DNA of 64,000 nucleotides from a bacterium (GTDB lineage Bacteria; UBA8248), in NCBI GenBank assembly GCA_965213625.1, contig CBDBZU010000004.1:256001-320000 (forward strand). The letters are read 5' to 3'. Shown in pieces: positions 1 through 64,000 of this stretch. How positions within the stretch are numbered: position 1 is the stretch's first letter; each line of letters begins with the position of its first letter. The notes under the pieces are model-generated. The model did not search any database and was not told the origin of the DNA. It saw only the letters and a list, made by a program, of their open reading frames with translations. The translations under genes and the position numbers were made by a program.

Positions 1-6
1 CCCCAC

Positions 7-1101
7 GTGCGCGAGCGCGAGCGAATCACCGACCCGTTAGAGAGATTCCCCTGGGACATTCTCGAGACCGGTAGCAGGCTTGGCCTGAGGACGCTCTCCA
101 TCCCCGAGGAGATAGGCGGCGGCGGGGCCGACATCCTCACGCTTTGCATCGTGGGAGAGGAGATCGGCTGGGGGGATCTGGGCGTGGCCGTCACCTTCGA
201 CCAGACCTGGAAAATTATCCATTTCCTCGACATCGTCTGGAACGAGGAGCAGCGCGCGAAATTCCTGCCCCGATTCCTGGAGGATCACCGCTTCCACCTC
301 GCCGTCGGGATGACAGAGCCGGAGGTGGGTTCGGAGAATTTTATCCCCGAAGAAGGCCCCGATCTCGGCGTCCGCACGAGTGCGGTGCGAGACGGGGAAG
401 ACTGGATCATCAACGGCAAGAAGCACTACATCAGCAACGGGGGGGTCGCCAAGCTCTACGTGCTCGTCTGCCGTACCGATCCCACCGTCGGCGTATCGCA
501 GGGCATCACATACTTCATGGTGACGCCGGACATGGAAGGCTTTTCCATCGGCAAGATCCACGAGAAGATGGGCCAGCAGCTCTCCCAGAACGCGGAACTC
601 ATTTTTGAGAACTGCCGCGTTTCGGACGACTACCGCGTCACACCGGTCGGCGGGGGCGTGGCGGCCCGTTCGGGTCCTTTCTCGCGCGGCTCGGTCATCG
701 AGTCCGCCGCCACGAACTTAGGCCCCGCCCGCGCCGCTTATGAGGACGCGCTCGAATTCGCCAAAACGAGAATCCAGGGCGGAAAACCCATCATCGAACA
801 CCAGGGCGTGGGCTTCATGCTGGCGGATTGCTTCGTCGAGTACGAGGCTTCGCGCCAGTTGCTCCACTACGCCGCCTGGCGGGCGATGCGCGATAACTAC
901 GACCCCAAGCTCGGCTATATGGCTAAGGCCTATACTTCTGAGGCCGGTTTCCGCATCGCCACGCGCGCGCTCGAGGTCTGGGGTGGAACGGGCTACATGA
1001 CGGACGCGCCGATGGAGAAATACCTGCGCGACGTCATCAGCTTCCTCCACTCGGCGGGCACCAACCAGGCGCAACGTATCCGAACCATGAAGTATTTTTA
1101 A
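7..1101 (+). CDS. Acyl-CoA dehydrogenase family protein (N-terminus probably lies outside the window)
   Basis: MTEPEVGS, WIINGKKHYISNG, RIQGGKPIIEHQGV, WGGTGY..EKYLRD motifs. Confidence 0.9.
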   Translation: MRERERITDPLERFPWDILETGSRLGLRTLSIPEEIGGGGADILTLCIVGEEIGWGDLGVAVTFDQTWKIIHFLDIVWNEEQRAKFLPRFLEDHRFHLAVGMTEPEVGSENFIPEEGPDLGVRTSAVRDGEDWIINGKKHYISNGGVAKLYVLVCRTDPTVGVSQGITYFMVTPDMEGFSIGKIHEKMGQQLSQNAELIFENCRVSDDYRVTPVGGGVAARSGPFSRGSVIESAATNLGPARAAYEDALEFAKTRIQGGKPIIEHQGVGFMLADCFVEYEASRQLLHYAAWRAMRDNYDPKLGYMAKAYTSEAGFRIATRALEVWGGTGYMTDAPMEKYLRDVISFLHSAGTNQAQRIRTMKYF

Positions 1102-1172
1102 TCACCGAACGCATATTCGCGTCGCCATTCTCATTCTCTTGAGGGCGCAAGCCCCGAAAGGCAAGGTGTAGC

Positions 1173-2210
1173 ATGAACAAGAAAATCGCCGTTCTCGGCG
1201 CAGGCGCCATCGGCGGCAGCGTGTCCGCCGATCTGACTGACGCAGGTCTCGACGTCACCGTCATCGACCAATGGCCCGAGCATGTGGAGGTGATGCGAAA
1301 AGACGGCTTACACGTCCAGATGCCCGACCTCGACCTCAAAACACCGCCCTTGCGCGCGCACCATCTGTGCGAACTGGCCTCGCTCAGGACGACCTTCGAC
1401 ATCGTCCTGCTCATCGTCAAATCCTACGACACCCGCTGGATGTGCGAACTCATCAAACCCTACCTGAAGAGCGACGGCATATTCGTCGGGGCGCAGAACA
1501 GCATGAACAACGATATGATCACCTCCATCATCGGGCGCGAGCGTGTGGTGGGCTGCTGCGTGGAGCTGTCGGCGGAGATATTCACGCCCGGCCTCATCCA
1601 GCGGAACACCCCGCGCAAGGGCACCTGGTTCGCCGTGGGGGAACTGGACGGCTCGGTCACCCCGCGCGCGGAAGAAGTACGCGACATCTTCGCGCATGTC
1701 GCCGTCACCGAGGTAAGCACGAACATCGAGGGCACCAAGTGGACGAAGCTCATCGCCAACTGCATGACCATGGGGCCCTTCGGCCTGCTGGGCCTCAAGA
1801 ACGCCGAGACCAAGGAGCTTCCGGGCGTCATCGACCTTTCGGTCGGACTCGGAAAAGAGGCGATGGCGGTAGGCGAAGCCCTGGGCTACGGGGTGGAGCC
1901 CGTGTTCGGCTTATCGTCGGATGATTTCGCGGGTTCTGACGATCAGGTGCTCGTCACGGCCATGAAGACGCTGCTCGGCCACGTGGGGCCGCGTTCGCGC
2001 ACCGCTCCGATTCAGGACCACATCAAGGGCCGAAAGAGCGAGATGGAATACATCAACGGCCTCGTCTCGCGCAGGGCGAGGGAACTCGGCATCCCCACCC
2101 CCTTCAACGACGCGGTGACCGAGATCGCGCGGATGATAGACGACGGCGAAATCGAGATGGGCCGCCCGAACTACGAGCTTCTCCAGGCGAAAATCGCCGA
2201 ACTGGTCTAG
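1173..2210 (+). CDS. Ketopantoate reductase (PanE/ApbA) family oxidoreductase
   Basis: N-terminal VLGAGAIG Rossmann motif, VKSYD, QNS, KWTKLIAN, QD..KGRKSEMEYING. Confidence 0.85.
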   Translation: MNKKIAVLGAGAIGGSVSADLTDAGLDVTVIDQWPEHVEVMRKDGLHVQMPDLDLKTPPLRAHHLCELASLRTTFDIVLLIVKSYDTRWMCELIKPYLKSDGIFVGAQNSMNNDMITSIIGRERVVGCCVELSAEIFTPGLIQRNTPRKGTWFAVGELDGSVTPRAEEVRDIFAHVAVTEVSTNIEGTKWTKLIANCMTMGPFGLLGLKNAETKELPGVIDLSVGLGKEAMAVGEALGYGVEPVFGLSSDDFAGSDDQVLVTAMKTLLGHVGPRSRTAPIQDHIKGRKSEMEYINGLVSRRARELGIPTPFNDAVTEIARMIDDGEIEMGRPNYELLQAKIAELV

Positions 2211-2247
2211 ACCGTACGTCTCTCGCCTGAAAAAAAGAGGATGCGCT

Positions 2248-2646
2248 ATGCCTTTTTACCGCTGGGACGACATGAAAAAGCGCAACATCGTCTCCACAAC
2301 GGATTCTCGGGGCAGTATGGTCCTTGGCGCGTTCACCACCCTGACGCGCCAGGAGCAACCGCCCGGAAAGGCGACCCGCCCGCACAGCCACGGCTGCGAA
2401 CAAATCATCCACATACTGGATGGCACAGGCTGGTTCCGCGTCGGTGACGAGGAGAAGTCCCTGGGCGCAGGCGAGGTGGTCCATATCCCCCTGGGAGTGG
2501 AGCATGAATTAAAGAATCCCGGCGATGACGTTCTCGTATATCTGTCTTTCAAGAACCGTTCCGAAGACTGGCCGCCGCGAGAAGCGCTCGCAGACGATGC
2601 GGCTGGAGAACAACCCGCAGCGCCGGGCCTTTTGAAAAAGACCTAA
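2248..2646 (+). CDS. Cupin domain protein
   Basis: PHSH..EQ and GEVVHIP.GVEH cupin motifs; AGAGG RBS upstream. Confidence 0.8.
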   Translation: MPFYRWDDMKKRNIVSTTDSRGSMVLGAFTTLTRQEQPPGKATRPHSHGCEQIIHILDGTGWFRVGDEEKSLGAGEVVHIPLGVEHELKNPGDDVLVYLSFKNRSEDWPPREALADDAAGEQPAAPGLLKKT

Positions 2647-2924
2647 TTTCGTGATTCGGAGTATGGAACCGAGCGATGAGAGAGGAGACAACACTCCTCC
2701 CTTGAGGATCTTGAAGTTCACTCCCCCCTTGAGGGGGAGTCGAAGAGGCCGAGCGGTTTATGCGAAGGCCGATTCGGTGGGGGGACATGCCACGGATAAA
2801 AGCTCCCCCCACCAACTCGCCTGCGGGCTTCGCCCTTGTCTTGTTGACTCCCCCTCAAGGGGGGAGTGGTTCTGTCCATTCTCGTGAATTGAAGACGCCC
2901 GGAAAGGGGTTTTTCAATAGCCCC
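2625..2924. mobile_element. Composite REP/MITE-like element
   Basis: Perfect 23-bp inverted pair CACTCCCCCCTTGAGGGGGAGTC (2719-2741 / 2846-2868), each arm itself a hairpin. Flanked by GGGCCTTTTGAAAAAGACC (2625-2643) and GGGGTTTTTCAATAGCCCC (2906-2924). Confidence 0.65.
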
Positions 2925-2965
2925 TTGCCGAGCCGAATGAAAACTTCCAGAAGGAGAAACCAGCC

Positions 2966-4120
2966 ATGATCGATCAGTTCCGCATGTCCGCCGTGCCGCG
3001 CGTGCGCTTCGGCAGGGGAGAAGCCGCCTCTATCGGCGCCGAAGCGAAAAGGCTGGGCATGACGCGCCCCATGCTGCTCGCTGACCCTGGACTTTCGGGC
3101 GCCGGCGTTCTCGACTCCGTGACGAAGGGACTGGATGAGGCGGGCGTCCAATACCGGCTGTATGAAGATGTGGAACCCAACCCCTCGGACCCGAGCATCA
3201 CGCGCGCCCAGGCGTTTTATGAGGCGAACGATTGCGGCGGGATAATCACCGCGGGCGGGGGAAGCGCCATAGACACCGCCAAGGCGATGGGGGCGCTCAT
3301 CGCAAACGGCGGAAAGATAAGCGACTATTACGGCGCGGACAAAGTGGAGAAATCCATTCCGCCTTTCATCACGGCCCCGACCACGGCGGGCACGGGCAGC
3401 GAGGTGACGCGCGCCTCCATCATCACCGACATCGAGCTTGGAACCAAATCGAGCATTCACTCGGACGCGCTTTATGCCAATGTGGCGGTGGTGGATTCCT
3501 CCCTGCTCGCCACGCTTCCAAAATTCTTCGCCGCGGGCGCGCTGATGGACGCCCTGACCCACGCGGTGGAATCGCTCGGCTCACCGCGCGCGACCCCCTG
3601 GACGCAGGCGCTCTGTTTCCAGGCAATCGGCCTGATCGGCCAGAACGCGCGGCGCTTCGTCGCCGACCCCGCAGATCCGGACGCCGCCGACCCCGTGGCG
3701 CTGGGAGCTTGCCTCGCGGGCGCTTCGTTCACCAATACTGGGCTGGGCATCGTGCACGGGCTCACGCACCCGGTCTTCAACTTCTTCGGCGGCCACCACG
3801 GCACCACGAACGGAATACTCTTGGCCCCCGTGATGCGCTTCAACCTGCCCGCCATGCGCGACACCTACGCCCGGCTGGCCCCGCTCCTGGCGAACCCCGA
3901 AGAGGGAGCGGACGATACGCAGGACGCGGAACTAGCGGTCGACCGCGTACGCGCCCTGGCGGATGATATCGACATCCCCGAATCGCTCGCCGCCATCGGC
4001 GCGAAAGAGGAATACCTCGACCGCATGGCGCACGAAGCGGCCGCCAGCACCACGGTCTTAACGAACCCCGTGCCCGCCGACGCGGAAGACATGAAGCGGA
4101 TTTATCTGGAGTTGATGTAG
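2966..4120 (+). CDS. Iron-containing alcohol dehydrogenase
   Basis: VEPNP, GGGSAIDTAK, PTTAGTGSEVT, DALTHAVE, HGLTH...HHG metal ligands; AAGGAG RBS. Confidence 0.92.
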   Translation: MIDQFRMSAVPRVRFGRGEAASIGAEAKRLGMTRPMLLADPGLSGAGVLDSVTKGLDEAGVQYRLYEDVEPNPSDPSITRAQAFYEANDCGGIITAGGGSAIDTAKAMGALIANGGKISDYYGADKVEKSIPPFITAPTTAGTGSEVTRASIITDIELGTKSSIHSDALYANVAVVDSSLLATLPKFFAAGALMDALTHAVESLGSPRATPWTQALCFQAIGLIGQNARRFVADPADPDAADPVALGACLAGASFTNTGLGIVHGLTHPVFNFFGGHHGTTNGILLAPVMRFNLPAMRDTYARLAPLLANPEEGADDTQDAELAVDRVRALADDIDIPESLAAIGAKEEYLDRMAHEAAASTTVLTNPVPADAEDMKRIYLELM

Positions 4121-4133
4121 GCTTCCCGGCGGA

Positions 4134-4754
4134 TCAGGGAACCCAGCGGCGCGCTTCTTCCCGTATCGCCCGCGACTTTTCGGTTCCTTCCATCACCAGG
4201 TTCGCAGACGGCGGGCTGCCGCTGAATTTCTCGTTCCGCCAGCAGTGGTAGCGAAGCGCTTTAGGATACGGCGTCAGGTCCATCGCCTCGAAGTAGGACG
4301 CGGGCACCTCGCCCGGCTTGTGGGGGTCCATGCGGTCTTTCTCGTATATCATCGTGCGCTTGATGACGCGCCACCGCCCGTCCCTGCGCTCGAACAGATC
4401 CACCACGCTGCTCCAGGTCGAGAAATCGAAATCATAGCCGTCCATCGTCCGCCTCTGATGCAGCGTGAGGTAATACTCGCAAACACCGCGCTCACCACTC
4501 ACGCGGACGCGCGTGTTCCCAGCAATGTGTTTCTGGGTGTCATCGGTGTGATGGCCTTCCATCATATCGCGCGATTCGGTGATGAACGCATGCGCGTTGC
4601 CCATGAACCACGAGGTAGTGATGTCCGCATCCGGATGAAAGCAATCCAGCAAACCATCCCAGTCGCCAACGTCCCGGCATACGTGCGAGAACATGCACAC
4701 CTCCATCATCTCGATTTTGTCCGCCGCCTCGTGCAGCCTCGCCTCATCGCTCAT
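4134..4754 (-). CDS. SnoaL/NTF2-like family protein
   Basis: RD.GDWDGLLDCFHPDA, H..GN..V.V.G, D.FERRDGRWRV pattern. Confidence 0.75.
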   Translation of the reverse strand: MSDEARLHEAADKIEMMEVCMFSHVCRDVGDWDGLLDCFHPDADITTSWFMGNAHAFITESRDMMEGHHTDDTQKHIAGNTRVRVSGERGVCEYYLTLHQRRTMDGYDFDFSTWSSVVDLFERRDGRWRVIKRTMIYEKDRMDPHKPGEVPASYFEAMDLTPYPKALRYHCWRNEKFSGSPPSANLVMEGTEKSRAIREEARRWVP

Positions 4755-4798
4755 CTTTCGTCTCCTTTTGCGGGCATAGCCCGCTATCCATCACTTCA

Positions 4799-6586
4799 TT
4801 AAAGAATGGTCCGCTCGCCGATAGCTGGCTCTCCATACCCCAGGCCGGGCAACTCCCAGGCGCCTGCGCCGCTTGGATTTTGTTCTCCCTGAATGTTCGC
4901 GTCGATCACGTAGGGACGACCGGCCTTCACCGCCTCATCAACCGCCGCACTCAAATCCGCCGCCTTGTCCACCCGCACGCCCGTGATGCCTGCGGATTCC
5001 GCCATTGCAGCGAAATCGGGGTTATAGGGTTTCTCGGAGGCGTGCTCCTGAAAGTCGGTGGCCAGTTCCCGGCCATCCAGATAGCCGCGCTGAAGCCCCC
5101 GGATGGAGGCGAAGGCATAGTTGTTCCAGACGACCCAGACGGCTGGGATGTCGTACTCCACCGCCGTCATTATGGCGCTTACGTGCATGGCGAAAGCGCC
5201 GTCCCCGCACACGGCGACGCAAGGCCTCTCCGGCGCGGCCAGCTTGGCGCCCAGCACACCCGCCACACCGAAGCCCATCGCGCCGAAGCCCATCGAGCCG
5301 ATGAGTGATTGCGGCCCCTTGGGGCGGCAGCACTGGATAAGCCAGTTGTGGTGGACGCCTACGTCGCTGATGAGGATGGCGTCATCGGGCAGGGCCTTGT
5401 CGATTTCATGTGCCGCCCGCTGGGGGTGCATGGGTTCGGTGTCCTCGCGGTAGCCGGGAGCCGTGAACTCCTCCCACTCGTTTCGCAAGCCGTCAATCTT
5501 CCGGAGCCACGCCTCCCGCGCTTCAGGGATTTTCACGCTCTCCCCGGCCCCAAGCGCTTCACCCACCTGATCGAGAAAAACGTCCACGTCCGCCATCAGG
5601 CCTAAGGCCACGGGGTAGTTGCGCGCGATCTCCTCGGGGTCGATATCCACGTGAATCAGCTTCGTCGGCGGAATGTTGAACGAATAGCCCGGCAGCCAGC
5701 TGCTCGAGGTGCGATCGTCGAAACGAACACCGAGTGCTAGCAGAACGTCGGCCTGGCGCGCGGCGTGGTTCGCCGGGTAGGTTCCGTTTCTGGCGATGAG
5801 GCCCAGAGCCAGGGGGTGCTTCGCATCGATGGCGCCCATCCCGCTCGATGAGCACGCCACGGGGATATTCAGCCTCTCGGCGAGCGCGACCATCTTCGCC
5901 GCGGCGCCCGCGTATTTCACGCCCTGGCCCACGAGAATCACGGGCCGCTCGGCGGTGGAAAGCATTTCGACGGCCTTTTTCACGCCATCTGGGTCCGCTC
6001 CGCACCGGCAGGAGATGTTCGCGTTCCACTCGGAGGCTTGGGGCATATCGACCTCGGTTTCTTCTTTGAAGATGTCGAAAGGCACGTCGAGCACGACGGG
6101 GCCGCGCCTTCCCGTCATCATCGTCTTCCACGCCTGGCGGGTGAACTGCGGCACCATCTCCGCCCGCGTAGGCTGGTACACGCGCTTGCAGTAAGCCTGC
6201 ACGGTCGAGGGGAAATCCGCCTGGTAGTGGCGGTAGGTCTCCTGGAACGCGCCCCGGTTGAACTGGTTGGTGGGGATGTTGCCCGTCACGGCCAGAAAGG
6301 GAACGGAGTCGAAAAAGGCGTTGGCCAAAGAAATCGGCATGTTGGCCGAACCCGGCCCGCAGGAGGTGAACGTCGCCACCGGCTTGCCCGCCACCCGGTA
6401 ATACACGTCCGCCATGAAGCCTGAGAGCGACTCGTGGCGCACCGAGAGCGTCTTTATCTCATCGGCGCGCTCATGGAGCGCATCCAGAAAGCTGATGTTC
6501 CCGTGGCCGCAAAGGCCGAAGACGTAGGGGACATCCTCCTGAACGAGATAATCGACGATGATCTGGCCACCATTCATGCGGGTCAA
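4799..6586 (-). CDS. Thiamine pyrophosphate-dependent enzyme (acetolactate synthase-like superfamily)
   Basis: VRHE, SCGPGSAN, GVRFDDR, CGDGAF...WNN TPP-binding motif; AAGGAG RBS before the TTG. Confidence 0.9.
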   Translation of the reverse strand: MTRMNGGQIIVDYLVQEDVPYVFGLCGHGNISFLDALHERADEIKTLSVRHESLSGFMADVYYRVAGKPVATFTSCGPGSANMPISLANAFFDSVPFLAVTGNIPTNQFNRGAFQETYRHYQADFPSTVQAYCKRVYQPTRAEMVPQFTRQAWKTMMTGRRGPVVLDVPFDIFKEETEVDMPQASEWNANISCRCGADPDGVKKAVEMLSTAERPVILVGQGVKYAGAAAKMVALAERLNIPVACSSSGMGAIDAKHPLALGLIARNGTYPANHAARQADVLLALGVRFDDRTSSSWLPGYSFNIPPTKLIHVDIDPEEIARNYPVALGLMADVDVFLDQVGEALGAGESVKIPEAREAWLRKIDGLRNEWEEFTAPGYREDTEPMHPQRAAHEIDKALPDDAILISDVGVHHNWLIQCCRPKGPQSLIGSMGFGAMGFGVAGVLGAKLAAPERPCVAVCGDGAFAMHVSAIMTAVEYDIPAVWVVWNNYAFASIRGLQRGYLDGRELATDFQEHASEKPYNPDFAAMAESAGITGVRVDKAADLSAAVDEAVKAGRPYVIDANIQGEQNPSGAGAWELPGLGYGEPAIGERTIL

Positions 6587-6805
6587 AATAAATCTCCTTG
6601 TAAGATAAGATAGGGAGTTATACGATGAGACTTTAGAAACTCATACAAACCCTGTCAATTTGAGGATGCGCACAAGGGCGCATGGCTTCTTTTTCGCTTG
6701 ATGAACATCCTTCGAAATTTGCCGGTTTCACTGCCTGCTTTCGAGATAGTGACAGCTCGACCGATAGAAGTATTCATTCCAGTCATTTTTAAGGAGAGCG
6801 GAACC

Positions 6806-7795
6806 ATGACCAAGACCAGATGGACAGCACTACTGAGCGCGGCTGCGTTCATGATCCTCACGCATTTCGGCGCAGCGCTGCCGGACGCCTCGGCTCAGCA
6901 ACGCATCACGATGAAGGGCGGCCAGATTCGCGGCGCCTACAACAGATGGACCAGCGCTTACGCCGTATACCTGACGAAGGAACTCAAGGGAGTTCAGGTT
7001 TCCTCCGAGTCCTCCACAGGCTCGGTTGAAAATGTTCGGGCGATCCATTCAGGCTCCGTGGAAGTGGCTTTGACGTTCTCGAGCGATTCCTTCCTGGGCT
7101 ACCGGGGCCAGGGACATTTCAAGAAACCCCAGAAGAACATGCGAACAATGACATACCTTTTCGGCTCGGTGGGCCATTTGCTGGTGCCCGCGAACAGCGA
7201 CATTAAGAAAATCGAAGATTTGAAGGGAAAGACCATCTCGATGGGCGGTCCGGGTTCGGGCTCGGCAAAAAACCTGACGGCGCTTCTCAAGCACTTGGGC
7301 ATCTGGGGCACGTTCAAGCCGGTTTACCTGGGCCGCAAAAGCCCCGAAGCCATGCGCAACGGCAAAATTGCCGGTTACAACTGGCACCCGGGTCTCGGCA
7401 ACGCGATGATCCGCGATACGGCCACCATGATGAAGATTCGCTTCATCAACATGGACGCTCCGGCCGGCAAGTCCGGGTTCTACAAGAAATTCCCCTTCTT
7501 CGGGCCCACCATGATTCCCGCGGGCGTCTACCCGAACGTGAACGTGGACACACCGACATTCGGTACAGGGACCGTCATGATCGCGGGAAGCAAGGTTTCC
7601 GCCGATCTGGTTTATAACATCATGAAAGCCATGTACTCCGAAAAGGGGCGCAAATACATCGTCTCCGCCGCCGGCAAGGTGGCGAAAGAACTATCGATCA
7701 AAAACGGCCTCAAGCTCATCAACGCGCCGCTTCATAAAGGGGCTGTCCGGTTCTGGAAAGAAGCCGGAAAAAAGATTCCGAAAGAACTCATGTAG
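6806..7795 (+). CDS. TAXI-family TRAP transporter solute-binding protein
   Basis: Signal peptide, STGSVEN, GPGSGS, IPAGVYP, PLHKGAVRFWKE. Start moved to ATG 6806 behind AAGGAG. Confidence 0.88.
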   Translation: MTKTRWTALLSAAAFMILTHFGAALPDASAQQRITMKGGQIRGAYNRWTSAYAVYLTKELKGVQVSSESSTGSVENVRAIHSGSVEVALTFSSDSFLGYRGQGHFKKPQKNMRTMTYLFGSVGHLLVPANSDIKKIEDLKGKTISMGGPGSGSAKNLTALLKHLGIWGTFKPVYLGRKSPEAMRNGKIAGYNWHPGLGNAMIRDTATMMKIRFINMDAPAGKSGFYKKFPFFGPTMIPAGVYPNVNVDTPTFGTGTVMIAGSKVSADLVYNIMKAMYSEKGRKYIVSAAGKVAKELSIKNGLKLINAPLHKGAVRFWKEAGKKIPKELM

Positions 7796-7823
7796 CCTCT
7801 TCATCACAGTGAAATACACAAAC

Positions 7824-7857
7824 CTCTCCGCGCGGGTTTACCCGCCCGCGCGGGGAG
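7824..7857 (+). terminator. Intercistronic GC stem-loop (attenuator or mRNA stabiliser) after the binding-protein gene
   Basis: CTCTCCGCGCGGG ... CCCGCGCGGGGAG followed by ATTTT. Confidence 0.55.
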
Positions 7858-7872
7858 ATTTCAGGGGCCTCC

Positions 7873-10020
7873 ATGACCGAAAGCGATGAAATCCAGATCG
7901 CTCATGACGCGAGCGGTAGCCGCGCTTCGGACCTAAGCGGAGCCTGGAAGTATTTCCACCAGGCCGTCTGCATCGCTTTCGCCCTCTTCGCCCTTTGGGC
8001 GGCGGGACCGGGCATCCCCGAGGACAATCTCCACCTGGGTATTTTTACTCTCGTCATGTGGGTCATGAGCTTCCTCGTCTACCCCGGGCGCAAGGATGCA
8101 ACCTGGAAAACGCCGGAAATCCTGGATTGGGGCATAGCCTTCACCCTCGTGGCCCTGCTCGCTGTTGCTATCTATCAGGCGGAAGACGTTTTAGAGCAAG
8201 GCGCGCTGGCGACGGATTGGGCGGTATGGACTGGTTGCATCCTCCTGGGCGCGACCATGTTCGCACGCCCGCGCGCCCTGGGCCTTACCCTGATAGGCCT
8301 GACCTGCCTTTGTCTGAGCTATTTCGTTTTCAACTACCTGGAACTCCAGGACAGGCCGGGCGCCTGGAATCAGACGGACTTCTGGATGGCCTTCGTCGCC
8401 ATCGTACTCGCCCTGGAGGCGGCGAGACGCGGGCTGGGGCTATGGATACCGGCCCTCGCTATCGTCGCGCTATTGTTCGCCCATTTCGGCGCTTATGCTC
8501 CCGGTCCACTCGCTCACCGGGGTTCCACAATTCACCAGATCGTGAACTACACCTTTTATTCTCAAGAAGGCATCTTCGGCGTCATGACTTCCGTCATGGC
8601 CAGCTACGTCCTGATTTTCATCTATCTGGGCGCATTCATGAATCAATCGGGGATGGGCAGGTTCTTCATCGAAATGCCCATGGCGCTCGCCGGCCGAACG
8701 GTGGGCGGACCCGCCAAGGTGGCGGTCATCGCCTCCGCCATATTCGGCTCGATTTCGGGCAGCAGCATCGCAAACGTCGTATCGACGGGCACCTTCACCA
8801 TCCCGCTCATGAAAAAAGTGGGCTTCAGGCCCCATGTGGCGGGCGCGGTGGAAAACAGCGCTTCTCTGGGCGGCCAGCTTCTGCCCCCCGTCATGGGCTC
8901 GGGCGCATTCGTCATGGCGGAGATAACGGGCGTGCCCTACGTGCGCATCATGGCCATCGCAGCCGTACCCGCGCTGCTGTATCTGCTCTCGATTATCGCC
9001 ATCGTTCACTTCGAAGCGAAGCGACACGGCATTCAGGGAATCGCCGAGGATGAACTCCCCAGTCCCAGGCTTGTTTTCGCATCCGGCTGGTTCCATCTTC
9101 TACCGCTAGCGATTCTCCTGTCTTTCCTCATCGCCGGTTACTCGCCGGATTGGTGCGCAGTCATGGCCATCTTCTCCATATTGGCGATCAACTGGATTCG
9201 CATGGTGCTGGCGCGGCTCTTTCCTGATCAATTCCAAACCCCGCAAGAGCGGTTGAATATGCGAGGCATCTTCGGCGCCATGGTGGAGGGTACGCAAAAT
9301 TCTCTCGTCGTCGGCTCGGCCGCTGCCGCGGTGGGGATCATCGTCGGGATGGTGGCCTTGACGGGACTCGGCCTCAAGATGAGCTACCTGCTCGTAGCGC
9401 TCTCGGGAGGAAGCCTCCTGTTCGCCCTGTTTCTGGTGGCGGTGGCGTCTCTCGTTCTGGGTATGGCCTTGCCCATTACCGCCTCATACCTCGTTCTGGC
9501 GGTACTCGCAGGTCCCGCCCTCGAGAACCTGGGTGTGCCCCTCATCGCCGCACACATGATCGTCTTCTGGCTGAGTCAGGATTCGAACATCACGCCGCCG
9601 GTATGCCTGGGGGCCTACGTCGCCGCTTCCATCGCTAGAGCGGACCCCTGGCAGACGGGATGGGCGAGTTTCCGGTTCGCCAAAATGCTTTATGTCATGC
9701 CGCTCCTCTTCGCCTATACGCCCATTCTGCTGACGGGTTCGGTGAAACTCACAATCTGGACGATGGGCGCGGCGTTGTTCGGCACCATTGCGTTTTCCGC
9801 CTGGACGATGGGCTACCTCAAGAGCAAGACTTCCCCTCTCGAATGGCTGCTGCTTGGCGTCGCCACCGTGTTCTGTTTTCTACCGGCGAAATTCCAACTT
9901 CCAGGCGGCATCTCCGCATACTTCGCCAACACGGCGGGAGCGGCTCTGCTGCTTCTGATCTATGCCTGGCAAAAAAGGAGTGTCGGACGAGAGCAGGAAC
10001 GCTCCGAACTACCAGCCTGA
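7873..10020 (+). CDS. TRAP transporter 4TM/12TM fused permease
   Basis: GGPAKVAV, SGSSIANV.STG.FTIP.MK, GGQLLPPVMG, S.ITPPVCL motifs. Confidence 0.92.
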   Translation: MTESDEIQIAHDASGSRASDLSGAWKYFHQAVCIAFALFALWAAGPGIPEDNLHLGIFTLVMWVMSFLVYPGRKDATWKTPEILDWGIAFTLVALLAVAIYQAEDVLEQGALATDWAVWTGCILLGATMFARPRALGLTLIGLTCLCLSYFVFNYLELQDRPGAWNQTDFWMAFVAIVLALEAARRGLGLWIPALAIVALLFAHFGAYAPGPLAHRGSTIHQIVNYTFYSQEGIFGVMTSVMASYVLIFIYLGAFMNQSGMGRFFIEMPMALAGRTVGGPAKVAVIASAIFGSISGSSIANVVSTGTFTIPLMKKVGFRPHVAGAVENSASLGGQLLPPVMGSGAFVMAEITGVPYVRIMAIAAVPALLYLLSIIAIVHFEAKRHGIQGIAEDELPSPRLVFASGWFHLLPLAILLSFLIAGYSPDWCAVMAIFSILAINWIRMVLARLFPDQFQTPQERLNMRGIFGAMVEGTQNSLVVGSAAAAVGIIVGMVALTGLGLKMSYLLVALSGGSLLFALFLVAVASLVLGMALPITASYLVLAVLAGPALENLGVPLIAAHMIVFWLSQDSNITPPVCLGAYVAASIARADPWQTGWASFRFAKMLYVMPLLFAYTPILLTGSVKLTIWTMGAALFGTIAFSAWTMGYLKSKTSPLEWLLLGVATVFCFLPAKFQLPGGISAYFANTAGAALLLLIYAWQKRSVGREQERSELPA

Positions 10021-10911
10021 CGGCTCGTTCTCGAAAATTCCTAGGGATTCCAGCGTCTTACGTGTGTGAACCTTGGCGTCATCGTCCAGGGGCAGAATGG
10101 GTTTTCGCGTCTCTCCCACGGGACGGCCAATTAGCTCCATCGCGTATTTCACCGTCGCCGGGTAGTTCGTCTGCAGCAAGTGCAAGAGCGTGTCCATCTT
10201 GTATTGCAGGGAGCGCGCCTTTTCGTAGTCACCGGAAATACATGCGTCGAACAGGGAGAGAACCATCCTCGGAGCGACCTCACCGCAATTGGAAAACGAC
10301 CCAGACCCGCCGACGGGAATCGACGTGAGAAGCCACTCGATGCCTGTGAACACGGAAAAATCCGCGCGGGCGCCGGATGCGATGCGGCAAGCGCCCGTAA
10401 AGTAGTTCATGTCGAAGCTGGCGTCTTTTAGAGCGTGGAGGTTCGGGAGTTTTTCCAGCATCTCTTCGAGCATCTCGTGGGAGATGGTTACCTGAAGCCT
10501 GGGGTTGTTGTAGGCGATCATCGCGATATCTGTGCTTCTTCCCAACGTCAGGAAATAATCCAGATGGGCCTCTTCCTCTGGCGCCCAATGATAGGGCGAG
10601 AGCACGACGATTCCCGTTGCGCCTATCGCCTCGGAGTGCTTCGCCAAATCAATGGAATTGTCCGGTCCCGAAGCGGTCACGTTCACGAACACGGGAACGC
10701 GGCCGGCGGCGGCTTCCACCAGGCGCTTCGCCAGTTCCTTACGCTCGTGATCACTCAGATTCAAGGACTCGCCGATATGCATGGGATGGGCGATGAAGGG
10801 AAATCCCTGTTCAATCAGGAAATTGATTTGCCTCTCGAAGGTGTCGTAATCGACGCCGCCATCGGGTTTAAACGCCGTCGTTGGCGCTCCCATGATGCCT
10901 CTGAGCTTCAT
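10009..10911 (-). CDS. Dihydrodipicolinate synthase/N-acetylneuraminate lyase family aldolase
   Basis: GE..LS..ER, GRVPV, YNNP, Schiff-base LKDAS; the usual GTTGE is replaced by MHIGE. Confidence 0.85.
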   Translation of the reverse strand: MKLRGIMGAPTTAFKPDGGVDYDTFERQINFLIEQGFPFIAHPMHIGESLNLSDHERKELAKRLVEAAAGRVPVFVNVTASGPDNSIDLAKHSEAIGATGIVVLSPYHWAPEEEAHLDYFLTLGRSTDIAMIAYNNPRLQVTISHEMLEEMLEKLPNLHALKDASFDMNYFTGACRIASGARADFSVFTGIEWLLTSIPVGGSGSFSNCGEVAPRMVLSLFDACISGDYEKARSLQYKMDTLLHLLQTNYPATVKYAMELIGRPVGETRKPILPLDDDAKVHTRKTLESLGIFENEPSGW

Positions 10912-10989
10912 TCGGCCTCCCTCCCATCGAGTGCTGGATACCGAAATTCATGCGCTCCTTGCGACTGTTTCAAAGCTTCTTGTTTTCAC

Positions 10990-12750
10990 TTACACCGAGA
11001 GCTCTTCCATGCTTCCGAGCTTTCTGAAGACAATCGTTCCCAGTAGGAGGAGCGCGGTCTGAACCAGCGCGAATGCCGCCACGACGCCCAATGCCTCGTT
11101 CTCCTGCAGGATGTATAGCGCCACCGCCATGGGGGCGCTGTCTTCCGTCGCCAGAAGCACGGACACCGGCAATTCCCTGATGAACATGATGAACAGCATC
11201 AGATAAGCGGCAAAGATTCCCGGCCTCAAGAGCGGCACCGTGATCTTCTTAATCGTCGCAACGAACGAGGAACCGCAGATTCTGGCGCTCTCCTCGAGTT
11301 CGGAACTCAACGATTGAAGCACCGAAGATATTGTCCTGAGGCCATAGGGCAGATAGCGCGTCATATACGCCATCATGAGCAAGAGCATGGGGAATCCATA
11401 GAGCGGCGTTTTAATCCACGTGATGAGAAAAGCCATTCCCATGATGAGGCCCGGTACGCCGATGGGCAGGGTGCTCAGGTAATCGACGGCGCCGCTGAGC
11501 CTCTTGTTCCTGCCCCTGAGAATCACCATGGCGAGGAACGTACAAAGAACCACCGTGATGAATCCGCCCACAAGTCCGAGGATGAGACTGTTTTTTGTCG
11601 CTTGAACGGCGTATTCGTATTCAAACAAGACATACGCCCAGTTGTAGATGGAAAGCTGGCTCCAGCGGAAACCGCCCAGCCAGGCGCGATTGAACGACGC
11701 CAGCAGGAGCGCTCCCAGCGGGAGGACGACCGCGAGAAGAACGTAGAAACAATTGATGGCGAGCGCGACGTATTTCCAGGGTCCCAAAGATACGCGGCTG
11801 GGGCGGTAGCCTTTCCCCGTCACGGTCACGTAACTTCTCGGCGCGATGATCTTTCGCTGGATGTAAAGGCCCAAGGCGGTGAACACCATCAAAACGCTTC
11901 CCAGTGCGGCCGCCCCGCCGATGTCCAGCGGATATTCCTCCATCTTCGTGTAGATGATCGTCGAGAGCGTCGAAATTCTCGCTATCGGACCCAACAAGCT
12001 CGGCACGCCGAATACACCCATGCTCACCACGAAAATAATCACCGCTCCGGAGAGCATGGCGGGCGTGGAGAGTGGAATCGTCACCCTCAGGGCCGTGCGC
12101 AAAACGCCGGTCCCACATACACGCGCGGATTCCTCGAGGGCGGGGTCCATCCGGTTCAGCGACCCAATCGTAAAAAGATACATATAAGGCGTATAAAAGA
12201 GCGCCATCACCATGACGATCCCGGTCATCGAATAGATGTTGAACGGCGGAGCCGACAACCCGAATAAATCGATCATCCAGCGGTTCAATATGCCCGTCCT
12301 CGGGGCGGCCAACGCCCACCACGCGACGGCGCCTAGAAACGAAGACAGAAAGAAGGGAATCAGGGTCAACGCCTCCAGAGGTCTACGGAACGGCATATCA
12401 GTGCGCGCATGGAACCAGGCGAGCGAAACGCCCGTCAGACATGAAAAAATGGACGTTCCCAGCGCAATGATCAATGTATTCAGCGTAGCGTCGAACACTT
12501 CGGAGGTGGAAAAAGTATTCGTGAAGTTCGTGAACGTGAAGATGGAATCCCCGGCTTCGGGGTGGGTCACGAATGCGCTGTACAGGAACACCGATACAGG
12601 CAAAATGGCGAGAATGGTTAGCAGACCCAGCGAACCGAGTTTCAGCGTATTTTCAGAGTTGAAAAAACGTCCCCCGGGAGTGGCGGCCGAAGCGACGGGG
12701 CTCGCCCCGTCGCCTCTGGCCTCCAAATCCGATTTCGATACGCTGCTCAA
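10990..12750 (-). CDS. ABC transporter permease (FbpB/AfuB-type, duplicated)
   Basis: Two EAA-type motifs (LEESARVCG, LEESARICG), VTVTGKGYRP linker. Confidence 0.9.
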   Translation of the reverse strand: MSSVSKSDLEARGDGASPVASAATPGGRFFNSENTLKLGSLGLLTILAILPVSVFLYSAFVTHPEAGDSIFTFTNFTNTFSTSEVFDATLNTLIIALGTSIFSCLTGVSLAWFHARTDMPFRRPLEALTLIPFFLSSFLGAVAWWALAAPRTGILNRWMIDLFGLSAPPFNIYSMTGIVMVMALFYTPYMYLFTIGSLNRMDPALEESARVCGTGVLRTALRVTIPLSTPAMLSGAVIIFVVSMGVFGVPSLLGPIARISTLSTIIYTKMEEYPLDIGGAAALGSVLMVFTALGLYIQRKIIAPRSYVTVTGKGYRPSRVSLGPWKYVALAINCFYVLLAVVLPLGALLLASFNRAWLGGFRWSQLSIYNWAYVLFEYEYAVQATKNSLILGLVGGFITVVLCTFLAMVILRGRNKRLSGAVDYLSTLPIGVPGLIMGMAFLITWIKTPLYGFPMLLLMMAYMTRYLPYGLRTISSVLQSLSSELEESARICGSSFVATIKKITVPLLRPGIFAAYLMLFIMFIRELPVSVLLATEDSAPMAVALYILQENEALGVVAAFALVQTALLLLGTIVFRKLGSMEELSV

Positions 12751-12777
12751 TGCAAGACCCTCAAGTATTTCAAATCG

Positions 12778-13920
12778 TTATTTCTTCGTCCCCGATCCGA
12801 AAACCTCAATGAATTCCGCCTTCCATTTCTTCACGTCCGCCGGCGTGACTTTGCTCCAGTCGGTCGGGATGACGTTGATTTTGTCGATGGGAGGCGCAAT
12901 GCCGTCTTTCGCCAGGATGAGCTTGTTGATTTTCTCATCCTTGTGCGGCGGAAGCGGCCTGCCGGAATTCAGCGGGTTGTAATTGAGGAGCATGTGATGC
13001 CCCCTCACGCTCCGCCAGTAATCGACGAAAAGTTTCGCCATGTTGGGGTTTTTCGCCTTCGCCATGATCACGGAACCGATGGGAAGCGCCACTACACCTT
13101 CTTTAGGATAGATGGGGTCCATTTTTACGCCGGCTTTTTTGGCAATCCAGTTATGCCTGGCCATAATCGTCGTTCCGAGCCAGTACTCTCCCGCCATGAG
13201 GGAGCGCCTCTGCGCCGACCCTCTCGCCATCACGCCCGCGCCCGCAGCGCTTAACTTCTGGAAGTAGCTCTTCGGCAGCCGCTCACGAAGCCCCTTGTAC
13301 CAAAGGGTATACGTCTCTGAGGGCCTCGCATCACCGACCAGCACCTTGCCCTTGAACTCAGGCTTCAGCAAATCGTACCAGCTCGTCAGCTTGACGTTGC
13401 CCGCCAAATCCCGGTTGACCGCCATGGTGTTGATTTGCGCATCGGAAACCCAATACCCGTCGCCGTTCATGTTCGCCTTTTCCGCCAGGCTGTAATGCTT
13501 GTCTTCCGGCGAGACGTATTTCATCAGATTCCCGCGACGCTTCATCGAGTGCAGCCAGGAGGCTGCGGCAAGCACGACCACGTCGACGGACAGCTTGTTC
13601 GCCTTGATCTCCTGCTCGAAACGCTTGATGAGCGTACCCGAGCGCCTGTTGGCGAAACGGAATTTCACCTTCGGCAGCCCATATAGCTTCTTGAAGGCCT
13701 TCTCCATCTCTTTGGCCGCCTTCACGGGAGCAAGGTTCGTGGCCCAGGAGAAATTACCTTCTTTTCTGGCGCCTTCAATCAATTTCGCGACGCGGGCTTT
13801 TTCCGCGCCTTTCAACTCTTTCAGGATAGGCGCTTCCGCAGCGCGGGCGGTCCCGCCCAGCGTGAACGTAGCCGCCAGCAATACCGCCATTCCTACCGAG
13901 CAACTCAACCTTTTTTTCAT
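12778..13920 (-). CDS. ABC transporter substrate-binding protein (Fe3+/thiamine/AfuA-like class)
   Basis: Signal peptide MKKRLS...ARA, LIEGARKEG, SWYDLLKPEFKGK, AKNPNMAKLFVD. Start moved to ATG 13920. Confidence 0.85.
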   Translation of the reverse strand: MKKRLSCSVGMAVLLAATFTLGGTARAAEAPILKELKGAEKARVAKLIEGARKEGNFSWATNLAPVKAAKEMEKAFKKLYGLPKVKFRFANRRSGTLIKRFEQEIKANKLSVDVVVLAAASWLHSMKRRGNLMKYVSPEDKHYSLAEKANMNGDGYWVSDAQINTMAVNRDLAGNVKLTSWYDLLKPEFKGKVLVGDARPSETYTLWYKGLRERLPKSYFQKLSAAGAGVMARGSAQRRSLMAGEYWLGTTIMARHNWIAKKAGVKMDPIYPKEGVVALPIGSVIMAKAKNPNMAKLFVDYWRSVRGHHMLLNYNPLNSGRPLPPHKDEKINKLILAKDGIAPPIDKINVIPTDWSKVTPADVKKWKAEFIEVFGSGTKK

Positions 13921-13992
13921 CGAATCTTCTCCCAGAGAAAAGTAAAGAAAATGCCGGTTCCGCGCAGGTGGGCCGTTCAACTCACCCGCCAC

Positions 13993-15087
13993 TCAATCGC
14001 TCAACACCACGCATCTTGAAGGGGAAATGTTCATGGTGACGGGTTGGCCAGTCCGTATATCCGCGTCTCCACGAACATGAACCCTCAATTCAAAATTCCC
14101 TGATTGAATCAGACAATCCCAGGATTGTCCCAGATAAACCGCGTCACTCACCTGGCCTCTAAAAACGTTTTCATCGTTCGACCCTTCTTCTCCAAGTTCG
14201 ATGTATTCGGGCCGCACGGTGACCAGCAAATCAGAACCGGCTGGAATATCGCGGTCGATTCCCTTCGCACAAAGAATTCTCGTCTCAAGGGACGGGACTT
14301 CCACCCAAAGGCCTTTTCCGCTTTCTATTTCACCGGCCTTGCCCTCGAGAATGTTCGTCACGCCGATGAAATCGGCGACGAAACTGTTGGACGGCTCGTT
14401 GTATGTCGAATGCGGGTCGCCTTCCTGCTGTATCCTACCGTCCTTCATAACGATGATCCGATCGCTCATGACCATGGCCTCGGCCTGATCGTGAGTCACG
14501 TAAATAGCTGTCAATTTGAGTTCTTTTATCAGGCTCGCCAGCTCGACCCGCATGCGCTCACGCAACTTCGCATCGAGGTTGCTGAGTGGCTCATCGAAAA
14601 GAAGAACGCGGGGGTTGTATGCCAATGCGCGGGCGAGGGACACCCGTTGCTGTTGGCCGCCGGAGAGTTTGGTGGCGTTTCTCTCTCCCAGACCGCTCAG
14701 GCCGACGAGTTCGAGCGCATTGGCGACTTTTTCGTTGACTTCTGCGCGACTCGCTCCCTGGGCCTGAATGCCGTAAGCCACGTTCTCGGAAACCGACATG
14801 TGGGGCCATATGGCGTAAGACTGAAACACCATGCCGAGCCGTCGTTTCTCTGGGGGCAGGCAAACCCCGTTGCGGCTCGAAGTGAATACCTCGTCCGCAA
14901 TAAGGATATCTCCCTCATCGGGAGTCTCCAGCCCTGCGATGCAGCGAAGTGTCGTCGTTTTTCCGCAACCGCTTGGACCCAGCAGGGTAACGAATTCACC
15001 TTCGCCCACAGTGAAACTGACGTTGTCTACCGCCAGGGTTTCCGTACCGAAGCGTTTGACCAAGTCCTTTACGACTACTTCCGCCAT
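13993..15087 (-). CDS. ABC transporter ATP-binding protein with TOBE domain
   Basis: GPSGCGKT, LSGGQQQR, LLFDEPLSNLD, YVTHDQ. Confidence 0.95.
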   Translation of the reverse strand: MAEVVVKDLVKRFGTETLAVDNVSFTVGEGEFVTLLGPSGCGKTTTLRCIAGLETPDEGDILIADEVFTSSRNGVCLPPEKRRLGMVFQSYAIWPHMSVSENVAYGIQAQGASRAEVNEKVANALELVGLSGLGERNATKLSGGQQQRVSLARALAYNPRVLLFDEPLSNLDAKLRERMRVELASLIKELKLTAIYVTHDQAEAMVMSDRIIVMKDGRIQQEGDPHSTYNEPSNSFVADFIGVTNILEGKAGEIESGKGLWVEVPSLETRILCAKGIDRDIPAGSDLLVTVRPEYIELGEEGSNDENVFRGQVSDAVYLGQSWDCLIQSGNFELRVHVRGDADIRTGQPVTMNISPSRCVVLSD

Positions 15088-15176
15088 GCAGAGGTCCTAT
15101 TCATGAATGCGATGTATATATTGGTGATGTGCTTATCCTATTCCATATCAATCAATAATGTAAGCAGTGCGAGGTA

Positions 15177-16826
15177 TTATTTCCCGGAATGACCGATTGC
15201 CGCATCCACCCGCTCGTTTTCATGCGGCATCAGATGAAATCCCTCGTATCCCGCCGCCACGATTTCCGCGCATTTTTTCGAATACACATCGAATCCGGCG
15301 ATGTAGGGCATGAACACCCGCGGCTTGCCCGGTATGTTCGCCCCCAGATACCAGGAGGTGCACTTGTAACGAATCGTCTTGGCGGTCTCCTCGTTGTTGT
15401 GCGCCACCCATGCGTCCTCCGCCTCAACCGAGGCCTCGATGGATTTCATCCCCTTTTCGCGCAAATACACGAGGCACGCGCCTATCCACTCGACGTGATG
15501 GTCGATGGAAGTCTGCATGTTCGTCAGAACCGAAGGGCTTCCGGGTCCCGTGATGGTGAACATATTCGGGAACCCCGCCGTCATAAGGCCGAGATATGTG
15601 CGGGGACCTTCTTTCCATTTGTCCTGCAATGTCCGCCCGCCGCGCCCTCTGATGTCGATTCTGAGCAGTGTGCCCGTCATGGCGTCAAAGCCCGTGGCCA
15701 GGATGAGCGTGTCGATGTCATACACCCGTCCCCCCGTCATCACTCCTTCGGGTGTTATCCTCTCGATGGGCGATTCGCTCACGTCGATCAGGTGCACGTT
15801 CGGACGGTTATAGGTCTCGAAATACTCCGTAATCACGCAAAGACGCTTGCAGCCGATGACCGTCGTGGGGCAAAGCAATTCCGCTGTTTCGGGGTCCTTC
15901 ACGATTTCCCGAATCTTGTTGCGGACGAATTCGCCCGCCGTCTGGTTCGCCTCCTCGCTGTAGCGCAAGTCCGTGAAGGCGGAGAGGAAGGGCAGCCCAC
16001 CGTGCGCCCAGCGTTTCTCGAATTCGCGCTCGCGCTCTTCTTCGCTGACCTTCATAGCCTCCTTCACGCCAAAGGTCTGGTCGAATCCGGTGGCCGATCG
16101 CTTGGCTCTCGCCCGGATTTGCGCGTAATTCGCCTTCACCTCGCGCACCCGCTCCTCTTTGATGGGGCCGTTGTTCGCGGGCACGGCGTAGTGCGCCGTC
16201 CTCTGGAAGACGAACACTTCATCCGCTTCGCGCGCGATGATGGGGGTGGACTGCATGGCGGATGATCCCGTGCCGATGACGCCCACGCGTTTGCCTGAGA
16301 AATCCACCTTCTCATGCGGCCACAAACCCGTGTGGTAAACGGGGCCGTCAAAATCGTCCAGGCCCTCGAAGGCGGGGATATTGGGCGAGGAGAGGCACCC
16401 GGTGGCCATCACGCAGAAGGTTGCCGATATACGCTCGCCGCCGTCTGTCTCGACGTTCCAGTGGCTCGCCTCCTCATCGAACACGGCCGAGACGATTCGC
16501 GTGTTGAATACGACATCCCTCCGCAAATCGAAGCGTTCGGCCACGTGCTCGACATAGCGCAGAATCTCGGGCTGGCTCGCGTAGCGCTCGCTCCATTCCC
16601 ATTCCTGCTGGAGTTCATCGGAGAACTGGTAGGAATACTGGACGCTCTCCGTGTCGCATCGCGCGCCCGGGTAGCGGTTCCAGTACCAGGTGCCGCCCAC
16701 GTCGCCGCCCGCTTCGTACACCCGCGCCCTGAAGCCGCGTGAGCGCAGCCGGTAGAGCATGAAAAGCCCGGCGACGCCTGCGCCGACGATGAGGGCGTCC
16801 AGATCCGTCTTCCTCTCGCCTTTCAA
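15177..16826 (-). CDS. Type I Baeyer-Villiger monooxygenase (cyclohexanone/phenylacetone monooxygenase-like)
   Basis: GAGVAG, GGTWYWNRYPGARCD, fingerprint FDGPVYHTGLWP, GTGSS, ATGFDA, SWYLGANIPGKPR. Confidence 0.95.
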   Translation of the reverse strand: MKGERKTDLDALIVGAGVAGLFMLYRLRSRGFRARVYEAGGDVGGTWYWNRYPGARCDTESVQYSYQFSDELQQEWEWSERYASQPEILRYVEHVAERFDLRRDVVFNTRIVSAVFDEEASHWNVETDGGERISATFCVMATGCLSSPNIPAFEGLDDFDGPVYHTGLWPHEKVDFSGKRVGVIGTGSSAMQSTPIIAREADEVFVFQRTAHYAVPANNGPIKEERVREVKANYAQIRARAKRSATGFDQTFGVKEAMKVSEEEREREFEKRWAHGGLPFLSAFTDLRYSEEANQTAGEFVRNKIREIVKDPETAELLCPTTVIGCKRLCVITEYFETYNRPNVHLIDVSESPIERITPEGVMTGGRVYDIDTLILATGFDAMTGTLLRIDIRGRGGRTLQDKWKEGPRTYLGLMTAGFPNMFTITGPGSPSVLTNMQTSIDHHVEWIGACLVYLREKGMKSIEASVEAEDAWVAHNNEETAKTIRYKCTSWYLGANIPGKPRVFMPYIAGFDVYSKKCAEIVAAGYEGFHLMPHENERVDAAIGHSGK

Positions 16827-16878
16827 CCCAAAACCCCTTATCCGGTTATTATTCAGACACTTAGGCCATCAGATATTT

Positions 16879-16922
16879 TCGGTTATTTATCGGAAAACAT
16901 CGTGAATTTATCTAATTTTATC
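16879..16922. promoter_or_regulatory. AT-rich 44-bp motif with a second copy at 60680-60723 (putative protein-binding site)
   Basis: 33/44 ungapped identity between the copies; TTTAYC units spaced at multiples of 11 bp. Confidence 0.45.
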
Positions 16923-17441
16923 TAATTTTTCAGAAATTCGGAACCGGGGACGGTGGATTCGTTCAGAAATCCGCTCCGGGTAGGCGAGAGAGCGGCCCGA
17001 AGGCTTGTGCGGCGGATGCGCCGTGCATATCGCTCCATCGACTTGCCGCTCTCGTTCGGCCGGCGAAACCGGGGGCGGGGGGTTCTCGCCGAAATCCACT
17101 CGAGGATGATAGGAGAACGCGCGCAAGTCTCATAGCGGCAATTGCGGGCAACTGCGCACGAGGAACCGGACCGCCGGAATTGCGGGCAACCGCGCAGCGC
17201 GAAGCGGTCGGTCGGCTTATGGCTTCTGTCGGCCAGGCGAAACCGGCGCAAGCGGCAAATGCGCGCGAGCGAACCGGTGCGACGCAGGAACATTTTTCGC
17301 GCAATTCCCCCTCATTTTTCCCGGAACGCCGTTGCCAAAACCGCGCCTCGCCCATAGTATTCCCGCATCGACCGAAACCGATAACCACGCGCTCCTCAGG
17401 ACGGGGGCGAGCCGACACGATACTTCACGAAAGGATGCGTC

Positions 17442-19754
17442 ATGGAGGATAAGAGCGGGGCGTTCCGCCTGGAAGAAGCGAGCATCGAGGATCTGCACGC
17501 GGCGATTCGCGCCGGACGCACGACTTGCGTCCAAGTCGTCGAGCACTATCTCGAACGCGTTCGCGTATTTAACGGCGTCTCCAGCATGCTCGTCACCGAA
17601 GACGGCGCGCCCATACCCGAAGCCAGGGGCGTGGTTCGCGGCGGCTCGCCGCTCGAGTTCCCGACCGGGACGGTGAAGGCGGACGACTACCTCCCCGATC
17701 TCGACAGATACAAGGGACCGCCGCTCGAGTTCGGCCGCATGGAGGCCACCGCGTCCGACCCCGACGTCCAGCAGCAGTACGGCATGATCGTCAGTATCCC
17801 GAACGCGGGCCAGGTGAACGCCCTCGCCACCCTGAACATCCGCGGCGAGCGCTCCGTTACTTGCAAGGGCGATTTCGACAGGCATCCCGCGGAAGGCCCG
17901 CTGCCGCCGGGCGCGCCGCCCATGTGCGAGGTCTTTCGCCACTACCCCGATGCGCTCGAGCGCGCGGCGGAGCTCGACGCCGAATATGGCGCAAACCCCG
18001 ACCTCGAAAAAATGCCCATGTACGGCGTGACGTTCTCCTTCAAGGACCCCTTCGACACCAAAGACATGCGCTCCACCGGCGGGGGCGACGCGGCCTATGA
18101 CATCGATTTTCCGGCGCGCGACCACATTCTCGTCAAGCAGCTCAGGAACAAGGGCGCCATCATCTTCGCCAAGGCCGTCAGCACCGAATACAACGGACGC
18201 GCGGGCGACCCGGGCGGGCGGCACGAACCCGAGAAGGTGCTGCCCTCCGTCCTGGGCTATCAGCGAAGCACGTGGGGCGGAAACCCCTCGAACCCCTACG
18301 ACACAACGCGGGCGGCCTCTCTGGGTTCGAGTTCCGGCTCCGCCCTCTCGGTGAGCACCAACATGGTGATGGCGAGCCTGGGCGAGGAGACGAGGGCCTC
18401 CTGCCGGGGGCCTTCGAACCACAACGCCGTCGCGCTCATCCTCCCGCACAAGGCCATGCTCGGCTTCGACGGCGGCGCCATCGGGGCGGACATCTATTGC
18501 GACAGGAGCGGCATCATCACGAAATCACTCGCTGACTGCGCAAAAGTCCTCGACTCTCTGAAGGACCCGGAGAACGGCTACTACGACCCGCGCGACCCGT
18601 TCACCACGGTGCCGCGCTCCTCCGTTCTGGATACGCCCTACGCGTCCCACATCAAATCGAGAGCGGAGGCCGGCGCCCTCGAGGGCGTACGGGTCGGGGT
18701 CATCCGCGAGTCGATGGTCTATCCGAGGGGTTCGAAATCGGAAGAGCCCATCGTCAACGCGGCGGCCAGGGAGATAAAAGAAGTCCTCGGCCAAAAGCTG
18801 GGAGCGAAACTTATTGAATCCACAGATCCGCTCTGGGCGGGCGACCCCGAGATCGAGACGATGAAGACGGATTTCCGCCGCGCGCTCGCCAGGCTCATCC
18901 CCGTCTTCATGCCCGACATCATGTTCAGGCTTACGCCCGAGGGCGAACCGCTCTTCAGAGAATTCGCAGAGGCCATCGTACCCACCGAGTTCGCACCGGG
19001 GGTCGTCTTCGGCTCCGGGACAATGCAGCCCATCGACTACATGCTCGACATGGGCGAAGGCAGAATCGAGCAGCCCGCAAACCTCGACCTCGCCACCGTG
19101 CAGCAGCAGGAACTCGCCATGACGTTCCGCTACCACATCCACCAGTACCTCTCGCGCCGGTCGGAGGACTGGAAGGAGCGCGGCTTCGCAGAGACTATCA
19201 CCGGCTTTCCGGAGCTGAACGCGCGCTCTAAATTCTGGGGCGACGATCACCGCGCCGCCTTCAGGAACTGGGAGGAAGTCGCGGACCCGCGCAATCCCCA
19301 CGGCAGCCGCCAGGGCGTGAACGAGCGCATCATGCTGCGCGAACTCCTGCGCCGCGTGGATATGATGGTGATCCTGGAGAACAAGCTCGACGCCCTCGTG
19401 CGCCTGCACACCCCGTTCCCGCCGGCCATCATCGGTGGCGCGGTACAGCCCGGCCTCCTGCTGAACTCCCGGCCCGAATCGCAAAGCGGACCGAACGCAG
19501 GCTTGACGGAAGTGCTCGTGCCGGCGGGCTACGTGCGCACGACGTATGACCCCGTTTTCGAACTGAGCGAGGACGGGACGCGGTTCATCTCCGCCCATAA
19601 CGATCAGGCCACCACCATCCCAGAACCCGGCCTGCCGTTCTCGCTCGTGTTCCGCGCCGAACCCGGCAAGGAAGACGTGCTGCTCCGGATCGCCTCGACG
19701 TATGAGGCTGCTTCAAAGCGCCGCATCCCACCGCCCGATTTCGGGCCGTTGTAG
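17442..19754 (+). CDS. Amidase signature family protein, large divergent form
   Basis: SFKDPFDT (Lys), LGSSSGS (cis-Ser), GEETRASCRGPS (Ser nucleophile), C-terminal LLRIASTYEAASKRRIPP. Confidence 0.85.
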   Translation: MEDKSGAFRLEEASIEDLHAAIRAGRTTCVQVVEHYLERVRVFNGVSSMLVTEDGAPIPEARGVVRGGSPLEFPTGTVKADDYLPDLDRYKGPPLEFGRMEATASDPDVQQQYGMIVSIPNAGQVNALATLNIRGERSVTCKGDFDRHPAEGPLPPGAPPMCEVFRHYPDALERAAELDAEYGANPDLEKMPMYGVTFSFKDPFDTKDMRSTGGGDAAYDIDFPARDHILVKQLRNKGAIIFAKAVSTEYNGRAGDPGGRHEPEKVLPSVLGYQRSTWGGNPSNPYDTTRAASLGSSSGSALSVSTNMVMASLGEETRASCRGPSNHNAVALILPHKAMLGFDGGAIGADIYCDRSGIITKSLADCAKVLDSLKDPENGYYDPRDPFTTVPRSSVLDTPYASHIKSRAEAGALEGVRVGVIRESMVYPRGSKSEEPIVNAAAREIKEVLGQKLGAKLIESTDPLWAGDPEIETMKTDFRRALARLIPVFMPDIMFRLTPEGEPLFREFAEAIVPTEFAPGVVFGSGTMQPIDYMLDMGEGRIEQPANLDLATVQQQELAMTFRYHIHQYLSRRSEDWKERGFAETITGFPELNARSKFWGDDHRAAFRNWEEVADPRNPHGSRQGVNERIMLRELLRRVDMMVILENKLDALVRLHTPFPPAIIGGAVQPGLLLNSRPESQSGPNAGLTEVLVPAGYVRTTYDPVFELSEDGTRFISAHNDQATTIPEPGLPFSLVFRAEPGKEDVLLRIASTYEAASKRRIPPPDFGPL

Positions 19755-19789
19755 GGGTAATCGCAGGCCAAGGTGTACTAGCAGGACTC

Positions 19790-20010
19790 CAATACAGGGG
19801 CAGTTCGTGAATTTTGCAAATGACGAAACGTTGTAAGGGCGGACCCATGTGTCCGCCCGGTTTCTAATTTAGCCGTCATTCCGGCGAAAGCCGGAATGGC
19901 GAACAAACCGCCACTTCTCATGCAAGAACTCTCGGGTCGCATAAATGCGACCCGCCTTTTTTGAAGAGGTGGTTCTCGATCTGTAGGGCTACCCCTCCCC
20001 GGTGTCGCTT
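19790..20010. repeat. Cluster of heterogeneous REP-type palindromes
   Basis: GTAAGGGCGGACCCATGTGTCCGCCC (19833-19858), GTCATTCCGGCGAAAGCCGGAAT (19875-19897), GGGTCGCATAAATGCGACCC (19934-19953), plus degenerate GTAGGG-led arms. Confidence 0.6.
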
Positions 20011-20032
20011 TACGCACCGCGCTACATCCCCG

Positions 20033-20338
20033 CTACACGCCCCTCGCTTCGAGCGTCGGTATTCCGCTAACGTCCACCGTGCGTTCCGCGCGCGCCAGAT
20101 CGTAGTTGCGCTGCAGGTTGAGCCAGAAGCCCGAGCCGTTGCCGAAGAGCTTGCCGAAGCGGACCGCCATTTCGGCAGTGACCGGCTGCTTCTCGTTCAG
20201 GATGTCGTAGAGGGTCTGCCGGGATATGCCGAGGGCCGCGGCCACGGCCGTTTTGCTGACGCCTAAGGCAGGCAGGACGTCCTCGCGCAGGATCTCCCCC
20301 GGATGCGCCGGGTCGATGGAAGGGTGTCTCTCAATCAT
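20033..20338 (-). CDS. higA: HigA family addiction-module antitoxin (HTH)
   Basis: HPGEILREDVL, LGISRQTLYDILNEK.PVTAEMAVR.GKLFG....FWLNLQ..YDL. Confidence 0.92.
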   Translation of the reverse strand: MIERHPSIDPAHPGEILREDVLPALGVSKTAVAAALGISRQTLYDILNEKQPVTAEMAVRFGKLFGNGSGFWLNLQRNYDLARAERTVDVSGIPTLEARGV

Positions 20339-20364
20339 CAGTGATAGTTCTCTATGTCCACTTC
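20338..20364 (-). pseudogene. C-terminal remnant of a HigB toxin
   Basis: Reads EVDIENYH*, like the HigB ending (V/L)D(L/I)EDYH*, with TGATG overlap onto the higA start. No toxin body upstream. Confidence 0.6.
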
Positions 20365-20411
20365 CGAAAATAAATCCGGGATAAACATCAAAATCAGGTT
20401 GGTTATTTTGC

Positions 20412-21428
20412 TCAGTTCACAATCTTGACGCGGTGTTTGGTTCCGAGTTCGGACATCAGAACCTTCACCTCCTCCCGGCCGCGGCCCAGTTCAAGCGTCT
20501 TCTCCACGTAATAGTACCTGGGATGCGATACGGTAATTTTGTAAAGTCCGGGAACCACGCGGAAAGCGGCCCCGTTACGAATCGATTTCCTCAGCGTTTT
20601 CTCTCGGACGAACCATGGGAAATACTTGGTGGCCAAGGACAGGAATTCATGTTGTTTCAGGTGTTTCATCAACCATTTTCTATGGTCGACATCAACACTC
20701 CATTGCGGAGACAGAGTGATGGAGGCCCCGCTAAAGGGATAACGCGAGTCGATGTTGGCTGGTATGATGCGAACGATTGCGGTCTTCTCCGCATGCACGT
20801 GTCGAGCGAGTTTTTTCAGCATCGGCCGGACATCGTATGTGTCGTGGGAGGATCTGTATGAACGCCTTTTGCCCGATTTCCGGTTTGTCCTCAGACGATA
20901 TGATTTCCGTTCCCTGTTGGATTTGGGTATGTCCCATTTTGTGATGGCCGGATGCCTGACCACCGAGGCGAGCGGAACGTCCGCAAAAACCCGGAACGGG
21001 TGTTTCAGTCTCGAACGAACCCGAACAACGCCAACGAAATTCGTCCTGTCCCTGTCGTCCAAAAATTCCGCTTCCATCCCCCTGGAGACCGATGAGAGGG
21101 CAACCTGGACCCGGGGAGCGGGCTCGCTTTTTCCCTTCATTGTTTCCCGCGTAGTCCAGCTTCCGCGGTAGTCGCGGCGCTTGCGGTATTTTCTGTAATA
21201 TCGCCTTTGTTTTTTTCGCAGTTGGGTAACCTGAAGCCGAACGGTTTCCACCGCCGTTTTCGGACCCGCTCGTACGGCAACCCGCTCGAATCCGAGTTCC
21301 GTGTCCGAAACGGTCCTGTGATTGTAGCCGGTCTGGTAGGGGCGTTCGCCGGCGCATCCGGCAATTACACCGACAAACACCAAAAGCAGGACACACCTAA
21401 AAAGCCGGCGACGACAACTCGATAGCAT
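20412..21428 (-). CDS. Hypothetical, highly basic lipoprotein
   Basis: Arg-rich n-region, hydrophobic stretch and IAG-C lipobox. C-terminal VVPGLYKITVSHPRY..VEKTLEL resembles PEGA/carboxypeptidase-regulatory beta-sandwiches. Confidence 0.6.
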   Translation of the reverse strand: MLSSCRRRLFRCVLLLVFVGVIAGCAGERPYQTGYNHRTVSDTELGFERVAVRAGPKTAVETVRLQVTQLRKKQRRYYRKYRKRRDYRGSWTTRETMKGKSEPAPRVQVALSSVSRGMEAEFLDDRDRTNFVGVVRVRSRLKHPFRVFADVPLASVVRHPAITKWDIPKSNRERKSYRLRTNRKSGKRRSYRSSHDTYDVRPMLKKLARHVHAEKTAIVRIIPANIDSRYPFSGASITLSPQWSVDVDHRKWLMKHLKQHEFLSLATKYFPWFVREKTLRKSIRNGAAFRVVPGLYKITVSHPRYYYVEKTLELGRGREEVKVLMSELGTKHRVKIVN

Positions 21429-21605
21429 CGGGGCACCCCACGAACATGAATGAAAAAACGCCAACGCGGCAAGGTCAATACATCTTAATTCAAATTATAC
21501 TTCAATCATTTCGATTTCAAAATGGGACAGGAAGGAACAATCGCATGCTGGTGTAGGGGGGCAGGCCTGCCGCAAATACAGCGCTCAAATTCACTCCCCA
21601 ATTGA

Positions 21606-21798
21606 GAGGGTAGAAGAAACGCCCCTTTCGACTGGAAAAGCAACCCCCCCTACCACCCCTTGTCAGGGGGGTAAAGGCGATACCCCGCCGCCGGGATGCG
21701 CCCCCGCCAGCTAGAGGGAGCTTTGCTTTTTCTTGCCCCCCTGACAAGGGGGGGTAGGGGGGGTTGCTCCCTTGACAAAGGCTTTTTCAACAATCCCC
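21606..21798. mobile_element. Composite REP/MITE-like element
   Basis: Near-perfect ~35-bp inverted pair (21640-21674 / 21733-21767, CAACCCCCCCTACC.CCCCTTGTCAGGGGGG). Right end GGCTTTTTCAACAATCCCC matches the termini at 2.9 and 42.6-42.9 kb. Confidence 0.6.
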
Positions 21799-21875
21799 AA
21801 AGGAGGAGTGTTTCTTGCTCTTTCATCGCTCATGTCAAACCCTCGGTCATCAGGACTATTTCAACACCGCCTCCC

Positions 21876-22733
21876 CTAAAACTTCCTGAGCGGCGTCGCC
21901 TCCCGGCCGAAAAGCGCGCATCTTGCGATGCGCCAGATTTCGAAATGCGTCTTCCTTAAAGTTTCCGGCGAATCCGCCAGCCAGCGGATGAGGGCGCCGG
22001 GGCCTGTGAGTCGCGAGCAGCCGCCCGCAAGACGCTCACTTCGCGCCAGCAGGGAATCGACCTGCTCGGCGATGAGGTTCAGTTCCTCATCCGTCCCGCC
22101 CGCGACGTAGAAAGAACCGAGATAGGGATACGGCTCGAACAGGCCCAGGCGTTCGGGGTCCGAAGCTTCGGGCCGCACCTCCATCACGTCCCGCAAGAGG
22201 GGCGCGTCCGCGTAGTCGATATGCAGCTTGAGTCTCAAGGATGAATAATCAAAATGCTCGCCCGAGGCAACCCGGCCATGGTAGAGCGATTCTCCGTAAA
22301 GAAGCCGCGCGCCCTCGGCCATGGAGATTCGAGTCTCCTGCACGTAGATGGAATCCGCATAGGGAATGATGGGGTCGGGCAGGAGTTCGAGGCCGCTCCC
22401 TGAGTCCATCTCGATTTTGGTCGTCGATACCACCGGCTCGCCCAGGCTCTTGTAGACCTTGGTGGCTCCCTGCGTCGTCCACAAGACGCGCGCGCCCTCA
22501 TCGATCGCGATTTCAAGCTCCAGCAAGTCGCCGCCCACGTGCCCGCCCGTGGGGTTTATGAGCGTCATGTGGGCGGGTTCTGTCCCCTCGGGGTAGAGGG
22601 GGCGCATCACTTGAAGCGGCACTCTGAAGAACGAATCCGCAAGATACGTCCGCTCACCCGAACGGGCAAAACGCGCGAAAGCGACGCCGTGGCGTCCTAC
22701 GCGGGAGGGCGCGGTGGCGCTCGCGAGCGGCAT
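21876..22733 (-). CDS. ureD: Urease accessory protein UreD
   Basis: PLQVMRPLY, NPTGG.VGGD.L, TTQGATKVYKS, LPDPIIPY, GRVASGE.F; last gene of the ure operon. Confidence 0.9.
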   Translation of the reverse strand: MPLASATAPSRVGRHGVAFARFARSGERTYLADSFFRVPLQVMRPLYPEGTEPAHMTLINPTGGHVGGDLLELEIAIDEGARVLWTTQGATKVYKSLGEPVVSTTKIEMDSGSGLELLPDPIIPYADSIYVQETRISMAEGARLLYGESLYHGRVASGEHFDYSSLRLKLHIDYADAPLLRDVMEVRPEASDPERLGLFEPYPYLGSFYVAGGTDEELNLIAEQVDSLLARSERLAGGCSRLTGPGALIRWLADSPETLRKTHFEIWRIARCALFGREATPLRKF

Positions 22734-23353
22734 CAGGCCTCCACGAAGAGGAGTTCGCGCTCGATCCAGCCGATCACCTCATCGAGACCCTGTTCGGCTT
22801 TCAGGTTCGTGAACAGAAACGGGCGCTCGCCGCGCATCTTCTTCGCGTCGCGGTCCATGACTTCCAGACTCGCCCCCACGAGCGGGGCCAGGTCTATCTT
22901 GTTGATCAGCAAAAGTTCGGAGCGCGTGATGCCGGGGCCGCCCTTCCGGGGAATCTTGTCCCCCGCCGACACGTCGATGACGTAGATCGACGCGTCCACG
23001 AGTTCGGGGCTGAAGGTGGCGGCCAGGTTGTCCCCCCCGCTTTCCACGAAAATGATGTCCAGCGGATGAAAATCGCGGGCGAGTATCTCCATGGCCTCGC
23101 GGTTCAAGGATATGTCCTCTCGTATCGCCGTATGCGGACACCCGCCCGTCTCCACGCCGGAGATTCTCTCGGGCGAGAGCGCGCCGCTTCTGGTGAGAAA
23201 CTCCGCGTCCTCTTTCGTGTAGATGTCGTTCGTCACCACGGCGATGGCGTACCTGTCGCGCATCCGCTTGCACAGCCTGTCCACAAGAGCGGTCTTGCCG
23301 GAGCCGACCGGCCCGCCCACGCCTATCTTTACGGGCGCCTTATCCATCATCAT
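22733..23353 (-). CDS. ureG: Urease accessory GTPase UreG
   Basis: [34 protein letters not shown]. Start moved to the Met run behind GAGGAGG. Confidence 0.97.
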
Positions 23354-23361
23354 TTTCCTCC

Positions 23362-24042
23362 TCAAGAAACGAACAAGCGTGTGTGAAGCCTCCGGTGCGT
23401 CATGGCCCTTATCTCGTGCCCCGGCCCCCATGAACCCGCGTCCTCCAGCGAGAGTGCCGTAGCCGTCTCGACCGTCTCGCGCACCGCGCCTTCCAGGTCT
23501 GAGATGACTTGCTGGCCCTCGGTTTGCCCGAGCGGAACCAGCCGCACGGCGGCGGAGACCAGTCCGGACACCACGCCGTAGCAAAGAGATTCGAGGCCCT
23601 CTTCACAAGTCAGGCCTAAGGATTCTGCGACGCAGCCAAGCGCAATTGGATAGTGGCCGGAGGTCCGCTCCTGCCTTGCCTCCTCTTGCAGTTCGTCCAG
23701 CAAAGTATCTTCTATGAAACCCCGCGCCGTGCGCAGGAACTGCCGACCCACGCTCCTGCTCGCATCGCGCAGCGATTTCACGGGACGTGCGGCGTCGTAG
23801 GCGGCGTCGAGCGCGATTATCTTCGGGAGATCACCCTCTTTTTTCGCCAGAAAAGCTTCGCGCAGATAGACGCCGTCCAGCGTAGCCACGCCGTGTCTCA
23901 AGACGGACCCGATGAATTCTTCGAGTTCCGCCGCAGAGGCGATGCTCCCTTCTTCGACGTAGGTCTCGAGCCCGTAGGAGTGCGCGAAGGCGCCGCGCGG
24001 AAACGCGGAATCTGAAATCTGGAGGAGCCGGTAGGCGCTCAT
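23362..24042 (-). CDS. ureF: Urease accessory protein UreF
   Basis: [36 protein letters not shown]-terminus. Confidence 0.95.
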
Positions 24043-24045
24043 CTT

Positions 24046-24489
24046 TTAGTGGTGGTGTGAGTGAAAGGCGCCGAAATCATGCGTGAAGGGTTCTTTCGTC
24101 TTCTCGCACCTGACGCCCATTTTTGCGAAATACGCCTCCAGCACGGAGTCATAGGGCGTGAGGACGCGGCCATCCTGCACGCATATCGGCGCGTGGCGGT
24201 TTCCCACCTGGTAGCAGAGACGTCCCATATCGGTCCCGGATTCCGCGTAGAGGACGAGCACGTCTTCCGGGATCGCGGCGACGACCACCACCCGCTCCTC
24301 ATCCTCGAAGAGAATGTCGTTCTCCTTGAGAGGCTGTCCGGTCGGCAGTTTAACGCCGAGTTCGGTGCCGGTATCGGTGCGCACCCGCTGGCGGCTCCTG
24401 AGCCTGTCCTCCCAGCCCAGGGCCACGCGCTCGACGCGCCTTTGCTCATCGGCGCAGAGCCTGCCCCGTATTTCTTCCACGAGGATCAT
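24046..24489 (-). CDS. ureE: Urease accessory Ni chaperone UreE
   Basis: R.RQRVRTDTG, YQVGNRH.P, His-rich tail HSHHH. Confidence 0.92.
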   Translation of the reverse strand: MILVEEIRGRLCADEQRRVERVALGWEDRLRSRQRVRTDTGTELGVKLPTGQPLKENDILFEDEERVVVVAAIPEDVLVLYAESGTDMGRLCYQVGNRHAPICVQDGRVLTPYDSVLEAYFAKMGVRCEKTKEPFTHDFGAFHSHHH

Positions 24490-24498
24490 CGCCGCCTC

Positions 24499-26211
24499 CT
24501 AGAAAAGAAAATACCGCTGCGCCATGGGAAGCACTTCTGCGGGCTCGCACGTGAGCGTCACCCCGTCCGCCTTCACCACGTAGGTTTCGGGGTCCACCTC
24601 GATATCGGGCAAGGCGTCGTTGAGCTTCATGTCCTTCTTGCCGATGGAGCGGCAGTTCGAGACGGGCGCCACAATCTTGCCCAGACCCAGCGCGTCGCCC
24701 AATCGATCCTCGGCCGCCGCCTGTGAGACGAAGGCATAGGAAGTCGGTCCGACCGCTTTCCCCATCGAGCCGAACATAGGCCGGCCCAGGACGGGCTGCG
24801 GGGTGGGGATGGAAGCGTTGGGATCGCCCATCGCCGCGTGGGCGATGAAGCCGCCCTTCACCACGACTTCTGGCTTCACGCCGAAAAAGGCTGGCTTCCA
24901 GAGCACCATGTCCGCCATCTTCCCCACTTCGATAGAGCCCACGTAATCGGAAATCCCGTGCGCGATCGCGGGGTTGATGGTGTATTTCGCCACATAGCGC
25001 CTGGCGCGGTAGTTGTCGTTGGCAGCGCTTTCCTCAGGTAGCGCGCCGCGCTGGCGCTTCATCTTGTCCGCCGTCTGCCAGGTGCGGATGACCACCTCGC
25101 CCACGCGGCCCATGGCCTGGGAATCAGAACCCATCATGCTAAACGCGCCCATGTCGTGGAGAATGTCTTCCGCCGCGATGGTCTCCGCCCGGATTCTCGA
25201 CTCGGCGAAGGCAACGTCCTCTGGAATCTTGCTGTCCAGGTGGTGGCACACCATGAGCATGTCGAGATGCTCGTCCACCGTGTTCACCGTGAAGGGACGC
25301 GTGGGGTTCGTCGAGGAGGGCAGCACGCCCGCCTCCCCGCACACGCGAATGATGTCGGGCGCATGGCCGCCGCCCGCCCCTTCGGTGTGGTAGGTGTGGA
25401 TGGTCCGGCCCTTGAACGCGGCGATGGAGGTCTCGACGAAGCCCGATTCATTCAGCGTATCGGTATGGATGCAGACCTGCACGTCCATATCCTCCGCCAC
25501 GCCGAGGCAGCAATCAATCGCCGCGGGCGTGGTTCCCCAATCCTCATGGAGTTTCAGCCCCACCGCGCCCGCGCGGATCTGCTCCATGAGAGGCGCCGGC
25601 CGCGAGGCGTTTCCCTTGCCCAGGAATCCTAAGTTCATGGGGTATGCCTCCGCCGCCTGGAGCATTCTCGCGATGTTCCACGCGCCAGGCGTGCAGGTGG
25701 TGGCGTTCGTGCCCGTGGCGGGGCCGGTTCCGCCGCCGAACATCGTGGTGACGCCCGAGGAGAGCGCCTCGTCTATCTGCTGGGGACAGATGAAGTGGAT
25801 GTGGGTATCGATGCCGCCCGCGGTGAGTATCATCCCCTCGCCCGCCAGCACTTCCGTGGCGGCGCCGACCGTCATGTCCACCCCCTGCATCAGGTGCGGA
25901 TTTCCCGACTTGCCGACCCCGACTATCTTCCCGTCCTTGATTCCCACGTCCGCCTTCACCACGCCCCAGTAGTCGAGGATCAGCGCGTTCGTGATGAGCA
26001 GGTCGAGCGCTTCAGCCTCGCGCGTCTCGGTGGGGGATTGCCCCATGCCGTCTCTGATGACCTTGCCGCCGCCGAATTTCGACTCATCGCCGTAGACGGT
26101 GCGGTCTTCTTCGACCTCGATGAAAAGCTCGGTGTCGGCGAGGCGCACCTTGTCCCCCACCGTGGGGCCGAACATGTCGGCGTAGGCGCGCCTGTCCATG
26201 CGAAAAGCCAT
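24499..26211 (-). CDS. ureC: Urease subunit alpha
   Basis: [50 protein letters not shown]. Confidence 0.99.
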
Positions 26212-26582
26212 CAGTCCGCCCCCCCGTAGCCCTCGGCGCGGGCCTTCTCCATTGCGGCCTCGCGCACGGCGGCCGAATCGAGCGCGCCTTCGGTCAGCGC
26301 GTTCAGCCCCATGGCGGTGCGCGCGCCCGCGAAGGCGACGAGCGTCACCTCTTTTTCATCGCCGGGCTCGAAGCGAACCGCCGTTCCCGCCGGAATGTCG
26401 AGCCGCATGCCGAAGGCCGCTTTCCTGTCGAAATCGAGCAGGCTGTTTACCTCGAAAAAATGAAAGTGGGAACCCACCTGTATGGGCCTGTCGCCTCGGT
26501 TCGCCACGATGAAGGTAGCGGTTTCGCGCCCCTCGTTCAGGACGATCTCGCCGTCCGCCAGAATGTATTCGCCGGGTATCAT
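26211..26582 (-). CDS. ureB: Urease subunit beta
   Basis: [33 protein letters not shown]. Confidence 0.98.
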
Positions 26583-26592
26583 GCGCTCTCCT

Positions 26593-26898
26593 TCAGCCTC
26601 GTATCGGGTCGTGCACCGTTACGAGCTTGGTGCCGTCGGGGAAAGTGCCCTCGACCTGCACATCGTGGATCATTTCGGGCACACCCTCCATCACGTCGTC
26701 TCGCGTGAGAATCGTCGCGCCGTATCGCATCAGTTCGGCCACGGATTTCCCGTCGCGCGCGCCTTCGAGCACCTCGGCCGTGATGATGCTGACGGCTTCG
26801 GGGTAATTGAGCTTGAGGCCGCGCGCGCGGCGCGCGCGCGCCAATTCCGCCGCAACGAAAACGAGGAGCTTCTCCTGCTCCCTCGGGGTCAGATGCAT
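26593..26898 (-). CDS. ureA: Urease subunit gamma
   Basis: [37 protein letters not shown]. Confidence 0.98.
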
Positions 26899-26931
26899 TG
26901 CCTGCCTCCTGTCAAAAACGCTTGTAACCGG

Positions 26932-27627
26932 CTACGCGGTCAGGCGGTCGAGCAGTGAGACGTCGCACTCGCCCTGCGCTTGTCCTGTGGCCGTGAATTC
27001 CCCTTTTTCCATCACGTAATATCGATCCGAGAGCCGCCAGGCGAACTCCAGGTACTGCTCCACGAGGATGATGCCCATGTCGCCTCGCTGCTTGATCTTC
27101 CACAGCACGTTCTCGATGTCCATGATGATGGAGGGCTGGATACCCTCGGTCGGCTCATCGAGCAGCAAGAGCTTGGGTTCGCTCACCAGCGCGCGGGCGA
27201 TGGCGAGTTGCTGCTGCTGTCCGCCGCTCAGCACGCCTCCTTTTCTCCCGAGCATTTCCCTTAAAACGGGGAATAGCTCGAAAACGCTCTCGTCATAGTT
27301 CCTGGGGCGGTCGGGATGGGCTTCCAGCCCCAGCAGGAGGTTCTCGTGCACGCTGAGTTGCGGGAAAATCTCCCGCCCCTGGGGGACGTAGGCGACACCC
27401 ATCCTCGCGCGCGCCTCGGGTCTCGAAGCAGTGATGTCGCTCTCTAAGAATTCGACTTTTCCTGCTTTGGGCTTGAGCAGACCGACGATGGATTTCAGGA
27501 ACGTGGTCTTGCCCATGCCGTTTCTGCCGATGATGCCCGCAATTTCGCCGGGGCCCACCTCGATATCGAGACCCCGCAGAATATGGCTCTCTCCGTAGTA
27601 GGCGTGGAGTTCCTCAACCCTAAGCAT
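26932..27627 (-). CDS. urtE: Urea ABC transporter ATP-binding subunit
   Basis: YYGESHIL, GRNGMGKTT, YVPQGREIF, LSGGQQQQLAI, DEPTEGIQPSI. Confidence 0.93.
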   Translation of the reverse strand: MLRVEELHAYYGESHILRGLDIEVGPGEIAGIIGRNGMGKTTFLKSIVGLLKPKAGKVEFLESDITASRPEARARMGVAYVPQGREIFPQLSVHENLLLGLEAHPDRPRNYDESVFELFPVLREMLGRKGGVLSGGQQQQLAIARALVSEPKLLLLDEPTEGIQPSIIMDIENVLWKIKQRGDMGIILVEQYLEFAWRLSDRYYVMEKGEFTATGQAQGECDVSLLDRLTA

Positions 27628-28387
27628 GTTCCTCGCTTCCCCTGCCCAGATAGAGTTCGATGACCCGCTCGTCCTTATGCACGTGATCGATGGAACCCTC
27701 GCATATTACGGCCCCCTCGTGAAGCACGGTGACGCGCTCGGCGATTTCGCGCACGAATTTCATGTCGTGCTCGATGACGAGAACCGAGCGATGCTCGGCG
27801 ATGCGCCGCAAAAGCGCCGCCGTCTTATCCGTCTCCCTGTCCGTCATACCGGCCACGGGCTCGTCGACGAGCAGCAGGTCGGGGTCCTGCACCACCACCA
27901 TGCCGATTTCGAGCCACTGCTTCTCGCCGTGTGCCAGCAGGCCGGCCCGCCAGTCGCTCTTGGATGTGAGTCCGATGACGTCGAGCGTCTCCTCCACCCG
28001 CTCCCGCGCCTCGGCCGTGGCCCCGCCGAAAAGAAGCGAGGTCACCTTCTTGTCCTGTTTCACGGAGAGTTCGAGGTTATCGCGCACCGTCAGGTTCTCG
28101 TAAATCGTCGGCGTCTGGAATTTTCTGCCGATGCCTGCGTTCGATATCTCTTCCTGGCGCATCCGCGCGAGGTTGGTTTTCTCCTTGAATACCACCCGCC
28201 CCGAATCGGGCTTCACCTTGCCGGTCACGACGTCGAGCAGGGTGGTCTTCCCCGCACCGTTCGGGCCGATGACGCAGCGCAGCTCGCCTTTGTCCATGCT
28301 GAAGTTGAGTTCGTTCAGCGCCTTGAAACCGTCGAAGACGACGAACACGTCCTCCATGTAGAGTATGCTTTTCGATGTCAGCGCCAT
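27620..28387 (-). CDS. urtD: Urea ABC transporter ATP-binding subunit
   Basis: FDGFKAL, GPNGAGKTT, GIGRKFQTP, HGEKQWLEIGM, DEPVAGM. Confidence 0.93.
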   Translation of the reverse strand: MALTSKSILYMEDVFVVFDGFKALNELNFSMDKGELRCVIGPNGAGKTTLLDVVTGKVKPDSGRVVFKEKTNLARMRQEEISNAGIGRKFQTPTIYENLTVRDNLELSVKQDKKVTSLLFGGATAEARERVEETLDVIGLTSKSDWRAGLLAHGEKQWLEIGMVVVQDPDLLLVDEPVAGMTDRETDKTAALLRRIAEHRSVLVIEHDMKFVREIAERVTVLHEGAVICEGSIDHVHKDERVIELYLGRGSEEHA

Positions 28388-28395
28388 GTTTTCCC

Positions 28396-29559
28396 CTAGC
28401 CTTCGCTGCGCAAAGCCGCGAGATTCTCATCCGCCGCCGCGCGCTCCTTTCGGCGGATCCATTTTTCCAGCTTCCGTGGCGCATCGCGCACCACGCCGAG
28501 GATTCCGTCCGGGAAGAACTGAACGACCAGGACGAATATGCCGCCCAGGAAATAGAGCCAGTAATCCGGATAACTCGACGTGAGGTAGCTCCGCGCCCAG
28601 TTCACCCCGATAGCGCCGATGACGGCGCCAATGAGCGACCCCCGCCCGCCGACCGCCACCCAGATGACCATCTCGATGGAGGGCAGCACGCCGATCCGCC
28701 CGGGGGTGATGATGCCCACCTGGGGCACGTACAACGCACCGGCGACCCCCGCCAGCATGGCGGAAACACTGAAGACGAACACCTTGTAGTTCGCGGGCGT
28801 GTAGCCCGAATAGAGCACGCGGTTCTCCGCGTCCCGGATCGCCAGAAGTATCTTCCCGGCGCGTGATTTCACTATCCAGCGGCAGAGCAGGTACGCGCCG
28901 CAAAGCGCCAGCGCGGTGACGACGTATAGCCCCCGCTGCGTGGACACTTCCGTGAGCGTGAAGCCGAGCACCTTCTTGAAGTTGGTGAGGCCGTTCGTTC
29001 CGCCCAGGTTCACCTCGTTTCTGTTGAACACGAGCCAGGCGGAAAGCGCCAGCGCCTGCGTGATGATGGCGAAGTATACGCCGCGGACCCGCGTCCTGAA
29101 TGCGAGAAAACCGAAGACGGCCGCCAGCGCGCCGGGCACAAGCGCCACCGCGAGCGTGGTGAAGAAAAACGAGTGGAACGGCTTCCAGAAAAAGGGCAGC
29201 TCCTTTACCTGGTTCCAGACCATGAAGTCGGGCAGTTTGCTCTGGTAGACCCCCTCGCCGCCGATCTCGAGCGTGAGGTACATGCCCATGCAATAGGCGC
29301 CCAGGCCGAAGAATACCCCGTGGCCCATGCTCAGGATGCCGGTGTAGCCCCATATCAAATCGAGCCCCAGCGCCAGGATGGCGTAGGCCAGGAATTTTCC
29401 GAACAGGTTGAGCGTGAAATCCGAGATATGGAAAAACGAACCAGGCGTCCCGAAGGCGTTCAGCGATGGCATGGCGACGATGAACCAGAACGCCGCGAGC
29501 ACGAGAATGACGCCGCCGACTTTCTTCTCCATCCTGTCCACCAAAGTTTCACCCGGCAT
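28396..29559 (-). CDS. urtC: Urea ABC transporter permease
   Basis: DLIWGYTGILS.GHG, LPDFM.W, GVYFAIITQAL, SIEMVIWVAVGGRG. Confidence 0.93.
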   Translation of the reverse strand: MPGETLVDRMEKKVGGVILVLAAFWFIVAMPSLNAFGTPGSFFHISDFTLNLFGKFLAYAILALGLDLIWGYTGILSMGHGVFFGLGAYCMGMYLTLEIGGEGVYQSKLPDFMVWNQVKELPFFWKPFHSFFFTTLAVALVPGALAAVFGFLAFRTRVRGVYFAIITQALALSAWLVFNRNEVNLGGTNGLTNFKKVLGFTLTEVSTQRGLYVVTALALCGAYLLCRWIVKSRAGKILLAIRDAENRVLYSGYTPANYKVFVFSVSAMLAGVAGALYVPQVGIITPGRIGVLPSIEMVIWVAVGGRGSLIGAVIGAIGVNWARSYLTSSYPDYWLYFLGGIFVLVVQFFPDGILGVVRDAPRKLEKWIRRKERAAADENLAALRSEG

Positions 29560-29565
29560 CGCGTA

Positions 29566-31344
29566 TCAAGCCCCTCTCGTGCGGATGGCGAACAGCCCCT
29601 CCGGCCTTCTTTGCAGGAATAGGATCACCAGAACCAGAATCACCACCTTGCCGAACACCGCGCCCATCGCAGGCTCGAGCATCTTGTTCATGCCGCCGAT
29701 GCCGAAGCCCGCCACGATGGTTCCCAGAATCTTGCCCACGCCGCCCGTCACCACGACCATGAACGAATCCACGATGTAGTTCTGCCCCAGGTCGGGCCCC
29801 ACGTTGCCGACCTGGCTCAGGGCCGCGCCCGCCATGCCCGCCAGCCCCGCGCCGAATGCGAACGTGCCCGCATCCACGCGGCGTGAGGGTACGCCCAGGC
29901 AGGTACTCATGCCCCGGTTCTGGGTGACGGCGCGAATCCGCAGGCCCGCCCGCGTGCGGAAGAGGAACAGGTACGTGCCCGCCACGCAGAACACGGCCAA
30001 GGCGATGATAAACAAGCGGTTAAACGGGAACTGGACGCCGACCATCAGGTGATAGCCCCCGCTCAGCCACTCGGGGGATTTCACGTCCACGTTCTGTGCG
30101 CCGAACACCTGTCGGACGGCTTGTTGCAAAATCAGGCTGATCCCCCAGGTGGTCAGCAGCGTCTCCAGCGGACGGCCGTACAGGTAGCGGATGATGGAAA
30201 TCTCCATCAGATAGCCCATCAGGGCCGAGGCCAGGAAAGCGACGGGAAGCGCCAGCAAGAAATAATAGCCGAATAAATTTTGCGGCAGATAAGAGATGAA
30301 CAAACCCTGGATAATAAAGGTGGCGTAGGCGCCCAGCATCATCAATTCCCCGTGCGCCATGTTGATCACGCCCATGAGGCCGAATACGATGGCCAGCCCC
30401 AGCGCCATCAGCAGCAGTATGGAGCCCAGGCTCATGCCCCGGAATAATGTGCCGATGATGGCGGTCCAGCTCAGGTAGCCCTCGATCTCCTCGATGGCCT
30501 CGCTCGCCGCCCCGCGCACGGCTGGCGCCGCATCTTTAACCGCTAGGCGCTTGAGTTCCGAAAGAGCATTCAGTCCGTGAATCTCGCCGAGCACGGCGGC
30601 GGCCGAGCGCCGCTCTTGGGAATTGGGCGATTTGAGCCGAATCAGCGCCTTCGCCTCCATAAGCGCGTGACGGCCCAGCCAGTGGGTCTCGTTCTTCAGG
30701 ACCTTGTCGAGCAGCGGGATGAGGTTCTTATCCCCCACTCTCGCCAGCCGCGTCGCCGCGGCGCGGCGCAAGTTCGGGTCGGCGGAGTAGAGTTGCGCCG
30801 AGTTTTGGAGCTGGTTCAGATAGGGTTTGATGGCGCGGCGCATTCTTCTGTCGGCGCGGATTCTGCTGAGTTGTTCATCGGGAACGAACAGGGGTTTCCC
30901 ATCCGGAGATGCAAGCCGTCTTTTCCCGTGAATCGAGAAGAGGGGAACGTATTCCTTGTCCCCGCGCGTCACGGCGTCTCCGCCGATGACGAACCGGACC
31001 TCGCCCGATTCGGGCTTCCAACGATAAAGGCTGCCCTCGCGAAGCGCCAAAAGAAGGGGTAGCAGCTTTGGCTCGAGGCGCTTCGCAAGGGTGAGGGCAG
31101 CGCGTCTTCTTTTCTTTCTGTTCTTCAATCCTAACTGCGCGATTTCCGCCTGGATGGCCGGTGAAAATATTTCGGTTTTCGCTTCACCCCTTGCCGCCAG
31201 GCCAAAGCCAAGCGCGAAAACCAGAATAAGGACGCGAGATATGAATGATCTCGCCGACGCTCCACGCGGAATCGCCCTAACGCCGGCTTGCTGCATACCC
31301 CCTCCTTCGCCGTATTTGGCATATCGCCGGTATTTGCGATTCAC
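29566..31344 (-). CDS. urtB: Urea ABC transporter permease with N-terminal HEAT-like periplasmic domain (exact start uncertain)
   Basis: GSILLL.ALGLAI.FGLMGVINMAHGE, YGRPLETLL.TWG, GPDLGQNYIVDSFMVVV. Confidence 0.92.
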   Translation of the reverse strand: MNRKYRRYAKYGEGGGMQQAGVRAIPRGASARSFISRVLILVFALGFGLAARGEAKTEIFSPAIQAEIAQLGLKNRKKRRRAALTLAKRLEPKLLPLLLALREGSLYRWKPESGEVRFVIGGDAVTRGDKEYVPLFSIHGKRRLASPDGKPLFVPDEQLSRIRADRRMRRAIKPYLNQLQNSAQLYSADPNLRRAAATRLARVGDKNLIPLLDKVLKNETHWLGRHALMEAKALIRLKSPNSQERRSAAAVLGEIHGLNALSELKRLAVKDAAPAVRGAASEAIEEIEGYLSWTAIIGTLFRGMSLGSILLLMALGLAIVFGLMGVINMAHGELMMLGAYATFIIQGLFISYLPQNLFGYYFLLALPVAFLASALMGYLMEISIIRYLYGRPLETLLTTWGISLILQQAVRQVFGAQNVDVKSPEWLSGGYHLMVGVQFPFNRLFIIALAVFCVAGTYLFLFRTRAGLRIRAVTQNRGMSTCLGVPSRRVDAGTFAFGAGLAGMAGAALSQVGNVGPDLGQNYIVDSFMVVVTGGVGKILGTIVAGFGIGGMNKMLEPAMGAVFGKVVILVLVILFLQRRPEGLFAIRTRGA

Positions 31345-31358
31345 TTGTTTTCTTTTGG

Positions 31359-31398
31359 CCGCCCATGAGGGAGCCGTGCTGCGGCTCCCCCCGGGCGG
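31359..31398 (-). terminator. Intercistronic stem-loop after urtA
   Basis: GGGAGCCG/CGGCTCCC (31369-31389) inside CCGCCC/GGGCGG. Confidence 0.5.
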
Positions 31399-31407
31399 TT
31401 CTTGCGA

Positions 31408-32733
31408 CTAGGTGGTCGTCTTCTTGTATGTACCCTGGTGATTTACCCAGTCACAGCTCTTGTCCGGACTCGTGTACTTGCTCCAAGGTTCGGGCGCCAC
31501 GAGGCCCTTCGTCTGCGAGACGATTTCGAATTGCCCGTTCTTGAGGATCTCGCCGATGAGCACCGGCTTGTGCAGATGGTGGTTCTTCTCGTCAATCTTC
31601 TTGAATCCGCCCGGCGCCTCGAAGCCCATGCCGTAAGTCGCCTTGCGGACGTCGTCCACCTTCGTGGTGCCCGCTTTCTCCACCGCCTGCTTCCAGATGT
31701 AGACGCCGAGGTAGGCCGCCTCGATGGGGTCGTCCGTCACGCGGCTCGCACCGCCCGGCAGGCCCATTTTCTTGCAGTAGGTCTTGAAATTCTTCACGAA
31801 CTTCTTGTTCTGCGGCGTGTCGATCGACTGGTAGTAGTTCCAGGCGGCCAGGTGCCCGACGAGCGATTTCGAGTCCATACCGCGAAGCTCGTCTTCCGCC
31901 ACGCTGAACGCCATGATCGGCACGTCTTCGGAGCGCAGGCCCTGGTTCGCGAATTCCTTGTAGAAGGGCACGTTGCTGTCGCCGTTAATGGTGCTGAGCA
32001 CGGCGGCGTCGCCGCCCGAAGCGAACGATTTCACCTTGCCCACGATGGTCTGGTAATCCTGGTGGTGGAAGGGCGTGTACTCTTCCATGATGTTCGAGGC
32101 GGGAACGCCTTTCGCCAGCAGGAAGGCCCTGAGAATCTTGTTCGCCGTGCGCGGGAACACGTAGTCGGTACCGAGCAGGTAGAACTTCTTGAACCCGCCC
32201 CCGTCCTCGCTCATCATGTAGTCGGCCGCCGGTATCAACTGCTGGTTCGGCGTCGCGCCCGTGTAGAAGACGTTCTTCGAGCACTCCTCGCCCTCGTACT
32301 GCACCGGGTAGAAGAGAAGGCCGTTGTTCTTCTCATACACAGGAAGAACGGATTTGCGGCTCACCGAGGTCCAGCAGCCGAACGTCACGTCCACCTTGTC
32401 CTGCAGTAGAAGCTGCTTCGCCTTCTCGGCGAACAAATCCCAGTCGGACGCCGGGTCGACGACCACGGGCTTGATGGGGCGCTTCATCACGCCGCCCGCC
32501 GAGTTGATCTCCTCCACGGCCATCAGAACCACGTCACGCAGCGAAACCTCGCTGATCGCCATGGTTCCGCTCAGCGAATGCAGAATACCGATCTTGATGG
32601 GTTCCGCCGCCCGAATCACGTTCGGGAACGGGAGCGTGCTCATCGCCGCGGCGCCGAGCCCCACCGCTCCGGCTTTCTTCAGGAACTTCCTGCGGGATAA
32701 CTTTTCCGCGCTAACCAGCTTCTTGCTCTTCAT
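31408..32733 (-). CDS. urtA: Urea ABC transporter substrate-binding protein with Tat signal
   Basis: SRRKFLK twin-arginine, GILHSLSGTMAISE, FGCWTSVSRK, FYPVQYEG, GTDYVFPR. Confidence 0.95.
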   Translation of the reverse strand: MKSKKLVSAEKLSRRKFLKKAGAVGLGAAAMSTLPFPNVIRAAEPIKIGILHSLSGTMAISEVSLRDVVLMAVEEINSAGGVMKRPIKPVVVDPASDWDLFAEKAKQLLLQDKVDVTFGCWTSVSRKSVLPVYEKNNGLLFYPVQYEGEECSKNVFYTGATPNQQLIPAADYMMSEDGGGFKKFYLLGTDYVFPRTANKILRAFLLAKGVPASNIMEEYTPFHHQDYQTIVGKVKSFASGGDAAVLSTINGDSNVPFYKEFANQGLRSEDVPIMAFSVAEDELRGMDSKSLVGHLAAWNYYQSIDTPQNKKFVKNFKTYCKKMGLPGGASRVTDDPIEAAYLGVYIWKQAVEKAGTTKVDDVRKATYGMGFEAPGGFKKIDEKNHHLHKPVLIGEILKNGQFEIVSQTKGLVAPEPWSKYTSPDKSCDWVNHQGTYKKTTT

Positions 32734-33008
32734 TCTCTCAATCTCCCCTTCTTCTATTCGTTAATACGACCGCCTTGTGCGGCCAGAAATCAAATTGAAC
32801 ACTGCATATCTTCGTTGACAGGATAAGAATATATTGAGGTTTCTTTACGGGAATCTTGCGGTTCGGTTAAATTGTCGTTTCTGTTTTGTTTCGCCCATGT
32901 TTCGAGGATTCACCATTTCATGACCAAAATTTCCACTATCCACCCCCCGCAGGCCGGGCGATCCCTCATCCTTTGGACGCATCCTGCACCCTCGGAGAGG
33001 CCTATATA

Positions 33009-34391
33009 ATGGCGTCCTTAAGCCGCACGCTCGCGAGATGGGCGGCGGGGCTTCGCTTCGAGGATCTGCCGGGCGAAGTCGTCGACCGCGCCAAGGGCGT
33101 TACCTTGCAAGCCCTCGGCTCCGCTCTGTTGGGTTCTCAAACAGAAGACGGGCGAAGAGCCGTCGCCCTCATCACCGGGGAAGAAGCGGGCGTTCTTGGC
33201 GGTGCGACCATCTTGGTGAGCGGGGCCAGGGCGACGAAAGGGGGCGCCGCATTCGCGAACGCGGAAATGGCTCTTGCAGGCGGCAAGTGGGATACCTTCC
33301 GCATGCTCACCCACCCGGGAACCAGCATCATCCCCGCAGCCCTCGCTGCGGCGGAAGCGCGGGGCGCCTCGGGCGCGGAATTCCTGACGGGCGTCACCGC
33401 GGGGTATGAGGTCATGGAGCGTCTGGCGTCGGACTTCATCCCCACGGTGATGTCGCGCGGTTTTCATGCGGGCCCCGTCTTCGGGATTTTCGGGGCCGCC
33501 GTCGCCGCCGGTAAAATCATGGGGCTGAACGAGGAACAGCTGAACAGCGCGGTTGCGCTATGTGTGAATCTCGCGAGTGGCAACCTCGAAGGCCCGCGCA
33601 GCGGCGGACAGGCGCTGAGGGAGGGAGGCGCCGTGCGGAACGCCCTCCTTGCGGCGGACCTGGCCGAGCGCGGCCACGTCGGCGGGGAGACGGTGTTAGA
33701 GGGCGAAGCCGGTTTCTACCACGCCTACGCCGGAAACAACGAAGGCCGCCTCACCTACAGCTTCACGGGCGACACGAAAACAAACTTGGGAAAAATCACC
33801 GAGGGTCTTGGAGAGGAGTGGCTCTTCCTCGAAACGCTGTTCCGTATCTATTCCACCTCGGGCTACAACCTGGCCCACATCGACGTGACGGCGAGCCTCT
33901 GCGAGGAGAACGACATCCGCCCCGAGGAGGTCGAGCGCGTGGAGACCCTCGTGAACTGGCTGGAGACGCAATACCCGAGCCCCGCCTTCCCAAATCGACG
34001 CGAGGACGGCGAACCGCGACCGGGCGGGACGCATTACTACGCGGCCTACGGCGTCGTGGAGCGCGGCTATCCCCTGCTGAACAAGCCCCCAGGGGAGGAT
34101 GATCCCCCCGAGGTGCTCGAGATGATGCAGCGCGTGAGCATCGTCCCCTCTCCCGAGATGGGCCTTTTCGCTCCCAAGGTGAGCATCCACACGAAAGAAA
34201 GAGGGGTTTTCACGAAACAGGCCACCGGGCGGGAGTTCATCTTCAGTTTCGATGAACTCGCGAACCGCATCGGGGGTATCGCCACAGGCCTCCCCATACC
34301 GGAGTCGCGCTACAGGGAAATCATCGAAACCTGCCGTGCTCTGGAAACGGAAGTGAAAGCGGAAAAACTCATCCGCCTTAGCTTGACCTGA
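33009..34391 (+). CDS. MmgE/PrpD family protein
   Basis: LA.W...L.FEDLP.EVVDRAK, AAFAN, THPG...IPAALA.AE, GYEV, RGFH, LEGEAGF. Start moved to ATG 33009 behind GGAGAGG. Confidence 0.85.
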   Translation: MASLSRTLARWAAGLRFEDLPGEVVDRAKGVTLQALGSALLGSQTEDGRRAVALITGEEAGVLGGATILVSGARATKGGAAFANAEMALAGGKWDTFRMLTHPGTSIIPAALAAAEARGASGAEFLTGVTAGYEVMERLASDFIPTVMSRGFHAGPVFGIFGAAVAAGKIMGLNEEQLNSAVALCVNLASGNLEGPRSGGQALREGGAVRNALLAADLAERGHVGGETVLEGEAGFYHAYAGNNEGRLTYSFTGDTKTNLGKITEGLGEEWLFLETLFRIYSTSGYNLAHIDVTASLCEENDIRPEEVERVETLVNWLETQYPSPAFPNRREDGEPRPGGTHYYAAYGVVERGYPLLNKPPGEDDPPEVLEMMQRVSIVPSPEMGLFAPKVSIHTKERGVFTKQATGREFIFSFDELANRIGGIATGLPIPESRYREIIETCRALETEVKAEKLIRLSLT

Positions 34392-34416
34392 GAACAGCCT
34401 GTCTCCTGGAAACGCC

Positions 34417-35553
34417 CTACCAGAGCCTTTCAGACGCCAGGGCAGCGCCCTCGGCGAGGGAGGCCATTTTCATCCACACGATGCGGCGGTCCACCTGGAC
34501 ACGGCCGGCAAAGGTGCCGAAACCGCAATCAACGCCTGCGATGACGTTCTCGCGCCCCGCCGCCTCGGCGTAGTTCACGATACGCTCCGCCACCAGTTCT
34601 GGATGCTCCACGAAGTTGGACGTCGAATCGATTACGCCGGGGATGATGCTCTGGCCCTCCGGCAAATCGACCTCGCGCCATACCTTCCACTCGTGGCCGT
34701 GGCGGGGGTTCGCGCCTGGGAACGAGACGGCGCAGGGTTTTCCCTTGAGCACGATATCGATGATGTCCTTTATCGGGACGTCCTCATGGTGCGGCCCCAG
34801 CGTGCTGCCCCAGCAGATGTGCATGCGCATGCGCTCGGGCGCGATGTTCCGCACCGCGTGGTTCAGGGCTTCGACGTGCATCTCGATTTCCTTGCGGAAA
34901 TCCGTGAGGCTCAAATCGCGAAACACGGTGTGGCGACTCAGCGCAAGGTCAGGGCAGTCGAGTTGCAAGAGCAGCCCCGCATCCACAATCGCCTCGTATT
35001 CTCGTCGCATCACGTCTGCGAGCGCGAATATGTATTCCTCCTCGCTCGGGTAGTAGAGATTCCTTAAATAACGCGATATCTGGCCCGGCGAGGGGGAGGT
35101 CATGAACGCCTCCTCCGTATCGGTGCGGCCCAGGGCGCTCTTCGCGCGCTCGATGTCCGCCTCGGCGGCGGGCCAATCCTTCCAGTCCACCGGGCCTGAG
35201 CATGCCGGGCGGTTCTGAAGTGGCGAGGCGAATTGAGAGAGTATCTCGGAGAGTTCGGGGAAACCCTCCTCGCCCGTGCCGAGCGGGGGCGAACTCGGCC
35301 CCTCATAGCCCGTCAACCTGTGCTTGACGTGTGATGTGTAATCGGGCCGGCCCTGCTCCCCATCGTTGATGACGTCGACCCCCGCCTCCACCTGTTTCTC
35401 CACGACGTCCTCAATGGCGCGCGCCACGGCGGCATCGAGGTCGCCGGAATCCGCGCCGCCTTCCTCCTGGGCCAGCAACAGATCGACCACATCCTGGGGA
35501 CGCGGCAGGCTTCCTGTGTGGGTCGTGAGTATTCTCTCGGTGCTGCGCTTCAT
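34417..35553 (-). CDS. Cobalamin-independent methionine synthase II-like (short MetE/epoxyalkane:CoM transferase family) protein
   Basis: RILTTHTGSLPRP, DGEQ, LQLDCPDL, HICWG, ANPRH.HEW, PGVID, DCGFG Zn ligands. Confidence 0.9.
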   Translation of the reverse strand: MKRSTERILTTHTGSLPRPQDVVDLLLAQEEGGADSGDLDAAVARAIEDVVEKQVEAGVDVINDGEQGRPDYTSHVKHRLTGYEGPSSPPLGTGEEGFPELSEILSQFASPLQNRPACSGPVDWKDWPAAEADIERAKSALGRTDTEEAFMTSPSPGQISRYLRNLYYPSEEEYIFALADVMRREYEAIVDAGLLLQLDCPDLALSRHTVFRDLSLTDFRKEIEMHVEALNHAVRNIAPERMRMHICWGSTLGPHHEDVPIKDIIDIVLKGKPCAVSFPGANPRHGHEWKVWREVDLPEGQSIIPGVIDSTSNFVEHPELVAERIVNYAEAAGRENVIAGVDCGFGTFAGRVQVDRRIVWMKMASLAEGAALASERLW

Positions 35554-35686
35554 GGTTTGGCGCTCCCTCTCTGGAAAAAATTGCTCTCTAGCATTTTATC
35601 CCTTTTTCTTCTTTACAGTCCCTTCTTCGGTGAACCAGAGACCCTCCAGGTCGATCGAATTCTCAATCTCCTGACGTGTGGATATG

Positions 35687-37195
35687 CTATGCCGAGGAAG
35701 GTTCGGACGCCTTCTTGAGCGCATTTTTCTTGACTCTCCACTCGAGATAGAACGGCCAGGTGAAGGAGACCACCGAGAGGCACAGGAAGAACAGACACCA
35801 CGGCGACGTAAAGAAAATCGAGATGTCGCCCTTCGATGCGGCGAGGGCGACCCGCATGTGCTCCTCGAGTTGCCGCCCCAGCACGAGCGCGAGCAGCATG
35901 GGGACGACCGGAATATCGAGCCACTTGAATGAAAGCGCCACGAGGCCGAAGAAGAACATGACGTAGATGTCGAAGAATGAATTTCTGAGCGCATACGTCC
36001 CCAACACGCACAGGGCGACGATGATCGGAAGCAGCAGCGAGCGGGGGATGGACAGCAGCTTCACGATGACGCGCAGCCCCAGGAACGCGACCGTCGCCGT
36101 GCTGCAAATCGCGATGAAATACGAGAAAAGCACGGAAAAGGCGAAGGGACCCTGCTCCACAAACAGCAGCGGCCCCGGCGCCATGCCGTGCACCAGCAAG
36201 GCGCCGATAAGGATCGCGGTTATCGGGTCGCCCGGAATCCCCAGCGTCATCATGGGAATGAGCGCCCCGCCCGCGATGGAACTGTTCGCCGATTCTGGCG
36301 CGGCGACTCCCTCCACGCAGCCCTTTCCGAATTGCTCCGGCTCCTTGCTGACCTTCTGGGCGTAGTCGTAGCTCACGAAAACGGCTATCGGGCCGCCCGC
36401 TCCCGGCAGGATGCCGACGAATGTGCCCACGATGGAGCCGATGGCAACCGGAAGCCGGATTTTCTTGATGTCTTCCCAACTGGGAAACACGCGGCCGAAT
36501 TTCGAGGCGACCGAACGTATGTTCCCCTCCGCCAGGTTCGCCACTATCTCCGGAATGGCGAACAGGCCCACGAGAGCGGCGATGAAGTGGATTCCCGCGA
36601 GCATGTTCGCGTCCCCGAAAGTGAAGCGCGCCGTCCCCACGAGCGGATCCATCCCCACCGTCACGATCATGAGGCCCAAAAAAGTGGACAAGAGGCCCTT
36701 CACGAGCGATTTCGCCGCGAAGGCGGATATGACGGACATGCCGAAAAAGACCAGCCCGAACAGGTCGGCCGCGCGGAACTGGAGCGCTACTTTTGTGAGT
36801 TGGGGAGCGATCAAAATCAGGCAGAAGAAGCTGACGAGCCCGCCGGTGAAGCTCGATACGATGGAAACGCCCAGCGCCCGGCCGGCCTCGCCCTTTTGCG
36901 TGAGAGGGAATCCGTCCATCGTCGTGGCCGAAGCCGACGGCGAGCCGGGAATGTTGATGAGAATCGCGGCGAAGCTCCCCCCCGTCATACCGCCCGCGAA
37001 GACGCCGAGCAGGAGCGCCACGGCGGTGGTCGGCTCCAGGATGAAGGTGACCGGGAACAGGATGATGATGCCCGCGCTCGTCGTAAGCCCCGGCATCATC
37101 CCGCATATGAGGCCGTGCAGCGCGCCCAGGGCGGTGGCCAGAATGCTCGTCGGCGCGAGGGCGAGGTAGAACCCCTGTAGCAAGTCACCGTTCAT
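35687..37195 (-). CDS. tctA: Tripartite tricarboxylate transporter large permease TctA
   Basis: GG...AILINIPGSP....T.MDGFPL...G..GRAL, G.LPGAG, GVAAPESAN, TLGIPGD. Confidence 0.93.
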   Translation of the reverse strand: MNGDLLQGFYLALAPTSILATALGALHGLICGMMPGLTTSAGIIILFPVTFILEPTTAVALLLGVFAGGMTGGSFAAILINIPGSPSASATTMDGFPLTQKGEAGRALGVSIVSSFTGGLVSFFCLILIAPQLTKVALQFRAADLFGLVFFGMSVISAFAAKSLVKGLLSTFLGLMIVTVGMDPLVGTARFTFGDANMLAGIHFIAALVGLFAIPEIVANLAEGNIRSVASKFGRVFPSWEDIKKIRLPVAIGSIVGTFVGILPGAGGPIAVFVSYDYAQKVSKEPEQFGKGCVEGVAAPESANSSIAGGALIPMMTLGIPGDPITAILIGALLVHGMAPGPLLFVEQGPFAFSVLFSYFIAICSTATVAFLGLRVIVKLLSIPRSLLLPIIVALCVLGTYALRNSFFDIYVMFFFGLVALSFKWLDIPVVPMLLALVLGRQLEEHMRVALAASKGDISIFFTSPWCLFFLCLSVVSFTWPFYLEWRVKKNALKKASEPSSA

Positions 37196-37201
37196 ATGGC
37201 G

Positions 37202-37684
37202 TCATCCGAAAAAACTTCCCCTCGGCAGGGGAAGCTGAAACAGGTCGCGGAACAGGAAGAACAAGAACATGGGAACGACAATCGCAAGCCCCAGGAGAAC
37301 CAGTGGGCGGCGCTCGCCCGTCACCCACATGAGAGCGGCGAAGAAGACGGGCGTGGACCAGAAGAACCCGAAGGTCGAAAGCGCGAAAAAATAAAGCCCC
37401 GTTATTAGCAGGCCGGCCGCCGCGCGGGCGATGCTGAAATTCTCGTTCGAAGAAGGTCTGTCGGGCCTCAGGTCGACGAGGCCGCCTGAGTCCTTGAGCC
37501 CCCTCACTCCCTGGAAAATGAGCATCGCGGAGAGGGCGAGTATCGAGATGGTGATCAGATACGGGAAAAAGTGGGGTCCGGGCGCATCGGTCGTGGTGCG
37601 CTTGGGAAGCAGAGTGGCGAGGCCGCCGTAGTAGAGCGTTAATCCGAGGATGACCACCCCGCCGACTATGTTTCTGAGTCCCAT
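37202..37684 (-). CDS. tctB: Tripartite tricarboxylate transporter small subunit TctB
   Basis: 4 TM helices, PGP.FFP, F..LF..PLP.G; lies between tctC and tctA. Confidence 0.85.
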   Translation of the reverse strand: MGLRNIVGGVVILGLTLYYGGLATLLPKRTTTDAPGPHFFPYLITISILALSAMLIFQGVRGLKDSGGLVDLRPDRPSSNENFSIARAAAGLLITGLYFFALSTFGFFWSTPVFFAALMWVTGERRPLVLLGLAIVVPMFLFFLFRDLFQLPLPRGSFFG

Positions 37685-37726
37685 CCCGAATCCGTCCGAA
37701 GGAGATGAAAACGGTTAGAAAACGAA

Positions 37727-37754
37727 GGCCGCCCCCTCCCTGGAAGAGGCGGCC
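37727..37754 (-). terminator. Intercistronic stem-loop after tctC
   Basis: GGCCGCC...GGCGGCC stem, followed on the minus strand by TTCGTTTTCT. Confidence 0.55.
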
Positions 37755-37779
37755 CCCGTGTGTCACGCGATTGGCGCGT

Positions 37780-38754
37780 TTATTTCTTCGTCTTGGACTT
37801 GTATACGCCAGTGGCTTTCATGATGTCGGCGACAATCTTGTCGCGCTTGGCGAGCATTTTGCCGAACTCTTCCGGCCCGCTCGGGTCGATCGTGAAGCCC
37901 TTCGTCTTGGCCAGCTTCTTGAAAGCCGCCGAATTGGCGGCCTTTTTCATGGCGTCGACAAGTTTCGCCTTAACAGCGGCGGGCGTTCCCTTCGGCACGC
38001 TGAGGCCGCGGAAATGGTCGAAGTCGATGTCGTGGCCCATTTCCTTCATAGTCGGCACGTCCGGGATTGCCGGGTTCCGCTTGCCCGTGATGTGGGTGAT
38101 GATGCGGAACTTGTTCGCTTTCGCCAGGCGAATCGCCCCAGTGAGAGGCGCACCCATGGCGTCCACCTCGCCGCTCAGAAGCGCCGCGTTGCGCCGCTTG
38201 ACGCCCAGGGGAACGAGGATGGCTTTACAGCCCGTCATGCTCGAGAAAATGACCGCCGTGAGATGCGTGGTGCTGCCGGTGCCTGCGTGGCCGATTTTGA
38301 GCGTGTTTGGCTTTTTCTTGCAGTCCGCCACGAAATCCTTGGCCGTCTTCCATTTCGATTTCGCGTTCACCGCCACCACCAGGGGCTGGAAGTGCACCCG
38401 CCCGATATGGTCGAGTTCCTGATAGCCCCACGGAACGTTGCCGATGTTCGTGGAGGTGAGGACGGAGGTGGAGTTCCAGGCCACGATATAGCCGTCCGGC
38501 TTGGAGTTCTTGACGAACGTGTAGGTGACGGCGCCGCCCGCGCCCGGCTTGTTGATGGCCACCACGGGAACGCCGAGCTCCTTCGCCATTCCCTTGGCGA
38601 GCAGGCGCCCCTCGATGTCCGCGCCGCCGCCCGCACCGAAGGGAATGATGAACTGAATCGGCTTCTCGGGATAGGCGGCCGAAGCAGTCTTGAGCGGCAA
38701 TGCGGCTGCGAAAACGGCTATCAGAACTACACACAGGATGCGATGTACCTTCAT
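37780..38754 (-). CDS. tctC: Tripartite tricarboxylate transporter substrate-binding protein (Bug/TctC)
   Basis: Signal peptide, YPEKPI.FIIPFGAGGGAD, NKPGAGG, PDGY, PDVPT.KE.G. Confidence 0.93.
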   Translation of the reverse strand: MKVHRILCVVLIAVFAAALPLKTASAAYPEKPIQFIIPFGAGGGADIEGRLLAKGMAKELGVPVVAINKPGAGGAVTYTFVKNSKPDGYIVAWNSTSVLTSTNIGNVPWGYQELDHIGRVHFQPLVVAVNAKSKWKTAKDFVADCKKKPNTLKIGHAGTGSTTHLTAVIFSSMTGCKAILVPLGVKRRNAALLSGEVDAMGAPLTGAIRLAKANKFRIITHITGKRNPAIPDVPTMKEMGHDIDFDHFRGLSVPKGTPAAVKAKLVDAMKKAANSAAFKKLAKTKGFTIDPSGPEEFGKMLAKRDKIVADIMKATGVYKSKTKK

Positions 38755-39069
38755 TTGTTTACCCCCTTGATTGAAAAGATATGCTCCCGATTTATCCGAA
38801 CTGGAAAACCTGAAAATCGTTCCTGACGTTGGAGAATCCTATTATCCCTCATTTTATCGTGAGAATCCATCCCGGATTTATAGAGGATGGACATCGGGCC
38901 GCCGGAGGCGAGTGTATGCGGAGGTCTTACGGGTACAGGCAGGACAGCGCGCCTGTTTGCTCGCAAATTCGGGGAATTGGATGAAGGGTCGATCTTCGCA
39001 GCAGCATCACATGCGACTCGGCAATGGAAAGCGCCACACGATTCATTTCGCCACGGACCGGCGGCTGGA

Positions 39070-39265
39070 TATCTCTCCGAGCAGCCGATCGGACTTCCCG
39101 AAAGCAGACCCGAGAAGCTTGGTTGCGCTTGCCATTCAGTGTCGGAACGCCATGCATGGTGAACCCGGTTCGAAGCCGAACATCCCGAACGGCCACCGGC
39201 CACCCCGCCTCGATGTAATCGGTCAAGAAACCGTTTTTGCCGATGGCGATGCCGTCGCCGGTGGC
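39070..39265 (-). pseudogene. Possible C-terminal remnant of a LysR (GcvA-like) regulator
   Basis: One frame reads ATGDGIAIGKNGFLTDYIEAGWPVAV..., resembling the LysR A..G.GIA.....L...Y...G.LV segment. No N-terminal HTH. Confidence 0.35.
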
Positions 39266-39410
39266 CGGGATAGTGCTGAATTCGCGTTGCCGGATATTTG
39301 TGACACTTGTATAGTTGAGTTACATAATCGCATCGGGCAAGAAGGGAATGCAGAAAGTCCCTAACCGCGTGAGTACGATGCTTAACGGCGCTGGGTAGGA
39401 GGGTATCGCG

Positions 39411-40751
39411 ATGTCTGATGATGACATTCACATCAGCACGAATGAGGACGAAACGCTCACCGGCGGCGACAACTCCGATACCTTCGTTTTCGGTAAAAAC
39501 CACGGAGACGACACCATCACCGACTTCACCAATGGTGAAGACCTCATCGATCTCACGCAGTTTCCTACCATATCGAGCTTCTCCGACCTGACCGTCACTT
39601 CCAATGACGACGGAGTAACCATCGATCTCTCCGCGCATGGAGGCGGAACCATCCTGCTCCAGGGAATCAATATCAATGATCTGGACGCGTCGGATTTCGT
39701 GTTCCCGACCGTGGGCACCACCGGCGACGACACGTTCTATGGCGGAAAAGGGGACAATGTCATCTACGGTGGCGAGGGAGACGACTGGTTCTTCGGCGGC
39801 AAGGGTGACGACACGATATATGGCGGCGAGGGCGACGATACGATCGTCGGCGATGCCGGCGACGACACGATCTACGGCGGAGAAGACGATGACTATATCG
39901 TCGCCAAAACCGGTGAAGACACGATCTACGGCGACGAGGGTGATGACACAATCTGGGGCGGCCGCGGCGACGACACGATATATGGCGGCGCGGACGATGA
40001 TACGCTCAGGGGCGACGAGGGCGACGACACGATAACCGGCGGTGCGGGCGACGACTCGATGGCGGGCGGAGAAGGAGACGACACCTTCGTATTCGGCCTG
40101 AACCACGGCCACGACACCATCACCGACTTCGACACCGATAACGATATAATCGACATCTCCGCCCTCGGAGACGCGATCACCTGGGAGTTGTTGAGCGCAA
40201 AGATTTCGGATATCACGGATGAGCAAGGCAACGTTACGGGTGTGACGGTCGACCTGTCCGATTGGGACGGCGGAACGATCACCATCAATCGCGTTGCTTC
40301 CACCGACCTCACTGCTAGTTTATTCAATCTTCAGGATGAAGACACAAGTGATGAAACATCCGATACTAGCGTGAACATCGACTTCCATGTGGGCACTGAT
40401 GAAGACGACACGCTGACAGGCGGCGAAAACAATGACGCCATTACCGGCGGCGCGGGCGACGACACGCTCTCGGGCGGGGCCGGCGACGATACCTTCGTGT
40501 ATGCGGCAGGCGATGGAAACGACACGATCACAGACTTCACCGATGGAGAAGATACCATCGACCTCTCCGCGATCTCCGGAATAACCGCATTTGCCGACCT
40601 CACGATCACGCAGGACGGTGACAACACGGTGATCAATCTCGGCGATGATGCGGGTAAGATTACGCTCGAAGGTTTTACTTCGACCAATCTGGACGCGGAG
40701 GACTTCAACTTCTACGAGTCGCCGACGGAATCTGTAGACGAAGGCATGTGA
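39411..40751 (+). CDS. RTX/hemolysin-type Ca2+-binding repeat protein (T1SS-substrate-like)
   Basis: About 14 tandem GGxGDDxIx nonapeptides plus three DTFV..G.DTITDF..GED.IDL modules; strong AGGAGG RBS; no signal peptide. Confidence 0.88.
   Translation: MSDDDIHISTNEDETLTGGDNSDTFVFGKNHGDDTITDFTNGEDLIDLTQFPTISSFSDLTVTSNDDGVTIDLSAHGGGTILLQGININDLDASDFVFPTVGTTGDDTFYGGKGDNVIYGGEGDDWFFGGKGDDTIYGGEGDDTIVGDAGDDTIYGGEDDDYIVAKTGEDTIYGDEGDDTIWGGRGDDTIYGGADDDTLRGDEGDDTITGGAGDDSMAGGEGDDTFVFGLNHGHDTITDFDTDNDIIDISALGDAITWELLSAKISDITDEQGNVTGVTVDLSDWDGGTITINRVASTDLTASLFNLQDEDTSDETSDTSVNIDFHVGTDEDDTLTGGENNDAITGGAGDDTLSGGAGDDTFVYAAGDGNDTITDFTDGEDTIDLSAISGITAFADLTITQDGDNTVINLGDDAGKITLEGFTSTNLDAEDFNFYESPTESVDEGM
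39714..40092 (+). repeat. Degenerate 27-bp coding tandem repeat (RTX nonapeptides)
   Basis: Recurring GGCGACGACACGAT.TA.GGCGGC units. Confidence 0.85.
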
Positions 40752-41219
40752 GGTGCCCTGAATCACTTCTGCGCCGGCGGACAGGAACAGTTGGAAGTCG
40801 TGGAATTAATTCATCGACGAGCTTCTCCAAGAGAAAAAATGAACGGACGCGCACTTCCCTGAGTGACTGCGAAGCCTAGAAGGATTTCCGTAAATCGTTA
40901 TTTCGTTCTCTTGGCGCCGTTGTTTCCGGGCTTGGAGAGGTGGACCCCTGAGTCCGAGGTCAGCGGGAGGCTATTTCGACTCATGCGAGCTCGACCCCGT
41001 GGCTTTTCACCAATTCGCCATGCGCTTGCTCCAATGTAATACCTGCAGGCGCGACGGTGGCCTGGGTGTCTCGTAACCATACTGATATGGGCATATTGGG
41101 TGGGCAATTGAATTTTCCCAGCTTTCCATGGCCCGCGACGCAGACACAAAACACTTGACGCTCTTTTAGGCGCAGTTTTGGCCGGCGGCGTCAGGTTCCA
41201 GACCACCGGGAGCAAGAAT

Positions 41220-42638
41220 ATGTCCGAAAACGAAATCTGCGATCTCACCATCCATGATCTCTCCAATAAAATCGCTCGCCGTGAATTATCCCCCGTTGAG
41301 GTGACCGAAGCGCACCTTTCGCGGGTCGACGCGCTCAACCCGGCCGTCAACGCGTTCACCACCGTTGCTCATGAACGCGCACGCGCCGAGGCGAAGACGG
41401 CCGAGGCGGAAATCGCGTCGGGCAGTATCCGCGGGCCGCTTCACGGGGTGCCCATTGGCGTTAAGGACATCATCGACACGGCGGGCGTGCGCACCACGCA
41501 GGGGTCGAGCTTTTTCCGGGACAACGTGCCGACGCAGGACGCCGAGTGCGTCCGGCGGCTCCGCGATGCCGGCGCCGTCATGATCGGCAAGTGCAACACG
41601 GCGGAGTTCGCCGCCGAGTCGGCGACCAAGAATCCTCACCACGGGGCTTGCCGCAACCCCTGGGACGTCACTCGCGTACCCGCGGGCTCGAGCGGCGGCT
41701 CGGGCGCAGCGGTCGCAGCAAGAATGGCGCCCGGCGCGCTCGGCACCGACACCGGAGGTTCCGTGCGGGGACCGGCGGCGATATGCGGCGTTGTCGGGCT
41801 GAAACCCACCTACGGGCGCATCAGCCTGCGAGGCGTCTATCCGAACGCGCCGAGCCTGGATCATGTTGGACCCCTGACGCGAACGGTGCGCGATTGCGCG
41901 CTTTTGCTCCAGACGCTCGCCGGTTATGACCACGCCGACCCGTTTTCCGCTGATCTGGAAGCGCCCGATTTTTCGGCCGATCTGGAAAAGGGCGTCCAGG
42001 GCATGCGCTTCATGATTTCGTCTGATTTGATAGACGTCGAAATCGATGCGTCGATATTGGAGGCATTCGAAGCGGCTCTCGAAGCGCTGCGCGGGCTGGG
42101 CGCTGAAGTCGAGGAAGTCCCCTGTCCCTTCGCGGCGGAGATAAACCCCCACCGCAGGGCCATCGCGGACGCGGAGTTCTACCGCGTGCACGGCGAGCGC
42201 TACCGCGCGGACCCGGAGGGCTACGGGGTTCGTCTGCAACAGCGAATCGCAAACGCCGAGAAAACCACGCTGGCGATGTATATCGATGCGATCAACCACC
42301 GTAAGGCGCTCAAGCGCTCGATGCTCGACCTCATGACTCCCTACGACGCCATGCTCTCGCCCGGCTATCCCTGCCTCGCAGCGCCCGTCGAGACGACCAC
42401 GGCGCTCGTGAACGGGAAGGAGATGGACTTCATCGGCCTGGGGCGAAACCTGACGGGGATGCAGAGTTTCTGGGGCTTCCCCGGCCTGATGGTTCCGACG
42501 GGTTTCGATTCCGTCCACGGACTCCCGATGGCGATGCAGATAACGACCCGACCCGGCGATGAGGCGCGCGGCTTCCGGATCGGCCACGCGTATGAGGAAG
42601 CGACGCCCGGATTGCGCGAGCGAAAACCCGAGTTGTAG
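41220..42638 (+). CDS. Amidase (GatA-like amidase signature family, stand-alone)
   Basis: GPLHGVPIGVKD, NPW, GSSGGS, GTDTGGSVRGPAAICG.VGLKPT; no gatB/gatC nearby. Confidence 0.9.
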   Translation: MSENEICDLTIHDLSNKIARRELSPVEVTEAHLSRVDALNPAVNAFTTVAHERARAEAKTAEAEIASGSIRGPLHGVPIGVKDIIDTAGVRTTQGSSFFRDNVPTQDAECVRRLRDAGAVMIGKCNTAEFAAESATKNPHHGACRNPWDVTRVPAGSSGGSGAAVAARMAPGALGTDTGGSVRGPAAICGVVGLKPTYGRISLRGVYPNAPSLDHVGPLTRTVRDCALLLQTLAGYDHADPFSADLEAPDFSADLEKGVQGMRFMISSDLIDVEIDASILEAFEAALEALRGLGAEVEEVPCPFAAEINPHRRAIADAEFYRVHGERYRADPEGYGVRLQQRIANAEKTTLAMYIDAINHRKALKRSMLDLMTPYDAMLSPGYPCLAAPVETTTALVNGKEMDFIGLGRNLTGMQSFWGFPGLMVPTGFDSVHGLPMAMQITTRPGDEARGFRIGHAYEEATPGLRERKPEL

Positions 42639-42948
42639 GGGTTGTTGAAAAAGCCCCCTGATAAGGGGGGTTGAGGGATTCGGAGGGAATAATGCTTCAC
42701 TCGTCCCGCTCACCCTCCCCAAGCTTAATAACCAACCCCCCCTACCCCCCCTTGTCGGGTCTGTTGAAAAACCCGGTGTTGGAAGCGGGCGTTTTGGCGG
42801 CTCACGCGCCAATTGGGCTGCCTCCCCGCCGCCGCGTGAGCCGCCAAAACGCCCGCTTCCAACACCGGGTTTTTCAACAGACCCCTCAAGGGGGGACCTT
42901 CCCGCTTGAGGCGATGTCCCCCGACAAGGAGTTTTTTCAACGGACCCC
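42638..42948. mobile_element. Composite REP/MITE-like element (outer)
   Basis: Termini GGGGTTGTTGAAAAAGCCCC and TTTTTTCAACGGACCCC enclosing CCCCCTGATAAGGGGGG and CCCCCCCTACCCCCCCTTGTC|AAGGGGGG hairpins. Confidence 0.65.
42757..42885. mobile_element. Inner MITE: perfect 52-bp inverted repeat with 24-bp spacer
   Basis: 42757-42808 is the exact reverse complement of 42833-42884; ends GGGTCTGTTGAAAAA / TTTTTCAACAGACCC; flanked by TC...TC. Confidence 0.8.
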
Positions 42949-43139
42949 TTTAGACCGGCGCGGCCTCGTTCGACCCGCCCCGATGAGGTTTGACCCGACC
43001 TCCCGAACCTGCTCTAATTAACGCAATCGAAAAATTTTGGGGAGCAGCAGCGCAACAGCGCCGGAAATACTCGCACTGAACGAGTCCTCATAAGACTTGT
43101 TCTTAGGGCTATTCGTTCCACCATCAGGGAGAGACAAAC

Positions 43140-44150
43140 ATGAAACTTAACCTCAAGTCGATTCTCGCGAGTTTGGTTGTTGTCGGGTTCGTGGCGTTCA
43201 CGTCCCAGGCGGCCGTGGCGCAAAAAGCCAACCTCATCTTCTACTCCTCGCTCACCACCGCTGCACAAGCGACACTGGTGAAGGGCATCGAAAAGAAATT
43301 CCCGGACATCAAGGTGCAGTCCATCACCGCAGGCGGCGTGAGCCTCTACCAGCGGTTCGTGGCCGAGCGTTCGGTCGGCAAGGGCAAGATCGATCTGCTG
43401 CACTTCAGCTACACGCCGGGCTGGTATGACCTCGCCAAGAGAGGTTACGTGAAGAACGTCACGCAATTCCCCGAAGCCAAAAAATTCCCGGCCTGGGGCA
43501 AGGACGAAAATGCCCAGTGGGTGGGGCTGCGCGCGCCGACGCTGCAGGTCATCTACAACACCGACAACGTGAAGCCCGGCGAGGCGCCGACGAGCTTTGC
43601 GGAACTGACGGGGCCGAAATGGAAGAACCGCCTCGTGCTGGTCGACCCGTTCCAGTCCGCCGGCCTGTGGGATTTCTTCTACGGCGCGGATGGTTTCGGA
43701 GAGAAATACATCAAGGGCCTGCTCTATAACGGCGCGCTGGTGCAATCGCGCATGGGCGCCTCCACAGAGCGTGTCGCCACGGGCGAGCGCGACGTGACGA
43801 TGGTGTTCGAATACATCGCGATACGCCGCATCAACAAGGGCGCCAAGATCAAGATCGCCAAGATGAAGGAAGGCACGCCGGTCATCCCGGCTTCGTTCGG
43901 CATGGTGAAGGACGGCCCGAACCCCAAGAACGCGGAGCGGGTGTACCGCTGGATCCTTTCCAAGGAAGGCCAGACGGTCATCACCCAGAACGTGAAGATC
44001 AACTCCGCGCGCTCGGACGTGCCGCACGTGAAGGGCATTCCCTACCCCTTCACGCCGCTGTATGCGAACTGGGAGAAGGTGTTCAAGGATCAGAAGAAAT
44101 ACCGCTCCTTCATGACCAAGCACATTCGTGAAGCGAAGAGAAAGAAATAA
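43140..44150 (+). CDS. ABC transporter substrate-binding protein (AfuA-like class)
   Basis: Signal peptide, L.FYSS, YNTDNV....APTSFAEL..PKWK, GPNP.NA.....WILS.EGQ. Confidence 0.88.
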   Translation: MKLNLKSILASLVVVGFVAFTSQAAVAQKANLIFYSSLTTAAQATLVKGIEKKFPDIKVQSITAGGVSLYQRFVAERSVGKGKIDLLHFSYTPGWYDLAKRGYVKNVTQFPEAKKFPAWGKDENAQWVGLRAPTLQVIYNTDNVKPGEAPTSFAELTGPKWKNRLVLVDPFQSAGLWDFFYGADGFGEKYIKGLLYNGALVQSRMGASTERVATGERDVTMVFEYIAIRRINKGAKIKIAKMKEGTPVIPASFGMVKDGPNPKNAERVYRWILSKEGQTVITQNVKINSARSDVPHVKGIPYPFTPLYANWEKVFKDQKKYRSFMTKHIREAKRKK

Positions 44151-44168
44151 CCGGCTTTTGTCCGGTCG

Positions 44169-45893
44169 GTGACTGAGATGCGTCCCCGTTCGTTTGCCAT
44201 GTTCAGGCTGCCAAGCACCGTTCGGGTACTCGAATGGGGATGTCTTCTCGTCATCGGCTTCGTCGTGCTGTACCCGCTGTTCTGGCTGGTGCTGGGCAGC
44301 TTCAGACCCGACCCGATAAGTTCGGAGTTCACCCTCGACGCCTACTACGCCATCTTCGAGGCGGAGTACATGGGCGAGGTTTTGTGGAACACAGCCGTCA
44401 TGTCGGTCGGGGTTACGAGTCTGTCCGTACTCATCGGCGTTCCGCTCGCCTGGATCGTCGGGCGCACCGACACGCCGCTCAAAAACTACATCAACATGAT
44501 AGCAATTCTGCCCTTCATCATGCCGCCCGTCGTGGTAGCGGTGGCCTGGGCCTATCTCGGCACGCCGCGAGTCGGCTTCGTGAACCTGTTCTGGAAGTGG
44601 CTGGTCGGCACGAAGGAGCCGCTGTTCGACATATTCACCATGGGCGGGCTCATCTTCGTGATGGCGCTCTCCTTAGCGCCCTACGTGTTCATCTTCACGG
44701 TCACGGCGTTCAAGAACATGGACCCGACGCTGGAGAACGCCGCCCACGTGAGCGGCGCCAACCAGTGGAAAACGACGCTCCGGATCACGCTGCCCATGGC
44801 GGCGCCGGCCATCCTCTCCGGCGCGCTGCTGACGTTCATCCAGTCGCTGGAGGTCTTCGCCATACCGGCGACCATCGGTGTCTCGGGCGGCATATACGTG
44901 TTCTCGACCCAGCTATGGCGCATGATGCTCGGCATCCCGCCGAACTTCTCGCACGCCGCCGCCATGTCGATCCCCATTCTGCTGATTTGTGGGCTGGCGC
45001 TTTGGGGCCAGACCAGGGCGCTGGGCCGAAGCGCCAGATACACCACCGTCGCGGGCAAGAGCTTCCGGCCGCGGCTCGTGGAACTGGGTCCGTGGAAATA
45101 CGTCGCGCTGGCCTTCGCCTCCTTCTACCTCCTTGTGTCGGCAATCCTGCCCGTGTTGACGCTGATTTACGGGACTTTCATCTCTAATCGCGGACGACCG
45201 CCGACTTTTGAATACCTCACCCTGGGTCACATCCATGAGATCATCACCGGCGACGGGGGGGCGGTCATCCTGCGCTCCATCCAGAACAGCCTTTTCCTGA
45301 GTTTCATGGGCGCGACTATCGGCATCGCGCTTTCCGCCGTGGTCGCCTATTTCGTGGTGCGCAGCACCTGGAAGGGCCGGGGAACGCTCGATTTTCTGGC
45401 GCTCATTCCGGTGGCCATTCCGGGCGCGGTCATCGCCATCGCCATGCTCTGGGCCTACATCCGCGAACCGTTCAACCTGTATCACACGCTGTGGATCATC
45501 CTGATCGCATACATCACGCGCTTCCTGCCCTTCGGCGTGCGATCGGTTTCGAATTCCATCACGCAGATCCATGAGGAGTTGGAGCGAGCCGCCGCCGTGA
45601 GCGGCGCGAACTGGGGCGTCGTCTTCTGGAAGATCCTCGTGCCCCTGGCCATGCCGGGCATCGTGGCCGGCTGGATTATTCTTTTCGTATCGATGATGCG
45701 TGAACTGTCGGCCTCCATCATGCTGTTCAGCTCGAACAAGGAGGTGATCAGCACGATCCTCATCCAGCTCTATGACGAGGGGCTCTTCTCGCACGTGTGC
45801 ATTCTTTCGCTCATCATTGTTATCTTGTCACTGGGTTCGGTGGCTCTGGTGCGCTGGCTCACGAAACAAAAAGACGTGGAGGGCCTCACCTGA
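44169..45893 (+). CDS. ABC transporter permease (FbpB-type, duplicated)
   Basis: MDPTLENAA.VSGA and ELERAAAVSGA, GKSFRP linker. Confidence 0.9.
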   Translation: MTEMRPRSFAMFRLPSTVRVLEWGCLLVIGFVVLYPLFWLVLGSFRPDPISSEFTLDAYYAIFEAEYMGEVLWNTAVMSVGVTSLSVLIGVPLAWIVGRTDTPLKNYINMIAILPFIMPPVVVAVAWAYLGTPRVGFVNLFWKWLVGTKEPLFDIFTMGGLIFVMALSLAPYVFIFTVTAFKNMDPTLENAAHVSGANQWKTTLRITLPMAAPAILSGALLTFIQSLEVFAIPATIGVSGGIYVFSTQLWRMMLGIPPNFSHAAAMSIPILLICGLALWGQTRALGRSARYTTVAGKSFRPRLVELGPWKYVALAFASFYLLVSAILPVLTLIYGTFISNRGRPPTFEYLTLGHIHEIITGDGGAVILRSIQNSLFLSFMGATIGIALSAVVAYFVVRSTWKGRGTLDFLALIPVAIPGAVIAIAMLWAYIREPFNLYHTLWIILIAYITRFLPFGVRSVSNSITQIHEELERAAAVSGANWGVVFWKILVPLAMPGIVAGWIILFVSMMRELSASIMLFSSNKEVISTILIQLYDEGLFSHVCILSLIIVILSLGSVALVRWLTKQKDVEGLT

Positions 45894-46987
45894 TGCAAAA
45901 CGTACGGGTCGAGAAACTGGTGAAGAGATTCGGCGACGTGGTAGCCGTCGACGGAATTTCCTTCGAGGTGCCCAAGGGAAAGCTGCTGACCCTGCTGGGG
46001 CCGAGTGGCTGTGGCAAGACGACCACCCTGAACATTATCGCCGGTTTCGAAACCCCCGACGACGGTGACGTCCACGTCGGCGAGCGGCTGATATCGAGCG
46101 CGACGGAAAACGTGCTGATTCCCGCGCACAAGCGAAACCTGGGCATGGTCTTTCAGTCCTACGGGCTGTGGCCGCATTTGAGGGTGCGCGACAACGTCGC
46201 CTTCGGCCTGCAGATGCGGAATACACCCAAAAACGAAATCGCAGGCGCCGTGGACCGGGCCCTGGGCCTGGTTCGGCTCGACGGCCTGGGGGAGCGCTAC
46301 CCCTCGCAGCTCTCGGGCGGCCAGCAGCAGCGCGTCGCTTTCGCCCGCGCGCTTGTGTACGAGCCCGACGTGCTGCTCCTCGACGAACCTCTCTCGAACC
46401 TCGATGCGGCGCTGCGCGAGGAGATGCGCCTGGAGCTCAAGGAACTGCAAACCGAATCCGGCATCACCACCATATTCGTCACACACGACCAGGTCGAAGC
46501 CATGGTGATGAGCGACATCATCGTGGTGATGAACCACGGGCGCATCGAACAGATGGGCTCGCCGAGCGACATCTACCAGCATCCCGCCAATCAGTTCGTC
46601 GCCGGTTTCGTCGGCATCTCGAACTTCCTGGAAGGCGACGTCGTCGCCACTGGGTTGGGCGATGAGCAGACGGCGGTCAAGGTTGGCGAGGTAACGCTGT
46701 ACTGCAAGGCCGCAGGCATCCCGGAAGGCTCGAAAGTGCTGCTTTCGATCCGGCCCGAGGATTGCGTCGCAAGCACCGAGGCACCTCCGGAAGGAACGCC
46801 GAACGTCATCGAGTGCAGCGTCGACAAGGCGGTGTACATGGGCGGCGTGCTGGAGCTCTGGCTGAACGCCTCCGGCCAGAAAATCCGCGTCCACGGACAC
46901 CGGCTGCCGCTGCTCGAATCAGGCGCGAACGTTTACGTTTCCATCGAACCCGGTTCCATCAACGCGGTTGAAAACAAGCCTTCGTGA
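45893..46987 (+). CDS. ABC transporter ATP-binding protein with TOBE domain
   Basis: GPSGCGKT, LSGGQQQR, DEPLSNLD. ATG 45893 overlaps the permease stop (TGATG). Confidence 0.95.
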   Translation: MQNVRVEKLVKRFGDVVAVDGISFEVPKGKLLTLLGPSGCGKTTTLNIIAGFETPDDGDVHVGERLISSATENVLIPAHKRNLGMVFQSYGLWPHLRVRDNVAFGLQMRNTPKNEIAGAVDRALGLVRLDGLGERYPSQLSGGQQQRVAFARALVYEPDVLLLDEPLSNLDAALREEMRLELKELQTESGITTIFVTHDQVEAMVMSDIIVVMNHGRIEQMGSPSDIYQHPANQFVAGFVGISNFLEGDVVATGLGDEQTAVKVGEVTLYCKAAGIPEGSKVLLSIRPEDCVASTEAPPEGTPNVIECSVDKAVYMGGVLELWLNASGQKIRVHGHRLPLLESGANVYVSIEPGSINAVENKPS

Positions 46988-47171
46988 CGAAGAAGCAGGG
47001 CGCAACTCAGCGGATTACCGGGAGCGGGAAAGTGAAAATACCGGCCCCCCGAAACCTTTGACCTGAACGAACCACCTTTTCCAATCATCACCCTCATCCT
47101 CGCGGAGCCACCGGCGCGGTATCGCGACGTTGCGCTATACTTGTCTGCGAAATTCTTGCAAAATATAATCC

Positions 47172-49760
47172 ATGGCATGCAGTCCAAAGTACGGCGACCG
47201 GCGGGAGCGGTCGAATGAGCCGGAAAGCGGCATGATAATTGCGCGACGAAAAAAATGCCGTGAAGAAACCGGGGTATTGAACCGGCTTGAAGGTGAGTGG
47301 TGCGCCCGCGCCGGGTTCACGCTGAACCGGGCCTCGATCTGCGCCATCGTTCTTTGCGCCATGTTCGTCCTCACGAACTGTGGGGGCGGGGGCGGCGGCT
47401 CAAGAGTGCAAACGCAACCCTCGGTTATGCCCGAACCGCAAACTTGTCCTCCAGGGCAAGTCGGAACGCCCCCGAACTGCACGACTCCTCCTCCGCAAAC
47501 CTGTCCTCCAGGGCAAGTCGGGACGCCCCCGAATTGCACGACTCCGCCACCGCCTACCTGCCCGGCGGGGCAAGTCGGGACGCTTCCGAACTGCACCACA
47601 CCGCCGCCGCAACAATGCATTCCGCTTCACGACGGGACTTGCGCCACTACCGGAGATTTCAATACGCAGGCGGCGCAGCTTGCCGGGCAATACCGCATCG
47701 AGGATCCCTTCAAGAACCAGTGGAGTCTCGCGACCATCGGCGCGGACCGGGCCTACGCACACGTCAACCTGCTCAAGGGTGAAAACACCGCGCCGGGCGC
47801 CGGGGTGACCATCGGCTTCATAGACTCCGGCATTGATGCGGCGCACTCGATGTTCGCCGGAAAAACGGTTACGGAAGTGTTCATGAGCGGCGCCACGGAC
47901 GAGACGGGCCTCCCGCGGTTTTCTCACGGCACGGCCGTCGCGAGCGTCGCCGCCGGCGTTTACTCATCCGTTAACTCATCCAGCCCGCAAGGCGTTGCGC
48001 CGGGCGCCGACATCGCCATGTTCGCGATTACCCTCGGAACCGGGGGCGGCGAATATAGGCCCATATCACTCACGAGTTTGGCAAATCGAGACGCCGAGTG
48101 GGCGTCGCGATTCAATCAGGTCTTCGCATGGCGAGACGGCCAAAAGCGCGTCGACATCTTGAATCTAAGCATCGGCAATCACGGAATCATCAACGATTAC
48201 AGCGAAACCGAACTTCGCGCTAATTTCGGGCAGGCAATTTCAGCCATGACGCAGACTGGAGCAACTGATAAGGCGATTCTTATCTGGGCGGCCGGCAACG
48301 CACATGGAAGGTCATGCGCTTCGCTCACGGCCAACTGCGAGAACAACAAAATCAATGCGGTCTCAGTCGAAGTGCAGCCGGGTCTCGCCGCACGCGTCCC
48401 GGAGCTTAAAGGACATACTATCGTCGTCGTGGCGCTGAGACCCGGTGACGAGACGATCACCTCATTTTCCAATCGCTGCGGTATCGCGGCGGATTATTGC
48501 ATCGCGGCGCCAGGACAGAATATTAAGACTGCTTATTTCGGCCCCGACCCGAACGACGACACCAAAACGATTCGAGGTATCGCCCAGAACTCTAGAGGAA
48601 CATCCTTCGCCGCGCCGATGGTATCCGGTGGGCTCGCGATCATGAAACAACTCTTCCGGGATCAGCTCTCGAACACCAAACTGGTGACACGACTCTTCGA
48701 AACAGCCGACGATACCGGCGCATACGCGAACAGCGCCATCTACGGCAGGGGCAAGCTCGACCTCACAGCCGCCACGCACCCCGTGGGCGTCCTGGAAGTT
48801 CCGGCAGGCACGAACACGAACCAGGCCGGGAAAAGTCTGCACACGACGAGCCTGAGTCTCGGGGCGCCGTTCGGCAGCGGCCTCGCCCGCTCGCTCACGA
48901 ACCGCGAAATCATGTCCCTAGACGATCTGGGCGCGCCGTTCTGGTACAGGCTGGGCGGTTTCGTGGCGACGGCGAAGGGTCCGCCGGTGGACGCGCGGGT
49001 GCGGGGCTTCCTGGCCGACCCCTCCGGTGAATCCCACAAGCCCGGGATGTCGGTCCGTGAGACTTCCTCGGAAGCGGTTGGCGGACACCTCTCACTTGCC
49101 GAAGGCGGGATGATGGCGACATTCACGAACCAGGCGGGTCTTTCCGCCTCCGTTTTTGGCTCCCACCAGGATTACGACGCAGTGGGTGGCGCGCTCGGTT
49201 GGCGGCCCGAAGGCTCGCCGCTCGGTCTTCGCCTCGGATGGATAAGCGAGGATGAGACCATTCTGGGAGGCGAAGGACGAGGGGCCTTCGGGTCGCTGGC
49301 GGCGGACACCGCCTTCATCCGCCTCGAGGGAGACGTGAGACTCGGCGCATGGCGTCTCGGAGCAGACGCGGAATGGGGAAGCGTGCGCCCGCTGGCCCGG
49401 GGCGGACTCATCGATGAGGTCTCGCCCATGACGACCAGCGCGTTCGCGCTCCACGCGCACGCCGCCGTGACGGATAATGATGTGTTGCGTTTCTCCCTGG
49501 CGCAGCCCTTGCGCGTCGAGGACGGCCGGGCGTCGCTGACGATTCCGGTGGCGCGTACCAAAACCGGGCAGGTGCTGCGCTCGTCAATCGCGTCGCACCT
49601 CGCGCCCGATGAGCGTCAGTTCGACGTCGCCGCGAGCTGGGAGAGACCGCTGGCGGACGGACGCCTCCGCCTCGGCGTCGTCTGGAGCCTCCATCCCGGC
49701 CACAGTGGCTCCACCGAGCCTCAATTTACTTTCCTCGCCGGCTGGCGCCGGGCGTTTTGA
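47172..49760 (+). CDS. S8 subtilisin-family serine protease, lipoprotein-like N-terminus and beta-barrel-like C-terminus (true start probably downstream)
   Basis: IDSG, SHGTAVA, AAGN, GTSFAAPMV catalytic motifs; LTN-C + poly-Gly; amphipathic C-terminus ending W...F. Confidence 0.88.
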   Translation: MACSPKYGDRRERSNEPESGMIIARRKKCREETGVLNRLEGEWCARAGFTLNRASICAIVLCAMFVLTNCGGGGGGSRVQTQPSVMPEPQTCPPGQVGTPPNCTTPPPQTCPPGQVGTPPNCTTPPPPTCPAGQVGTLPNCTTPPPQQCIPLHDGTCATTGDFNTQAAQLAGQYRIEDPFKNQWSLATIGADRAYAHVNLLKGENTAPGAGVTIGFIDSGIDAAHSMFAGKTVTEVFMSGATDETGLPRFSHGTAVASVAAGVYSSVNSSSPQGVAPGADIAMFAITLGTGGGEYRPISLTSLANRDAEWASRFNQVFAWRDGQKRVDILNLSIGNHGIINDYSETELRANFGQAISAMTQTGATDKAILIWAAGNAHGRSCASLTANCENNKINAVSVEVQPGLAARVPELKGHTIVVVALRPGDETITSFSNRCGIAADYCIAAPGQNIKTAYFGPDPNDDTKTIRGIAQNSRGTSFAAPMVSGGLAIMKQLFRDQLSNTKLVTRLFETADDTGAYANSAIYGRGKLDLTAATHPVGVLEVPAGTNTNQAGKSLHTTSLSLGAPFGSGLARSLTNREIMSLDDLGAPFWYRLGGFVATAKGPPVDARVRGFLADPSGESHKPGMSVRETSSEAVGGHLSLAEGGMMATFTNQAGLSASVFGSHQDYDAVGGALGWRPEGSPLGLRLGWISEDETILGGEGRGAFGSLAADTAFIRLEGDVRLGAWRLGADAEWGSVRPLARGGLIDEVSPMTTSAFALHAHAAVTDNDVLRFSLAQPLRVEDGRASLTIPVARTKTGQVLRSSIASHLAPDERQFDVAASWERPLADGRLRLGVVWSLHPGHSGSTEPQFTFLAGWRRAF
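47436..47606 (+). repeat. Three 57-bp coding tandem repeats (PQTCPPGQVGTPPNCTTPP)
   Basis: Units at 47436, 47493 and 47550. Confidence 0.9.
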
Positions 49761-49871
49761 ATGGCGTCACCTGAATCTAAAAATCCGCAAAAAGCATGCG
49801 CAGGGATGATGATTTTCCGCAAGGAGTATAGCCACCGCCCCTTCTCGTGATATAGAATAGCGGCCCCTCGC

Positions 49872-49963
49872 GGAGAGATGGCCGAGTGGCTGAAGGCGCT
49901 CGCCTGCTAAGCGAGTAGGCTGGGAAACCGGCCTCGAGGGTTCGAATCCCTCTCTCTCCGCCA
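49872..49963 (+). tRNA. tRNA-Ser(GCT)
   Basis: GGAGAGA/TCTCTCC acceptor stem, CTCGC-CTGCTAA-GCGAG anticodon arm, long variable arm, GTTCGAATC, G discriminator + CCA. Confidence 0.97.
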
Positions 49964-50239
49964 TTTTTATACGGGCCGGGTCGGTGAACACCCAAGCCTC
50001 TCGTAGCCTGTTTCAATCAGCGTTGCAGACCCTCCCTCCTCGGTCGAGTCTGACTCCTATCTCAGTCGGAACTGATTCCTTTATTAATCGGCTCCCCGAC
50101 ACCGCAATGACGGACAAGGCCGCACCACCCCGTAACGGACAGGCCCCTGCGCTCCTCCTGTCTCCTGTGCCCGGAAAGCACTCCCTACCCCCCCCCTTGA
50201 CGGCTTAAACGTCCAAATTCAGGAATCTCACGCCCGGCG

Positions 50240-50719
50240 TCAACCAGTGGCCTCAAGTTCCTTTCCGTTGATGACGACGGGATCGGCGGCGAGCAGGACG
50301 AACGCGATAACACAGGGCTCCGCGCCGTTATTGACCCAGTTGTGTATCGTGCCGCGCTGCACACACACGTCTCCTTCTTTCAGATGCACGACGACGCCAT
50401 CATCGAGCGCCATGTCTATCTCGCCCTTCAGTACCACCAGGTAGTCGAGCGAGTGGGTCCGGTGCATTCGGGACGCGACGCCGGGACCATATTGCGTGAC
50501 CCTGATCTTCGAGGCCGTCGAACCCGGCAGACCGGGCTCGATGGCTTTCCCGTCGGCTTCGGTGTTCAGGTCGGCCGGATATACGTCAGTAGCCCATACG
50601 CCATGCCCCTCGTGTCCGGGCCTGGTCGACCGGGGCTCGCTCATCAACTCGTCGATCTTGACGACCGCCTTGCCGTTCTCATCGTGCCCGGTAACGACCC
50701 GTCTTAGCGAAAATTCCAC
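50240..50719 (-). CDS. Cupin domain protein
   Basis: RRVVTGHD.NGKAV, MHRT.SLDY.VVL.GE, GD..VQRGT.HNW.N. Confidence 0.88.
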   Translation of the reverse strand: MEFSLRRVVTGHDENGKAVVKIDELMSEPRSTRPGHEGHGVWATDVYPADLNTEADGKAIEPGLPGSTASKIRVTQYGPGVASRMHRTHSLDYLVVLKGEIDMALDDGVVVHLKEGDVCVQRGTIHNWVNNGAEPCVIAFVLLAADPVVINGKELEATG

Positions 50720-50765
50720 TTTGTATCTCCTCGTTCTTTATAAGCCGGTCATCGGCGCTTCTCCG

Positions 50766-51707
50766 TTATCGCGCCCTCACTGGAGCCAGGCGCGCCATTA
50801 GCGGAAAACGCGATTGATTCCTGAATGGCGGCATATACCTTTCCCTTAGGTGCCTGAGGCCCGGGCCAAACGATTTTTCCAGGATTTTGCTATGCCTCCC
50901 GTAAATTTCCGCCAAGTAGAATTCATGAAGAAAATATCCTTCGAGCACATAAACCATGGACTGGTTGCGAGAATAGGAGCCTTCCCATTCCTCTCCCGAA
51001 ACGGCCACCAGCATATCGGTGGAATCCACAGACATCGAAATTTTCGTGTTGGACAATGAGGTGAACTTGATGCCGATATTCTCGTGAGGAATAACGATTA
51101 ACTCAGGGTTCCGTTCGATCTTTTCGGCGGCGTCATTATAGAGGAGCAGTATGATCTCAACCCCGCGGCCCGCCGCAGCCTTGAGATCTTCCAGATAATT
51201 ATCGACCGCTCCCTCGAACGCTTTTATCCAGACGTGGCGTTTTGCACCTGAGATCAAATCTAAAATCTTGTTTTGAATTTTCTGTTTCCCGGCCAGCGTC
51301 CAGATATACATCTGCTCATTCGAATCGGACTTCTTCAAGGCCGCGGAAAGTTCATCGCAGATTTTCCGCGTATTATCGGCGACGCCCAGGAGATATTCCT
51401 CGGGGTCGCGGGGAATGTACCGCACGGGGTCTTCGCTGATGGGCTGAACGGCTCCTTTCGACTCCAGGGATTTGAGAACGTCATAGGCATTGCTACGGGG
51501 TAGGCGGGCGGCCTTGCTGATCTCGTAGCGGGTCGCCGGATGGCATTCACAAATGGCGAGATAAACACGGGATTCATGATCGGTGAAACCGAGTTGTCTC
51601 AGGCTGTTCAGAATCTCCTGCGACAGCGGCGGGGTCTCAGCAACAACATTGACGACCTTTCCATTCGACCGGACCATTTGGATTCTCCGCTTTTCAATAT
51701 ATTTCAT
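50766..51707 (-). CDS. TrmB family transcriptional regulator
   Basis: L..LGFT..E.RVY, AT.YEISK...LPRSNAYDVL.SL..KG.V; C-terminal effector domain. Confidence 0.85.
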   Translation of the reverse strand: MKYIEKRRIQMVRSNGKVVNVVAETPPLSQEILNSLRQLGFTDHESRVYLAICECHPATRYEISKAARLPRSNAYDVLKSLESKGAVQPISEDPVRYIPRDPEEYLLGVADNTRKICDELSAALKKSDSNEQMYIWTLAGKQKIQNKILDLISGAKRHVWIKAFEGAVDNYLEDLKAAAGRGVEIILLLYNDAAEKIERNPELIVIPHENIGIKFTSLSNTKISMSVDSTDMLVAVSGEEWEGSYSRNQSMVYVLEGYFLHEFYLAEIYGRHSKILEKSFGPGLRHLRERYMPPFRNQSRFPLMARLAPVRAR

Positions 51708-51899
51708 TCCCGTCGCAATCCGTCTAAAAATTCAAACGAATTCCCAACCTCCTGCGTTTTCGATATTTCCCCGATGAGGCCGCCCTGAAAATCTGTTGCC
51801 AAAACATCTTGCGTCTTGCGGATGCCTCGACTCATCTCTCCAATTACACGCCAATGACTCACGCCCCGGCGACTTCTCGACTGCGATAAATAAAAACTA

Positions 51900-51925
51900 A
51901 CTATATTCGTAGTATTTACAACTAC
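51900..51925. promoter_or_regulatory. Candidate operator palindromes upstream of the TrmB gene
   Basis: Overlapping ACTA-N6-TAGT (51900-51913) and GTAGT-N7-ACTAC (51909-51925) in AT-rich DNA. Confidence 0.3.
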
Positions 51926-52480
51926 TACACAATAAATCTATCTATTCCTCTCCTCTATGTAATGAACACCCAGGCCAGACAATATCTTCAAGGAAAATTA
52001 CTCTGGAACACCCAAGACTACCTGGATGGAAGTGCCAAAGGAAAAAGCCTTTATTTTTTACTAATTATTCCAGCATGTAGAACAAAATATCATTCGAAAA
52101 TTTGACAGAAACCTCCCTGACCTTCGACATAAGTGAAAAACCCGGTAGGGAGTGTGCACCAAGGTTTCATAGTCAGACATCGCTATGTTGGCCCAAGCTC
52201 TGATTGTTTGAAATTATAAAAAATAGCCTAGAGAAAAACCCTTGAAGTAGTATACAAACTGGCATGCAATGCACCGAGTTTCTGAATGTCACCAATGATT
52301 ACAGTGCTTCAGAATCAAACGGTTAAGAGAAAGGGGTATGCAACAAGAGTCTCTCTCCGCCATACGCAAGCCCGCCTGATGTTACACTAGTTCCCGGCAC
52401 ATCACCGGCGCCGCCTAGTTCTTCCCGGTGGTTCGGATGAAATCAATGCTTTGCACGGAACCGACAAAAGGGAGAATACG

Positions 52481-52951
52481 ATGCAGCGTAACTTCTTCCG
52501 CCTGAACGCTACACAGCAATTACCCATCGATCTTGACGCCGCCTGGGATTTTTTCTCGAATCCGCTGAATTTGAAAGAGATCACGCCGCCCGAGCTTCAC
52601 CTCGTCGTCGAGAACGAGTTGCCTTCCAGGCTGCACCCCGGCACCCTAATTTGCTACCGGGTAAGGCCCTTTCTGGGGATTCCGGTTCACTGGGTCACGG
52701 AAATAACGCACGTGGAAGAGGGCCGTCTCTTCGTGGACGAGCAGCGCTTCGGTCCCTATCGCTTCTGGCACCACCAGCACCATTTTCAGCCGATCAATGG
52801 AGGTGTGGAGATACGCGACATCATCCATTACAAGCTGCCTTTGGGACCCTTCTCGTTCCTCGCCGACAGCTTCGTGGTAAGCCGGCAATTGCGCCGCATA
52901 TTCTCCTACCGTGAAGAGGCGCTCGCGCAGCGCTTCGGCCAGATGAATTGA
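52481..52951 (+). CDS. SRPBCC family protein
   Basis: AWDFFSNP.NL.EITPP, W.TEIT, FVDEQRFGPY.FWHHQH.F, IFSYR; GGGAG RBS before ATG 52481. Confidence 0.88.
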   Translation: MQRNFFRLNATQQLPIDLDAAWDFFSNPLNLKEITPPELHLVVENELPSRLHPGTLICYRVRPFLGIPVHWVTEITHVEEGRLFVDEQRFGPYRFWHHQHHFQPINGGVEIRDIIHYKLPLGPFSFLADSFVVSRQLRRIFSYREEALAQRFGQMN

Positions 52952-53082
52952 ATTGCCCCTTTCTATAGACTTGGAGCACGACACACTATAGAACATGAAC
53001 CACCCGAGCGGACTCACCTTTACCGAGTTGCCCGGGAGGATGGGAAAACGCACCTTTTCACGCAACCACCCGGAGAAACACA

Positions 53083-53913
53083 ATGAAAATCATACTCGCA
53101 ATCGCCCTCTCGCTCTTCATGACTTCAGCCTCTTTCGCGCAAGAGATCGTAAAGGAAAAGCCCTCCAACCCGGTTCTTTTGATGAAGACGAATTTCGGCG
53201 ACCTCTACATCGAAATGTTCCCCGAGGAAGCGCCCAAGACGGTGGCGAACTTCATGGACCTCGCCACGGGCAAGCGTGTCTTCGCCGACCACAAGACCAG
53301 CAAGAAAGTGAAACGCCCGTTCTATGACGGTCTGAAGTTTCACCGTGTCATCAAGGAGTTCATGATCCAGGGAGGCGACCCCAAGGGAAACGGTACTGGA
53401 GGCCCCGGCTACAACTTCGAGGATGAGATCAACGCCGAAGCCCTGGGTCTCCATAATCAAAAGGCTTTGAAGGACGGCCGCCCGCATGCTTATTTGCCCA
53501 TCAGGAACCAGAGCGATTTTCAGCGCACCCTGGTGCAGCCCCTGTTACAGAAGATGGGCATCCGCTCCCAGGCCGACCTCGACAAGCGCAGGGAAGAGGT
53601 GAAGAAGCGTATCAACGAGCTCACGCTCAAGGATGCGTATGAGAACATGGGCTATCGCTTCAACGAGAAACTCAAGTCACGCCCACCCAAGAAGGGCGTG
53701 CTCGCGATGGCGAACTCGGGCCCCAACACGAACGGTTCGCAATTTTTCATCAACCTGATCGACACCCCTTGGCTAGCGGGCAAACACACGGTATTCGGAA
53801 AAGTAGTGAAGGGGATGGACGTGGTGGAGAAAATCGGCGAAACGCCCGTGGGGGCGGGGAGCACGCCTCAGAAAGAGGTGAAAATCATCTCGGTCCGGCT
53901 TCATACTCCCTGA
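53083..53913 (+). CDS. Exported cyclophilin-type peptidyl-prolyl isomerase with internal insertion
   Basis: APKTVANF, FHRVIKEFMIQGGDP.G.GTGGPGY.F.DE, LAMANSGPNTNGSQFFI, L.GKHTVFG. Confidence 0.95.
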   Translation: MKIILAIALSLFMTSASFAQEIVKEKPSNPVLLMKTNFGDLYIEMFPEEAPKTVANFMDLATGKRVFADHKTSKKVKRPFYDGLKFHRVIKEFMIQGGDPKGNGTGGPGYNFEDEINAEALGLHNQKALKDGRPHAYLPIRNQSDFQRTLVQPLLQKMGIRSQADLDKRREEVKKRINELTLKDAYENMGYRFNEKLKSRPPKKGVLAMANSGPNTNGSQFFINLIDTPWLAGKHTVFGKVVKGMDVVEKIGETPVGAGSTPQKEVKIISVRLHTP

Positions 53914-53969
53914 TTTCCAGGAGAAAGAACTGGAACGGCGCGTTCATCAAGCAACGCCCTCGTGTAAGG

Positions 53970-54578
53970 TTACATCTCGCGGCGGCCCTCTAGCGATCGG
54001 GTAAGCGTCATCTCATCCGCGTATTCGAGATGGCTGCCCATGGGCAAGCCGTGCGCCAACTGGGTGACGCGCACGCCGAGCGGTTTGAGCACCTGGGCGA
54101 GATACAGGGAAGTTCCCTCGCCCGCCATATTGGGATTCAGAGCCAGAATCACCTCATTCACATCTCCCGTCTTTACACGCTCAATGAGCTTGGCGATGGT
54201 GAGGTCCTCGGGCTCCACGCCATCGAGAGGGGAAATGACGCCCATCAGCACGTGATAGCGTCCCTTCACGCCTCCCGCGCGCTCGATGGCGAACACGTCG
54301 GCGGGCTCTTCCACTACGCAAATGACGCTCGCGTCGCGTGCGCCGCACACCGAGCAGTCAATCCCGCCCGCTTCACCCTCCACGAGCATCGAACACGTGC
54401 CGCACAGGCCCACTTTGTCATGCAGCGCCTCGCACGAGGCGGCGATTTTATCGGCGGCTTCGGGGTCCTTGCCCAACAGGTGAAAAACGAATCGCTGCGC
54501 GCTTTTCGGCCCCACTCCTGGAAGACGACGAAACGCTTCGATGCACTCTTCTATGGCGGGAAACCGACTTAGCTGCAT
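53970..54578 (-). CDS. recR: Recombination mediator RecR
   Basis: LPGVGPKSAQR, C4 Zn finger, ICVVEEP, Toprim YHVL.G.ISPLDG, LEYADE.TL. Confidence 0.97.
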   Translation of the reverse strand: MQLSRFPAIEECIEAFRRLPGVGPKSAQRFVFHLLGKDPEAADKIAASCEALHDKVGLCGTCSMLVEGEAGGIDCSVCGARDASVICVVEEPADVFAIERAGGVKGRYHVLMGVISPLDGVEPEDLTIAKLIERVKTGDVNEVILALNPNMAGEGTSLYLAQVLKPLGVRVTQLAHGLPMGSHLEYADEMTLTRSLEGRREM

Positions 54579-54669
54579 GGTGTATTCTCAGTTACGTTTC
54601 AGGCCGCGGCCTAAAATGACGAAAAAGACGATATGAAAACGATGCGCGGCGCAGAGGCCGCGCACCGAC

Positions 54670-54987
54670 TCAGAACATACCGGGAATGGGCAGACCACCG
54701 GTGAGTTTCTTCATCTCCTCGGACATCATGTCCTTGCCTTTACGGGACGCCTCGTTGCACGCGGCGCGCACCAGATCCTCGAGCATCTCCACATCATCGG
54801 GGTCGACCACTTGCGGGTCTATTTTCACCGAGATCACGTCGCCCGCGCCGTTGGCGGTCACGCTCACCATGCCGCCGCCGGCGGAGGCCTCCACCGTCTT
54901 CGCCGCCATCTCCTCCTGAAGCTTGGCCATCTTGTCCTGGAGTTGGCGCGCCTGTTTCATTAAACCTCCGATGCCACCTTTTAACAT
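54670..54987 (-). CDS. ybaB: YbaB/EbfC nucleoid-associated protein
   Basis: MKQA..LQ.KM, SAGGGMV.V..NG, DD.EMLEDL..AA.NEA; lies between dnaX and recR. Confidence 0.96.
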   Translation of the reverse strand: MLKGGIGGLMKQARQLQDKMAKLQEEMAAKTVEASAGGGMVSVTANGAGDVISVKIDPQVVDPDDVEMLEDLVRAACNEASRKGKDMMSEEMKKLTGGLPIPGMF

Positions 54988-55018
54988 GAGAATCTCCCCG
55001 AGGTATTTCCCTCACCAC

Positions 55019-56749
55019 TCAAGCGAATGAATTTCCACCCGATTTTCGCATCCGCCCGTGGCGAATGTCGACTATCTTTCCGTTGAACAAATCCACGATT
55101 TCCTGAACCACCGCCTCTTCATTCTCATCAAGTTTCTGGCCACGCACATTGCTTGTTTCCCCAGCCCCTTGCCTGGTTTGCGAATGCGCTCCATTTTTCA
55201 CGCCCGCTATCTCGACTTTGGCGCTCCAGGGGGAATGCTCTCGGAAGAATTTTTCGATTTCGGGCAGCACCTCCTCCGCCATGTGCAGACTCTGCGCGTT
55301 CCGGTTCTCCAGCGCGAGAATCACGCGGATGATTCCTTCTGTTTCAAGATCAAGCTCAACGCCATGAAAAAGCGGACGCCTCATCGGGCGCAAGGTCTTC
55401 ACCGCGCCAGTCCATACGCGCCTCGCCTCGACGGTGTTCCACTCCTGCGCTTCCACCTGCGCGACGGGAGAGCCCCCCGAATCAGGTTCAGTCGCAGGCG
55501 GAGCCGAGGCGGGCGCCGTGGTTTTCAGAGGAGCCGGAGGCGCTGCGCCGCCGGCAGGTTCCTCTTTCTGCGATGGGGTAAGGGTGGGAAGTGGAGCCGC
55601 TCCCCCGCCCATGGTCTCGAGCTTCTCCATCAATGCGCCCAAATCCGCTATCGGCTCAATCTGGCACATGCGCAGAATCGCAACCTCGAGCGTCATGCGG
55701 GGGTGATCCGATGTCCTGAGTTCGAACTCCGCTCCCTGCAGAATGGAATACGCTTGATGCGCCTCGGCGAAGCTCATCTTCGCAGCCACCTGATTGCGCT
55801 CTTCGATTTCTGAGGCCGCCACGTCGAAGAGCGCCTCGTTGTCACTGGCCGATAAGAGCACCATGCAGTCGCGCAAATACTCGAGGAGGTTCGCGGAGAA
55901 GAGCTTGAGGTCGTGACCCGCGTCGAAGAGGCTCTTGAGTTCGGTAAGCGCCTTGTTGCCGTCGCGCGCGATCACCGCCTCGACCACTGCTTTGTGGATG
56001 CTGCCCGAGGGCACCCCGAGCACTTTTTCCACTTCCTCGTTCGACACCGGATCCTCGGCGGCGAAAGCGAGCACCTGATCGAGCAAAGACTGCGCATCGC
56101 GAATGCTGCCCTCCCCCATCCGCGCCAACAGCTTGACGGCCGACTCGTCCATCTTCCTGCCCTGCGCCTCGACGATCTTTGAGAGATGCGCCGCGATGAC
56201 CGAGGTCGTGATCCTCCTGAATTCAAACACCTGGCAGCGGCTCAAAATGGTGTCGGGGACGTTCTTGATCTCCGTGGTGGCCAGAATGAATACGACGTGG
56301 GGCGGTGGTTCTTCGAGCGTCTTGAGCAACGCGTTGAAAGAGCTTTTTGAGAGCATGTGCACTTCATCGAATATCACCGTCTTGTAGCGCCCGCGCGCGG
56401 GTTGGTAGCGCAGCCCCTCGCGCAGTTCACGCACGTTGTCCACCCCCGTATAGGTGGCGGCGTCGATTTCCAGAATGTCGGGATGGCTCCCTCTTGTGAT
56501 CTCCTCGCAAGATGAACACTCATTGCAAGGTTCGGGCAGAGACCCATCTTCCGATTCGCAATTGAGCGCCTTTGCAAGAATACGGGCGGTGGTCGTCTTA
56601 CCTACTCCGCGCGTACCGCTGAACAGATATGCGGATGCGACGCGCCCCGAGGCGAGCGCGTTCGTGAGCGTGCGCTGGATGTGCTCCTGGCCGATGAGTT
56701 CCTCGAAACGCTGCGGACGCCATTTCCTGGCGCTGCCGATGAAGGACAT
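55019..56749 (-). CDS. dnaX: DNA polymerase III subunit gamma/tau
   Basis: ARKWRPQ.F, GTRGVGKTT, Zn module, DEVHML, TILSRC, Pro/Ala linker. Start moved to ATG 56749 because the upstream part is SRP RNA. Confidence 0.97.
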   Translation of the reverse strand: MSFIGSARKWRPQRFEELIGQEHIQRTLTNALASGRVASAYLFSGTRGVGKTTTARILAKALNCESEDGSLPEPCNECSSCEEITRGSHPDILEIDAATYTGVDNVRELREGLRYQPARGRYKTVIFDEVHMLSKSSFNALLKTLEEPPPHVVFILATTEIKNVPDTILSRCQVFEFRRITTSVIAAHLSKIVEAQGRKMDESAVKLLARMGEGSIRDAQSLLDQVLAFAAEDPVSNEEVEKVLGVPSGSIHKAVVEAVIARDGNKALTELKSLFDAGHDLKLFSANLLEYLRDCMVLLSASDNEALFDVAASEIEERNQVAAKMSFAEAHQAYSILQGAEFELRTSDHPRMTLEVAILRMCQIEPIADLGALMEKLETMGGGAAPLPTLTPSQKEEPAGGAAPPAPLKTTAPASAPPATEPDSGGSPVAQVEAQEWNTVEARRVWTGAVKTLRPMRRPLFHGVELDLETEGIIRVILALENRNAQSLHMAEEVLPEIEKFFREHSPWSAKVEIAGVKNGAHSQTRQGAGETSNVRGQKLDENEEAVVQEIVDLFNGKIVDIRHGRMRKSGGNSFA

Positions 56750-56811
56750 CAAGAATCCATCCCAAGGATTTACGCCATAAAAGGGCCCCATACCCCATGA
56801 GCGGCGCAGAC

Positions 56812-56944
56812 CCTGCGATGGAGTCGACCGGCCAGGCGCCCTCGTGGCACCCGGGAGTATCCACTTACCGCTGCTTCCTTCCGGACCTGACGGGGTTCGC
56901 GGGCTCCCGCCGCACGAGACCCAACCGGCCGAATCCATCGCAGG
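56812..56944 (-). ncRNA. ffs: Signal recognition particle RNA (small bacterial SRP RNA, 4.5S)
   Basis: Minus strand contains GTCAGGTCCGGAAGGAAGCAGC in one long hairpin closed by CCTGCGATGGA/TCCATCGCAGG; ffs-dnaX-ybaB-recR synteny. Confidence 0.95.
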
Positions 56945-57235
56945 CTCTTAATGAAATCCTACCTCGTCCCCCGGCCTTTTGGAAGCGGAAGCATCGCCAT
57001 TTTAATGAGGGCGAACCGCGTGACGGATAACCATCCAAATAACATGGCGTTAGGAGGGCATCTCCTTCAGAAAGGCAACATCCATGAGAGGGAACCAACC
57101 CTTAGAATAAATGCCGACTTGCATCGCCATATAACTCGGAATGGGGTTACAATACACCGGTTCAGCTTCAAACTACTAGAAGCCCTCTCGGTACCGTATT
57201 TTTTTCGGGTCAAACACGGAAAGGCCAACGGACGC

Positions 57236-58099
57236 ATGTCTTACTCGAAAGTCGTCGAACTTACTGAGGGAAAGGTTTACGTCCTCCACAATACATTTCC
57301 TCTGGATGGTCGCATAAGCGCATATCCCATCAGCGCGCGCGGGCACAGCGTCTCAAACTGCTATCTTTTGAAAGATGATTCAGGTGCGGTTCTGCTTGAT
57401 ACCGGCTACGCCACTCACGAGGCCGAAATCCTGGCGCAGCTGGAATCCCTCATCGAACCGGATACGCCCCTGCATCTGCTACCGCTGCGCATCAATGAAT
57501 TCATGTCGGTGGGCAACGCCATGGCGATCGCCAAACGCTTCAACGTGGTGGAGTGCCTCGCCCCCGTGCCGGAAATCAACGAATGGCTCGAGTTCGAAGC
57601 GCTCGAACCTAACGGTGGGAACAACGGCAATCCCATTCTTCCCACCACGATATTGAAACCGCTCCATCCCATCGAAATCGGAGATAGATATATCGAGGTG
57701 ATGATCGCGCCGATTCGCCTCATCAGCACCCGCTGGATTTACGATGCCGCCACACGCACGCTGTTCACCTCGGACTTGTTCAGTCACCTTTGGGCGGATA
57801 GCGCGGAAGGCCCATGGCTGCTGGATGAAGACAAGGTGACGACGACTTCTTTCGTTCGCTCTTTCTTGCTAAACACGCGCTACTGGTGGCTCGAAGGCGC
57901 GAGGACGGACTCCATCCGCAAAGGAATCGCCGAAGTCTTCGAGCGCTATGAGATCGAGACCATCGCTCCGGGCTACGGCGCCATCCTGCGCGGGCGTCAT
58001 CTGGTAGAGCAGCAATTCGCCGTGCTGGATGAGGTTCTGGCGGGTCTCGACCGGAGCGTCGTCAAGCCAGGGTACGTCGCGCTGGGCTTGGAGAGATAG
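57236..58099 (+). CDS. Metallo-beta-lactamase-fold protein with degenerate metal motif
   Basis: NCYLL......VLLDTG, WIYD..TRTLFTSDLF, IAPGYG; HxExxH motif replaced by LRINEFMS. Confidence 0.7.
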   Translation: MSYSKVVELTEGKVYVLHNTFPLDGRISAYPISARGHSVSNCYLLKDDSGAVLLDTGYATHEAEILAQLESLIEPDTPLHLLPLRINEFMSVGNAMAIAKRFNVVECLAPVPEINEWLEFEALEPNGGNNGNPILPTTILKPLHPIEIGDRYIEVMIAPIRLISTRWIYDAATRTLFTSDLFSHLWADSAEGPWLLDEDKVTTTSFVRSFLLNTRYWWLEGARTDSIRKGIAEVFERYEIETIAPGYGAILRGRHLVEQQFAVLDEVLAGLDRSVVKPGYVALGLER

Positions 58100-58107
58100 G
58101 AGCGCGC

Positions 58108-58869
58108 ATGAGTCATCCCCTGCCCCGTGAAGTCTCGCCCGGCGTCTTCTGGCTAGGTGACTGCCTCGTACAGCACTCTCAGGGCAAAATCTATCACTCC
58201 TACAACGCGGCCTTCCTCATTATCGGCTCAGAGGCCTCCATGCTCGTGGAGACGGGACATCCCAAAGATTTCCCCATTATCGAACGACAGATGAGAGATA
58301 TCCTTGCCAAAGGCGGCGGGCCGCTCAAACACCTTTTCCTCACCCATCAGGAAACGCCCCACTCGGGTGGTCTGGGCCGCGTGCTCGACAGATACCCCGA
58401 CCTCACCATCCACGGGGACATGTGCGACTACCATCTCGCATTTCCCGAGCACGAAGGCCGCTTTAAGGAAATGCGCGTGGGAGACGCCATCGACTTAGGC
58501 GATACGAAATTCATGGCCGTGGAGCCGGTGATCAGGGATTTGAGGAGTTCTCTCTGGGGATACGAGACCAAAGGTCGCGTACTGTTTCCCGGAGACGGCT
58601 TCGCCTACAGCCACTACCATACCGATGGTCACTGCGGGATGTTCGCCGAGGAGGCCACCTCTCTCGATCTGGTCGACGTGCTGGGCGTTTTCGCCGAACG
58701 CGCCCTGTTCTGGACCACCTTCACCGACATGAACATCTACGCCGATAAACTCGAAGAGTTGATGGCCGAGTTAAACGTCGAAGTTGTTGCACCGACGCAC
58801 GGCCTCCCCATCCGGGACATAGCGCAAACGATGCCCAAGGTGAGAGAGGGCCTCGTCCAGGGCAATTGA
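58108..58869 (+). CDS. Metallo-beta-lactamase-fold protein, flavodiiron/ODP-like, no flavodoxin domain
   Basis: NAAFLI, LVETG, THQETPHSGG, VLFPGDGF, VAPTHG. Confidence 0.75.
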   Translation: MSHPLPREVSPGVFWLGDCLVQHSQGKIYHSYNAAFLIIGSEASMLVETGHPKDFPIIERQMRDILAKGGGPLKHLFLTHQETPHSGGLGRVLDRYPDLTIHGDMCDYHLAFPEHEGRFKEMRVGDAIDLGDTKFMAVEPVIRDLRSSLWGYETKGRVLFPGDGFAYSHYHTDGHCGMFAEEATSLDLVDVLGVFAERALFWTTFTDMNIYADKLEELMAELNVEVVAPTHGLPIRDIAQTMPKVREGLVQGN

Positions 58870-58906
58870 AACGCAAGGTTTCCCCTGTGTCTGCCCAAAT
58901 CAAATC

Positions 58907-59305
58907 CTAGACGTCCTCCACCAGTTCCCACAGCGTGCCCATGGTGCTCTTGGGCTTGATAAAAGCGATGAGATGCCCGCCGAAGCCGGGCCTTGATTTC
59001 TCATCGATGAGTTCGAAGCCCTGCGCCTTCATGTCAGCCAGCACGCCGTCGATGTTCTTCACGTCGAAGGCCACGTGATGGAGACCCTCGCCCCGCTCTT
59101 CGATAAACTTGGCGAGAGGCGTATCCTGCTTGATGGGCGAAATGGGCTCGATGAGGTCGCCGCCCAGGTCCATCATGGCCAGATCGGTCGCACCGTCGGC
59201 GGAAGTCTCCCTCGCGAGCAGTTTCGCACCCATGCCTTCATAAAGAGCGATGGCGGCGTCCATGTCTTTCACCGCGACGCCGATGTGATGAAATTTGTTG
59301 AACAT
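58907..59305 (-). CDS. VOC family protein, methylmalonyl-CoA epimerase-like
   Basis: HHIGVAV.D, FIE.RGEGLHHVAF.V, LID...RPG..G..IAF..PKST.G.L.ELVE. Confidence 0.85.
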   Translation of the reverse strand: MFNKFHHIGVAVKDMDAAIALYEGMGAKLLARETSADGATDLAMMDLGGDLIEPISPIKQDTPLAKFIEERGEGLHHVAFDVKNIDGVLADMKAQGFELIDEKSRPGFGGHLIAFIKPKSTMGTLWELVEDV

Positions 59306-59498
59306 ATCCTTATTTCCTCCTTGTCAGGCGCAGCGAGGGGATTCATCCTCCTCGCCGCATCGATGTTTCGAAGATGTTTAGCAGGCTTCCCGGTATTCCA
59401 CAATCAAACCCGCCCGGGAAACTATACTTGGCAAAGCGTTTGCCGTATCCTGCGCGCATCAGCGAAATCATGCGAAACACATTTATGAGGAGAAATCC

Positions 59499-60059
59499 AT
59501 GACAGATCCCATCGACGGACACAGCACCTCCACCGTGCCGGGCGAGCGCGTCATCGACAAGCCGGAACTCCCCAAAGGTGGACTGTATACGGACAATACC
59601 GTCCACACCGAGATGCACGAAGGCTCCCTCCAGCTCAAACGCGGTACGGCGGGCGATTTCGAGATTTTCTGCGACGAGGGCGCGCACATCGGCGGTTCGG
59701 CCCAATACCCCACGCCTATGGCTTATCTCGCCATGGCGACAGGCTTCTGACTGCTTACCCAGGTGTCGCGGTACGCGCACATGATGAAAATGGAAATCAA
59801 GGGGGCGAGCGTCTCGGTCCGGTTCCGCAAGCTGCTGGGCGGCTCCGTGCTCAAGGGCACAGTCTTCAACAAGTGGGAGGCCGTGGACACGCACTTGAAA
59901 GTCGAATCGGACGAGCCTGCCGAGAAACTCGCGCATCTCATCAAGAACGCCAAGAACGGCTGCTTCGCCGAGGCCCTCATAACCGAGCCCGTGCCGCTCA
60001 ACTCCACCGTGGAGGTGAACGGCGAACCCTTCAATATAGAGGGCGTGACGGCGGATTAA
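59499..60059 (+). CDS. OsmC/Ohr-like protein, probable selenoprotein (Sec at TGA 59748-59750)
   Basis: ORFs 59499-59750 and 59763-60059 are in frame and join as DEG...GG....PTPMAYLAMATGF-U-LLTQVSRYA ... AKNGCFAE; SECIS-like hairpin follows the TGA. Confidence 0.85.
59763..59780 (+). promoter_or_regulatory. Candidate bacterial SECIS element
   Basis: GTG-T(bulge)-CGCG-GTA-CGCG-CAC starting 13 nt after the TGA, apical GU at +21/+22. Confidence 0.55.
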
Positions 60060-60082
60060 CACCCATATATGGAGTTTTTGGT

Positions 60083-60535
60083 ATGGAATATTTCAACGCA
60101 TCAGACGACGTCGCCTTCGGCTCACAGCCTGAGCCCGCCGACCTTGAATCCCTCGCGGCCAGAGGTGTGAAGACCATCATCAACACGCGTTTTCCCGAAG
60201 AAGACCAGGGCGATCTCCCGCCCGATCGCGCCAAAACCGAGGCGGAAGCGCTGGGAATGCGCTACATGAACATCCCCGTCTCGCCGGTCGAGTTCAGCCC
60301 CGCTTCGCTGGCCGAGGTAAGCCGCGCGCTCTCGGAAGCCAAGGCCCACGGGCCTGCGTTCGTACACTGAAAGGCCACTGGGCGAGCCGGGATTTGCTCG
60401 CTGAACCATCTGGCTGATGAGAACGACTGGTCGGCGGGGGATATGGAAGCCGCCGCCGACGCCACAGGCTTCGACTGGCGCGAGGCGCCGCTCGCGCCCA
60501 AGTACCGTGAGTTCTTCGCGCAGAGGCCCGGGTAG
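60083..60535 (+). CDS. DUF442/TIGR01244-like sulfurtransferase (PTP/rhodanese-type loop), probable selenoprotein (Sec at TGA 60368-60370)
   Basis: SQP...L..LA..GVKTIINTR..EE, AE.LGM.Y..IPV, GPAFVH-U-KATGRA, then 54 open codons (incl. ATGFD) to TAG 60533-60535; GGAG RBS. Confidence 0.85.
60381..60402 (+). promoter_or_regulatory. Candidate bacterial SECIS element
   Basis: GGCGAGC-CGGGATTT-GCTCGCT hairpin starting 11 nt after the TGA, G in second loop position. Confidence 0.55.
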
Positions 60536-60679
60536 ACGCAAAGAGGCCGCCGTAGCGCTCTGCCGCAGAGACGCGCTACCCCGCAACTACGCGCATTTGC
60601 CGTAGCTGATCGGCTCGCGGGCCATGGCAGAATTCCCCTGCGCAGCTACCGCTGCGTCCATTCCAGAGCAAATAATTTG

Positions 60680-60723
60680 TCGGTAATTTACCGATTAACC
60701 CCGTGAATTTATCGGTATTTATC
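60680..60723. promoter_or_regulatory. AT-rich 44-bp motif (second copy) containing palindrome TCGGTAA-T-TTACCGA
   Basis: 33/44 ungapped identity to 16879-16922. Confidence 0.45.
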
Positions 60724-60963
60724 GATATATCCAGAAACCCTTGGATATCGAGCCTTTCTCGCCTTTTCCCCTTCACTGAAAACAATCCCCTATTTAGTTG
60801 ATATTATTTCAGTTTAATCATTTTTCAGACTTCTCTCGAACCGAGCCTGCACCGATTCCGGATCGGCCCGGCGGAGTCTGTAATCAAGCCGAAAGCGGAT
60901 TCATTACAACGTCTGCGCGCCCGGGCGCAGGCGGGTCGGCGGTAAGGATGTAAGCGATGGGGT

Positions 60964-61803
60964 GTGTGCCAGGCTAACTGGTGCCAGTGCAGCCGGTGAA
61001 AGTCCGGCAGGAAGGAGAAGGTGAACCGCCACCTCCACCCCGAGTCATGGGCCGCCACTCGCGAGGGTGGGAGTCAAGCGTTGACAGGGGCGCGGGCGGG
61101 GCTATTGAGCATCGAAAGAATTATTGTCCGGGATGTCGAGGTTTTCCCCTCAGCCGAAGACAGCATCCGACCCGCCGATACGGCGAGGCGGGCCGGAATC
61201 CCGCGGTGTCAAAGAACCCACGCACGTACGTACGTACTTCACCGGGACCTGGGAGGTTTCCATGCCATCCCGCCGTAGTGGCGGGGCCGCAGAGGGAAGG
61301 AGGAATCCGTAGTCGATGATGAACGGCATGGAGAAGTCAGACTCAGGGCTAGTAGCCGAGAAGCCGACGAACAAGGGGACGCGAGTTCTGGCGGAGGCGG
61401 TGGAGCGAAGGGCCGGGCCCGAGGGGAATCCGGGAAGCCAAAGCACGCGCCGGACACAGGGCCGGGAAAGCGTGTCACAAGCGGTCGACCGGATACGGCA
61501 ATTCGTTGTACAGGAGCCACGGAGCGTCTGACGACGCTTCTCCACCACGTGACTCCCGATGCGCTGCGCAGGGCGTTCCTCGAGTTAAAGAGGGATGCTA
61601 CGGCATGCGCGGACGGAGTGACGTGGCGGATGTACGCGGAAGGGCTGGAAGGCCGACTGGCCGACCTGCACGAGCGCGTGCACTCGGAAGCTTACCGGGC
61701 GACGCCGTCACGGCGGGTGAACATCTCCAAGCCCGACGGCGGGACACGACCGCTCGGCGTCGCAGCCATCGAGGACAAGATAGTCCAGAAGGCCGTGACG
61801 GAG
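60964..61803 (+). mobile_element. Truncated group II intron (5' ribozyme domains plus start of RT; domains V/VI missing)
   Basis: GTGTGCC 5' end, CCGGTGAAAGTCCGG, CGCGAG, AAGCGTTGACAGGGG, TATTGAGC..CGAAA, GAGAAGTCAGAC elements typical of bacterial group II introns, then an RT frame. Confidence 0.88.
61316..61803 (+). pseudogene. Group II intron reverse transcriptase/maturase, frameshifted and truncated
   Basis: MNGMEKSD...KPTNK, frameshift near 61520, then ERLTTLLHHV, ADGVTW, Y...P.RRV.I.KPDGG.RPLG....EDKIVQ.AV; ends before YADD. Confidence 0.88.
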
Positions 61804-61965
61804 CGAAACATCGCCGTTCACAAGTTCCGAGAGCGTCGCGTGGCGTACGCCGAGTATCCGCGCCGCCGCCGTAACGCTCAACCCGAATTCCTCAAGTATT
61901 TCCAGGCAGATGAAGGCTCTGGGGTGCGAGGGTGGCATCCCCATCTTGATGCCGCCGCTGTTCAT
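61801..61965 (-). pseudogene. Truncated HigA antitoxin
   Basis: MPPSHP.AFI..EILEE.GLSVTAAA.ILGVR.ATLSELVNG..SL, then breaks into antisense RT; EMA.R segment missing. Confidence 0.8.
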
Positions 61966-62006
61966 CAGTGGTAGTCCTCCAGATTCAGACGCTCAATCCC
62001 GCCGTC
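61965..62006 (-). pseudogene. C-terminal remnant of a HigB toxin
   Basis: DGGIERLNLEDYH* with TGATG coupling to the higA start. Confidence 0.7.
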
Positions 62007-62110
62007 TCGTGGAGGCCCCGATCGCCGAGCGGGCATACGGCTCGTATTTGCGGGAGAATTCGCGTTTCGCGGAGTTGCGCTCAGGCTTGGAGTGTGAATA
62101 TTATGAATCT

Positions 62111-62425
62111 ATGAGACCTAACGCGATGGCTCTAAAGACGATAGCGGCAGTGGTGGCACTGGCGGTGACTTTCATGAGCGCACCGGCAACCGCGCACATT
62201 CCGAAATCCTGCCATGCAAAATACAACCAACAAATAAAGGCAGCTCATTATGACGTGAAATCTGTGGGACGTGTCGTGAAGAAACGTTTGAAAACAGAAG
62301 GATGGAGCGAAGACAAAGAAAAAATGAAAAAGATTGTACAATTGCTGCTCCTGGAAAGAAAAAGAATATCCAATCTTGCGAATTTGGTTATCAAACTCGC
62401 GGCGTGCGCCAATAAGAAAAAATAG
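62111..62425 (+). CDS. Small secreted basic helical protein with two Cys
   Basis: Signal peptide ...KTIAAVVALAVTFMSAPATA|HIP; Lys-rich mature part; AT-rich codon usage; start at 62111 or 62126. Confidence 0.6.
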   Translation: MRPNAMALKTIAAVVALAVTFMSAPATAHIPKSCHAKYNQQIKAAHYDVKSVGRVVKKRLKTEGWSEDKEKMKKIVQLLLLERKRISNLANLVIKLAACANKKK

Positions 62426-62535
62426 AAACCACGGCTTTCGAACCAGAGGATTCCGATGAGTTGGATTGTCGGACCGGGAGATGGACAATGTTAAAAAATC
62501 TGAATTCATACCCATGTAATAACTGCGCAAGTCCT

Positions 62536-62550
62536 CCCCCCCCCCCCCCC
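62536..62550. repeat. C15 homopolymer tract
   Basis: 15 consecutive C in an intergenic region. Confidence 0.9.
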
Positions 62551-62858
62551 GAGAATCTCGGTACTAACTTTTTTCAGATCGGCATCGGAAAAGAACCACA
62601 TGGAAATTCCGGCGCCGATACCTTTCCAGGTTCCATTTCAAACCGTCCAGGCCACAGTTCGGCTTCGAACTTACGTCTCGGAAACCCTCTTGAGAACGGG
62701 CATCCATCAACCCTTGCGCCCAAGTTACGGGCAGAAAAATGCTTTAGGCTGTTGAAATCAGGGTCTGTTCCTGGTCATTCGAGTTCAAGTATTCGGGAGC
62801 CTATCTTGTTCGTTCTTGCTGATGTGGTTGCCGAATTAACCACAACCAAGAGAATAAA

Positions 62859-64000
62859 ATGACGCGACACAATAAGAAAGTAAACCATAAAACCTTTTTT
62901 TCTTTCATGATGATTTTGATAAAAATTGCTTGCGTTTACACATTATCGGGCTGTGGTGGAGGGTGTGGCGGTAGCATGCCCGGCACTGGCCCAATGGTAA
63001 TGCCGGAACAGCCGGAAATGCCCGAGCAGCCGCCAATGGATACTGTCACGCTCCCAATGGATTTCGTCACCCACGCAAATCCTGGTGCGTTGGACCCGCT
63101 GCTGTCGTTCCGCGCCGAGTCAGCTCCCGCGTCCAGCAGGTTCGATTACCAACGCGAAGCTCCCTCTGGTGCTCCCGCGCTTGAGATCACCCGCTACACG
63201 GCACCCGGAACAATTGCGCCCGCTGATCTGACACCAATGTTAGAACGCGCGGCCAAGCTCTGGACCAGGCGCTTCTTGGGTCTCCGAGCCCCTGGTAGGG
63301 AGCATCAATTCTTCCCGCATGCGGAACCAGGCGCCGATATCCGGATTGAACTGGATTTCCTCGTCGGCTATGAGCAACCTCGCTGTCCAGACACTGCTGC
63401 CTGTGGGAACCATTACGGTGATCGCCTGATGCTGCCCTCCGGGCGCGCAAATGGCGGTGAGAATCCGCACGTTACCGTCATGACTGCGTTTCTGACCCGG
63501 AATGTACGCGATGGAAAACTCACGATCGGCGGTTTTCGTACACTGGCGCACGAGTTCGGACATATTTTCGACCACGGCGACCAGAGCAACGATGGTAATT
63601 ACCATTCGGATTGCCGTGGCGGTGCTATCATGTGCGATATCTGGGACTCGAACGTACCTGCGGTCCCGGTAGAACAAGACTTCGACGGTATTCGTCACCA
63701 TTACGATTTGAGGCCCCACCTCGACTACGAACAGTTCGGCATCTGGGCCGAAGTTCCGGGAGAAAATTCTAACCTCGAGCGCTTCGGCGTGTATGTAAGG
63801 CGAATGCTGACGGTCAAGGATGCCATCGATATTTGGGATGTATCGGCCTCCGAATTCATCAGCGATCTGGTCTCGAGCTAGACCATCGTCTTGGGCGTCG
63901 CGAGCAGCGGACCGCACCCCGGCATTGGAACAGTGACGTGGAGCGGCGACCTGATCGCGGTCGATACGACTCGTTTCCAACCGATCCTTGGCACGGCTCG
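62859..64000 (+). pseudogene. Zinc metalloprotease-motif lipoprotein interrupted by an in-frame TAG (63879-63881); frame continues past the window end
   Basis: LSG-C + Gly-rich linker, MPEQP repeats, AHEFGH...H...AIM. After the TAG the frame stays open: TIVLGVASSGPHPGIGTVTWSGDLIAVDTTRFQPILGTA. Confidence 0.65.

Follow-up and report, generated by a model that had tools for sequence, protein, structure and literature searches.

An OsmC-like selenoprotein gene next to an apparently uncatalogued DUF442 selenoprotein gene in a selenoprotein-rich bacterial lineage

Layout of the locus

The window, a stretch of 64,000 nucleotides of DNA from an uncultured bacterium of marine type, contains two co-oriented genes on the + strand, here called gene 1 and gene 2, which are separated by an intergenic gap of 23 nt (60060-60082). 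An earlier sequence-only reading had described each of the two as broken by one in-frame TGA with a hairpin shortly 3' of it. Direct reading of the sequence confirmed this arrangement, including the 23-bp distance, and the hairpins start 12 nt (gene 1) and 10 nt (gene 2) after the TGA. The features, numbered by position in the window, are as follows.

59487..59492, + strand: Shine-Dalgarno-like GAGGAG, 6 nt ahead of the gene 1 ATG, read from the sequence
59499..60059, + strand: gene 1, OsmC-like selenoprotein of 186 aa (ATG at 59499, TAA at 60057-60059)
59748..59750, + strand: in-frame TGA of gene 1 (U84), at the first conserved Cys position of OsmC-type proteins
59763..59780, + strand: putative SECIS hairpin of gene 1, 12 nt past the TGA
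59961..59963, + strand: TGC codon of C155 in gene 1, a candidate resolving Cys at the second conserved Cys position
60071..60074, + strand: GGAG in the 23-nt gap, 8 nt ahead of the gene 2 ATG, read from the sequence
60083..60535, + strand: gene 2, standalone DUF442 (PTP-fold) selenoprotein of 150 aa (ATG at 60083, TAG at 60533-60535)
60368..60370, + strand: in-frame TGA of gene 2 (U96), at the P-loop nucleophile position
60381..60402, + strand: putative SECIS hairpin of gene 2, 10 nt past the TGA
60395..60397, + strand: TGC codon of C105 (U+9) in gene 2, in the 3' arm of the hairpin, encoding a Cys specific to the Sec subfamily

Because the gap is only 23 nt long and gene 2 has its own ribosome-binding site within it, the two genes are probably co-transcribed in this genome. 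A promoter and terminator scan of 59200-60900 returned no site on the + strand.

Selenocysteine decoding

The selA, selB, selC and selD genes, whose presence the sequence-only reading had left to be checked, all occur in this genome (completeness 96.6%). In profile searches selA scored 505 bits and selB 388 bits (cut-off 242). The selD gene (333 bits) carries one in-frame TGA itself and is Sec-containing, and selC is represented by a tRNA-SeC with the anticodon tca.

The in-frame TGAs are not unique to the present assembly; all relatives examined have them in the same column. In the gene 1 alignment, U occupies one column in 20 of 20 genus orthologues, with one TGA each. Gene 2 shows the same pattern in 20 of 20 orthologues from the genus and in another 17 homologues. 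Among 60 genomic matches to gene 2, 57 are full-length and interrupted by TGA in frame, once in 56 of them and twice in 1. Of the phylum's 51 genomes, 35 contain such full-length matches. Cys-bearing homologues are also known for both genes, namely 3cje for gene 1, and P0033 together with wider homologues for gene 2.

Selection does not relax past the TGAs. Among the genus orthologues, dN/dS is 0.131 upstream and 0.096 downstream of the TGA in gene 1, and 0.161 and 0.179, respectively, in gene 2. Synonymous divergence is low in the first 20 codons past the TGA, where dS is 0.165 (OsmC) and 0.22 (DUF442), compared with 0.57 and 0.52 further on.

On this comparative evidence, both genes are genuine selenoprotein genes, in which UGA is predicted to be read as Sec at the catalytic position. 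SelB and tRNA-Sec would decode each UGA as selenocysteine, and a short bacterial SECIS hairpin, lying within the coding sequence 10-12 nt past the UGA, would guide the decoding.

The OsmC-like selenoprotein

Gene 1 matches Pfam OsmC with 49.5 bits (cut-off 27.5) and the NCBIfam model NF041052, 'OsmC-related (seleno)protein' (OsmC_like_Se), with 166.7 bits (cut-off 95). Its motif F-U-L-L-T is the UxxT of the described OsmC-like selenoprotein family. This family (COG1765/PF02566) was reported with the UxxT motif from the Sargasso Sea in 2005 (PMC1088965), was found again in the GOS data in 2008 (PMC2398784), and is listed with UxxT in Table 1 of PMC13188914.

The proposal that the TGA falls exactly on the catalytic Cys of the family holds for gene 1: U84 aligns with the first Cys of the OsmC-like structure 3cje and C155 with the second, and both residues are invariant in the 13 sequences of one gene 1 family alignment. 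Gene 1 resembles the NF041052 family in its score above the cut-off, the UxxT motif, the second conserved Cys and the SECIS hairpin past the UGA, and nothing essential differs. The NF041052 match spans residues 34-175, and the roughly 33 aa that precede it form a conserved N-terminal extension. Judged by these sequence features, gene 1 is a member of the described OsmC-like (COG1765-type, UxxT) selenoprotein family and not a new one. As a recognisable member of a curated selenoprotein family it adds nothing new, and this genome encodes three OsmC-Sec paralogues, gene 1 included.

By analogy with OsmC/Ohr proteins, gene 1 most likely acts as a hydroperoxide reductase. In such a mechanism the peroxidatic role would fall to U84 and the resolving role to C155; that U84 and not C155 takes the peroxidatic position is our assumption.

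The DUF442 selenoprotein

Gene 2 matches PF04273 (BLH_phosphatase/DUF442) with 45.7 bits (cut-off 26.1). It was not filed under TIGR01244 (46.2 bits, cut-off 85.85) or NF040641 (Blh; 53.6 bits, cut-off 625), because both scores lie below the curated cut-offs. In the AlphaFold2 model (pLDDT 96.7) the best Foldseek matches are 2f46 and 3gxg/3gxh, all of them DUF442 proteins, with a TM score of 0.74 to 2f46 and 3gxg; sequence identity to the solved DUF442 structures is 18-20%. The translated P-loop reads H-U-K-A-T-G-R-A-G-I-C-S-L. Its H-U-x3-G-R part aligns with Y-C-R-T-G-T-R of 2f46, and U96 aligns with the P-loop Cys of both 2f46 (DUF442) and TpbA, so that here too the TGA lies on the catalytic Cys of the family. 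The U96 column contains Cys in 90 of 96 non-Sec homologues, and P0033, with 51% identity, is a full-length Cys form of the gene 2 family.

The fold and the CX4R nucleophile position are common to gene 2 and the known DUF442 domains (Xylella/Agrobacterium Blh ST, Cupriavidus SQR, 2f46 and 3gxg). However, the DUF442 domains of Blh and SQR use Cys as the nucleophile, whereas gene 2 has Sec instead. Gene 2 also encodes a standalone protein of 150 aa, not fused to SQR or persulfide dioxygenase, and no sqr or pdo genes were seen near gene 2 or in the neighbourhoods examined. A further difference from other DUF442 proteins is that the Sec subfamily has A-G-[IVL]-C-S-L after the Arg, with its own Cys at U+9. 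This residue (C105) is Cys in 17 of 17 Sec-subfamily rows; of 96 other homologues 2 have Cys, and L, F or M is the usual residue there. Since the homologues carry these residues, the alignment suggests that the C105 site is a buried helix position. Its restriction to the Sec subfamily makes C105 a candidate for resolving U96, yet its codon is part of the 3' arm of the hairpin.

A protein of this type is absent from Table 1 of PMC13188914, which in May 2026 listed 119 prokaryotic selenoprotein families, and PF04273, TIGR01244 and DUF442 are absent from the text of the same paper. Our text search of the literature, which covered the main texts of articles, found no paper with both DUF442 and selenoprotein. 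NCBIfam has no selenoprotein model for gene 2, and Cys-type models are its sole matches there. The expectation that standard gene callers fragment such genes proved right for gene 2: 40 of its 41 database relatives stop immediately ahead of the TGA, at a length of 95 aa. One of these truncated relatives bears the name 'sulfur transferase domain-containing protein'. Of the two selenoproteins that the sequence-only reading had called hidden, gene 1 belongs to a described family (NF041052, UxxT), and the description fits gene 2, which appears to be uncatalogued as judged from one review table, text searches and the libraries used.

Gene 2 appears to represent a new, lineage-restricted selenoprotein family. 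Among the genomes compared it is restricted to a single bacterial family within a small phylum rich in selenoproteins, which is labelled Nitrospinota or Tectomicrobia in public records. With it the prokaryotic selenoprotein catalogue would apparently gain both a family and a fold class not represented before (PTP-like/DUF442), a gain of modest weight. A curated model of gene 2 would mend annotation in at least 35 genomes of the phylum, and P0033 and the Sec forms make a natural Sec/Cys pair with which to probe the contribution of selenium to DUF442-type sulfur transfer.

Conservation of the gene pair

The sequence-only reading took the two genes for a dedicated module. If OsmC-Sec and DUF442-Sec were indeed a co-evolving two-selenoprotein module, the two might work as a selenium-dependent relay for peroxide or sulfane sulfur, in which DUF442-Sec would, for example, recycle the OsmC selenol or persulfidate it. 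The co-orientation of the genes and the 23-nt gap with its ribosome-binding site are consistent with such a module. So is the spacing, since the gene 1 and gene 2 matches are 24-28 nt apart in 17 of the 23 genus genomes, across 78-99% protein identity. In addition, co-localised selenoprotein genes often share a pathway (section 9 of PMC13188914).

The wider comparison, however, speaks against a dedicated module, which we regard as unlikely. Tight adjacency of the two genes was found in one genus alone and in none of the genomes examined from other genera; outside the genus they lie on different contigs in G023, G028, G031 and G035. Even within the genus the remaining genomes have spaces of 76, 83, 211, 700 and 6827 nt (one is without a value), so that the pair is broken up in G009 (700 nt) and G015 (6.8 kb). 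Outside the OsmC context, the DUF442-Sec loci have other conserved neighbours: a transglutaminase-like gene lies at most 132 nt upstream in 13 of 15 loci, and a downstream gene of 564-595 aa, which is Pfam ilvD in the two loci checked, is common to 14 of the 15. This genome itself has a paralogous locus with a transglutaminase-like neighbour on contig 4, at about 3,627,150-3,628,000. The OsmC-Sec orthologues of other genera, in turn, have no neighbours in common with the window. In the phylogenetic tree, the DUF442-Sec copy of the window is sister to copies in the transglutaminase context, which implies that gene 2 was relocated in the ancestor of the genus. Finally, OsmC-Sec tandems occur in G035, G028 and G034, and this lineage often has selenoprotein genes in tandem or side by side; for related MAGs, 48-54 selenoprotein genes have been reported (PMC13326102). 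Given this abundance, a chance adjacency that was fixed by descent is plausible.

The pairing of an OsmC-like protein with DUF442 had been put forward as undescribed, and indeed it is not among the selenoprotein clusters in section 9 of PMC13188914. The known clusters grdA-grdB and prdB-prdC, that of frhA-frhD-hdrA, as well as Prx + SelW-like, Prx-like + AhpD-like and the Sao and Tso operons (PMC13188914), likewise consist of adjacent selenoprotein genes on one strand. Unlike them, the OsmC-like + DUF442 pair is not kept beyond one genus. By its distribution among the genomes compared, the adjacency is a genus-level arrangement and not a conserved two-component system. A two-selenoprotein system would have been a bigger result; the comparative data back genus-level synteny alone.

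In our view the observations are probably best explained, and we hold this with good confidence, by two selenoprotein genes of which gene 1 belongs to a known family and gene 2 to an apparently uncatalogued one, and whose adjacency is a genus-level feature and no conserved system. A more far-reaching interpretation, which we find rather improbable, is that gene 2 founds the first natural PTP-fold selenoprotein family, works in a relay with the OsmC-like selenoperoxidase, and had a transglutaminase-like protein (PF13369, SirB1-type) as its ancestral partner. A Sec-dependent DUF442 carrier would then have been recruited beside the OsmC-like selenoperoxidase in this genus, and the pair would form a selenium-based peroxide/persulfide relay. 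If this were true, the pairing with the transglutaminase-like gene would offer a first way into the function of the uncharacterised SirB1-like proteins.

Possible function of gene 2

Gene 2 most likely carries sulfane sulfur or selenium on U96 and hands it to an acceptor, a role proposed by analogy because Cys-type DUF442 domains have measured sulfurtransferase activity. According to two published reports, the Cys of the DUF442 domain is needed for rhodanese-type activity (C94S; PMC9163753) and the isolated DUF442 domain is active as a sulfurtransferase (PMC5823870). The sulfur or selenium would be bound at U96 as a Se-S or Se-Se adduct before being handed on. The rhodanese-like selenoproteins (forms 1-5, Table 1 of PMC13188914) are likewise sulfurtransferases with Sec in place of the catalytic Cys, and provide a precedent for Se-based sulfane-sulfur carriers. 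Their PF00581 fold, however, is unrelated to the PTP-like PF04273 fold of gene 2, for which the Pfam search gave no PF00581 match.

Alternatively, gene 2 could have no sulfurtransferase function and use its PTP-type P-loop for Sec-dependent phosphatase or arsenate reductase activity or for redox sensing. The fold matches that follow the DUF442 structures are dual-specificity or atypical phosphatases (TpbA, Tk-PTP, PTPMT1 and PFA-DSP1), the TIGR01244 score is below its cut-off, and two families of arsenate-reductase selenoproteins are known (TIGR00014 and NF041106; Table 1 of PMC13188914). Nevertheless, the best matches of gene 2 in both sequence and fold are DUF442 proteins, its P-loop is CX4R as in 2f46 and not the CX5R of classical phosphatases, and the loci examined contain no phosphatase-linked neighbours. 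A selenolate should, moreover, suit phosphoryl transfer poorly in comparison with sulfur or selenium transfer. We therefore consider such an activity doubtful and prefer the sulfur or selenium carrier.

A Blh-like split system, with the upstream metallo-beta-lactamase-fold genes (56951-58099 and 58108-58869) as the persulfide dioxygenase partner, was also considered and found to be unsupported. The two genes have weak matches to Lactamase_B and ODP, and no clustering with the G009 and G015 loci was seen. Their H-Q-E-T-P-H motif is presumably diiron-like rather than a dioxygenase motif.

Putative SECIS hairpins and the reading of the TGA codons

The gene 1 hairpin (59763-59780) reads GUGUCGCG-GUA-CGCGCAC, with one bulged U. 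It is identical in 20 of 20 genus orthologues, though dS elsewhere is about 0.57. Among distinct sequences, 20 of 20 keep its four core pairs, and this genome's own paralogue contains one compensatory change from C-G to G-C. The gene 2 hairpin (60381-60402), GGCGAGC-CGGGAUUU-GCUCGCU, has a 7-bp stem and an 8-nt loop. In 29 distinct sequences 203 of 203 cells are paired, compared with 32-56% once the partner is shifted. Variation is limited to two pairs, which switch solely between G-U and A-U, and no double compensatory change was found among the 29 sequences.

When folded singly, the two hairpins of the window are no better than shuffled sequence (z of -0.51 for gene 1 and -1.14 for gene 2). 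An Rfam search of 59000-61000 with E up to 10 gave three chance-level matches and no SECIS family. The hairpins are regarded as more than chance because of the comparative evidence alone, and not because of single-sequence folding.

These insignificant single-sequence folds and the gene callers' ending of the proteins at the TGA are what might suggest that the TGAs encode an ordinary amino acid or are true stops, whether through nonsense mutations, in pseudogenes or by errors of assembly. Such a reading is hardly tenable. The TGA column is identical in all relatives, purifying selection persists past the TGA, the genome has the complete Sec machinery, homologues carry Cys rather than Trp or Gly in that column, and TGA is used as a real terminator in several orthologues (e.g. 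after ...RP in L017, L024 and L025).

The conservation of the gene 2 hairpin could be accounted for in part by the invariant amino acids G-R-A-G-x-C-S-L that it encodes. However, in 32 of 32 sequences G100, A102, G103, C105 and S106 are each encoded by one and the same codon, whereas other invariant Gly, Pro, Arg, Thr and Leu residues of gene 2 use 3-6 codons. This single-codon usage at invariant residues argues for a constraint at the RNA level. The frozen hairpin over the invariant G-R-A-G-x-C-S-L codons would be a clean example of a SECIS element shaping a protein.

Two adjacent selenoprotein genes

Two genes lie on the same strand in the inspected sequence (59200-60900), 23 nt apart:

59499-60059 (+): gene 1, OsmC-like selenoprotein gene; ATG at 59499, TAA at 60057-60059, GAGGAG six bases 5′ of the start
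60083-60535 (+): gene 2, standalone DUF442 (PF04273) selenoprotein gene; ATG at 60083, TAG at 60533-60535, GGAG eight bases 5′ of the start

Under translation table 11, gene 1 falls into pieces of 83 and 98 aa, split by a TGA at 59748-59750. When TGA is translated as selenocysteine (Sec, U), a single 186-aa frame results, with Sec at U84. Gene 2 is interrupted by a TGA at 60368-60370, and its read-through product has 150 aa, with Sec at U96. The products match the Pfam families OsmC (49.5 bits) and BLH_phosphatase/DUF442 (45.7 bits), respectively. The first and second Cys of the OsmC-like structure 3cje align with U84 and C155 of gene 1, respectively, and U96 of gene 2 lines up with the P-loop Cys of both 2f46 (a DUF442 structure) and the phosphatase TpbA. 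The sequence-only reading, which described co-oriented genes each with one in-frame TGA at the family Cys and a hairpin shortly downstream, is therefore confirmed; the hairpins start 12 nt (gene 1) and 10 nt (gene 2) after the TGA.

Selenocysteine decoding and conservation

The selA, selB, selC and selD genes, named in the same reading as the ones to look for, are all present in the genome containing these genes (4.15 Mb, 96.6% complete; the window is on contig 4): selA (505 bits); selB (388 bits, cut-off 242), which adjoins selA some 70 kb ahead of the window; a tRNA-SeC (anticodon tca); and selD (contig 4, 1518852-1519814, +). One in-frame TGA in selD itself identifies its product as a Sec-containing selenophosphate synthetase.

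Homologues were searched in 61 genomes, namely this genome and 60 relatives. Gene 2 has homologues throughout the rest of the genus (22/22 genomes) and in 31/36 genomes of the family, with exactly one TGA in nearly all full-length matches. Gene 1 has homologues in 36/36 genomes of the family, mostly as several paralogues with one TGA apiece. A profile search with gene 2 in 51 genomes of the phylum gave 60 places, 57 of them full-length with in-frame TGA (a single TGA in 56 of these, two in the other), and none in the other three families of the phylum (0/9 genomes). For each gene the U column is identical in 20/20 orthologous loci, so the TGA is conserved among relatives, a point that the sequence-only reading had named as a check.

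Substitution rates around the TGA (Nei-Gojobori, 190 pairs, 20 orthologous loci per gene)
Gene 1 (OsmC-like): dN/dS 0.131 upstream, 0.096 downstream; dS 0.165 in the first 20 codons after the TGA, 0.57 further on
Gene 2 (DUF442): dN/dS 0.161 upstream, 0.179 downstream; dS 0.22 in the first 20 codons after the TGA, 0.52 further on

The dN/dS values are alike on both sides of the TGA, and therefore the part after it is under the same purifying selection in both genes; the downstream relaxation that would have spoken against recoding is not seen. The dip in dS just 3′ of each TGA is the expected effect of an overlapping RNA signal. Among the relatives, a DUF442-like remnant with an in-frame TAA (G009:C10:131444-131716) is probably a pseudogene, and one gene 2 paralogue carries two TGAs (G010:C5:285649-286089).

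Hairpins

Taken alone, the window hairpins are not statistically special against shuffled sequence (z = -0.51 for gene 1, -1.14 for gene 2), and no Rfam SECIS family matches at either. The 18-nt hairpin of gene 1, GUGUCGCG-GUA-CGCGCAC, is the same in 20/20 orthologues of the genus. Across 20 distinct sequences, including those of other genera and paralogues, its four core pairs are always paired, and one compensatory change (C-G to G-C) is found in a paralogue of the same genome. In this genus a bulged U shifts the outer two pairs into a different register.

The stem of gene 2, GGCGRGC/GCUCGCU with the loop CGGGNUNU, occurs in each of the 29 distinct sequences, at protein identities as low as 39%. 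All 203 cells are paired (203/203), compared with 32-56% when the partner arm is shifted. Five pairs are invariant and the other two alternate only between G-U and A-U; double compensatory changes are absent among the 29 sequences. The stem coincides with the invariant residues G-R-A-G-x-C-S-L, and its conservation might be attributed to the protein. However, G100, A102, G103, C105 and S106 use a single codon each in 32/32 sequences, and R101 is encoded by CGA or CGG only, either of which pairs with U, whereas invariant Gly, Pro, Arg, Thr and Leu residues elsewhere in gene 2 take 3-6 codons each. Protein constraint is therefore not the sole cause.

A DUF442 selenoprotein and a known OsmC-like neighbour

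The AlphaFold2 model of gene 2 (pLDDT 96.7, 113-row alignment) gave the DUF442 structures 2f46 and 3gxg/3gxh as top Foldseek matches (TM 0.71-0.74); dual-specificity and atypical phosphatases come next. Its P-loop, H-U-x-x-x-G-R, has the CX4R form, as in 2f46. Among 1.84 billion representatives, 7802 relatives were recovered by profile search (E up to 0.001), and those with the best scores are mostly standalone proteins of about 150 aa. Cys occupies the Sec position in 90 of the 96 database homologues in the alignment. In the tree, the Sec clade is separated from the Cys forms with support 100/99, and the closest homologue, the metagenomic protein P0033 (162 aa, full length, 51% identity, V-H-C-K-A-I-G-R-A-G-V-C-S), nests within it. 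P0033 retains the subfamily-specific G-R-A-G-V-C-S stretch and appears to have switched recently from Sec to Cys, which provides a naturally occurring Sec/Cys pair to compare. C105 (U+9) is Cys in 17/17 members of the Sec subfamily and in 2/96 others; it may act as a resolving Cys or be a side effect of the hairpin's 3′ arm. Thiosulfate:cyanide and GSH-dependent sulfurtransferase activities have been measured for Cys-type DUF442 domains in isolation (PMC5823870), and the active-site Cys of such domains is required in vivo (C94S, PMC9163753). By analogy, U96 would carry sulfane sulfur or selenium, bound in a Se-S or Se-Se adduct.

Gene 2 scores below the cut-offs of TIGR01244 (46 against 85.85 bits) and of the Blh equivalog (54 against 625 bits) and was filed under neither; in NCBIfam release 20 only Cys-type models match it. 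In a collection of 5.8 billion proteins, 40 of its 41 relatives are 95 aa long, ending in ...V-H, and one such protein bears the source name 'sulfur transferase domain-containing protein'. No paper joining DUF442 and selenoprotein was found in main texts, which is not proof of absence, and none of the papers listed on selenocysteine, tyrosine phosphatase and SECIS in bacteria looked relevant by title and abstract. A May 2026 review with a self-described most comprehensive inventory of 119 families or subfamilies (PMC13188914) has no PF04273, TIGR01244, DUF442, phosphatase or lactamase entry in its main-text Table 1. The description that fits gene 2 best is a new family among the known 'Sec-for-Cys selenoenzymes'; as far as seen, it is the first of them with a PTP-like fold.

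OsmC/Ohr proteins work with a peroxidatic and a resolving residue, and by family analogy gene 1 likely uses a peroxidatic Sec with Cys155 as the resolving residue. Gene 1 matches NCBIfam NF041052, 'OsmC-related (seleno)protein' (166.7 bits, cut-off 95). OsmC-like selenoproteins with the motif UxxT were described in 2005 from Sargasso Sea data (PMC1088965) and again from GOS (PMC2398784), and the family is listed in a 2022 review (PMC9312934) and in Table 1 of the 2026 review (PMC13188914). The motif of gene 1, F-U-L-L-T, fits UxxT, so gene 1 belongs to an already known family. The proposal of an undescribed Sec-decoded pair thus stands as an observation and for the DUF442 family, which appears to be missing from the catalogues, and falls for the OsmC-like gene.

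Both families have paralogues on contig 4 of the same genome, each with one in-frame TGA: OsmC-like at 3821923-3822474 (-) and 1340309-1340830 (-), DUF442 at 3626688-3627128 (-). Relatives have up to 12 OsmC-like matches (G035), part of them in tandem. This is a strong family expansion in the lineage. Nitrospinota/Tectomicrobia-type MAGs (GTDB UBA8248), which may or may not be the source lineage, are listed in the BSepDB paper among the selenoprotein-richest bacteria, with 48-54 genes (PMC13326102). The three OsmC-Sec and two DUF442-Sec paralogues and the Sec-SelD of the present genome suit a selenoprotein-rich organism.

Do the two genes form a module?

Co-transcription of genes 1 and 2 is probable in this genome, since the gap between them is short and contains a ribosome-binding site. 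Within the genus, the OsmC and DUF442 matches are 24-28 nt apart in 17/23 genomes, 76, 83 and 211 nt in three others, 700 nt in G009 and 6.8 kb in G015; the fragmented G017 assembly gives no value. Where both genes occur in other genera (G023, G028, G031, G035), their best matches are on separate contigs.

Open reading frames were clustered at 15 DUF442-Sec loci outside the OsmC context (L058-L072), taken both from other genera and from this genus (its second paralogue); examples are L061:4002-4937, L070:5465-6307 and contig 4 of the present genome at about 3,626,685-3,628,000. A homologous gene of 281-312 aa lies 24-132 nt upstream on the same strand in 13/15 loci, and a common gene of 564-595 aa lies 35-190 nt downstream in 14/15. 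Pfam identifies these neighbours as Transglut_core2 (PF13369) and IlvD, respectively, in two loci; the others were assigned by BLAST clustering. Further upstream in two loci, Pfam finds squalene/phytoene-synthase and amine-oxidase genes, which we take to be a hopanoid-type, hpnCDE-like pair. The transglutaminase-like neighbour of DUF442-Sec is more conserved than the OsmC neighbour, and none of the window's neighbouring genes recurs beside the OsmC-Sec orthologues of other genera. The tree places the DUF442-Sec copy of the window as sister to the copies in the transglutaminase context; DUF442-Sec therefore moved beside OsmC-Sec in the ancestor of the genus. OsmC-Sec genes are in tandem in G035, G028 and G034, so adjacent selenoprotein genes are common in this lineage. 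Separate contigs, other neighbours and the broken spacing in G009 and G015 do not support a conserved, dedicated two-protein system as first proposed, and the module interpretation is weak.

Other features of the window

60999-61218 (+): group II intron D1-D4 RNA (Rfam RF02005, 163.7 bits), about 460 nt 3′ of gene 2
61549-61974 (+): 141-aa ORF, no Pfam match
56951-58099 (+) and 58108-58869 (+): adjacent genes, weak matches to metallo-beta-lactamase/ODP-fold models

The ORF after the intron RNA resembles the N-terminal portion of a reverse transcriptase of such introns, and the two probably represent a truncated mobile intron bordering the rearranged region. The two adjacent genes are not kept beside the pair in G009 or G015; the second has H-Q-E-T-P-H instead of the usual metal-binding motif. 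Three further RNAs match at Rfam gathering level:

56827-56926 (-): bacterial small SRP RNA
25770-26047 (+): '5_ureB_sRNA' (86.9 bits)
49872-49960 (+): tRNA
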